Below, piece after piece: positions 1 to 39,538 of a DNA stretch of 39,538 nucleotides (positions are counted from its first letter, which is position 1; every line of letters begins with the position of its first letter). Location: NCBI GenBank assembly GCA_036257415.1, contig DATAFP010000192.1, positions 1 through 39,538 of the forward strand. The letters are read 5' to 3'. Below the pieces are notes generated by a model. It had not been told where the DNA came from and searched no databases. It saw nothing but the letters and a program-made list of their open reading frames with translations. A program made the translations under genes and the position numbers. Source of the DNA: Gemmatimonadales bacterium (lineage in GTDB: Bacteria; Gemmatimonadota; Gemmatimonadetes; Gemmatimonadales; GWC2-71-9).

Positions 1-112
1 AGTCGGCGGCGCTGTCGTAGGCCTTCGCGATCATCTGCGGCTGGGACCCCGGGACCGCCAGCGTACTGCGCTGGAGTCGCTGCTTCACCGGCTCGTAGCG
101 GGTAAGGCTCAT
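1..112 (-). CDS. HpcH/CitE (citrate lyase beta / malyl-CoA lyase)-like protein, N-terminal fragment running off the window
   Basis: The reverse strand from ATG at 112..110 reads MSLTRYEPVKQRLQRSTLAVPGSQPQMIAKAYDSAAD. This resembles the R-S-x-L-x-V-P-G...A-x-x-S-x-A-D N-terminus of CitE/malyl-CoA lyase-type enzymes. The start overlaps the upstream stop as ATGA (109..112). Only 37 codons are visible. Confidence 0.5.
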   Translation of the reverse strand, partial: MSLTRYEPVKQRLQRSTLAVPGSQPQMIAKAYDSAAD

Positions 113-1368
113 CGCGCGCCGGCCGCGGCGGCGGGCCTCGGGGCCGCCTCGGCGGGCTGCGCATCGGGCACGCGAGGCGGCAGCTCACGCTTCTCCAGCG
201 GTTGCGCCGTGCTGCGCCAGTACTCCTCCGCCGCGCCGACGCCACTGCCCGGCTGAAGCTTGATGCCGACATCGCGCATCGCCATCTCGGCGCCCGCGAT
301 CCCGCCGAGGAGCATGCACTCGTTCAGGTCGCCAATGTGCCCGACGCGGAACAGCTTCCCCGCCATCCGCGCCAGGCCGGCGCCAAGCGCCAGGTTGTAG
401 CGGCGGTACGCGACGTCGATGACCTCGGCACCGTTGAACCCGGGTGGCACCATGATGGCAGTGACCGTATCACTGTGCCACTTTGGATCCTTGGCACAGA
501 GCGAGAGTCCCCACGCCTTCACCGCGGCGCGGGTGCCCTCGGCGAGGCGGTGATGCCGGGCGAAAACGTTCTCCAGTCCCTCCTCCATCAGCATGGCGAT
601 CGCCTCCCGCAGCCCGTACAGCAGCGGGAGTGACGGGGTGTAGGGGAAGTAGCCGGTCACGTTCGCCTTGTCCATGTCGCCGAGGTCGAAGAAGACCCGC
701 TTCAACTTGGCCGAGCTGTAGAGGCTTTTGGCCTTCTGGCTCACTCCGAGCAACCCCAAGCCGGCGGGAAGCATGAATCCCTTTTGCGATCCGGTCACGG
801 TGAGGTCCACGCCCCACTCGTCCATGCGGAAATCGATGCTCCCGATGGAGCTCACGCCATCGACGGCGAGCAGCGCCGGATGCTTCGCGTCGTTCAGCGC
901 CTTCCGCATGGCGGCGACGTCGCTGGTCACGCCGGTCGCGGTCTCGTTGTGGGTAAACAAGACTGCCTTGATCTGGTGGGCCTTGTCGGCCACGAGTGCT
1001 TCGTGGTACCGCTCGATCGGCGCCCCTTCACCCCATTCGGTATCGAGGACGTCCACCTCGAGACCGAGGCGCTGCGCCATGTCGATCCAGAGATGGCTGA
1101 ACTGGCCGAAGCGGGCCGCGATCACGCGGTCGCCCGGCGAGAGAGTGTTGGTGAGCGCGGCTTCCCACGCGCCGGTGCCGCTGGCGGGAAAGATGTACGC
1201 CTGAGCCGACTGCGACTTGAAGACCTTGAGCAGATCCTTGAGGACCGGCGCAGCCAGCTTCGGGAAGTCCGAGGAACGGTGGTCTTCCATCGCGACGTGC
1301 ATCGCACACAGGATGCGGTCCGGGACGTTCGTCGGCCCGGGAACGAAGAGAAAGTTGCGGCCGGCCAT
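109..1368 (-). CDS. Class V aminotransferase, serine-glyoxylate / alanine-glyoxylate aminotransferase type
   Basis: 419-aa ORF. N-terminus is FVPGPTNVPDRIL, and the PLP-lysine context is TGSQKGFMLPAGLG. Family resemblance runs the full length. GAGG lies 8 nt upstream of the ATG. Confidence 0.85.
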   Translation of the reverse strand: MAGRNFLFVPGPTNVPDRILCAMHVAMEDHRSSDFPKLAAPVLKDLLKVFKSQSAQAYIFPASGTGAWEAALTNTLSPGDRVIAARFGQFSHLWIDMAQRLGLEVDVLDTEWGEGAPIERYHEALVADKAHQIKAVLFTHNETATGVTSDVAAMRKALNDAKHPALLAVDGVSSIGSIDFRMDEWGVDLTVTGSQKGFMLPAGLGLLGVSQKAKSLYSSAKLKRVFFDLGDMDKANVTGYFPYTPSLPLLYGLREAIAMLMEEGLENVFARHHRLAEGTRAAVKAWGLSLCAKDPKWHSDTVTAIMVPPGFNGAEVIDVAYRRYNLALGAGLARMAGKLFRVGHIGDLNECMLLGGIAGAEMAMRDVGIKLQPGSGVGAAEEYWRSTAQPLEKRELPPRVPDAQPAEAAPRPAAAAGAR

Positions 1369-1463
1369 GCTCGGTGCCTCGTCGAAAGTAGGAAATACCC
1401 AAACGCGCGGGGACGGGATCGCCCTCGCTCGTCGGGTCGGTTAAAGTTGCCTCGCCGTGTATA

Positions 1464-1471
1464 TTGTACAA
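1464..1471. promoter_or_regulatory. Perfect 8-bp palindrome TTGTACAA in an AT-richer patch of the divergent aminotransferase / glycerate kinase intergenic region
   Basis: It is embedded in GTGTATATTGTACAACCC (TGTA-N5-TACA symmetry as well). It overlaps a TATATT -10-like hexamer (1460..1465) about 40 nt upstream of ATG 1508. Confidence 0.25.
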
Positions 1472-1507
1472 CCCTATTCCGCGGCACCAGCCTCCGCCCC
1501 CGATCCG

Positions 1508-2827
1508 ATGCCCCTGCCCCACCGCGACGACGGACGCGCGTTGCTCCAGGAGCTATATGCCGCCGCCGTGGCGGCCGCCGCACCGGGGCCGGCACTCATC
1601 CGTGCGCTGGCGGACGTTCCGGCTGACCAGCCGGTTCGGCTGTTTGCGCTTGGGAAGGCGTCCCTGCCGATGGCCGAGGCCGCTGTGGAGGCACTTGCCG
1701 CTCGGGGGCTTCACCCCGCCGGTGGTCTTGTCGTTCCGCCCGTGCCCGGCCCCGCCCCGCACCCCGCGCTTCGAGTGGTAGCGGGCGATCACCCCGAACC
1801 GGGGCCTGCCTCGCGTGCGGCGGCTCAGGCGCTCGTCGAGGCGACCCGAGAGACCCATCCCAACGACGAGGCCTGGGTCCTGCTTTCGGGCGGTGCCACC
1901 AGCCTGCTGGCCGCCCCGATCGACGGCGTGAGCCCCGCCGATCTGGCCGCGCTGTACAGCATCCTCCTCGGCTCTGGCCTGGACATCACGGCCATGAACC
2001 GGATTCGCAAACGCTTCTCGCGCTGGGGCGGCGGTCGGCTCGCCGCCGCGCTGAGCCCGGCGTGTGTGCGCGTGTTCGTCGTCTCCGACGTCATCGGGGA
2101 CGATCTTGCGTCAATTGCCTCGGGCCCTTGCGTGCCCGACCCGAGCCGTGCGGCAGACGTCCGTGCCGCACTCGATGCCGCCGGGTTGACCAAGCAACTA
2201 CCGCCCACGTTGCTGGTCGTGCTGAGTGACGTCGAAGCCGGACGCGCCCCGGAAACTCCCAAGCCGGGCGATCCGGTGTTCGCCCGCGTGGACACCACGC
2301 TCATCGCGAGCAACCGTCTGGCACTAGAAGCTGCCGCCGCGCTAGCGGGTCGCAGAGGTATTGCCGCCGATATCGCGCCCGCGCCGCTTGAGGGTGAAGC
2401 GGCGACTACGGGGCGTGAGATCGCCCAGACCTTGGTAAGGTATGCCCGAGGTTCCGACATGCAACGGCCGAGATGCACCATCTGGGGAGGCGAGACCACC
2501 GTTACGCTGGGTGCTTCACCGCTCGGCGTCGGCGGCCGGTCCCAGGAGTTCGCGCTTGCCGCCGCGGAGGTGCTCGGCCGCGAGGGTGAAGGCCCCGGCG
2601 GCATCTCGCTGCTCGCAGCAGGAACGGATGGCCGCGATGGACCGACTGACGCGGCAGGCGCCATCATCGACGGTCGGACCTGGGAGGCCATCCGCAGAGC
2701 GGGTCGCGATCCAGGTCGCGATCTCGCGGCGCACGACGCGTATCGCGCACTCGATGCGGCCGGAGTTCTGCTCAAGCCCGGTCTCACCGGAACCAACGTG
2801 ATGGACGTGGTGATCGGATTGTGGTGA
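1508..2827 (+). CDS. Glycerate 2-kinase / hydroxypyruvate reductase family (DUF4147 + MOFRL domains)
   Basis: LLSGGATSLL, NRIRKRFSRWGGGRL and the C-terminal GTDGRDGPTDAAGA...TGTNVMD are typical of MOFRL glycerate kinases. I chose ATG 1508 (MPLPHRDD) over the track's GTG 1457, so the start is uncertain. Confidence 0.8.
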   Translation: MPLPHRDDGRALLQELYAAAVAAAAPGPALIRALADVPADQPVRLFALGKASLPMAEAAVEALAARGLHPAGGLVVPPVPGPAPHPALRVVAGDHPEPGPASRAAAQALVEATRETHPNDEAWVLLSGGATSLLAAPIDGVSPADLAALYSILLGSGLDITAMNRIRKRFSRWGGGRLAAALSPACVRVFVVSDVIGDDLASIASGPCVPDPSRAADVRAALDAAGLTKQLPPTLLVVLSDVEAGRAPETPKPGDPVFARVDTTLIASNRLALEAAAALAGRRGIAADIAPAPLEGEAATTGREIAQTLVRYARGSDMQRPRCTIWGGETTVTLGASPLGVGGRSQEFALAAAEVLGREGEGPGGISLLAAGTDGRDGPTDAAGAIIDGRTWEAIRRAGRDPGRDLAAHDAYRALDAAGVLLKPGLTGTNVMDVVIGLW

Positions 2828-4500
2828 TGGTTCACGGGTTTGTGGCCGCCTCGCTCCTCGCGCTGGCTGGCGCGCTCCCTGCCCAGGCGCCAGCCGATCT
2901 CGTCTTTCGAGGCGGCCGGATCTACACCGCCAACGACAAGGCGCCGATCGCAGAAGCGGTCGTGGTGCGGGGCGATCGCATCGTCTACGTCGGTGCCGCC
3001 GGCCCCGCCGGCCGATACGTGGGACCCAAGACCCGGGTGGTGGAGCTCGGGGAGCGCATTCTCGTACCAGGGCTCGCCGATGCGCATGCGCATCTCGCCA
3101 GCATCGGGGCGCGCGAGCTCGGCTTCAATCTCGAGGGTACCCGGAGCCTCGCCGATTTCCTCGCTCGCGTCCAGACACGGGTGCGCGGCGCCGAGCTTGG
3201 CACCTGGGTCACCGGCAGGAACTGGATCGAGACGCACTGGCCCGAGCGCCGCTTCCCTACTCGCCAGGACCTCGATCGGGTGGCTCCCGACAACCCGGTC
3301 TTCCTGAAGCGGTCGGACGGTCACGCCGCTGTGGCGAACAGCAAGGCGCTTACAGAAGCGGGTATCACCCGTGGCACCCGCTCACCATTCGGCGGCGAGA
3401 TCCTGCGCGACGACAGAGGCGAGCCGACCGGCATGCTCATCGACAACGCGCAGAACCTGGTTGCGACGCACGTCCCGGCTCCAGCACCCGACGCGCTCGA
3501 CAGCGCCCTCGTGGTCGGCGCCCGGCGCGAGGTGAAGCTCGGCTGGACTCAGCTGCACGACGCGGGCGGCGAGTGGTCCGACGTTGAGCGTATGCGGCGG
3601 CTCTACGCCGACCGGCAGATCAAGCTGCGGGTGTACAAAGCCGTGTTGGGACCGGGCCCGGCCGCCGACACTTTGCTCCTGCGGGGCATGTCGGTAGGCG
3701 AGTTCGGCGGCCGCTTCACCGTCCGAACGATCAAGACATTGCTTGACGGTGCGCTGGGTTCTCGAGGCGCCGCGCTACTCGAGCCGTACAGCGATCGCCC
3801 AGATACTCGCGGCCTGCTGCGGACTCAGCTGGAGCTTTACCGGCCCATGCTTCGCGAGGCGCTTCGACGGGGAATCCAGGTGGAGACTCATGCGATCGGT
3901 GACAGCGCTAACCGCCTCCTTCTCGATCTCTATGCCGAGGCGTTCGATGCGGTGCCGGTACCACAGCGAAAAATTCCCCAGCCACGCTGGCGCGACGAAC
4001 ATACACAAGTGTTGTCACCGGCCGACGTGCCCCGGTTCGCCCAGCTCGGAGTGATCCCCTCCATGCAGCCTTCGCACGCGATAAGCGACCTGCACTTCGC
4101 GGCCACCCGCCTCGGTCCCGATCGGGTGGCCGGCGCGTACGCGTGGCGCAGCCTGCTCCGCACCGGCGTGCCCATCGCCGGGGGGTCGGACGCACCGGTC
4201 GAACGCGGGGAGCCGATGATCGAGTTCTATGCTGCCGTAGCGCGGCGCGACACGACGGGGTTCCAGGGGGCCGACTGGCATCCCGAGCAGGTGGCGACGC
4301 GCGAAGAGGCACTCAAGATGTTCACGGTGTGGCCGGCATATGCGGCCTTCGAGGAGAGCCGGCGCGGAACGATCGACTCGGGCAAGTGGGCCGATCTCAC
4401 GGTGCTCTCGGGGGACATCATGCGGATGCCGGCGCGCGAGATACTCAAGGCGCGTGCCGTCATGACCGTAATCGGCGGCGAGATCGTAGCGGAGGAGTGA
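2827..4500 (+). CDS. Secreted metal-dependent amidohydrolase (Amidohydro_3 / YtcJ-like)
   Basis: Signal-peptide-like N-terminus (FVAASLLALAGALPAQA). PGLADAHAHL metal-binding motif, later HAIGD, and C-terminal GSDAPVE. Start is ATG 2827 overlapping the upstream TGA, or GTG 2821. Confidence 0.8.
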   Translation: MVHGFVAASLLALAGALPAQAPADLVFRGGRIYTANDKAPIAEAVVVRGDRIVYVGAAGPAGRYVGPKTRVVELGERILVPGLADAHAHLASIGARELGFNLEGTRSLADFLARVQTRVRGAELGTWVTGRNWIETHWPERRFPTRQDLDRVAPDNPVFLKRSDGHAAVANSKALTEAGITRGTRSPFGGEILRDDRGEPTGMLIDNAQNLVATHVPAPAPDALDSALVVGARREVKLGWTQLHDAGGEWSDVERMRRLYADRQIKLRVYKAVLGPGPAADTLLLRGMSVGEFGGRFTVRTIKTLLDGALGSRGAALLEPYSDRPDTRGLLRTQLELYRPMLREALRRGIQVETHAIGDSANRLLLDLYAEAFDAVPVPQRKIPQPRWRDEHTQVLSPADVPRFAQLGVIPSMQPSHAISDLHFAATRLGPDRVAGAYAWRSLLRTGVPIAGGSDAPVERGEPMIEFYAAVARRDTTGFQGADWHPEQVATREEALKMFTVWPAYAAFEESRRGTIDSGKWADLTVLSGDIMRMPAREILKARAVMTVIGGEIVAEE

Positions 4501-4501
4501 C

Positions 4502-4969
4502 CTAGAGGCCCACGTCGGCGGGCGGTTTCCAATCCATTCCCAGGATGACGGTGACGTCCACCCGCCGGAGCGTGTCGATATCCGCCACGACCGTCCCGGC
4601 CCCCAGTGCGCCTGCCACGCGGCGGGCGTCGCTTTGATTCACCCCGCGTCGAACGACGATCTTCGTCGTCCGCACCACGCCCTCGCCCTCCCAGTTGCCG
4701 AAGAACACCACGTCCAGGCCTTGGCGGCGGAGAACCCGGGTCGCGCTGCGGGCACGACCCGGCTGACCACTGCCGTTCAACACCTCCACGACGACCCGAT
4801 TGTCGACGGAGGGAATGGCGAACGCGTGGCCGGTGACTCGGTCGGGCGCGCGGCCGCGAAGCGCCAGCGCAGTTGCGGTGGTCGCGACCGCGGCGAGCGC
4901 GATCAGCGCTCCGAAGAGGTGCCGGCGAGCGAGTTCCAAAAGCGCACCGTCGGCTCCGGCAGCGGCCAC
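4502..4969 (-). CDS. LytR_C domain (LytR/CpsA/Psr C-terminal type) membrane-anchored protein
   Basis: The C-terminal VVVEVLNGSGQPGRARSATRVLRRQGLDVVFFGNW...VRRG...ARRVAGALG pattern is typical of LytR_C, preceded by one hydrophobic helix (LFGALIALAAVATTATALAL). There is no ATG, so candidate starts are GTG 4969 or TTG 4939. The 310-aa track ORF is an artefactual upstream extension. Confidence 0.6.
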   Translation of the reverse strand: MAAAGADGALLELARRHLFGALIALAAVATTATALALRGRAPDRVTGHAFAIPSVDNRVVVEVLNGSGQPGRARSATRVLRRQGLDVVFFGNWEGEGVVRTTKIVVRRGVNQSDARRVAGALGAGTVVADIDTLRRVDVTVILGMDWKPPADVGL

Positions 4970-5484
4970 CCAGAGCTCACGATATGGGTGAGTCGGCGCC
5001 GCGCGACCTCGAGCACGACGGCATTCGGCTCCAGAGGAAAGCGACCGGCCAGCTCCGCGCGGGCCTCGTGATCGAAGCGCCGCCCGGGTTCCAGAAAGTC
5101 GGCCGCATACAGCACCCGGCCTACATTGTCCCAGTCGGCACAGCCGAGCGAGTGGTAGCGAACCGCGTCGAGCACGCCTCGGTCCACTTCCCCATCTGCC
5201 GCGGCCCGCGCCGCGCTCGCCGGGCCGTGTCTCAGTTCGACCGGACCGAAGTCCGCCGGTGCCCACCGCTGCAGGTCGGCCGGCGACGCGTCGCGCAGCG
5301 CGTCGTGCAGCCATCCGGCGCGCAGCCAGCGATGCTGCTCCGCCTCCGCCACACCCATCGCTACGGCCCAGGTTTCGATGAGTGCTACCACCCGTTCGAT
5401 GTGGGCGAGCCGCTTGGAAGACACCACGGCCCACGCGGGCAACGTGGGCCGGGTGTCGGGTGAGGTCAGGTGAAACGCGGGCAC
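4903..5484 (-). CDS. HD-superfamily hydrolase, YqeK-like (putative Ap4A hydrolase family)
   Basis: RLAHIERVVALIETWAVAMGV...AGWLHDALRD...AVRYHSLG...VLYAADFLEPGRRF matches the YqeK HD-domain pattern. Start is uncertain: GTG 5484 was chosen because it lies just downstream of the panD stop. Confidence 0.6.
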   Translation of the reverse strand: MPAFHLTSPDTRPTLPAWAVVSSKRLAHIERVVALIETWAVAMGVAEAEQHRWLRAGWLHDALRDASPADLQRWAPADFGPVELRHGPASAARAAADGEVDRGVLDAVRYHSLGCADWDNVGRVLYAADFLEPGRRFDHEARAELAGRFPLEPNAVVLEVARRRLTHIVSSGWPLPEPTVRFWNSLAGTSSER

Positions 5485-5497
5485 TGGCGTGCCGCGG

Positions 5498-5869
5498 TCA
5501 ACTCTCCGCGCGCAGCGGGGGCCGCACGATGCGGTTCCGCTCGTCCACGAAGACGATGCGGGGCACATGACGGCGTGCTTCCGCGTCGGCATACATCCCG
5601 TACGAGATCAGGATCACGAGGTCGCCCGGATGGCCCAGACGGGCGGCCGCCCCGTTGAGCTGAATCTGGCCGGAGCCGCGCCGCCCCGGGATCACGTAGG
5701 TGGTGAACCGCGAGCCGTTGTTCACGTTGACGACCTGCACTTCCTCGTAGGTCACCAGATCCGCCGCATCCAGCAGGTCTTCGTCCACGGTAAGCGAGCC
5801 CTCGTAGTGCAGATCGGCCGAGGTGATCGTGGCACGGTGAATCTTGGACTTCATGAGGTGCCGCTGCAT
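5498..5869 (-). CDS. panD: Aspartate 1-decarboxylase
   Basis: [29 protein letters not shown] carries the canonical N-terminus and the YEGS self-cleavage (pyruvoyl) site. 123 aa. GGAG lies between the panC stop and this ATG. Confidence 0.93.
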
Positions 5870-5877
5870 GCCGCTCC

Positions 5878-6723
5878 TCACCGGAGGATCAGGTTGTCGA
5901 TGAGCCTCGTCCGTCCCACCCGCACTGCCGCTGCCAGGATCGTGCCCGGCACGGCCTCGTCGACTCGCTGCAGGTGCTCCGGATCGATTGCGGCAATATA
6001 GTCGGCACGAAGAGCCGGAGCAGCCGCGATTTCGCGGGCGACCACGGCTTCGAGCGCCGGTCCGGCGCGCTCCCCGGTTCGCCATGCTACCGCAGCGGCG
6101 CGGAGCCCGCGGTTCAACGCGAGCGCGTCCTGCCGCTCGTTGGGGCCGAGGTAGGAGTTGCGGCTGCTGAGTGCGAGGCCGTCTTCCTCCCGGACGGTCG
6201 GCACCACGGAGAGCTCGACCGGCAGGTCGAGATCGCGCACCATCCGTCGCACCAGTGTGACCTGCTGGATGTCCTTCTGCCCGAAACAGGCGACCTCGGG
6301 TTCGACGAGGTGGAAGAGTTTGGCGACGACCGTGAGCACGCCGGCGAAATGGCCCGGACGCGCCGCGCCTTCCCACCGGTCCCCGGCCGCGCCCGGCACG
6401 ATCCGGGTGTCAGCGCCGGGCGGATACATCGTGGCGACGGTGGGAACGAACAGGAGGTCGACCCTGCGGTCGCGCACCAACGCGCGGTCGCGGTTGAGGT
6501 CACGAGGATAGCGGTCGAAATCCTCGCCGGGGCCGAACTGTAGCGGATTGACGAAGATGCTCATCACTACCAGCTCAGCGCGGCGACGGGCGTCGTCCAC
6601 CAGCGCGAGGTGCCCCGCGTGCAGGAAGCCCATCGTGGGCACCAGCGCAACACGCCGTCCCGCCGCCCGGGCCTCGCGCCGCCAGGCCCTGAGCGCGGGC
6701 ACCTCGGCGACTTCCTCCATCAC
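5878..6723 (-). CDS. panC: Pantoate-beta-alanine ligase
   Basis: [15 protein letters not shown] (HxGH motif), [11 protein letters not shown], and family resemblance along the full length. Confidence 0.93.
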
Positions 6724-7529
6724 TCGAAGCTGTGCTCGGCGCCCGGGTATCGTCCGGCCCGCACCTCGTCGGTGAAGGTCTGCGCTGCACGCCGTACCTC
6801 TTCCGCCAGCTCGGCGTAGCGCTTGAGGAAGCGGGGCCGGAAGCTCTCGTTGAGACCCAGCATGTCGTACAGCACGAGCACCTGGCCGTCGCAGCCCGGC
6901 CCGGCGCCGATCCCAATGGTCGGAATGGCGAGTCCTTCCGAGATCCGGCGCGCCAGCGTGGCCGGCACGAGCTCGAGCACCAACCCGAATGCACCCGCCT
7001 CCTCCAGTGCGCGAGCGTCGTTTGCCAGTCGCTCCGCGGCATCGGCGCTCCGGCCCTGCACTCGATAGCCGCCGAGCGCGTGCACCGACTGAGGCGTGAG
7101 CCCGAGATGGCCCATGACCGGAATGCCGCGGTCCACCAACGCGCGCACGGTGGGGGCCATGGGCGCGCCGCCCTCCAGCTTCACGCCTTGGGCTCCGGTC
7201 TCCTGCATGACGCGACCCGCATTGCGGATCGCCTCCTCGATCGATACCTGGTAGCTCAGGAACGGCAGGTCGACCAGCACGAGGGATTCGGGACTTCCCC
7301 GACGGACCGCCGACGTATGGTAGATGAGTTGATCGAGCGTCGCGCTGAGCGTGCTTTCCCGCCCGGCCACGACCTGGTTCACCGAATCGCCGACCAGGAG
7401 CACGTCCACCTCGGGCGCGATGATGCGAGCGAAGGTCGCGTCGTAACAGGTGAGCACGGCGATCCTGCGCCCCGCAGCCTTCATGGCGACGAGGTCCAGC
7501 GGCGTCCGCGGCTGCGAATCAGGCGACAT
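6720..7529 (-). CDS. panB: 3-methyl-2-oxobutanoate hydroxymethyltransferase
   Basis: LTCYDATFA, VLLVGDS, VKLEGG and GHLGLTPQS motifs. The stop overlaps the panC start (6720..6723). Confidence 0.93.
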   Translation of the reverse strand: MSPDSQPRTPLDLVAMKAAGRRIAVLTCYDATFARIIAPEVDVLLVGDSVNQVVAGRESTLSATLDQLIYHTSAVRRGSPESLVLVDLPFLSYQVSIEEAIRNAGRVMQETGAQGVKLEGGAPMAPTVRALVDRGIPVMGHLGLTPQSVHALGGYRVQGRSADAAERLANDARALEEAGAFGLVLELVPATLARRISEGLAIPTIGIGAGPGCDGQVLVLYDMLGLNESFRPRFLKRYAELAEEVRRAAQTFTDEVRAGRYPGAEHSFE

Positions 7530-7944
7530 GGCGCTCCAATTCGGCCAGCTCCCGGAGCCAGAAGTCGCGGTTGGGGAGCTCGGGATGGGGGACCACGAGA
7601 TCGGGATCGTTCACCCGCCGGTCACCGTACTTGACGATGTCCAGATCGAGGGTTCGGGATCCCCACCGGGAGGCCCGGGTTCTGCCCCGGCCTGCCTCGA
7701 TCTCCTGACACCCGCGAAGCAGGGCGCGCGGCGTGAGCCCGGTCTCGAGCAATACCATCTGGTTCAGATAGAGCGGCTGCGCGAGCTCCCCGAGCGGCAC
7801 GGTCTCCTCGATGCTGGATTCGGCCACCAGCGTTGTGTCGGGCAGCGCCGCCAGGCCTGCCCGCCCGGCGGCCAGGTGCCCGGCGCGATCCCCAAGATTG
7901 CTGCCGAGTGCTACAAACGCCCGCTCCCGGCGCACCGCGGTCAC
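7519..7944 (-). CDS. folK: 2-amino-4-hydroxy-6-hydroxymethyldihydropteridine pyrophosphokinase
   Basis: [24 protein letters not shown] and [12 protein letters not shown] are classic HPPK motifs. The GTG start forms a GTGA overlap with the upstream stop (7941..7944). Confidence 0.9.
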
Positions 7945-10019
7945 GTGGTGACGGCGAAGTGTCGCGCGATGCGCTGCAGCCGCGACGCGACGCCCTCCAG
8001 CTCAGCAATAGCGTGCTCCAGCTCCACCTGCCCCGACGCGGCTTCGGCCGCCTGCGCCGCCAGCGCGTCGGTCTGGGAGCGGGTGTGGGCCGATACCGCG
8101 GCAACGCGCTCGATCCGCTGGGTGAGGTCCTCGAAAGCCGCCTGCTGGGCCGCCGCGGCGGTCGCGATCGTGGCGGCCCGCCGGCCGGCATCGCCGGTGG
8201 CCTCGACAATGGCCGCGAGTGCCTCCCCCGCTGCCGCGCTCAGCTCCTCGACGTTGGCCACTGCTTCCCGGCCTCGGTGCATCTGTTTCGTCACCGTCGC
8301 GACTTGCGACCCGACCTCGGCAAGGAGTGCGGCGCTCTCGCGCGTTGCCTCGAGGCTCTGCACCGCGAGCGTTCGAACCTCGTCCGCGACGACCGCGAAC
8401 CCGCGGCCGTCCCTGCCCGCTCGCGCGGCCTCGATAGCAGCGTTCAACGCGATCAGGTTGGTGAGGTCGGCAATCTCACGGATGGCGGCAATGATAGCGC
8501 CGACCCGCCGAGTCACGTCGCCCAGCGCTGCTACCTGGGCCGAGCTGTCTGACACAAACTGTTTGAGCTCGACCAGCCGCCCGACGGCTCCGGCAATCAC
8601 TTTTCGGTTTCGCTCGGCCACCTCGGATGCGTGGAGGCTGGCCTCCGCGGATCGGCGGCCGTCCGCGGCCATGTCGCGGGATACCCGGGCCAGGGCGGTC
8701 GTCGCATCCAGTCCGCTGGCGGCGGACGAGCTCTGCTCGGCCATGCCGTCTCGCATTTGTTGAGAGGCAGAGGCAAGAGCGGCCGCCGTACTGCGCAGTG
8801 CGTCGGTCACCCGTGCGAGCCCCGCCACCTGGGCGCTGATCTGGTCCACCGTCCCAACCAGCGGCCGCCGCAGCTCGGCGATGTGAATCGCAGTCGCGAC
8901 GTGGCTGGCGATCGTCGCCAGTGTCGTGAGGTCCCGGGAGCCGTAGGAGTTTCGCTTGTGATGCTCCAGCTCGATGGTCCCGAGGGTCTCATCGCCGAAT
9001 CTGATCGGGTAGATCACGATGCAGCGCACATCCGGGATCGGATCGAGCGCGGCCTCGCGGGAGGTGTCCCGGATCACGACAGGCACGCCGTCCGCGATGG
9101 ACCGGCGTCGAAACCCGTCCAGCTGCGCCGCCGGCTGGCCCCGGCCCGGACGTCCGATCCCCGCGCGATAGGCCAGCACCGTGCCATCCTCGGTAGTGCG
9201 GTGGACGCGGAAGTCCCCCCAATCGAGCAGCCGGTGCGACAGCCGCTCGATGTGCACGAAGGACTCCGACAGCTGGGCGTTGCCCAACAGCGTGCTCTCC
9301 AGCTGGTGGACCTTGTTCAGGTCCTCGGCGGCGATCGCCTCTTCCAGAATCCGCCGGGTGAGCAGACCCAATGCGAGCAGCACGAAGGCCACGGCGAGCC
9401 ACCCGAATGGATCGAGCAGCAACACCGTGCCCACTGCGATGGCCGTCGCGCCGAGCGTGAGCAGGTAGGCGATGATCTCCCACCGCAGTACGAACAACTG
9501 CTCGACGTGCTCCAGCTTTCCCCGGAACAGAAGAGTGAAATAGAACAGCCCTCGGCTGGTGACGAAGTACGCGCCGGTGAGGGCGAATGCCGCGGGCAGC
9601 AGGTCCACCGACGGCCGGGTTACTCCGGTCGCGCGGATCACCGCGACGTAGAAGCCGTACGCCGCCACGAACGCGATCACCTCGCGGCCGGCGTTGATCC
9701 AGGCCGCCCGCCACACCTTCCGAAGGAAGACGCCGTCGGCCAGCAGGGTGCCGACGAAGAGCGCCACGGCCACCGGCGAGCAGCCGAGAACCAGCGCACC
9801 GCCTAGCGCGACGATGCCGCTCTGCGTGAGATAGGAGTACTTGCTGAGCCGGACCGGCCCCAGGCGGAGCAACACGGTGAGCGCCACCAGCACCGCGGTC
9901 GCGGTGGGATAGTCGAGCCATCGGCGGTCTACCGCGGCAACCAGCAGCGTGACGAGCGTGCCGCCGACGCTGAGCGCTCTCGCGTACGTTCCGAGCACCC
10001 GGCCGACGGCGATCGTCAT
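7941..10019 (-). CDS. Chemoreceptor-like protein: multi-pass membrane N-terminus + GAF domain + methyl-accepting chemotaxis (MCP) signalling domain
   Basis: The first ~230 aa hold about 7-8 hydrophobic helices. A GAF-like segment follows ([21 protein letters not shown]...[17 protein letters not shown]). The C-terminus carries the near-invariant MCP hairpin tip, [39 protein letters not shown] recognised no HAMP segment. ATGA overlap with the trpA stop (10016..10019). Confidence 0.8.
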
Positions 10020-10834
10020 CGAACGACCTCCACCTCATCGACGGCTTCGCGGAGGCCGCGAAGGAACGACGCCGCGCGCCGCACGCCTCCCTCGCCAAGC
10101 GCGTCCACCAGTGCGCTCCCGACGACGACGCCGTCCGCGAGTCGCGCCACCGAGCGGGCCTGGTCCGGCGTGGAGATGCCGAATCCCACCGCGATCGGCA
10201 ACGGCGTTGCGCCCCGCACCCGTGCAACCGAGCCCGGAAGATCGGGGGCCAGCGCGGTACTCGCTCCGGTCACGCCGAGCCGGGCCACCAGGTAGATGAA
10301 CCCGCCGGCTCCCTGCACGGCTTCGGTCAGGCGCTCCGGACGGGTCGTCGGAGCGATCAGCCGGATGAGATCGAGCGGGCTTTGTGCCACCGTGGATTCC
10401 ACGGCCGCATCGCTCCCCGCCGGGAGATCGGTCAGCAAGAGGCCGGCGACGCCGACCTCCGACGCGTCGCGGAGAAATCGGTCGACGCCGTACCGGAGGA
10501 TCGGATTGAGATAGCTGAACACCACGATCGGCCGGCGTAGGTCGGCGGTCGCGATCAGCTCGAGGGTGCGAGGCAGCGTCATCCCGTGCTGCAAGGCCTC
10601 GAACGTCGAACGCTGGATGGTGGGCCCGTCCGCCAGCGGGTCGCTGAACGGCACTCCCACCTCGATGATGTCCGACACCTCCGCCGCGGCCCGGAGCGCC
10701 GCGACGCTCGTCTCGGGCGTGGGATAACCGGCGGTCAGGTATGGGATCAGCGCCGTGCGACCGTCCGCGCGCAGCGCCGCCCAGGCGCGGGCGAGGGCGG
10801 AATCAGACAAAGTAGTCGCTGACGGTGAGCCCAT
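10016..10834 (-). CDS. trpA: Tryptophan synthase alpha chain
   Basis: [28 protein letters not shown] and [13 protein letters not shown] motifs. Start is ATG 10834 (or TTG 10810). Either one overlaps the end of the upstream HD-GYP gene. Confidence 0.9.
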
Positions 10835-12236
10835 AACGGGTCGGGCTGGTGACTTTGACGATCGACCTCGCATAGCCGCTGTCCGCCTGGTCGGCCAGGT
10901 TCACCAGCGTCCCTGGAGGGGCGACCATGCCGCCGTCCGCATCCATCACGACACGGACGAGCGGGCGATTGAGGTGCTGTCCATCGGGATTCGGTCCGGC
11001 GACGATCGCCACCTCGAACGTATCCAGGATGACACAGGTCCCGACCGGATAGACGCCCATCAGATTGATGAGCGCTTTCACCAGGATGCGATCGTATCCC
11101 CGCTTGGGGTTATCCCACATCTCCCGTAGCACCTGGTCAGGCTCGATTGGAACAGTCTGATAGCTCCGGCGCGTGGTAGCCGCATCGAACCCGTCGGCCA
11201 CGGCGACGATGCGCGAAAAGATGCCCAGGTCCCGCGGGCGTACCGATCGCGGGTAGCCCGTCAGGTCCGTCTTCATGTGGTGCTCGTACGCAACGAGGAT
11301 GGAGCGGTAGGGGATCTCGTCGTAGCCCCGCAACCCGAACAGCGTGAGCGCGCCCAGCCAGGGGTGCGCCTGCACCACGCGCCATTCGTTCTCGTCGAGG
11401 CCGCTGGTCTTGTTGAGGATGTCGATCGGAATGCGCGCCTTGCCGACATCATGCAGCAGAGCTGTCATGCCGAGGTCGTAGAGCTGCAGCTTGCTGAACC
11501 CGAGCTTCTTGCCGAGCGCCACCGCGAAGATGCACACGTTCACCGAGTGGGTGAAGGTGTACTCGTCGTAATCCCGAAGCGTGGTGAGGCCCATCAGCGA
11601 GGTCTCGTTGTTCAACACCTGGTCGACGATCATCTGTACCGCGCGCTTCACTCGCTTGACGCTGGTGGTCCGGCCCAGCCGGATGCCGGTGATCACCTCC
11701 TTGGTGACCGCCACACCCTGGGAGTAGGTGCGCTTGGCCACCTCGCGCGCCTCCTCCGACTCGAGGCCCTCCTGGTGCGGGAGCGCCCGCTCCACCTCGA
11801 GGGTCTTGACCCCCGCTTCAGTCAGCCGGTGCTGCAACTCGACCAACGGATCCTCCACCCCGCGCCCCGCGAGGCTGAGCAGCAGGCTCAGGAAGATTTG
11901 CCAGTCGCGCCGCTCCGCGCCGCGGTGCGCCCGCACAGCGCCGATCTCGAAGGACCGGAAGACCGCGAGGATGTGGCTGAACGAGGCGTAGTTGTCGAGC
12001 TCGAGCCGGAGGCGGGTCGAGTTGACGAAGATGAAATCGCCGGCGAGCCGCACCTCCAAATCGCCCTCCGACGTGAGCAGGTCAGTGACCGTCACGTGCA
12101 GGTCGTCGAGCGCGTGCTGCACGGTGGCGTTCTCGACCGGATAGAGCTTGAGGCTTCGAAGCGCCGCGTAAAGTTGCAGCAGCAATCCGCGCCCGGCCTG
12201 GCGCAGGCGGGCGTCGACGTCCTGACTTTCGGTCAC
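10803..12236 (-). CDS. HD-GYP domain protein (putative c-di-GMP phosphodiesterase) with an uncharacterised N-terminal domain
   Basis: HSVNVCIFAVALG...ALLHDVGKARIP...VAYEHHMKTDLTGYPRS...AVADGFDAATTRRSYQ is the HD-GYP signature. The start is assigned to a GTG forming a GTGA overlap with the upstream stop (12233..12236). The 650-aa track ORF extends upstream through an Arg/Gly/Pro-rich stretch overlapping the HEAT gene, which I treat as an artefact. Confidence 0.8.
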   Translation of the reverse strand: MTESQDVDARLRQAGRGLLLQLYAALRSLKLYPVENATVQHALDDLHVTVTDLLTSEGDLEVRLAGDFIFVNSTRLRLELDNYASFSHILAVFRSFEIGAVRAHRGAERRDWQIFLSLLLSLAGRGVEDPLVELQHRLTEAGVKTLEVERALPHQEGLESEEAREVAKRTYSQGVAVTKEVITGIRLGRTTSVKRVKRAVQMIVDQVLNNETSLMGLTTLRDYDEYTFTHSVNVCIFAVALGKKLGFSKLQLYDLGMTALLHDVGKARIPIDILNKTSGLDENEWRVVQAHPWLGALTLFGLRGYDEIPYRSILVAYEHHMKTDLTGYPRSVRPRDLGIFSRIVAVADGFDAATTRRSYQTVPIEPDQVLREMWDNPKRGYDRILVKALINLMGVYPVGTCVILDTFEVAIVAGPNPDGQHLNRPLVRVVMDADGGMVAPPGTLVNLADQADSGYARSIVKVTSPTRYGLTVSDYFV

Positions 12237-13915
12237 GCAGCGGACTCCCGAAGGGCGCGGTTCACGGCATTCCGGACCACGAGGTCCTTGTCGTCGGCGG
12301 CGTTGGACAGAACTTCCCGTGCTTCCGCCGTGCGGATCTTGCCGAGCGCGATGGCCGCGCACGCGCGCAGGTCCGAGGGCTGGATGAGTTTCAGCAGGCC
12401 GCGGGGCAGCAGCATGCCAGACAGCGTCTTGAGCGCCGACGGACCGGCGATCGCGCCGTAGGCTTCGAAGAACGCCATCTTCTCGGTGAGGTCCATTTCC
12501 TTCACGCCCTTCCCCAACACAACTGCTTCGACCCGCTTGAGCGCGCCCTTGTAGCCGCGCGCTCCGGCGGCCCGTACCGCCGCCAGGCGGACACCGCGGT
12601 CGGCATCGTCCACCGCGCGCTCCAGCTGGCCCATCGCGCCAGGCGTGCCGACCTTTTCGAGCGCCTGCACAGCCGCCAGCCGAACGTTGGCATCGGCGTG
12701 GCCGAGCAGCTCGCCCAAGCCGGGCACCGCCGGTTGGAGGGCGAGGCGGCCGCACAGCGCCACCACGGTTGGAAGCGCGTCGCTCGGCGGCTCCCGCAAG
12801 AGTCGCAGCACCTCGGTCCCGTGGGCGGCTGCAAGCCGATCGACGTTGGCCTCGACGAGTTTGCGCACCGCGGGGGCGGCCACCCGCGGGAGGGCTTCAA
12901 TCAAGGCGCCCAGCGCGCTCGACCGGAGCTCGCTGAACAGCGCGGTGACCTCGCTTTCGCCCGCGAGCTGTGGCGCCTCGTCGAGCGCCTGCACCAGCTG
13001 TCCCACGATGGCCGGCTGGCTGAGCTGGGTTTCCAACGACTCGAGGCGCCGGCGGATATCGGGCGGAAGCTCGGCGGTTCGCGAAAGCACCAGCCGGGCA
13101 TCCCGGATCACCGTCGCCACGGTACGGAACTCGCCCTTGCTCAGCAGGTTCGGGAACAGCGTCTCAAGAATGGTCAGGATCTCGCCTCGCACCGTGCCGT
13201 CGGACTGCAGCTCCAGCAAGTCGAAGACGGCAGTCAGCGCGGACAAGCGGGCATCACGCGCGTACTCCGCCTGCACTTCACTCGCCAGCCGGTTGATCTC
13301 CTCCTCGTCCAGGAAGTAGAGCGTGGCGTCGAAGTCCTCGAGATCCACGATGCCCTTAGGCCGCGCCGGCGCCTCCTCACGCAGCTGCTCCCGGCGGGCC
13401 TCGGCGGCGGCGGCGTCGCCGCCGCCCGGCGCCCGCGAACCCTCGATAGCATCGCCTTCGGTGAGGAAGTCGATGAAGTGATACTGGATGGCGACGAACT
13501 CCTGTTCCCACAGCAGGGTCATCAGGTCGTCGCCGGCCTCCGAAGGGAGAAACCGCACACGGTTCACGGTCTCGAGGAACCGCGTCAGCTCGTCTTCCTC
13601 GGCGCCCTTCTGGATCGTGAGCACCCGCATGCCATCCTTGAACAGCGTCCAGGCCAGCGATTCGCTCTTGTTGATCTGCTGGTAGACGATCTCCTGCTCC
13701 CAGAGGATCTCGGTCTCGGCGATCGTCAGCACAAGCTCATCGACCGCGGCCCAGATAGGGCCGAACGCGCCTCGGGCGTTCTGAATGGCGCGCTGGTAGA
13801 TGGGATTGTTGGGGAGATACATCTGGAAGGCGCGGAGCGCCTTGACCATCGTCTGCAGCAGCTCCGCGACCTGGCTGGGGACGAGGAACGCCGGCGACGG
13901 CGCGCCTGCCGTCAC
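12233..13915 (-). CDS. HEAT-repeat protein (PBS-lyase/HEAT_2-like C-terminal repeats) with an uncharacterised N-terminal domain
   Basis: C-terminal repeats [16 protein letters not shown] / [18 protein letters not shown] / [14 protein letters not shown] / [14 protein letters not shown]. The N-terminal ~110 aa resemble the N-terminus of the next gene. The GTG start forms a GTGA overlap with the trpB stop (13912..13915). Confidence 0.7.
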
Positions 13916-15129
13916 GGCGCGCGCCCCAGCAACGCGGCGACGTGCGCCACGTCCTTGTCACCGCGGCCGCTCAGGCAGATCAGCACCGGCGTGTCGGCGT
14001 GCCACCGCCCGCGATTCGCCCGCACCCACGCGAACGCGTGCGCGGTCTCGAGCGCGGGGATGATGCCTTCGGTCCGGCACACGACCTGAAAAGCCTCGAG
14101 CGCATCGGCGTCGCTCACCGAGTCGTAGCGCACTCGTCCGGTGTCGCGGAGCCAGCTATGCTCCGGGCCCACGCCGGGGTAGTCGAGACCGGCCGAAACG
14201 GAATGCGCCGGTGACACCTGGCCGTCCGCGTCCTGCAAGAGGTAGCTGTAGCTGCCGTGCAGGACGCCGGGCCGACCGGCGCCAAGCGTGGCGCTGTGGT
14301 GCCCCGTCGCGATCCCCTCCCCCGCCGCCTCCACTCCGACCAGCTCGACCTCGTTGTCGTCGAGAAAGGCGCTGAAGGTACCGATCGCGTTCGACCCGCC
14401 GCCGACGCAGGCGACAACCGCCCCCGGCAGCCGGTTGCAGCGCTCCAGGACCTGGACCCGTGCTTCGCGACCGATCACCGATTGAAAATCACGCACCATC
14501 CGCGGATAAGGATCGGGGCCGACGACCGAGCCGATGATGTAGTGGGTGGTGGGAACGTTCGTGACCCAGTCGCGGAGCGCTTCGTTGGTGGCGTCCTTGA
14601 GCGTCCGGGTCCCCGAGGAGACCGGCACGACCGTCGCGCCCAGCAATTCCATGCGGTAGACGTTCAGCCGCTGCCGAACCACGTCCTCGGCGCCCATGTA
14701 CACCACGCACTCGAGGCCAAAGCGGGCACAGACAGTCGCGGTTGCCACGCCGTGCTGTCCCGCGCCGGTCTCTGCGATAATGCGACGTTTGCCCATCCGG
14801 AGCGCGAGCAGCACCTGCCCCACGGTGTTATTGATCTTGTGCGCACCGGTGTGGTTGAGATCCTCGCGCTTGAGCAGGACTCGAGCGCCGACCTCGCCGC
14901 CGAAACGCGGTGCGTCGGTGAGCGGCGTCGGACGCCCGACGTACTCGCGGAGCATCCGGTCGAGCTCAGCCCAGAACGATGGATCGACGCGAGCGCGGTC
15001 GTAGAGCGCCGAGAGCTCGTCCAGCGCCGCGACGAGCGTCTCGGGCACGTAGCGACCCCCGTAGGGACCGAACCGTCCGTGTATCGCCCGCTCAGGCGAC
15101 AGCGCTGCGCCCACGTGCGGCCTCCACAA
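13912..15129 (-). CDS. trpB: Tryptophan synthase beta chain
   Basis: [31 protein letters not shown] (PLP lysine), GGGSNAIG and [11 protein letters not shown]. Confidence 0.95.
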
Positions 15130-15733
15130 AACGCGCGATCTTGGTCTCGTCCTTGATGCCGGGGAGGGTTTCCACGCCGGAACTTACATCAACCACGTCC
15201 GGCGCCACGAGTCCCACCACCGACGCCACCGTGTCCGGTGCAAGCCCGCCTGCGAGCACCATCCGGCGCGTGGTCAGGCGGGCCCGCGCCGAGCCGGCGA
15301 GCGAGAGGGACAACGATTGGCCGGAGCCGCCCTCCGCGCGCGGCACCCTCGGCTCTACCAACACCGCGTCCACGTTCCAGGGCTCGTCGAGCCGCGCCAG
15401 ATCCGCCTCGCCGGCCAGTCGCACCACCCGCCACACCACGAGACCCGATTCGTGGAGTGCCGCAGCATCGCTCGCCGTGTAGGCGCCGTGCAGCTGCGCG
15501 CCCGCGAGGCCGGCCTGGAGGCACACATCCACGATCGTCGGGAGTGTCTCGCCACCGAACACGCCGAGCACCGGACAATCTCCCGAGGCGGCGACGATGG
15601 CGGCCGCGCGCGCGACGCCGACCACTCGCGGTCCGCTCGCGAACACGATGCCCAGCCAGTCGGCACCGGCCGCGCGTGCCGCTTCGGCATCGCGCGGGCG
15701 GGTAAGCCCGCAGATCTTCACTTCAACGGCCAT
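15092..15733 (-). CDS. trpF: N-(5'-phosphoribosyl)anthranilate isomerase
   Basis: [17 protein letters not shown]-terminus, LAGGL and DVSSGVE motifs. It overlaps the trpB start by 38 nt and the trpC end by 11 nt. Confidence 0.88.
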
Positions 15734-16511
15734 GGCGCCTCACGCTCGCGAGCGCTCGCGTGGATGCGGCGGGGTCGGCCGAGCCAGACAGCGCCGTGCC
15801 CACCAGCACGGCATCCGCCCCAGCCGACGCAGCCCGCTCGACATCCGCGACCGTTGCCATCCCGCTTTCCGCGACCACGATCCGATCCGCCGGGACCTCA
15901 CGGATCAGCCTCCACGCGCTATCCACGTCGATCCGGAATGTGTCCAGATCTCTGCTGTTCACGCCGATCACCCGCGCGTCGGCGTTGAGCGCGCCGTCGA
16001 GCTCGCGCTCGGTGTGAACCTCGACCAGCGAATCGAGGCCGGCATCCTTCGCAACCGCCTGCAGCTCGGAAAGGCGGGCTGGTGTCAGTGCTCGGACGAT
16101 GAGCAGGATCGCGGCCGCTCCGGACGCGCGGGCCTCGAACACCTGAGACTCATCCAGGATGAAGTCCTTCCGAAGCACCGGCACGCCTACCCGCGCAACC
16201 ACCTGCTCCAGGTCGCCGATCGAGCCGCCAAAAAAAGGCCGGTCTGTCAGGACCGAGATGGCGGCGGCGCCGCCGTCGGCGTAGGCGTCCGCCTGCCTCG
16301 CCGGGTCGAGGTCAGCCTGGATGAGTCCGCTCGACGGCGACCGACGCTTCACTTCCGCGATCAATGCCACCCGCCCCCCGCGAAGCGCGGTGGCGAACGA
16401 TCGCGGTACCGGCGCACCGGCCGCGGCCCGTTCCAGCTCCGCTCGCCGGGACCGAAGCCCGTCGATCGAGCGGCGGGTGGACTCGAGGATTTCCGCCAGG
16501 GACGGCCCCAT
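15723..16511 (-). CDS. trpC: Indole-3-glycerol phosphate synthase
   Basis: LIAEVKRRSPSSG, ISVLTD, LRKDFI, LVEVH, IGVNSRDL and AESG motifs. ATG 16511 (MGPSLAEILE) is preferred over the longer track start. Confidence 0.9.
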   Translation of the reverse strand: MGPSLAEILESTRRSIDGLRSRRAELERAAAGAPVPRSFATALRGGRVALIAEVKRRSPSSGLIQADLDPARQADAYADGGAAAISVLTDRPFFGGSIGDLEQVVARVGVPVLRKDFILDESQVFEARASGAAAILLIVRALTPARLSELQAVAKDAGLDSLVEVHTERELDGALNADARVIGVNSRDLDTFRIDVDSAWRLIREVPADRIVVAESGMATVADVERAASAGADAVLVGTALSGSADPAASTRALASVRRHGR

Positions 16512-16517
16512 CTTGCC

Positions 16518-16559
16518 CTTCGGCGCGTCTTCGGGTATCGTTATTCGGGCTCTATTCGG
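16518..16559. promoter_or_regulatory. Four phased TTCGG direct repeats in the trpC-lexA divergent region (candidate operator)
   Basis: CTTCGG (16518), CTTCGGG (16529), ATTCGGG (16543) and ATTCGG (16554). This gives two xTTC-N7-xTTC pairs with 11-bp periodicity, located 30-70 nt upstream of the lexA ATG and directly upstream of the trpC ATG. Confidence 0.3.
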
Positions 16560-16588
16560 TCGCACAACGCACTCGGGAGATGCGGGCA

Positions 16589-17200
16589 ATGCCGCTCACC
16601 AGACGACAGAGCGAAATCCTCAGTTACCTGCAGAACCACATCCAGGAGCAAGGATTCGCGCCCAGCTTCGAGGAGATCGCCGAACGGTTCGGTTTCCAGT
16701 CTCTCGCCACCGTGCACGAGCATCTCACCAATCTCGAGCGCAAGGGGTACATCCGCCGCTCGTACAACGAGAGCCGCGCCATCGAGGTGTTGCCGCCGCG
16801 CGGTACCGCGCTGGCCACCGAGATCCCCTTGCTCGGTAAGGTGGCGGCCGGCACGCCCATCGAGGCACCGATGCACCAGGAAACTCTGGCAGTGCCGGAG
16901 CAGATGCTGCCCCGCCGCGGGCCCAATTTCGCGTTGCGGGTGTCGGGGTCGTCCATGATCGACGATCACATCGTCGATGGCGACTACGTCGTCGTCCACG
17001 GCAAGCAGACGGCGGAGAACGGCGAGCTGGTCATCGCGCTGGTGAACGGCTCCGAGGCGACTGTCAAACGGTTCTACCGGGAGTCGGGCGGTTGGATCCG
17101 GCTTCAACCGGCGAATGCCAGCATGCAGCCGATGCGCTTCCAGGAGCGCGACGTTCTCATCCAGGGCATCGTCGTCGGCGTCATCCGGAAGTACCAGTGA
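16589..17200 (+). CDS. lexA: LexA repressor (SOS regulator, S24 peptidase)
   Basis: MPLTRRQSEILSYLQ...GFAPSFEEIA winged-helix N-terminus. Ala-Gly cleavage site (KVAAGTPIEA), catalytic Ser (SGSSMID) and Lys (VKRFY). GGGAGA lies 8 nt upstream of ATG 16589. ATG 16580 is an alternative start. Confidence 0.92.
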   Translation: MPLTRRQSEILSYLQNHIQEQGFAPSFEEIAERFGFQSLATVHEHLTNLERKGYIRRSYNESRAIEVLPPRGTALATEIPLLGKVAAGTPIEAPMHQETLAVPEQMLPRRGPNFALRVSGSSMIDDHIVDGDYVVVHGKQTAENGELVIALVNGSEATVKRFYRESGGWIRLQPANASMQPMRFQERDVLIQGIVVGVIRKYQ

Positions 17201-17222
17201 CCAGCAGCAAGAGACGCTGGTC
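17199..17222. terminator. Short hairpin between convergent lexA and trpD (candidate bidirectional terminator)
   Basis: GACCAGC-N10-GCTGGTC (7-bp stem) occupies the 25-nt gap between the two stop codons. There is no clear U-tract. Confidence 0.3.
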
Positions 17223-17225
17223 TCG

Positions 17226-18275
17226 TTACGCATTCGTCGCCTGGCGTAGACGCTCCAGCACCGCCGCCGCCCGGCCGGCATCGAGCGCTCGCTCTGCCCG
17301 GCTCACCGCGTCCGCAAACGAAAGCCCCAACCCCGCCACGTAGAGCGCCGCGCCAGCGTTGAGCAGCACAGCGGCCCTCGAGGCGGGGCCGCCGTCGCCG
17401 CCGAGCAGCCGCTCGATGCGCGCGGCATTCTCCGCCGGTTCGCCGGCGGCGAGGTCAGCCAGATCCTCGACCGCCAGTCCTACTGTCGCCGCGTCGAGGG
17501 TCCATTGACCAATTCTGCCCTCCCGCACCTCCCACACGCTCGTGGTTCCGTGGGGACTGACTTCATCCATCCCGATGTCGGCGTGCACGACCAGCGCGTG
17601 GAGCGCGCCCAGGTCCCGAAGCGCGCCCGCCACCAACGGCGCGCGGACGCGATCGGCCACGCCGATAACTTGCCGCCGCACGCCGGCGGGATTTGCCAGC
17701 GGCCCGAGCAGGTTCATGATCGTGGCGACGCCGAGCTCCTTGCGTGTCGGGCCCACGTGCCGCATGGCCGGGTGGTAAGTTGGCGCGTACAGGAACACGA
17801 GGCCGACAGCATCGAGAACTTGGGCGGCACGCTCTGGCAGCACGGTGATGTTCACGCCGAGTGCCTCGAGCACGTCGGCCGAACCGCAACGAGAGGTGAA
17901 GCTCCGGTTCCCGTGCTTCGCCACCGGAACGCCGGCACCGGCCACGACGAAGGCGGCGGCGGTCGACACGTTCAGCGTCGCCACCGCGCCGCCGCCTGTG
18001 CCGCAGGTGTCGACCAACCTGTCTCCCCTTGGGGTATCCAGGGGGATCATCGCGCGCCGCAAGGAGGTGGCGGCGCCAGCGAGGTGCTCCGCCGATTCTC
18101 CCCGGGCCCGAAGTCCCATCAGGAGCGCCGCGGTCTGGGCCGGCGTTGCACCACCGCTCATCACCACGTCGAACGCGGCCGCGGTGGCGTCGGCGCTCAG
18201 CGGAATGCCGTCGGCCAGGCAACGAAGCGCGTCGGCGAGCGGGCTGGGAGGGCTCGGCGTCTGGACGGTGCTCAC
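17226..18275 (-). CDS. trpD: Anthranilate phosphoribosyltransferase
   Basis: VDTCGTGGG, PVAKHGNRSFTSRCGSADVLEALG and NLLGPLANPA motifs. GTG start. Confidence 0.92.
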   Translation of the reverse strand: MSTVQTPSPPSPLADALRCLADGIPLSADATAAAFDVVMSGGATPAQTAALLMGLRARGESAEHLAGAATSLRRAMIPLDTPRGDRLVDTCGTGGGAVATLNVSTAAAFVVAGAGVPVAKHGNRSFTSRCGSADVLEALGVNITVLPERAAQVLDAVGLVFLYAPTYHPAMRHVGPTRKELGVATIMNLLGPLANPAGVRRQVIGVADRVRAPLVAGALRDLGALHALVVHADIGMDEVSPHGTTSVWEVREGRIGQWTLDAATVGLAVEDLADLAAGEPAENAARIERLLGGDGGPASRAAVLLNAGAALYVAGLGLSFADAVSRAERALDAGRAAAVLERLRQATNA

Positions 18276-18318
18276 ACGCGGAAACTGGAGTAGGAAAGGG
18301 TCGGCTTCACCCCTCGAA

Positions 18319-18348
18319 AACGTATCTTGTCACGACGCGTTTTGTCAA
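18319..18348 (-). promoter_or_regulatory. Candidate sigma70-type promoter for trpD
   Basis: The reverse strand reads TTGACA (18348..18343), an 18-nt spacer, then TACGTT (18324..18319), about 45 nt upstream of the trpD GTG. The -10 element is weak. Confidence 0.3.
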
Positions 18349-18406
18349 TCGCCACAAGCACTTGCGGTTGTTGCCCGGGTCCCATGCGGGGACTAGATTC
18401 CGGGCG

Positions 18407-19213
18407 ATGCTCCAGACCTTTCTCGCGGTGCTTCATTTCGACGGCGGAGCCTTCCAGGGCTGGCAGCGCCAACCCGCCGGCCGGTCGGTCCAAAGCGAAT
18501 TTGAACGGGTTCTCGAGCGCCTCACCGGACGCCCGACCACCGCCCACGCAGCCGGCCGCACTGACGCCGGTGTGCACGCCCAAGGCCTCGGTGTCAGCTT
18601 TGCCCTCCCGGCACGGTGGACCACGGACGAGGCCAAGCGCGCGCTGAACGCATTGCTGCCGTCTGATTGCTGGGTGGAGCAGCTGACCGCCATGCGCCCG
18701 GGCTTCCACGCTCGCAAGAGCGCCGTGTCCCGCCGCTATCGCTACGATGTCGGGACCGACGCAGCGAGCGCGTCGCCCTTCCGCCGCCGGTTCGAGTGGC
18801 CCCTGGGATGCCCAGTCGACCTCTCCGCCATGCGGAGCGCGGCGGCACAGGTACGAGGCGAGCACGATTTCACGGCCTTCTCGGTGCGGGGGCAACTCAA
18901 GCCACACCATCGGTCCTGTCTCGTCCTGTCCGAGTGGACCGAGCGGCCGGACCAGCGCGGGGTGAGCTATCAGGTCGAGGCTGACCGATTCCTCCACCAC
19001 ATGGTGCGAATGCTGGTTGGAACCATGGTGGAGATCGGGCTGGGCCGGCGAGCCGTAGCCGACATGGCCGCGCTCCTGGTGCGGGGCGATAACCTGGAAA
19101 CCAGCCCCCCTGCTCCCCCCGAAGGTCTGTTCTTCGTCGCGGCGACCTATCCGGCCGAATGTTATGCCGACCTCGACCCTGTTCGGATCGGCGCGGCGGT
19201 GGAGACGCAGTGA
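18407..19213 (+). CDS. truA: tRNA pseudouridine(38-40) synthase
   Basis: FDGGAFQGWQRQ, GRTDAGVHAQG (catalytic Asp), RRYRY and HHMVRMLVG motifs. Start at ATG 18407; the longer track ORF is an upstream extension. Confidence 0.9.
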   Translation: MLQTFLAVLHFDGGAFQGWQRQPAGRSVQSEFERVLERLTGRPTTAHAAGRTDAGVHAQGLGVSFALPARWTTDEAKRALNALLPSDCWVEQLTAMRPGFHARKSAVSRRYRYDVGTDAASASPFRRRFEWPLGCPVDLSAMRSAAAQVRGEHDFTAFSVRGQLKPHHRSCLVLSEWTERPDQRGVSYQVEADRFLHHMVRMLVGTMVEIGLGRRAVADMAALLVRGDNLETSPPAPPEGLFFVAATYPAECYADLDPVRIGAAVETQ

Positions 19214-20646
19214 GACGCGCCTCGCTCACGATTCTGGCGTGCACCGCGGTCGCCGTGGCCTGCGAGCACGGCGACCATGCCGAGTGGTCGATTCAGAGCG
19301 TTGATGCGCAGCAGCCTGAGACGCTCTCCGCTGCTACTCCCGCCCGTCGGCTCAACGTCGGCCGCGACGTGGGCGCCGCCCGGCGCACTGCGCTCGTAGA
19401 GGCCACCGAGCGCGTCGCACCCGCCGTGGTCTCGATTCACCAGACCGGTCGCCAACGGGTCCAGGCCCGAACTCCCTGGGATCTCTTCTTCGTGCCGGAC
19501 GCGGGCGAGCGTCTGGTCGAAGGGTACGGCACCGGCTTCATCATCCGGCAGGATGGCGTCATCGTCACCAACCAGCACGTCGTTGCCGGCGCGGAAAACG
19601 TGACCGTGAGCCTTGCCGACGGAACCGACCTGCCGGCGCGGGTGCTGGGCGAGGACGCGCTGACCGACATCGCGGTGCTCAAGGTGGATCGCAGAGGGCT
19701 TCCTACAGCGCCTACTGGCCGCAGCACGGACCTGATGATCGGAGAGTGGGTGGTCGCGCTGGGCAACCCGTTCGTGTATCTGCTCGGCAATGCGGAGCCG
19801 TCGGTGAGCGTGGGCGTCGTCAGCGCCACGGGCCGCAATATCCTGCCGTCGGGTCAGCAGCCGGGGCTGTATCTCGACATGATCCAGACCGACGCCGCGA
19901 TCAACCCCGGCAACTCGGGCGGGCCACTCACGAACGCGCTAGGCGAAGTCATCGGGGTCAACTCGTCGATCTTCTCCAACAGCGGCGGGTCGATCGGGCT
20001 CGGATTTGCGATCCCGGTTGAGCGGGCGATCGCGGTGGCGGACGCGATCGTGCGCGACGGCGAGGTGCGCCGCGCCTGGACCGGGCTCGACGTCGTGGGG
20101 CCGTCGAGCATGCGGAACTGGAAGAGCGTCGGCGGCGTCGAGGTGGTGTCGGTCGCCCCGGGCGGACCCGCCGAGCGGGCGCGGCTGGCGCCGCGCGACG
20201 TACTGATCGCCGCCAACGGCCGCAGGCTTCGCAACTTTCTCGACTGGGAGGCGGTGAAGCTCGACCTCCAGGTGGGCGACACCGTGGCGCTGGAAGTCCG
20301 CCAAGGTGGCCGGACGACGTCGCGACGGCTGGTGACCGGCGACCTCCCGACCGTGACTGCCGACAAGCTCACCGCGTTGCGCGACATCCAACTCGTGACG
20401 GTCACCCCCAGCGTGCGCGCCGAGCGGGGCATCCGCTCCGAGGCGGGGGCGCTCATCTTCCGCATCACGCCGGCGGCCAGTCGAAGCTCCGGGCTCCGCG
20501 AAGGCGACGTGATCGTCGCGATCAATCGGTCGGCGGTTCGGACCGCGGCGCAGGCGGGCGAGTTGCTGGAGCGGCGCGCCGGGGGGATGCGGGTGTACTT
20601 CGAGCGGAGTGGCGAGATCAACTTCCTCGATCTGGTGCTGCGATGA
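19210..20646 (+). CDS. HtrA/DegP-family serine protease (trypsin-like S1C) with C-terminal PDZ-like domains
   Basis: GTGFII...VTNQHVV (His), DIAVLKV (Asp) and GNSGGPL (Ser). Hydrophobic N-terminus RRASLTILACTAVAVAC is a signal or possible lipoprotein signal. The GTG start forms a GTGA overlap with the truA stop (19210..19213). Confidence 0.85.
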   Translation: MRRASLTILACTAVAVACEHGDHAEWSIQSVDAQQPETLSAATPARRLNVGRDVGAARRTALVEATERVAPAVVSIHQTGRQRVQARTPWDLFFVPDAGERLVEGYGTGFIIRQDGVIVTNQHVVAGAENVTVSLADGTDLPARVLGEDALTDIAVLKVDRRGLPTAPTGRSTDLMIGEWVVALGNPFVYLLGNAEPSVSVGVVSATGRNILPSGQQPGLYLDMIQTDAAINPGNSGGPLTNALGEVIGVNSSIFSNSGGSIGLGFAIPVERAIAVADAIVRDGEVRRAWTGLDVVGPSSMRNWKSVGGVEVVSVAPGGPAERARLAPRDVLIAANGRRLRNFLDWEAVKLDLQVGDTVALEVRQGGRTTSRRLVTGDLPTVTADKLTALRDIQLVTVTPSVRAERGIRSEAGALIFRITPAASRSSGLREGDVIVAINRSAVRTAAQAGELLERRAGGMRVYFERSGEINFLDLVLR

Positions 20647-22082
20647 GCGAAGAGCGCTGGCGGTCACCGCTGGGCACTCGATACGCGTCTCCCGCGATGC
20701 AGTCGCTGTGGGGGGAGCAGCACCGGATCGGGCTGTGGCGCCGCCTGTGGTTGGCCCTGGCCGAGACCCAGCGCGAACTCGGCCTGGCTATTCCGGAGGC
20801 GGCGATCGCGGAGATGCGGGCGCACCTCGACGACGCCGACCTCGCCGCGGCTGCCCGGTACGAGCGCCGCTTCCGCCACGATGTGATGGCGCATGTCCAC
20901 GCGTTCGGCGACCAGGCCCCGGCCGCGCGCCCCTACATCCATCTCGGCGCCACCAGCGCATTCGTCACCGACAATGCCGAGCTGATCGTCATGCGCGAGG
21001 GGATGCGGCTGCTGCTCGGCCGGCTCCTCGCGGTCCTGGCCGCGCTGGAAGGCTTTGCCCGACGGCACGCGGCCCTTCCCTGCCTTGCGTACACCCATTT
21101 TCAACCGGCCCAGCTGACCACGGTGGGCAAGCGCACCACGCTCTGGATGCAGGATTTCGCCAGCGACGTCGAGGAGCTCTGCCACCGCATCACGACCATG
21201 CGCTTCCGTGGGTGCAAGGGTACCACCGGCACACAGGCGTCGTTCCTCGAGCTGTTCGGAGGCGATCACGCGAAGGTCCGGGAGCTCGACCGCCGCGTGA
21301 CCTCGCGCATGGGCTTCACCCAGGCGTACCCGGTGACCGGGCAGACCTACTCCCGCAAGGGCGACAGCGTCGTGCTCGATGCGCTGAGCGGGGCGGCCCA
21401 ATCGGCGGCCAAGATGGCCGGCGACCTGAGGCTGCTGCAGCACGAGGGCGAGCTCCTGGAGCCTTTCGAGAGCGAGCAGATCGGATCGAGCGCGATGGCG
21501 TACAAGCGAAACCCGATGCGCGCGGAGCGAATCGGCGGCCTCGCGCGCTTCGTGCTCTCGCTGCAGGCGAACACCGGGCAGACTGCAGCCGCCCAGTGGC
21601 TCGAGCGTAGCCTCGACGACAGCGCCAACCGACGGCTCACGCTCCCCGAGGCGTTCCTCGCTACCGACGCGATTCTGGTGCTCGCGACCAACGTGGCCGC
21701 TGGCCTCGAGCTGCGCGAATCGGTGGTCGCGGCGCACGTGGCGGCCCAGATGCCGTTCATGGCCACCGAGCGGTGGCTGATGCTTGCCGCCGGTGCGGGC
21801 GGCGACCGGCAATCGATTCACGAGGTCATCCGCCAGCACAGCCTGGCGGTCGCCGAGGCAGTCAGCCGGGGCGAGCCGAACGACCTGCTCGCGCGGCTTG
21901 CCGCGGATCCGGCTTTCCGCAGCGTGCCGGCCGAAGCACTCCGGGGCGAGCTGGACCCGGCCCGCTACACCGGCCGCGCCGCCGAACAGGTCGAAGAGTT
22001 TCTCACCGAGCACCTGGATCCGGTACGAGCCCGCGCGCGGCCGCTGGCCGCGGACGCCGAGGCCGCGGAGGTCAGGGTATGA
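20643..22082 (+). CDS. purB: Adenylosuccinate lyase
   Basis: RYASPAM N-terminus, GSSAMAYKRNPMRAERI signature loop, 479 aa. ATGA overlap with the htrA stop. Confidence 0.93.
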   Translation: MSEERWRSPLGTRYASPAMQSLWGEQHRIGLWRRLWLALAETQRELGLAIPEAAIAEMRAHLDDADLAAAARYERRFRHDVMAHVHAFGDQAPAARPYIHLGATSAFVTDNAELIVMREGMRLLLGRLLAVLAALEGFARRHAALPCLAYTHFQPAQLTTVGKRTTLWMQDFASDVEELCHRITTMRFRGCKGTTGTQASFLELFGGDHAKVRELDRRVTSRMGFTQAYPVTGQTYSRKGDSVVLDALSGAAQSAAKMAGDLRLLQHEGELLEPFESEQIGSSAMAYKRNPMRAERIGGLARFVLSLQANTGQTAAAQWLERSLDDSANRRLTLPEAFLATDAILVLATNVAAGLELRESVVAAHVAAQMPFMATERWLMLAAGAGGDRQSIHEVIRQHSLAVAEAVSRGEPNDLLARLAADPAFRSVPAEALRGELDPARYTGRAAEQVEEFLTEHLDPVRARARPLAADAEAAEVRV

Positions 22083-22996
22083 CTGTGCTCGAGCGAAGCG
22101 CGTTGCCGTTGCCCCTGGTGCGGAGGGGCAAAGTCCGGGAGGTGTACGAGGTTGATCCGGCGCACCTCCTCCTGGTCGCGAGCGACCGGGTCAGCGCATT
22201 CGATGTCGTCATGCGCGAAGCAGTTCCACACAAGGGTGCGGTGCTCACCCAGCTCAGCGCCTTCTGGTTCGAGCGGCTCGCCGACGTCATCCCGTCGCAC
22301 TTCATCACGGCGGACGCGGCTCAGATCGTCGCACGGATTCCCGCGCTGGCCGACGTCCGGCCACAGCTGGTCGGTCGGGCCATGCTGGTGCGGCGTACCG
22401 CGCCGGTGCCGTTCGAGTGCGTGGTTCGCGGCTACCTCTCCGGCTCGGCATGGGCCGAGTATCGCCGCCTCGGGACACTGGCGGGCGAGCGCCTGCCCGA
22501 CGGACTGGTGGAAAGCGCCCGTCTCCCCGCGCCGGTGTTCTCACCGGCCACCAAGGCCGAGAGCGGCCACGACGAGAACGTGCCGCCGAGCGCGGTGGCT
22601 CACGCCCTCGGTAGCGATGTCGCGGGCCAGCTCGAAACCGCGAGCTTCGCGGTGTACGCGGCCGGCCGCGATCACGCCGAGTCCCGGGGCATCATCATTG
22701 CAGATACCAAGTTCGAGTTCGGCTTCGACGAGGCTGGCACGCTGCGAATCATCGACGAGCTCCTCACCCCGGATTCGTCGCGATTCTGGCCGGCGGATCG
22801 CTATTCGCCCGGCGGCCCGCAACCGAGCTTCGACAAGCAGCCCCTCCGGGACTACCTTGCCGAGCTCAAGGCCCAAGGTGGCTGGAACGGAGACCCGCCC
22901 CCACCGGCGCTGCCGCCGCATGTAGTGGAGGCGACCAGCCGTCGCTATCTCGAGGCATACCGGCGGTTGACCGGCCGAGAGTTGGCGGTGGCGTAG
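22079..22996 (+). CDS. purC: Phosphoribosylaminoimidazole-succinocarboxamide (SAICAR) synthase
   Basis: RGKVREVYEV, LVASDRVSAFD, IADTKFEFG and TPDSSRFW motifs. ATGA overlap with the purB stop (22079..22082). Confidence 0.92.
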   Translation: MTVLERSALPLPLVRRGKVREVYEVDPAHLLLVASDRVSAFDVVMREAVPHKGAVLTQLSAFWFERLADVIPSHFITADAAQIVARIPALADVRPQLVGRAMLVRRTAPVPFECVVRGYLSGSAWAEYRRLGTLAGERLPDGLVESARLPAPVFSPATKAESGHDENVPPSAVAHALGSDVAGQLETASFAVYAAGRDHAESRGIIIADTKFEFGFDEAGTLRIIDELLTPDSSRFWPADRYSPGGPQPSFDKQPLRDYLAELKAQGGWNGDPPPPALPPHVVEATSRRYLEAYRRLTGRELAVA

Positions 22997-23625
22997 TGCG
23001 ATTCGCACCTGAGGGTCGCTGGTTCATCATCGGAGCGTGGGGCGTGGTCGCCGCGCTTGCCGTCGCCGGCGTGTGGATCGGCGCCGTCGTCGCGGCGCTC
23101 CTCGCGCTGTGGGTGATGTGGTTCTTCCGCGACCCGGAGCGGCGGTGGGGGCGCGGCGACGACCTGATTCTCGCCCCGGCCGACGGCAAAGTGATGAGCA
23201 TTATCGACGCGGAGGAGCCCACGTTCATCGGCGGTCCCGCCACGCGGATCTCGATCTTCATGAACGTGCTCGACTGTCATGTGAATCGATATCCCGCCGA
23301 GGGCGCGGTCGAGTACCGATATTACAATCCAGGCAAGTTCCTGAACGCGGCGGGCGACAAGGCCAGCCTTGACAACGAGCAGTCCTCGGTGGGGATCGCT
23401 ACCGGCCGCGGCCCCATTCTGGTTCGGCAGATTGCAGGGCTCATCGCGCGGCGGATCGTCACCGACCATCCGGTGGGGTCGGCGGTGTTGCAGGCGCAGC
23501 GACTGGGTATGATCCGCTTCGGATCGCGCGTGGACCTGTTTCTGCCCAGCGCATCCGTGACGGTGCTGGTGAAGGTCGGTGACGTGACTTTAGCGGGAGT
23601 GACCCCGGTGGCCCGATGGAACTGA
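22996..23625 (+). CDS. psd: Phosphatidylserine decarboxylase proenzyme (short type)
   Basis: Two N-terminal TM helices, FFRDPER, SPADGKV-like APADGKV, FMNVLDCHVNR, and an FGSRVD self-cleavage (G-S) site. The GTG start overlaps the purC TAG by 1 nt. Confidence 0.85.
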   Translation: MRFAPEGRWFIIGAWGVVAALAVAGVWIGAVVAALLALWVMWFFRDPERRWGRGDDLILAPADGKVMSIIDAEEPTFIGGPATRISIFMNVLDCHVNRYPAEGAVEYRYYNPGKFLNAAGDKASLDNEQSSVGIATGRGPILVRQIAGLIARRIVTDHPVGSAVLQAQRLGMIRFGSRVDLFLPSASVTVLVKVGDVTLAGVTPVARWN

Positions 23626-24497
23626 TTCCACGCCGTCCCAATCTTCGACCACCCAACATGCGGCGGGTGGTCGTGGTGATGCCGAGCGCGTTCACGCTGG
23701 GCAACCTGTTCTTCGGATTCTGGTCGATCGTTTACGCCTTCAACGGGAACTACCGGTGGGCCAGCTGGTTCATCGTGTTCGCGGCCATTCTCGACATGCT
23801 GGACGGGCGGGTCGCCCGTCTCTCCAACACCAACAGCCGGTTCGGCGCCGAGCTCGACTCGTTGGTCGATGTGATCTCGTTCGGGGTGGCGCCCGCTCTT
23901 CTGGTCTACTTCCTCGACTTCGCGGCGGCGGGACGATTCGCCTGGCTGCTCTGCTACATCTACGTCGTCGCCGTCGCCCTCCGGCTGGCCCGCTACAACG
24001 TGCTCGCCTCGTCCGGCGCCAAGTCCAGTCCGGGATGGTTCACGGGGCTTCCCTCCCCGGCCGCCGGCTGCACCCTCGCGGTGTTTTATCCATTCAGCCA
24101 GACCGAGTGGTATCGGGCGTCGCTGGCGTATCTCGACCTCCAGCACCAGGGTCTGGTGGTGCTGCTGCTCCTGCTGTCGCTGTTGATGGTGAGCAACGTA
24201 AAGTATCCCCGCTTTCCGCCCATCGGATTCCGGTCGAGACGCGGGCTGTTCGGCCTGGCGGTGCACATCATCATTCTGGGCGGTGGCTTGCTCTGGCCGG
24301 CATCGTTCCTGTTCCCGCTCGGCTTGACCTACATGACCTTCGGGGTCGTCCGTGCCTTCGTGCTCGGCTTTATGGAGCGCAATGAGGACGTCACCGAGCC
24401 CGCGGCCGAGCCGGTCCGAAACGACGCGATCGTGGCGGAGGCGCCGCACGAGCGTCGCCGCATCTGGGGTGACCGACGACAGGAGCCTATCGAATGA
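23616..24497 (+). CDS. pssA: CDP-diacylglycerol--serine O-phosphatidyltransferase (CDP-alcohol phosphatidyltransferase family)
   Basis: DMLDGRVARLSNTNSRFGAELDSLVDVISFG matches the D-G-x2-A-R-x8-G-x3-D-x3-D motif. Multiple TM helices. Overlaps the psd end by 10 nt. Confidence 0.85.
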   Translation: MELIPRRPNLRPPNMRRVVVVMPSAFTLGNLFFGFWSIVYAFNGNYRWASWFIVFAAILDMLDGRVARLSNTNSRFGAELDSLVDVISFGVAPALLVYFLDFAAAGRFAWLLCYIYVVAVALRLARYNVLASSGAKSSPGWFTGLPSPAAGCTLAVFYPFSQTEWYRASLAYLDLQHQGLVVLLLLLSLLMVSNVKYPRFPPIGFRSRRGLFGLAVHIIILGGGLLWPASFLFPLGLTYMTFGVVRAFVLGFMERNEDVTEPAAEPVRNDAIVAEAPHERRRIWGDRRQEPIE

Positions 24498-24745
24498 GTT
24501 ATCGGGTACACGTGCGCGTCATGCCTCGTGCCGGTCTCCTCGATCCGCAGGGTCAGGCGGTCGAGCATGCGCTTGGTACCCTCGGATTCGAGGAAGCGGG
24601 CGGGGTTCGGGTGGGCCGCGCCATCGAGTTGCGCGTCCGCGCTTCGTCGGCCGCGGACGCCGAAGCCAAGGCTCGCCGCATGTGCGACCGGCTGTTCGCA
24701 AACCCGGTCACCGAGGATTACACCGTCCAGGTGGAGGGGGTCTGA
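24494..24745 (+). CDS. purS: Phosphoribosylformylglycinamidine synthase subunit PurS
   Basis: 83 aa. VRVMPRAGLLDPQGQAVEHALGTLGF...ANPVTEDY is the PurS pattern. ATGA overlap with the pssA stop. Confidence 0.9.
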   Translation: MSYRVHVRVMPRAGLLDPQGQAVEHALGTLGFEEAGGVRVGRAIELRVRASSAADAEAKARRMCDRLFANPVTEDYTVQVEGV

Positions 24746-25446
24746 TGCAGCGCGTGGCGGTGGTGCGGTTTCCCGGGAGCAACTGCGATTACGACTCGCT
24801 GCGCGCCGCGGCCCAGGTCGGTGCCGATGCGTACTTCGTCTGGCATCGCGACACTGACCTGGGTGGCGCCGACGTCGTCGTGTTGCCCGGTGGATTCAGC
24901 TACGGCGACTACCTCCGGGCGGGGGCGATCGCCCGGTTCAGTCCGGTGATGCCGGCGGTGCAGCGGCACGCCGCCGAAGGTGGCGCGGTGTTCGGCATCT
25001 GCAACGGGTTCCAGATTCTCTGCGAGGCGGGCTTGCTGCCGGGCGCCCTGGTGCGGAACGCGGGTCTCCATTTCGTCTCCAAGCCGGTCGATCTCCGGGT
25101 CGAGCGTACCGATACGGTGTTCACCTCCGGTTTTGCCGCGGGCGAGCGCATCCGGCTGCCGGTCTCGCACGGCGAGGGACGCTACGTAGCCGACGAAGCC
25201 ACGATCGCGCAGCTTGAAGGCGAGGGTCGCGTGGTGCTGCGCTATTTACCGGATGCGATGGGTGTCGAGCCCAATCCCAATGGCTCCGCCCGCGACATCG
25301 CCGGCATCTGCAATCCGACCGGCACGATCTTGGGCATCATGCCGCACCCGGACCGGGCCTGGATGCCCAGCCTCGGTTCGACTGACGGGCTTCGATTCTT
25401 CACCTCGATGGTGGCATGGCAGCCGGCCGTGCCCGGGAGGTCCTGA
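24745..25446 (+). CDS. purQ: Phosphoribosylformylglycinamidine synthase, glutaminase subunit PurQ
   Basis: VVRFPGSNCDYD, LPGGFSYGDYLR, ICNGFQIL (Cys nucleophile) and MPHPDRA (His). The ATG overlaps the purS TGA by 1 nt. Confidence 0.92.
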   Translation: MQRVAVVRFPGSNCDYDSLRAAAQVGADAYFVWHRDTDLGGADVVVLPGGFSYGDYLRAGAIARFSPVMPAVQRHAAEGGAVFGICNGFQILCEAGLLPGALVRNAGLHFVSKPVDLRVERTDTVFTSGFAAGERIRLPVSHGEGRYVADEATIAQLEGEGRVVLRYLPDAMGVEPNPNGSARDIAGICNPTGTILGIMPHPDRAWMPSLGSTDGLRFFTSMVAWQPAVPGRS

Positions 25447-25775
25447 TGCGCGCCGCGTGTTCGCTCGCCTTCCTCACTTGCCTGGTCGCAGGACCCGTAA
25501 CCGCTCAGGCCCCGGCCCCCGTGCGGCCGGGCTTGACCGAGGCCGAGGTTGTTGCCGCGTGGGGTGAGCCGCTCGCTAAGCGCACCCGGGGGAACTTTAC
25601 CTACCTGCACTTTCAAACCGACTGCCTCAAGGAATGTGGAACGTACGACGTGGTGATTCTCGAGGGAGGCCAGGTCGTGGATGCGATCGCGCGCTCGAAG
25701 AATCACCGTTACGACGGGGTCTCCTCGTCCCCTGTGGAACGGCCGCCTGAATACACGGCGCTGACGACGCCATGA
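25446..25775 (+). CDS. Small secreted protein, possibly SmpA/OmlA (BamE)-like fold
   Basis: 109 aa. Signal peptide MRAACSLAFLTCLVAGPVTAQA. GLTEAEVVAAWGEPL resembles the start of the BamE-like domain. The ATG overlaps the purQ TGA. The functional call is weak. Confidence 0.5.
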   Translation: MRAACSLAFLTCLVAGPVTAQAPAPVRPGLTEAEVVAAWGEPLAKRTRGNFTYLHFQTDCLKECGTYDVVILEGGQVVDAIARSKNHRYDGVSSSPVERPPEYTALTTP

Positions 25776-26107
25776 GTACCGACAACAAGCCCAGCAAGAA
25801 CGAAGACGAATACTTCGCCCAGCAGGACCGTGAGCTGCTGGATCGGCAACGGCGGCAAGCCAACGCGGCGGCCGCGGACGCCGAGCGCCGCAGCCACCTG
25901 ATGAAGTGTCCCAAAGACGGCCACGATCTCAAGACGGTGACTTTGCACGGCGTGCAGATCGAGTCCTGTCCTCACTGCCGCGGCATCTGGCTCGACGCTG
26001 GAGAGCTGGAGATCATCGAGGCGCACGATGACCGCCCGGCCCTTCTCGGGCGAGTGCTGAACGACATCTTCACCGGCATGGGCCGGGGAAAGCACAAGGT
26101 TGGCTGA
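25772..26107 (+). CDS. Zinc-ribbon protein (zf-TFIIB-like, CPxC...CPxCxGxWLD type)
   Basis: 111 aa. CPKDGHDL...[20 protein letters not shown] is the four-Cys ribbon with the characteristic G-x-W-L-D-x-G-E-L tail. ATGA overlap with the upstream stop (25772..25775). Confidence 0.65.
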
Positions 26108-28430
26108 ACCGAGTCACGCCGCCGGCGCCGTGGCGCCGGCAACGCACGCCGAGCCGTTCCCGGGTGAGCGTCCGGTATCTCCCGAGGTGGTGCGAGAGCA
26201 CAACCTCAACCAGCTCGAATACGAGCGCATTCTCGCCCTGCTCGGCCGCACGCCGACCTTGACCGAGCTCGGCATCTTCTCGGCGCTCTGGTCGGAACAC
26301 TGCTCGTACAAACACTCCAAGCTGGTGCTCAAGACGTTTCCCACCGCCGGGCCCAACGTCGTGCAGGGCCCCGGCGAGAATGCGGGCGTGCTGCGGCTGC
26401 CCGACGGGTGGGCCGTCGCGTTCAAGATCGAATCCCACAACCATCCCTCGGCGGTCGAGCCATACCAGGGCGCGGCCACCGGTGTCGGCGGCATCCTGCG
26501 CGATGTGTTCACCATGGGGGCCCGTCCCGTGGCGGTGCTGAATAGCCTGCGGTTCGGCCCCCTGGACCTGCCGCGAAATCGGTATCTCTTCGCCGGCGTG
26601 GTGCGGGGCGTGGGTGATTACGGCAACTGCGTTGGCGTGCCGACGCTCGGCGGCGAGGTGGGATTCGCGCCGGGCTACACCGGCAATCCGCTGGTGAACG
26701 CGATGTGCGTCGGGCTGCTTCGCGAGGATGACCTGATCCGCGCCCGCGCCCACGGCGTCGGCAACGTTCTCCTCGCGGTGGGCTCCCGCACCGGACGGGA
26801 CGGCATTCACGGCGCCAGCTTCGCCTCCGAGGAGCTGTCGGAGAAGAGCGAAGCGCGCCGGCCTCAAGTGCAGGTGGGGGATCCGTTCACCGAGAAGCTG
26901 CTGCTCGAGGCAACGCTGGAGCTCATCGAGTCGAACCTGATCGTCGCGGTGCAGGACATGGGCGCCGCGGGCCTCACCAGCTCCTCGGCGGAGATGGCGG
27001 CACGAGGCGGGGTGGGCGTGGAGCTCGACACCAGCCTCGTGCCGGTGCGCGAAGAGGGGATGACCCCATACGAAATCATGTTGTCGGAGTCGCAGGAAAG
27101 AATGCTGGTCGTCGCGGAACCCGGCCGCGTCGCCGAGATCCAGGCCGTGTGTGCCAAGTGGGAGCTGGGTGCTACGCCGGTGGGTCGCGTAACCGACGAC
27201 GGCATCTTCCGCGTGGTGCACGAGGGCCGCGTGGTGGCGGCGATTCCCGGTCAGCCGCTGGTCGACGACTGTCCGGTGTACAATCCGGCCGCCCGCGAGG
27301 GCGCCGAGGCTCGAGTCCGTCGCGCGGCCGTTCCCGCCGCCCCTTCGCCGGTCGACCTCCGGACCGCACTCGAGCGCCTGCTCGATGCGCCCAACATTGC
27401 GAGCAAGCGGTGGGTGTACGAGCAGTACGACTCCACCGTGCAGGCGGCGACCGCCCTCGGCCCAGGCGGCGATGCCGGCGTGCTGCAGGTGACCGGCACT
27501 GGATTCGGGCTCGCGCTGACCGTGGACTGCAACGCGCGCCTGGTTGCGCTCGATCCCTACGAGGGCGGCAAGGCCGTCGTCGCCGAGGCCGCGCGAAACA
27601 TCGCGTGCACCGGGGCCGTGCCGCTCGGCATCACCGACTGCCTGAACTTCGGCAACCCCGAGAAGCCTGAGGTGTTCTTCCAGTTCCGCGAAGCTTGCCG
27701 CGGAATCGCCGATGCCTGCCGCGCATTCGACACCCCGGTGACGGGCGGCAACGTATCGTTCTACAATGAAAGTCCGGGCGGCGCCGTGGATCCGACGCCG
27801 ACGGTCGGCATGGTCGGCTTGCTCCCCCGCATCGAGGACCGGATCCCGAGCCATTTCCGCCAGCCGGGCGATACCATCATCCTGCTCGGAGAGACCCGTG
27901 GCGAATTGGGAGGCTCGGCCTACTGGGCGGAGCTGCTCGGATTCGTAGGTGGCCGGCCCGCCCGGGTGGATCTCGAAGCCGAACGTCGTCTCCAGCGCCT
28001 CTTGGCTGACGCCGCGCGGTTGCATCTGCTCCGCTCCGCGCACGACGTTTCAGAGGGAGGGATCGCCGTCTCGCTGGCGGAGGCGGCACTCGGCGGACCG
28101 TACGCCGCGCGCGGATCAGGCGCCGAGGTGGACCTCACGAGCTACGGCGGATCGCTGGATCCGGAGGCGCTGCTCTTCGGCGAGGACGGCGCGCGGGTCG
28201 TCGCGTCATCCCCGGCGGCCGCCGCGTCCGAGCTGCTGGCGCTGGCCAGCCGGCACGACGTTCCAGCGTACCGCGTCGGAACCGTCGGTGAGCCCGGCGC
28301 CCGGCTGGAACTCCGGACCGGGGGGAGAGTGTTTACCTGGCCTATCGACGATTTGAGGCGGATCTACTACGACGCGATCCCTCGGCGGATGGCGCACGCC
28401 GACCTGGAAGACCGCGCCGCGGAGAGCTAG
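26100..28430 (+). CDS. purL: Phosphoribosylformylglycinamidine synthase subunit PurL
   Basis: [40 protein letters not shown] and full-length family resemblance. The start is non-ATG (TTG 26100) and overlaps the upstream stop, so it is somewhat uncertain. Confidence 0.92.
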
Positions 28431-28433
28431 GGA

Positions 28434-29828
28434 ATGTGCGGGATTTTCGGTGTGTCCGGTCTGGCGGACGCGGCCAGAATGACCTACCTCGGTCTCTATG
28501 CCCTGCAGCATCGGGGGCAGGAGAGCGCGGGCATCGTCGCGATAGACCGCGACGGGACGGCCCGCTCGCACCGGGGAATGGGCTTGGTCTCCGAGAACTT
28601 CGAGGAGGCAGACCTCGCACGGCTTCCGGGCGATGTGGCCGTCGGCCACACACGGTATTCGACCACCGGCAGTACGGTGCTGGCGAATGCCCAGCCCTGC
28701 AGCGTGAACACCCGCTGCGGCCCGCTCGCCATCGCGCACAACGGCAATCTGGTCAACGCGCCGGAGCTCAAGCGCGAGCTGGTCGAGCGGGGAGCCATTT
28801 TCACCACGTCGAGCGACACCGAGGTCCTGGTCCACCTCATCGCCCGCTCCGGCGCGTCCACCGTCGAGGGCCAGATCCGTGATGCGCTGGAGCAGGTCGA
28901 CGGCGCCTACAGTCTCATCATCACCGTCGGGCGCACCATGTTCGCGGCGGTGGATAGCCGTGGTTTCCGGCCTCTGGTGCTCGGCCGCCTCGGCAGCGGT
29001 ATGGTGGTCGGCTCCGAAACCTGCGCGCTCGACCTGGTGGGAGCTTCGCCCGCGTGCGAGTTGCAACCCGGTGACTTCGTCCGGATCGATGACGGCCGCA
29101 TCACCCACCTGCCTCGACTGGCACCACGCCCGGTCAGCCGCTGCGTCTTCGAGCTGGTGTACTTCGCTCGGCCGGACAGCACCGTCTTCGGCGAATCGGT
29201 GGACCGGGTGCGCCGCGAGCTGGGCCGCCAGCTGGCGCGCGAGCAGCCGGCGCCCGGCGCCGAAGTGGTGTTCAGCGTGCCGGACAGCTCCAACGCGATG
29301 GCGCTCGGCTACGCCGATGCATCCGGTATCCGGCTCGAGCATGGTCTGATCCGGAACCACTACGTGGGACGCACCTTCATCAATCCCACGCAGGCGCTCC
29401 GGGTAGCCAAGGTCCGCATCAAGTTCAATCCGGTGCGGGAGGTGATCGAGGGGCGATCGGTGGTGGTGGTGGATGACAGCCTGGTGCGGGGAAACACCAG
29501 TAAGGAGCTGGTGCACATGATCCGGAGCGCCGGTGCGCGGCAGGTGCACTTGAGGCTGGGATCCCCGCCGATCACGGGGCCGTGCCATTACGGCATCGAC
29601 ACTCCAACCCGCGAGGAGTTGATCGCGGCGACCCATTCGCAAGAGGAGATCCGCCGCTTCCTCGGCGTGGACACGCTGGGCTACTTGTCGCTCGACGGCA
29701 TGCTCAAGGCGGCGGGAAGCGCCACTGGGTTCTGTCACGCGTGCTTCTCCGGCCAGTATCCCACCGAGATTCCGGACGACCTGGTGCAGCTTCGTCACAT
29801 GTCGCCGTTGATCGCTACGCCGGCATGA
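28434..29828 (+). CDS. purF: Amidophosphoribosyltransferase
   Basis: MCGIFGV N-terminal Cys nucleophile, LQHRGQESAGI, VVVDDSLVRGNT PRPP loop and a C-terminal Cys cluster. Confidence 0.95.
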   Translation: MCGIFGVSGLADAARMTYLGLYALQHRGQESAGIVAIDRDGTARSHRGMGLVSENFEEADLARLPGDVAVGHTRYSTTGSTVLANAQPCSVNTRCGPLAIAHNGNLVNAPELKRELVERGAIFTTSSDTEVLVHLIARSGASTVEGQIRDALEQVDGAYSLIITVGRTMFAAVDSRGFRPLVLGRLGSGMVVGSETCALDLVGASPACELQPGDFVRIDDGRITHLPRLAPRPVSRCVFELVYFARPDSTVFGESVDRVRRELGRQLAREQPAPGAEVVFSVPDSSNAMALGYADASGIRLEHGLIRNHYVGRTFINPTQALRVAKVRIKFNPVREVIEGRSVVVVDDSLVRGNTSKELVHMIRSAGARQVHLRLGSPPITGPCHYGIDTPTREELIAATHSQEEIRRFLGVDTLGYLSLDGMLKAAGSATGFCHACFSGQYPTEIPDDLVQLRHMSPLIATPA

Positions 29829-32491
29829 GCGGCCCTTACGCCCAGCCACTGGTCTGGTTCTTCGGCCAGGGGCGGGCCGACGGGACGGCCGCCATGAAAG
29901 ACGCACTGGGCGGCAAAGGCGCCGGGCTCGCCGAGATGACGACGCTCGGCATCCCGGTCCCTCCCGGCTTCACGATTGGCACGGCGCTCTGCAATACCTA
30001 CCTCCAAACCCACCAGTTCCCAGTACGGCTCCGAACTCAGGTCGATCAGGCACTTGCCCGACTTGAGGCCGCCACCGGCAAGCACTTTGGCGGCGCCGAC
30101 CGGCCGCTACTGGTATCGGTGCGCTCCGGCGCTCCGGTGTCGATGCCCGGCATGATGGAGACGATCCTCAACCTCGGGCTTAACGACGAGACCGTGGAGG
30201 GACTGGCCGCGCAGAGCGGGAATCCCGCCTTCGCCTGGGACTCGTACCGACGCTTCGTGCAGATGTATGGCAGCGTGGTGTTCGAGCTTCCCCGGGGACC
30301 GATGGAGCGGCGGCTGGAGGAGCGCCGCCGAGCCTGTGGTGTGGCGCGGGACATCGACCTCCCGGTACCCGCCATGCAGGGACTGGTCCGCGAATTCAAG
30401 GAGCACGTGCACAGCGAGACCGGCAAGCGGTTTCCGGAACAGGCGCTGGACCAGCTCTGGGGCGCCATCTCCGCGGTGTTCGAGAGCTGGAACACCCGCC
30501 GGGCCATCGATTATCGGAAGCTGCACGGCATTCCCGATTCGATGGGCACCGCTGTGAACGTCGTCGCGATGGTATTCGGCAACATCGGCGAGGACTCGGG
30601 GACCGGGGTGGCGTTCACCCGCGACCCATCGACCGGCGAGCCACGGCTGTACGGCGAGTATCTGCTCAACGCGCAGGGCGAGGACGTGGTATCGGGCAGC
30701 CGCACACCGGAGCCGATCGCGAGCCTGCGCGACCGGCTTCCGGCCGCGTTCGGCGAGCTGGAGCGCACGGCCCGGACGCTGGAGCGTCACTTCCGCGACG
30801 TCCAGGATCTCGAGTTCACCATCGAGCGCGGCGTCCTGTACATGCTGCAGACCCGGCGGGCGCAACGCTCCGGCGCGGCGGCGGTGCGTATCGCGTGCGA
30901 CATGGTGGACGAAGGGGTGATCTCGCGCGAGGAAGCGGTGGCCCGGATTCCACCCACCGACCTCGATCAGCTGCTCCACCCCACTATCGATGCATCAAGT
31001 CGCCTCGACTTGCTCGCGACGGGACTGCCGGCATCACCCGGCGCGGCGTGCGGCACCGCTGTGTTCGACGCCGACGAGGCGGAGCGGCTCGGGCGCAGCG
31101 GGCAGGCGGTCATCCTGGTTCGCCGGGAAACCTCGCCCGAGGACTTCCATGGAATGGTGATGGCGAAGGCGGTCCTGACGGCGCGAGGCGGCATGACGTC
31201 GCATGCGGCCGTGGTGGCCCGCGGCATGGGGAAACCGTGCGTGGCCGGAGCCTCGGCTGTCTCGGTGGACGAGCACCAGCGCTGCTTCTCGGTGGACGGT
31301 CGCGTGGTGCGGTGGGGTGAGTGGATTACCCTGGACGGGGCCACCGGAAGGATCTACGCCGGGCAGGCGAAGCTGATCGAGCCTTCATTGAGCGAGCCGT
31401 TCCGCCGCATCATGGGCTGGGCGGACGCAGTCCGGCAGCTTCGGGTTCGGGTCAACGCCGATACCCCGGCCGACGCGCATCGGGGACGGGATTTCGGGGC
31501 CGAGGGCATCGGCCTCTGCCGCACGGAGCACATGTTCTTCGAGGGCGAGCGCATCCTTGCGATGCGCGAGATGATTCTGGCCGGCGACGTCGAGGGGCGC
31601 CGCCGTGCCCTCGACAGGCTGCTGCCCATGCAGCGGGCGGACTTCGAGGCGATTTTCCGGGCGATGGAGGGATTCCCGGTCACGATCCGGCTGCTCGATC
31701 CGCCCCTCCACGAGTTCCTTCCCCGCGAAGACGCCGAGGTCGAGCTGGTCGCCAGGGAGATGGCGCGGCCGGTCGCGGAGATCCGCCGGGCGGTAGATGC
31801 ACTCAGCGAAGTGAATCCCATGCTGGGCCTCCGTGGATGCCGGCTGGGCATTCTGCACCCGGAGATCACCGAAATGCAGGCGCGCGCCATCTTCGAGGCG
31901 GCGTGCGCCGTGGCCGCGCGCAAGGGACGCGTGATGCCGGAAGTGATGGTCCCCTTCACGGCCAACGCCGTCGAGTTCCGGAAGCAGGCCATCATCGTGC
32001 GGCGGATCGCCGCCGACGTATTCACCGAACAGCAGATCACCGTGCCGTATCTGCTGGGAACCATGATCGAGCTGCCCCGAGCGGCGGTGACGGCCGACGA
32101 GCTCGCCCTCGAGGCGCAGTTCTTCTCCTTTGGCACGAACGATCTCACGCAGACGACCTGGGGACTGTCGCGTGACGACGCCGGGAAGTTCCTGCCCCTC
32201 TACATCGAGCAGGGCATCATTCCGGATGATCCATTCCAGGTGCTGGATCAGACCGGCGTGGGCAAGCTCATTCAGCTGGGTTGCGAGCTCGGCCGGAAGA
32301 CCAGACCCGATCTCAAGCTCGGCATCTGCGGCGAGCACGGCGGTGAGCCGGCCGCGGTGGCTTTCTGTGACCGGCTGGGCATGAACTACGTCTCCTGCTC
32401 TCCCTATCGCGTTCCAATCGCGCGCCTCGCGGCGGCCCAGTCCGCACTCGCCGAACGTGGGACGATGGACCGGACCCGGAGCACTGTCTGA
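29825..32491 (+). CDS. ppdK: Pyruvate, phosphate dikinase
   Basis: GGKGAGLAEM, catalytic His loop GGMTSHAAVVARGMGKPCV, LCRTEHMFF and FSFGTNDLTQ. ATGA overlap with the purF stop (29825..29828). The track ORF start at 29582 is an upstream extension. Confidence 0.93.
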   Translation: MSGPYAQPLVWFFGQGRADGTAAMKDALGGKGAGLAEMTTLGIPVPPGFTIGTALCNTYLQTHQFPVRLRTQVDQALARLEAATGKHFGGADRPLLVSVRSGAPVSMPGMMETILNLGLNDETVEGLAAQSGNPAFAWDSYRRFVQMYGSVVFELPRGPMERRLEERRRACGVARDIDLPVPAMQGLVREFKEHVHSETGKRFPEQALDQLWGAISAVFESWNTRRAIDYRKLHGIPDSMGTAVNVVAMVFGNIGEDSGTGVAFTRDPSTGEPRLYGEYLLNAQGEDVVSGSRTPEPIASLRDRLPAAFGELERTARTLERHFRDVQDLEFTIERGVLYMLQTRRAQRSGAAAVRIACDMVDEGVISREEAVARIPPTDLDQLLHPTIDASSRLDLLATGLPASPGAACGTAVFDADEAERLGRSGQAVILVRRETSPEDFHGMVMAKAVLTARGGMTSHAAVVARGMGKPCVAGASAVSVDEHQRCFSVDGRVVRWGEWITLDGATGRIYAGQAKLIEPSLSEPFRRIMGWADAVRQLRVRVNADTPADAHRGRDFGAEGIGLCRTEHMFFEGERILAMREMILAGDVEGRRRALDRLLPMQRADFEAIFRAMEGFPVTIRLLDPPLHEFLPREDAEVELVAREMARPVAEIRRAVDALSEVNPMLGLRGCRLGILHPEITEMQARAIFEAACAVAARKGRVMPEVMVPFTANAVEFRKQAIIVRRIAADVFTEQQITVPYLLGTMIELPRAAVTADELALEAQFFSFGTNDLTQTTWGLSRDDAGKFLPLYIEQGIIPDDPFQVLDQTGVGKLIQLGCELGRKTRPDLKLGICGEHGGEPAAVAFCDRLGMNYVSCSPYRVPIARLAAAQSALAERGTMDRTRSTV

Positions 32492-32494
32492 CGG

Positions 32495-32797
32495 TCACGC
32501 GCGGGCGAACACCTCCAGCAGGCCGGCTGGGTCAAAGTCGCCACGCGGCCCGGGGAACCGCTGGTCAGTCAACTCCAGGTCTTCGATCTCGGTCACGATC
32601 AGCGTGCGCCATCCTGGTATGCTGCCGCTCCGGCTCGTCCCGCCAGTCTGATAGCCATACAGCACCGGCTCGCCCGCTTCGTGCAGCCCCACGATATGAG
32701 GCTCGACGGTTCGCTGGTGCCCCTGATAGGTCAACTCCACCACCCGGTGCTCCTGCACGGCCCTTATCAGCCGTTGACCCCGTGTTTCGCCTTCCAT
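32495..32797 (-). CDS. Small stand-alone WYL-like domain protein (hypothetical)
   Basis: 100 aa from ATG 32797. RVVELTYQGHQRTVEPHIVGLHEAGEPVLYGYQTGGTSRSGSIPGWRTLIVTEIEDLELTDQRF follows the WYL-type pattern (Y-x-G-x-R-x-V-E-P, then W-R-x-f-x-v-x-x-I-x-x-L-E-x-x-x-x-x-F). Recognised by pattern memory only. Confidence 0.5.
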   Translation of the reverse strand: MEGETRGQRLIRAVQEHRVVELTYQGHQRTVEPHIVGLHEAGEPVLYGYQTGGTSRSGSIPGWRTLIVTEIEDLELTDQRFPGPRGDFDPAGLLEVFARA

Positions 32798-32852
32798 TTG
32801 GCAGTGCTCCGCTAAATTTGTGCTCACCTCAGGGCCGAATCCGGAATCATCC

Positions 32853-33347
32853 ATGACGCAGCCCCTCGTGGGGATAGTAATGGGCAGCGAATCCGACTGG
32901 TCCGTGATGCAGGCGGCGGCGCGCCGCCTGGTGCAGTTCAACGTGGCCCACGAGGCCCGCGTCGTGTCCGCACATCGAACCCCGGACCTGCTTTACCAGT
33001 ACGCAGGCGAGGCGGTCTCGCGCGGACTTCGCTGCATCATCGCCGGCGCCGGCGGGGCCGCCCATCTGCCGGGTATGCTGGCCGCCCGCACCTCCATCCC
33101 GGTGCTCGGCGTCCCAATTCCCACCAAACATCTGCAGGGCCTCGACTCGCTGTTGTCGATCGTGCAGATGCCGGCCGGCGTCCCGGTCGCCACCTTTGCC
33201 ATCGGCGAATCCGGGGCGGCCAACGCGGCACTTTTCGCCGTTGCGTTGCTGGCCGCTGGCGACCCCCCACTCGCCCGCAGGCTGGAAGACTTTCGCACGG
33301 CCGAGACCGAACGCGTGCTTCGCCTCAGACTGCCCGATCCGGCGTGA
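32853..33347 (+). CDS. purE: N5-carboxyaminoimidazole ribonucleotide mutase
   Basis: VGIVMGSESDW, VVSAHRTPD, AGGAAHLPGM and GVPIP motifs. ATG 32853. Confidence 0.93.
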   Translation: MTQPLVGIVMGSESDWSVMQAAARRLVQFNVAHEARVVSAHRTPDLLYQYAGEAVSRGLRCIIAGAGGAAHLPGMLAARTSIPVLGVPIPTKHLQGLDSLLSIVQMPAGVPVATFAIGESGAANAALFAVALLAAGDPPLARRLEDFRTAETERVLRLRLPDPA

Positions 33348-34483
33348 TCCTGCCCGGCGCCACCCTCGGCGTGCTCGGCGGCGGGCAGCTGGGACGGATG
33401 TTCACCATGCGGGCTCGGGAAATGGGCTATCGAGTCATCGTGCTGGAGCCTGACGCCGGTAGCCCGGCCGGCGCGGTCGCGGACCGACACATCCAGGCAG
33501 CATACGACGATCCCGCCGCGCTCGACTTGCTCGCCTCGGAATGCGCCGCCATCACGATTGAATTCGAGAACGTTCCGGCCGGCGCTCTGCAACGACTTGC
33601 TCAAACGATTCCGGTGCGGCCGTCCGCGGAAGCGGTTTCCGTGGCGCAGGACCGGATTCGCGAGAAGACCTTCCTCCGCGACCATGGCTTCGGAATGGCG
33701 CCGTTCTGCCCGGTGACAAACGGCGACGAGCTGGCGGCGGCGTTTGAGTCGGTGGGCGCTCCGGCGCTCCTCAAGACCAGCCGCCTCGGCTACGACGGCA
33801 AGGGCCAGCTGCCCATCGGAACGCTCGCGGACCTCGGGACGGCCTTCGGCAACTTCGGCGGAGTTCCGTGCGTACTGGAGCAAAGGCTCGATCTCGAGGC
33901 CGAGCTCTCGGTGGTCCTGGTGCGCGGCACCGACGGCGGCACAGTGCCGTTTCCGGCCGGAGAGAATTGTCATCGAGCCGGCATTCTGGACACCACCGTC
34001 GTACCGGCGCGGATCGGCCACGCGCTCGCCACCGAGGCCGCGCAGCTGGCCGCAGCAGTGGCGGCGCGGCTCGAATATGTAGGCGTGCTGGCCGTCGAGC
34101 TGTTTGTGGCCCGCGGCGGGAGGCTGTTCGTTAACGAGATCGCGCCGCGGCCGCACAATTCCGGGCACTACACGCTGGACGCCTGCGTGACCGATCAATT
34201 CGAGCAACAGGTGCGGGCGCTGTGCGAGCTGCCACTGGGGTCGCCCGCACTGCTCTCGCCGGTCGCGATGGTCAACGTGCTCGGCGACGTGTGGGCCGGC
34301 GGCCCGCCTCGATGGGATCGAGCTCTGGCGCTACCGGGCGTGAAGCTGCACCTGTACGGCAAGGCCGAGCCGCGGCCCGGCCGGAAGATGGGTCACCTGA
34401 ACTGCATGGCCGGCACGGCGGATGATGCTTTGGCGTTGGCGCGCCGCGCCTACGCCGGGCTGCTTGACCACCCTTCACCCTGA
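33344..34483 (+). CDS. purK: N5-carboxyaminoimidazole ribonucleotide synthase (ATP-grasp)
   Basis: LGVLGGGQLGRM, ITIEFENV, VNEIAPRPHNSGH and KMGHL motifs. GTGA overlap with the purE stop (33344..33347). Confidence 0.92.
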   Translation: MILPGATLGVLGGGQLGRMFTMRAREMGYRVIVLEPDAGSPAGAVADRHIQAAYDDPAALDLLASECAAITIEFENVPAGALQRLAQTIPVRPSAEAVSVAQDRIREKTFLRDHGFGMAPFCPVTNGDELAAAFESVGAPALLKTSRLGYDGKGQLPIGTLADLGTAFGNFGGVPCVLEQRLDLEAELSVVLVRGTDGGTVPFPAGENCHRAGILDTTVVPARIGHALATEAAQLAAAVAARLEYVGVLAVELFVARGGRLFVNEIAPRPHNSGHYTLDACVTDQFEQQVRALCELPLGSPALLSPVAMVNVLGDVWAGGPPRWDRALALPGVKLHLYGKAEPRPGRKMGHLNCMAGTADDALALARRAYAGLLDHPSP

Positions 34484-34493
34484 GATCGGAACC

Positions 34494-35087
34494 ATGAAGA
34501 CATTATTGCTCCTCACCACGCTGGCTTCGCTCATCCCACCCGCTCCGGCGGGGTCTCGACCGCTTGCAGCGAAGGACCCCGCGTGCATCACGATGAACAC
34601 GCAAGATCTTCCCCTGGACAAGCGTAAGAGCCCGCTCGACTCGCTCTCGTTTACGGTCGGCGGCAAGGTCGCCAAGGTCTGCTACGGACGGCCGTCGCTC
34701 AGGGGACGGCAGATGCTGGGCGGTGACGCGGTGCCGTTCGGGAAGATCTGGCGCACCGGCGCGAACGAGCCCACGATGATCCATACCACCGGACCCATCA
34801 CCCTCGCCGGAATCAAGGTTCCCGCCGGCAGCTATTCGCTCTACACCGTCCCCGGCAAGACCGAGTGGGAGGTCGTGGTGAACCGCTCGATTACGCAGTG
34901 GGGCGAGGAATCGAACTACACCGACGCGGTCAAGAAGCAGGAGCTCGGACGCGCCAAGGTCAAGCCGGAGAGCGTGTCGACTCCGGTCGAGCAATTCACT
35001 ATCCGCGCAGAGCCCGCGAGCGGAGACGCCAAGGCCCTGGTGCTGGAGTGGGAGAAGACGCGGGTGCGGATTCCGGTGGGGGCGTAG
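34494..35087 (+). CDS. Secreted DUF2911-like protein
   Basis: Signal peptide MKTLLLLTTLASL. YGRPSLRGRQMLGGDAVPFGKIWRTGANEPT...AGSYSLY...WEVVVN matches my recollection of the DUF2911 family pattern. Confidence 0.65.
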   Translation: MKTLLLLTTLASLIPPAPAGSRPLAAKDPACITMNTQDLPLDKRKSPLDSLSFTVGGKVAKVCYGRPSLRGRQMLGGDAVPFGKIWRTGANEPTMIHTTGPITLAGIKVPAGSYSLYTVPGKTEWEVVVNRSITQWGEESNYTDAVKKQELGRAKVKPESVSTPVEQFTIRAEPASGDAKALVLEWEKTRVRIPVGA

Positions 35088-35095
35088 GGAGAACG

Positions 35096-35171
35096 GAGAC
35101 AAGACACGAGAGACAAGAGACGAGTAGGACCCTACTTGTCTTCTTGTCTCTTGTCTCTCGTCTCTTGTCTC
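35096..35171. repeat. Long imperfect palindrome built from GAGACAAGA-type units, between convergent genes
   Basis: 35096..35117 pairs with 35150..35171 (22 bp, 1 mismatch). An inner stem pairs 35118..35128 with 35131..35141 (with G-T pairs), and the right arm has an 8-nt bulge. The left arm is purine-rich and the right arm pyrimidine-rich. It fills nearly the whole 95-nt gap between the stops at 35087 and 35183. Confidence 0.7.
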
Positions 35172-35182
35172 TGGGCCTCTCG

Positions 35183-36457
35183 TCATTTACCCGCAGCCGC
35201 CGCGTCGACGCCGGCAAGCAATCGATCCACCTCCTCCTCGGTGCTGTAGCAGGCGCAGCCCGCGCGCACCAGACCCTCCTCCGCATATCCCAACCGCTCG
35301 ACCACCGTCGCCGCGTAGAAGTCGCCGCTCGAGACGAATACCGCGCGCTCAGCGAGGCTCCTCGCCACATCGTGCGCGGGACGGCCGCGAACCACAAAGG
35401 CGAGGGTGGGAGTTCGTGGCTCGCCCGGCGGCGGGCCATACAGCGTCACCGCCGGGATAGCCGCCAGGCCATTCCACAGGCGGCGGATCAAACGCTCACC
35501 CTGGGCATGAATCACGGCATATGCCGCCGAGAGCCGGTCGCGCCGACTCCCCTCGGCGCGCGCCCGATCCCGCCCACCCAGGCCGGCGAGGAAGTCCACC
35601 ACCGCGAGGGTACCCGCGATACCCTCGTGACACAGCGTTCCGGTCTCGATCCGTTCGGGAATTGCGTTGGGCGCCGGGACCAGCTTCGGGACGTCCAGGC
35701 TCGCTAGCAGGTCCCGGCGGCTCCAGAGAATTCCGATGTGCGGGCCGTAGAACTTGTACGCCGAACAGGCCAGAAAATCGGCCTCCAGCGCCTGGACGTC
35801 GGGCAGCAGGTGGGGAGCGTAGTGTACCGCATCCACGAACAAGAGCGCGCCGACCGCCCGGGCCATCCTGCCGGCGCGAGCCACGTCGTTCACCGTACCC
35901 AGGGCGTTGGACGCCGCGCCGATGGCCACCAGCCGCGTCCGAGGCGAGATGGCAGCCTCGAAGGTGTCCCAGTCCAGCTGACCGGAGTCGCGATGGAACG
36001 GCACCGCCCGGACAACCACACCTCGCTCCGTCGCAAGCGCCCGCCAAGGATCAATATTGGCGTGATGGTCGAGCTCGGTGACCACGATCTCGTCGCCGGC
36101 GCCCCACCGCCGACCCAGCGACCGGGCCACGTGGAACGTGAGCGTGGTCATGTTCGCGCCGAAGGCGACCTCGTCGGCTCGCCCGCCCACCAAGTCGGCC
36201 ACCGCCGCACGCGCGTCCGCGATGATTGCGTCGGTCTCCTGGCTGGTCGGGTAGTGCCAGTCGGTGTTCGCATTATGGCGGAGCAGGTACTCCGACACGG
36301 CATCGACCACGACTTGCGGCACCTGGGTGCCTCCCGGCCCGTCGAAGTACGCGACCGGCAGATGCCGGTGCCGGCGGGCGAGCGCGGGAAACGCGGCGCG
36401 CACCCGGTCGGTAAACGCGGAGGCCCCTGACTCGGATGCGGTAACGGGGGTGGGCAT
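35183..36457 (-). CDS. Class V aminotransferase, cysteine desulfurase-like (SufS/CsdA-related subfamily)
   Basis: YFDGPGGTQVP, TELDHHANIDPW, and SAYKFYGPHIGILW (PLP lysine context). 424 aa. Confidence 0.8.
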   Translation of the reverse strand: MPTPVTASESGASAFTDRVRAAFPALARRHRHLPVAYFDGPGGTQVPQVVVDAVSEYLLRHNANTDWHYPTSQETDAIIADARAAVADLVGGRADEVAFGANMTTLTFHVARSLGRRWGAGDEIVVTELDHHANIDPWRALATERGVVVRAVPFHRDSGQLDWDTFEAAISPRTRLVAIGAASNALGTVNDVARAGRMARAVGALLFVDAVHYAPHLLPDVQALEADFLACSAYKFYGPHIGILWSRRDLLASLDVPKLVPAPNAIPERIETGTLCHEGIAGTLAVVDFLAGLGGRDRARAEGSRRDRLSAAYAVIHAQGERLIRRLWNGLAAIPAVTLYGPPPGEPRTPTLAFVVRGRPAHDVARSLAERAVFVSSGDFYAATVVERLGYAEEGLVRAGCACYSTEEEVDRLLAGVDAAAAGK

Positions 36458-36565
36458 GGAGTAAGGGTTGAGAAATCAGGTTATATGCAATTGGCTAACA
36501 CATTGCTTTGCAGCCAATTACCACAAAGGTTGAACAGACCATCGACACGGTTGAGGATAAAGCCG

Positions 36566-36598
36566 ACCGGGCGGAATGTCGGTGACATCCCGCCCGGT
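36566..36598 (-). terminator. Stem-loop immediately 3' of ssrA (candidate intrinsic terminator)
   Basis: ACCGGGCGGGATGT / ACATTCCGCCCGGT arms with one mismatch and a 5-nt loop. It starts 3 nt after the tmRNA 3' end and is followed on the reverse strand by CGGCTTTATCC, which is only a weak U-tract. Confidence 0.5.
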
Positions 36599-36600
36599 GA

Positions 36601-36961
36601 TGGAGGCGCAGGGAATCGAACCCTGGTCCGAGTGAGCATCCGAAACCGCGTCTACGCGCGTAGGCCCGATTTTGTGCCTTTTCCGCTGGCAGGCATCGAA
36701 CCGGCCCACCTGCGGAGCAGCCCCCCTGCTCTCGCCGGCTCGCGGTGGGGCACCGCGTCCAGCCAGCCCGACTTTGCGATACGGTGGGGACGCCTCAGGC
36801 GGGCTTCCGTCACCGCAGGTGCGTCAGCGAGCTGAGCTCAGCTTACGCAGCCAGTGCCAGTTCAGAGTTGGCAGTTAGTACGTTCCAGACGGTTTTACCA
36901 GGTGCCTGGACCTGGGCACGCAACGATTCCCTCAACAAACCCGTCGAAGCCGATCGCCCCC
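36601..36961 (-). ncRNA. ssrA: tmRNA (SsrA), 361 nt mature-length estimate
   Basis: The reverse strand begins GGGGGCGATCGGCTTCGACGGG and ends GGTTCGATTCCCTGCGCCTCCA. The 5'/3' ends form a 7-bp acceptor stem with a G3-U pair (alanine identity), and there is a T-arm GGTTCGATTCC. The internal tag frame GCC AAC TCT GAA CTG GCA CTG GCT GCG TAA (36843..36872) encodes ANSELALAA. The 3' CCA is not encoded: the discriminator A is followed by TCACC. Confidence 0.93.
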
Positions 36962-37017
36962 GACAGAGAAGAAAAATAACCGAAACCTGGGCCGGCGGGG
37001 AGCGGCGGAGCTCCCCC

Positions 37018-38457
37018 CTAACGCGCCGCGCCCGCCGCTTCCACCCGGTTCCGACCGCTCCGCTTTGCCACGTAAAGCGCCGCGTCCGCCTGCGCCGGCA
37101 GATTCTCCAGCTCGGTATTGGTCTCCGGGCACGCGGCCACGCCAAATGAGGCGCTCAGCGACCAATGCCGACCCTGCCACTCCCATGCCGTGGTTCCGAG
37201 CTTGATACGTACCCGCTCGGCAATGCGCTTGCCCAGGTCGAGGGTCGCCCCCGGTAGCCAGATGGCGAACTCCTCGCCCCCAATCCGCGCCGGAATGTCC
37301 CCGCCCCGGACCTGCTCTCGCAGAATGCGCGCAAAGTGAATGAGGGCGGCATCCCCGGCTGGATGGCCCAGGGTGTCGTTGAGGTGCTTGAAGCGGTCCA
37401 GGTCGGCAAAAATCAGGGCCCCCTCACGGACTTCCACCCGGCTCAGCGCCTGTTCGAGCCCTCGCCGGTTGACCAGGCCGGTCAGCGGATCGGACGCCGC
37501 CGACCGGAGCGCTGCATCGGTGGACACCGCCCGTACCAGCCGGGGTGCTGCATTGGTAACCGCCTCCTGCAACTCGGCTCGGACTGACCCCGCCGGCTCC
37601 ACCCCGGTCGGGAGGTGGACCGCGACCGCGCCGACCGGGGGCGAGCTGCCGACGGCGATCGGGACGAGCAGGGTCGTGCCGATCCGCTGCCGCCGATCCG
37701 CGACCACCGCGCCCAATGGGTCGTCGCCGGTGAGTGTTTGGGGAAGGGCGCCGAGCGCTACGCGCGCGAGCTCGGCATAGGGTGGCAGCACGCTGTCTAG
37801 CAACCGGCGGTCGCCTCGACCCGACACACCGACGATGCGCACGCGTTCGTCGCCCGGGCTCGTGGCTTCGACTGCGGCCACGACGATCTCGGTTTCGAGG
37901 GTCCGCTCCAGCTGGTAGGCCAGGCGCAGTCCCACGCTTCCCGCAGACTCCAGTTGGGCATCCTGGGTCTGAGCTTGAGCGAGCGCCACGATCTGGGGAC
38001 GCCGTCGCGCCCCATCCAGCAGCTTTTCGAGGTCTCGTTCCACCTCGCCGAGCTCGTTGGCGTTGAACGTGTGCGGGAGAAGAATGCCTACGGCATATCC
38101 GGCCGCGGCGCGGAACACCAGGGTGCCGACGCCCAGCCGCTCGACGCCGTGCTCTTCGATATCACGTGCCCGCTCCAGCCGCCGGTCGACCGCTTGGATC
38201 TGCGTGATCGACAATCGGTCGCCATCAACGTGGCGCTCGGCGCGCGGGCCCTCTTCACCTGCGCCCACCTCGCTCACCCATACGCCGAGCGCGCCGTGGG
38301 AGCGCATGAGCCAGCCGAATGCCGGGTCGGGAAGCAGGTGCGCACCGACGCCAGACGGGGCAGGCCGGCCGACTCCGATCCCCTGCCCCCGAAGCAGTCG
38401 GCCGGCGAACCACGCGGCCACCACGCCGACGACGACGCCGACGAGAAACGCGATCAC
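37018..38457 (-). CDS. Membrane-anchored diguanylate cyclase (N-terminal TM helix, GAF-like region(s), GGDEF domain)
   Basis: LTGLVNRRG, FADLDRFKHLND and an active-site GGEEF preceded by an RxxD I-site at the canonical spacing (RGGDIPARIGGEEF). The start is assigned to a GTG forming a GTGA overlap with the larB stop (38454..38457), which begins the protein directly at the TM helix IAFLVGVVVGVVAAWF. ATG 38535 is the alternative. Confidence 0.82.
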   Translation of the reverse strand: MIAFLVGVVVGVVAAWFAGRLLRGQGIGVGRPAPSGVGAHLLPDPAFGWLMRSHGALGVWVSEVGAGEEGPRAERHVDGDRLSITQIQAVDRRLERARDIEEHGVERLGVGTLVFRAAAGYAVGILLPHTFNANELGEVERDLEKLLDGARRRPQIVALAQAQTQDAQLESAGSVGLRLAYQLERTLETEIVVAAVEATSPGDERVRIVGVSGRGDRRLLDSVLPPYAELARVALGALPQTLTGDDPLGAVVADRRQRIGTTLLVPIAVGSSPPVGAVAVHLPTGVEPAGSVRAELQEAVTNAAPRLVRAVSTDAALRSAASDPLTGLVNRRGLEQALSRVEVREGALIFADLDRFKHLNDTLGHPAGDAALIHFARILREQVRGGDIPARIGGEEFAIWLPGATLDLGKRIAERVRIKLGTTAWEWQGRHWSLSASFGVAACPETNTELENLPAQADAALYVAKRSGRNRVEAAGAAR

Positions 38458-39188
38458 CGCGAGAGGATGCGGCTCGCTGCCGCTGCGGCGCCGAAGCCGT
38501 TGTCGATGTTCACCACCGTCACCCCTGCGGCGCACGAGTTAAGCATCGCAAGCAGAGCGGCGATGCCACCGAACGACGCTCCGTACCCCACGCTGGTCGG
38601 CACCGCGATCACGGGCCTCCGCACCAGGCCTCCCACGACGCTGGGCAGGGCGCCTTCCATTCCGGCCACAACGATGAGGACGTCGGCCATCGCCAGCCGC
38701 TCGGTCTCCGACAGGAGACGGTGAATGCCGGCCACGCCCACGTCGACCAGATCGTCGACCCCATGACCGAATGCGCGTGCGGTCACGGCTGCTTCCTCCG
38801 CGACGGGCAGATCGCTCGTGCCGGCCGATACGACGAGGATGGATCCAGTAGGCGGATGCACCGGCGGGCGGACGGGCAGATGGATCGTTCGCGCCATGGG
38901 GTTCCATTCGACACCGGGAAACCGCCCGCTGAGCGCGTCGGCCATCGCCTCCGTGGCGCGGGTCCCCAGGAACGAACCCCCGTGTACCGCCAACCGCTCG
39001 CAGATGGCGACGACCTGCTCCACGGTCTTGCCGGCGCAGAAGACCACCTCTGGATGGCCCTGACGGATCTGGCGGTGGTGATCGACGCGGGCGAACGGGA
39101 GGTCTTCGAACGGAAGGTGCCGGAGTCGTTGCAGCGCGGACTCCGGGGTGAGTTGGCCGGCGGCAACTTCGGCCAGCAGCGCTTCCAT
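38454..39188 (-). CDS. larB: LarB-type pyridinium-3,5-biscarboxylic acid mononucleotide synthase (PurE-like; nickel-pincer cofactor biosynthesis)
   Basis: FARVDHHRQIRQGHPEVVFCAGKT, VVSAGTSDLPVAEEAAVTA, DVGVAGIHRL, VVAGMEGALPSVVGGL, AVPTSVGYGASFGG and VVNIDNGFGAA closely follow the LarB pattern. Start is ATG 39188, or GTG 39203 as a GTGA overlap with the dus stop. Confidence 0.85.
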   Translation of the reverse strand: MEALLAEVAAGQLTPESALQRLRHLPFEDLPFARVDHHRQIRQGHPEVVFCAGKTVEQVVAICERLAVHGGSFLGTRATEAMADALSGRFPGVEWNPMARTIHLPVRPPVHPPTGSILVVSAGTSDLPVAEEAAVTARAFGHGVDDLVDVGVAGIHRLLSETERLAMADVLIVVAGMEGALPSVVGGLVRRPVIAVPTSVGYGASFGGIAALLAMLNSCAAGVTVVNIDNGFGAAAAASRILSR

Positions 39189-39199
39189 CTGGGCGGGTG

Positions 39200-39538
39200 T
39201 CACGCCACCCGTGGCACCGGCTCGAGGTAATCGAGGAAGATCGCCTCCGCCTCGGCGATCGACTCGATTCGGAACAGACGCTGGCGCAGATCGCTCGCGC
39301 CGTGGAGGCCTTTCGTATACCAGCCGAAATGCTTGCGGAACTCGATGACGGTCTGCCGGGTGTCTCCCTGGAGCTCGAGCGCCAGCCGGGCGTGCTCCAG
39401 CGCGACCGCAAATCGCTCCGCCGCGCTCGGGGGAGCCGGGAGAGGACGACCAGCCAGGAGCGCCTGCGCATCGCCGAACAGCCACGGATTACCGAACGCG
39501 CCCCGCCCGACCATGATGCCGGCGCATCGAGTGTGGTC
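39200..39538 (-). CDS. tRNA-dihydrouridine synthase (Dus family), C-terminal part; the 5' end is outside the window
   Basis: GIMVGRGAFGNPWLF followed by the helical C-terminal domain (EFRKHFGWYTKGL). The reading frame is open to the window edge. Confidence 0.8.
   Translation of the reverse strand, partial: DHTRCAGIMVGRGAFGNPWLFGDAQALLAGRPLPAPPSAAERFAVALEHARLALELQGDTRQTVIEFRKHFGWYTKGLHGASDLRQRLFRIESIAEAEAIFLDYLEPVPRVA

Follow-up and report, generated by a model that had tools for sequence, protein, structure and literature searches.

A HEAT-repeat and HD-GYP gene pair situated between trpB and trpA across the Gemmatimonadota

Background

The standard case of genes that stay side by side and translationally coupled, since their products form a complex, is the tryptophan synthase pair trpB and trpA. 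Among the HD-GYP enzymes, RpfG, PmGH (4mcw), PA4781 (4r8z), and V-cGAP3 (5z7c) share an HD_5 domain with H/HD/H/HH/D metal ligands and a GYP motif; PmGH acts on c-di-GMP, while V-cGAP3 is specific for cGAMP. Known members carry N-terminal REC, PAS, or GAF sensors, and their regulation is poorly understood compared with that of EAL and GGDEF proteins. HEAT_2 solenoids occur in NblB and CpcE, bacterial proteins of the HEAT/PBS-lyase type, and in the designed protein alphaRep. In the BdlA-DipA/RbdA systems, an MCP-domain protein controls c-di-GMP phosphodiesterases of the EAL type.

Exceptions to trpBA adjacency are on record. Kagan et al. (2008; PMC2395257), citing Xie et al. (2003), describe Burkholderia and Flavobacterium as having non-trp genes in the trpB-trpA interval, and consider whether genes inserted in trp operons are “morons” or helpers. 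The premise of the first-pass annotation, that these two genes are practically never split, is to that extent too strong. The locus described here likewise has same-strand, lineage-conserved non-trp genes between trp genes. It differs from those inserts in being a two-gene signaling cassette conserved across a whole phylum, in keeping overlapping stop and start codons on both sides, and in outliving trp genes that were deleted. In proteobacteria, split trpFBA operons are flanked by truA and folate genes; the trp genes here have truA and folK as flanking genes. No paper describing a trpB-HEAT-HD-GYP-trpA arrangement was found, so the suggestion that it is new stands for this particular order, but not for the insertion of non-trp genes into trp operons as such.

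Layout of the locus

The window (the whole 39,538-nt stretch analyzed, from a Gemmatimonadales bacterium) has trpB, a HEAT-repeat gene, an HD-GYP gene, and trpA in that order on its minus strand, with two candidate starts for trpA (10016-10810 or 10016-10834). The genes concerned are:

16580-17200, plus strand: lexA, between trpD and trpC on the opposite strand (translation, tblastn)
15092-16511, minus strand: trpC (likely start ATG 16511) and trpF, proximal operon genes (ORFs, translations, spacing)
13912-15129, minus strand: trpB, tryptophan synthase beta (TIGR00263, PALP), its stop overlapping the HEAT gene start
12233-13915, minus strand: HEAT gene, 560 aa, comprising the shared N-terminal domain, helices in the middle part, and a C-terminal half of HEAT/alpha-solenoid type
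10803-12236, minus strand: HD-GYP gene, 477 aa, with the shared N-terminal domain, a linker helix, the HD-GYP catalytic domain, and a C-terminal region
10016-10834, minus strand: trpA, tryptophan synthase alpha (TIGR00262; junction compared in 58 loci)
7941-10019, minus strand: GAF and MCP membrane protein, 692 aa (MCPsignal, GAF_2, hydropathy)
5498-7944, minus strand: folK, panB, panC, and panD, distal operon genes (Pfam HPPK, Pantoate_transf, Pantoate_ligase, Asp_decarbox; spacing)

Both synthase genes are bona fide, with TrpB (TrpB1 type) scoring 606.8 bits against TIGR00263 (cut-off 392) and TrpA 225.5 bits against TIGR00262 (cut-off 102). IGPS and PRAI are annotated in loci homologous to the window's trpC/trpF, and LexA_DNA_bind and Peptidase_S24 were found in the lexA of homologous loci. 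Instead of the canonical overlapping trpBA junction, 3113 nt and two genes separate trpB from trpA. The trpB stop TGA (13914-13912) and the HEAT start GTG (13915-13913) overlap as GTGA (13912-13915), as do the HEAT stop TGA (12235-12233) and the HD-GYP start GTG (12236-12234) at 12233-12236. The HD-GYP stop (10805-10803) falls within trpA; in all of this the first-pass coordinates were exact. The trpA start is likely TTG 10810, overlapping the HD-GYP gene by 8 nt (TTGTCTGA), the alternative being ATG 10834 with a 32-nt overlap; either codon falls within the last part of the HD-GYP reading frame.

Together these genes form an operon, trpC-trpF-trpB-HEAT-HD-GYP-trpA-(GAF/MCP)-folK-panBCD, starting at the divergent lexA promoter region. 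Overlaps are widespread in it: they occur at 8 of the 10 minus-strand operon junctions, including those between unrelated genes, and, counting all same-strand junctions of the surrounding region, at 13 of 15. Among these are folK/panB, htrA/purB, and both ends of the GAF/MCP gene, which overlaps trpA and folK by 4 nt each. Since a start/stop overlap is the norm for genes here, the proposal that the pair is co-translated in fixed proportion with tryptophan synthase in particular gains little from it.

Conservation across the phylum

The arrangement is not confined to a single genome. Of 80 Gemmatimonadales genome loci about 58 have it, as do five deeper lineages (L081, L086, L087, L091, and L092); in the three of these that were measured (L081, L086, and L087), HEAT identity to the window is 32-39%. 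The trp-embedded order falls on both sides of the HD-GYP tree root. It is ancestral, and the cassette took up its place between the two synthase genes early in the history of the phylum. HEAT and HD-GYP genes are adjacent in every locus spanning both, 76 in Gemmatimonadales and 11 more distant ones (eight distinct contexts), most often overlapping by 4 nt, and the cassette has so far been seen only in Gemmatimonadota. Neighboring truA, lexA, folK, and panBCD, unrelated to tryptophan, are conserved equally well.

Junctions were compared across related loci by a heuristic, taking the start codon nearest the tblastn-projected start rather than annotated starts; by this measure the 4-nt overlap is present at trpB/HEAT in 42 of 47 loci and at HEAT/HD-GYP in 62 of 76, while HD-GYP and trpA overlap by 8 to 32 nt in all 58. 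Most of the 58 trpA loci have a TTG at -8, which is frequently the sole start candidate. Subunits of heteromeric complexes are enriched for short gene overlaps (PMC10666635). Neither promoter-like sites (1 versus 0.4 expected) nor terminator-like sites (7 versus 4.4 expected) were in excess, and an Rfam search returned no element. With the conserved overlaps, these results agree with the original view that trpB, the pair, and trpA share a single compact operon.

Loss of trp genes and standalone pairs

About 17 Gemmatimonadales loci have no trpD, trpCFB, or trpA. In these, with trp-less status scored at the locus, the order psd-purC-purB-htrA-truA-lexA, then HEAT-HD-GYP-GAF/MCP-folK-panBCD, is otherwise kept. 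The losses map to three or more distinct positions in the trees, and in locus L070 a relic of the TrpB C-terminus (LSGRGAKDVAQGAALTG) is found directly upstream of the HEAT GTG. On these grounds, and because trp-less loci still have the upstream CCGAA array, the trp genes were deleted from the locus rather than inserted around the cassette. This repeated clean removal of trp genes only is a clear example of pathway loss within a conserved super-operon.

After the deletions, the cassette remained at the same promoter region with constraint unchanged. HD-GYP identity to outgroups is 66.9-67.5% for trp-less loci versus 67.4% for a trp-containing sister, and in a second comparison 72.5-72.9% versus 73.2-75.5%; for HEAT the values are 57.8-58.3% versus 57.8-60.0%. 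By this criterion of identity to outgroups, neither protein shows acceleration or relaxed constraint after trp loss. The pair may act in trans with trp genes sited elsewhere in these genomes.

There are also diverged homologous pairs with other signaling genes as neighbors, including REC (L088), a Ser/Thr kinase (L083), and GAF/MCP. Three pairs are clearly standalone (L084, L088, and L090), with 22-24% identity in the N-terminal domain and a lost YP-EN motif; they may be paralogues instead of orthologues. The first-pass annotation had counted homologues in contexts without trp genes as evidence against its idea of a tryptophan link. Such homologues exist, in the trp-less loci and the diverged standalone pairs, and the objection carries in part.

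The two proteins

Four domains of the pair are considered below:

13478-13870, minus strand: HEAT protein N-terminal domain, aa 16-146 (hhalign versus the HD-GYP N-domain)
11790-12194, minus strand: HD-GYP protein N-terminal domain, aa 15-149, with motif AALRSLKLYPVENATVQHA (hhalign, AF2)
11088-11576, minus strand: HD-GYP catalytic domain, aa 221-383 (HD_5, invariant motif residues, PDB alignment)
10806-11060, minus strand: conserved HD-GYP C-terminal region, 85 aa, aa 393-477 (high conservation)

Profile searches bear out the initial identification of both proteins. The HD-GYP protein matches HD_5 (PF13487) over aa 221-383 at 61.4 bits (cut-off 27.2). Its metal ligands (H230, H262-D263, H291, H319-H320, and D348) and G327-Y328-P329 are invariant in 28 homologues and align with those of PmGH and V-cGAP3, and judging from this ligand set and GYP motif the domain is predicted to be catalytically intact. 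The closest PDB sequence match is V-cGAP3 (5z7c, E = 4e-24), followed by PmGH (4mcw, E = 1e-16). The AF2 models of the two proteins are moderate overall (mean pLDDT 72 and 62), and poor for the HD-GYP catalytic domain (about 60) and C-terminal region (about 30). No Pfam match was obtained for aa 393-477, and the protein is not of the RpfG type, having no REC match and no Pfam family in its N-terminal 160 aa.

The HEAT protein scores 52.8 bits against HEAT_2 (PF13646; cut-off 27.7), and residues from about 220 to 560 are modeled as helical repeats (pLDDT 80-96) in an alpha-solenoid fold, placing it in the HEAT-repeat class. Foldseek matches are alphaRep and PP2A-A (E = 1e-5 to 1e-6) and beta-catenin. 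Like NblB, CpcE, and alphaRep, it has a HEAT_2 solenoid, in this case in the C-terminal half; similarity to NblB and CpcE is weak (26.2 bits versus a cut-off of 300, and 20.8 versus 330, NCBIfam), and with scores so far below the family cut-offs it is not an orthologue of either. Unlike any of the three, it shares its N-terminal domain with an HD-GYP enzyme and is always encoded immediately upstream of it.

These N-terminal domains, about 135 residues long, are homologous (hhalign probability 97.3%, E = 2.7e-11, 131 aligned columns). The HD-GYP copy is well modeled (pLDDT 80-94 over aa 10-150), and the order of secondary structures is broadly alike in the HEAT copy, for which the model is of low confidence. 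The domain had no Pfam family match and no PDB sequence match. Its motif ALRxLKLYPxEN is kept in all trp-embedded pairs and their derivatives and lost in the divergent standalone pairs. The enzyme thus departs from known HD-GYP proteins in having an undescribed domain as N-terminal sensor, duplicated in a separately encoded HEAT-repeat partner, and an extra conserved C-terminal region. An enzyme and a HEAT-solenoid partner with a common novel N-domain, always encoded together, constitute an undescribed two-protein HD-GYP architecture; if it works as such, regulation through a heteromeric partner would be a principle new to these enzymes.

Possible roles

The pair is probably, although far from certainly, a heteromeric cyclic-dinucleotide phosphodiesterase module housed in a housekeeping super-operon, with its position reflecting shared expression and frozen gene order rather than a part in tryptophan synthesis. 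The two proteins would associate through their paralogous N-domains, or receive the same input there; the solenoid could serve as scaffold or regulator, and the enzyme may hydrolyze c-di-GMP or a related cyclic dinucleotide. Because nearly every operon gene overlaps its neighbor, the cassette is presumably co-transcribed and translationally coupled like the rest, and because it is unchanged where trp genes were later deleted, it was probably co-expressed with them without working with them. A very unlikely variant is that the HD-GYP protein is a non-enzyme, a degenerate cyclic-dinucleotide receptor or adaptor with the HEAT protein as output. Its Foldseek matches do include the c-di-GMP-bound receptor-type DvhD (9rbz) and inactive Bd1817 besides PmGH, but with so poor a catalytic-domain model structural ranks are weak evidence, the family shows no variation in the canonical ligands or the GYP motif, and these line up with those of V-cGAP3 and PmGH, both active enzymes, while DvhD has SQ in place of HD in that alignment.

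What tells against a module independent of tryptophan synthesis is that the trpB-pair-trpA order has persisted over very deep divergence. Persistence of gene order in operons usually reflects a functional link. With the trpA start embedded in HD-GYP coding sequence, expression of the two is also mechanically tied, and TrpA translation probably depends on ribosomes completing the HD-GYP gene; since the phylum has kept two foreign genes here, it passes two unrelated reading frames. The pair might accordingly be tied to tryptophan synthase, binding the alpha2beta2 complex or turning the flux of indole, serine, or Trp into a c-di-GMP signal, and selection for stoichiometric co-translation would account for where it sits. 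The phylum-wide order, the conserved overlapping junctions, and the retention of ALRxLKLYPxEN in trp-embedded and derived pairs alone are in keeping with this, as is the possibility raised by Kagan et al. (PMC2395257) that inserted genes aid the pathway. We nonetheless regard it as improbable: at least three independent lineages dropped all trp genes of the locus and kept the pair intact, without acceleration, which goes against the earlier suggestion that it serves or binds the synthase; equally conserved neighbors have nothing to do with Trp; overlaps are generic in the operon; and neither protein has a domain known to bind indole or Trp. There is a similarly slim chance that the pair is a dedicated sensor of the pathway, with N-domains binding indole, serine, Trp, or TrpAB, and obligatory co-translation between TrpB and TrpA setting cyclic-dinucleotide levels in step with tryptophan synthase output. 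Amino-acid biosynthesis would then be wired directly to second-messenger signaling, and trp-less lineages would have trp genes elsewhere or sense exogenous indole or Trp. The split provides a natural test of how far gene order and coupling constrain complex assembly.

The working unit could instead include the GAF/MCP membrane protein, trpA being merely lodged inside the module; either this receptor would respond to a signal by controlling the phosphodiesterase, or its own output would be modulated by that enzyme. The protein scores 112 bits against MCPsignal (PF00015; cut-off 34.6) and 36.9 against GAF_2, has about five hydrophobic segments within its first 220 aa, and has a canonical MCP tip sequence. 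Its gene is present in most Gemmatimonadales loci and L091, overlaps trpA by 4 nt in 43 of 48 loci, and directly follows HD-GYP (-23 to +31 nt) in the 19 trp-less ones. Control of c-di-GMP phosphodiesterases by MCP-domain proteins, BdlA among them, is reported from Pseudomonas and also speaks for such a unit. As there, the association with a predicted cyclic-dinucleotide phosphodiesterase is outside a che operon; a scan of the window's ORFs up to about 37 kb turned up no che genes. The present case departs from that of BdlA in having an HD-GYP rather than an EAL enzyme and a GAF-containing MCP protein located in the membrane, and not every pair has such a neighbor. The gene is absent beside the pair in L059, L065, L081, L087, L092, and all standalone pairs, so it joined later and the pair can do without it; the linkage of folK and panB is just as good. 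A three-part unit is rather unlikely.

Promoter region

The roughly 70-nt divergent lexA-trpC intergenic region contains one further conserved feature:

16519-16559, minus strand: four CCGAA direct repeats (spacing 11, 14, and 11 nt)

This array pattern has two matches in the window versus 0.14 expected. Matches were found in 62 loci, at the same place in all 58 that hold the lexA-trpC intergenic region, making it a candidate for the operator and promoter region of the operon. The array is present upstream in trp-less and distant loci too.

Operon layout and gene junctions

In this member of the Gemmatimonadales, the HEAT-repeat and HD-GYP genes lie between trpB and trpA in a run of minus-strand genes, given here in operon order:

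15723–16511 or 16589, minus: trpC
15092–15733, minus: trpF
13912–15129, minus: trpB (TIGR00263, 607 bits, above cut-off)
12233–13915, minus: HEAT-repeat gene, 560 aa (passes the Pfam threshold for HEAT_2)
10803–12236, minus: HD-GYP gene, 477 aa (passes the Pfam threshold for HD_5)
10016–10810 or 10834, minus: trpA (TIGR00262, 225 bits, above cut-off)
7941–10019, minus: gene for a GAF and MCP-signal membrane protein (GAF/MCP), 692 aa
3' of the GAF/MCP gene, minus: folK, panB, panC and panD

By their profile scores TrpB and TrpA are bona fide. The two GTGA overlaps (trpB/HEAT and HEAT/HD-GYP) are exactly as described in the first-pass annotation, as is the position of the HD-GYP stop codon within trpA, and its family assignments for the two inserted proteins hold at the Pfam thresholds. 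Co-transcription and translational coupling of the pair with the operon are well supported by the sequence, given these overlaps, a scan in which promoter- and terminator-like sites were not in excess and were absent from the junctions, and an Rfam search that found no leader, riboswitch or other element in the operon. The coupling is not, however, specific to the junctions between trp genes and insert. Overlap is the rule for the genes here: in this part of the window it occurs at 13 of 15 junctions between same-strand genes, functionally unrelated pairs included.

Recurrence in related genomes

Eighty species-level genome loci, retrieved with the HD-GYP protein, were examined by tblastn. The order trpB-HEAT-HD-GYP-trpA was found in about 58 of the 80, counted where the contig was long enough, most commonly as trpD|lexA|trpC-F-B-HEAT-HD-GYP-trpA-GAF/MCP-folK-panB. 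With each start placed at the start codon closest to the one projected by tblastn, the overlap is 4 nt from trpB to HEAT in 42 of 47 loci and from HEAT to HD-GYP in 62 of 76, and 8 to 32 nt from HD-GYP to trpA in 58 of 58; junction geometry is thus conserved across related loci. A TTG within TTGTCTGA occurs in most of these 58 loci, and often no other trpA start is possible. The first-pass annotation had allowed that the arrangement might be confined to a single genome; it recurs both in these loci and in the deep branches considered next.

Repeated loss of the trp genes

In neighbor-joining trees, which carry no support values, the trp-embedded order appears in deep branches of the HEAT tree (32–39% identity to the window, measured for loci L081, L086, and L087) and, in the midpoint-rooted HD-GYP tree, to either side of the root. 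Some 17 Gemmatimonadales loci have no trp genes at the locus. These keep psd-purC-purB-htrA-truA-lexA | HEAT-HD-GYP-GAF/MCP-folK-panBCD; exactly three segments are gone (trpD, trpCFB, and trpA), with all intervening and flanking genes unchanged in order and orientation. They occupy at least three separate places in the trees: a large Gemmatimonas-like clade; the loci L063/L070, beside the trp-containing L061; and L007/L008, nested in the trp-containing crown. In L070, from which trpCFB has been lost, positions 6149–6199 just upstream of the HEAT GTG encode LSGRGAKDVAQGAALTG, the TrpB C-terminal motif, and this relic is a deletion footprint. Tree positions, clean segment loss, and the relic together indicate that the trp genes were repeatedly deleted from an ancestral trp-embedded arrangement. 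The opposite history, with trp genes inserted into an ancestrally trp-less order, was rejected because it would need three separate insertions of one pathway at exact positions, and because it is contradicted by the trp-embedded deep branches and the trpB relic. After the deletions the HEAT and HD-GYP proteins evolve no faster than in their trp-containing sisters, and the pair keeps its place behind the same conserved regulatory region next to lexA.

The contig carrying L007 (JBLMWC010000006.1) is titled as a "Bacillota bacterium" MAG. It has full Gemmatimonadales synteny, in the same order from psd to panBCD, and its HD-GYP protein is 77% identical to that of the window, so it is probably mis-binned or mislabeled.

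The pair as a constant unit

The HD-GYP gene is directly 3' of the HEAT gene in every locus spanning both, usually with a 4-nt overlap, and the neighbors of the pair vary. The following arrangements were found in more distant members:

L081, L087, L092: trpB-pair-trpA, without the GAF/MCP gene
L086: trpB-pair
L091: trpC-trpB-pair-trpA-GAF/MCP-folB-folK
L088 (7581–11089): REC-pair; a diverged pair, with a single-domain response regulator stopping 1 nt before the HEAT start
L083 (1322–6780): a diverged pair, then a Ser/Thr protein kinase gene 3' of it
L084/L085 and L090: the pair alone

Pairs that clearly stand alone may be paralogues. When 1.8 billion representative proteins were searched with a profile, 667 clusters were found at E ≤ 1e-30; among the best 150 of these, nearly all complete proteins match from end to end, and the named family members are all from Gemmatimonadota. 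An 866-aa ORF with both HEAT_2 and HD_5 domains (P0469, L089 428–3028) was considered as a "Rosetta-stone" fusion and rejected, because the long-read contig it comes from has 2x coverage and because it falls short of the summed length of the two proteins; the apparent fusion is probably an indel artefact.

The two proteins and their common N-terminal domain

In the HD-GYP protein the canonical ligands (H230, H262-D263, H291, H319-H320, and D348) and the GYP motif are all present, are invariant across homologues, and align with those of active enzymes. Among PDB sequences it is closest to V-cGAP3 (E = 4e-24), which is specific for 3'3'-cGAMP, and next closest to PmGH (E = 1e-16), a c-di-GMP enzyme; Foldseek results are consistent with the family assignment. 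The protein is thus predicted to be an active cyclic-dinucleotide phosphodiesterase, with a substrate among the cyclic dinucleotides generally. That the domain serves instead as a non-catalytic receptor is unlikely, because its catalytic motifs are intact. The last 85 residues (10806–11060, minus; YPVGTCVILDT...IVKVT...DYFV), among the most conserved in the protein, constitute an uncharacterized C-terminal module, modeled at a pLDDT of about 30 and without a credible match in a permissive Pfam scan.

The HEAT protein ends in a confident alpha-solenoid that makes up its C-terminal half (AlphaFold2 model and Foldseek). Profile comparison shows that the two proteins are homologous in their N-terminal parts: with alignments of 275 HEAT and 86 HD-GYP sequences, distant pairs included, hhalign matched HEAT residues 16–146 to HD-GYP residues 15–149 with a probability of 97.3% (E = 2.7e-11). 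Shallow alignments were merely suggestive (E = 0.012 and 8.8e-4), and pairwise BLASTP found nothing (E = 2.4). Both domains bear the motif ALR-x3-(L/M)Y-(x)P-x-N. Helix and strand order is broadly similar in the two AlphaFold2 models, which are moderate overall (mean pLDDT 72 and 62) and of low confidence in the HEAT N-terminal domain. Permissive Pfam scans of both N-terminal domains and the HEAT middle region gave nothing credible, the N-domain profile had no match among PDB sequences (best E = 1.3), and Foldseek with whole models reported the HEAT solenoid and the HD-GYP domain alone. The shared domain and constant adjacency lead us to infer that the two proteins form a heteromer. This common domain, predicting a heteromeric HD-GYP regulator, is the most useful product of the analysis.

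Role of the insert

The reading we consider probable is that the insert is an autonomous signaling cassette, seen so far in Gemmatimonadota only, in which a HEAT scaffold and an HD-GYP enzyme would be joined through paralogous N-domains. It would have settled between trpB and trpA early in the history of the phylum and be expressed within a housekeeping super-operon, with operon compaction, not a part in making tryptophan, keeping it in position. The first-pass annotation had instead tied the pair functionally to tryptophan synthase. Gene order is indeed deeply conserved, and the trpA start is buried within the HD-GYP gene, but the trp genes have been lost repeatedly with the pair retained, overlaps are generic in this operon, and unrelated neighbors are equally conserved, leaving such a link improbable. 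A three-part module of HEAT, HD-GYP, and GAF/MCP proteins is plausible in this genome, though on the unlikely side, since the GAF/MCP gene joined later and is absent from several lineages.

Other cases of non-trp genes within trp operons are on record, some of them between trpB and trpA in Burkholderia and Flavobacterium; such genes may be "morons" or helpers of the pathway (PMC2395257). As in the proteobacterial arrangement truA...trpFBA-accD-folC (PMC2395257), truA and folate genes flank the trp genes here. Unlike the known insertions (PMC2395257), the inserted genes are a two-gene HD-GYP cassette, the depth is phylum-wide, coupling is kept on both sides, and there is direct evidence of the cassette outliving the trp genes. 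A literature search found nothing relevant on the HEAT/HD-GYP pair or the Gemmatimonadota trp operon.

The lexA-trpC region and other observations

The lexA gene (16580–17200, plus) sits between trpD and trpC on the other strand and so separates trpD from the remaining trp genes, and the order truA(-)|trpD|lexA(-)|trpC is kept across the phylum (L081, L087, L091, and L092). The lexA-trpC intergenic region contains four CCGAA direct repeats (16519–16559, minus), spaced by 11, 14, and 11 nt and forming two CCGAA-N6-CCGAA units. The pattern has two matches in the window against 0.14 expected, and in the fetched loci is almost confined to this intergenic region, where trp-less loci and the four distant loci just named have it too. 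The array, a candidate operator, could be a LexA box built of direct repeats, resembling the alphaproteobacterial GAAC-N7-GAAC type, in which case the trp/HD-GYP/pan operon would neighbor an SOS-regulated promoter.

In two deep lineages no GAF/MCP gene lies 3' of trpA, and a gene for a soluble GAF-domain protein (L087 2459–3601 and L092 171–1481) directly precedes trpD with an overlap of about 10 nt; genes with GAF domains seem to accompany the locus recurrently. In the variant operon of L091 (3996–12549, GCA_040961615.1), trpC is followed directly by trpB with no trpF between, and folB lies between GAF/MCP and folK. Elsewhere in the window, a 404-aa ORF (32993–34207, minus) has a GC3 pattern that fits coding and no Pfam match at E ≤ 0.001, and a tmRNA gene is located at 36598–36961 (minus; Rfam 125 bits), with the tag peptide ANSELALAA according to ARAGORN.
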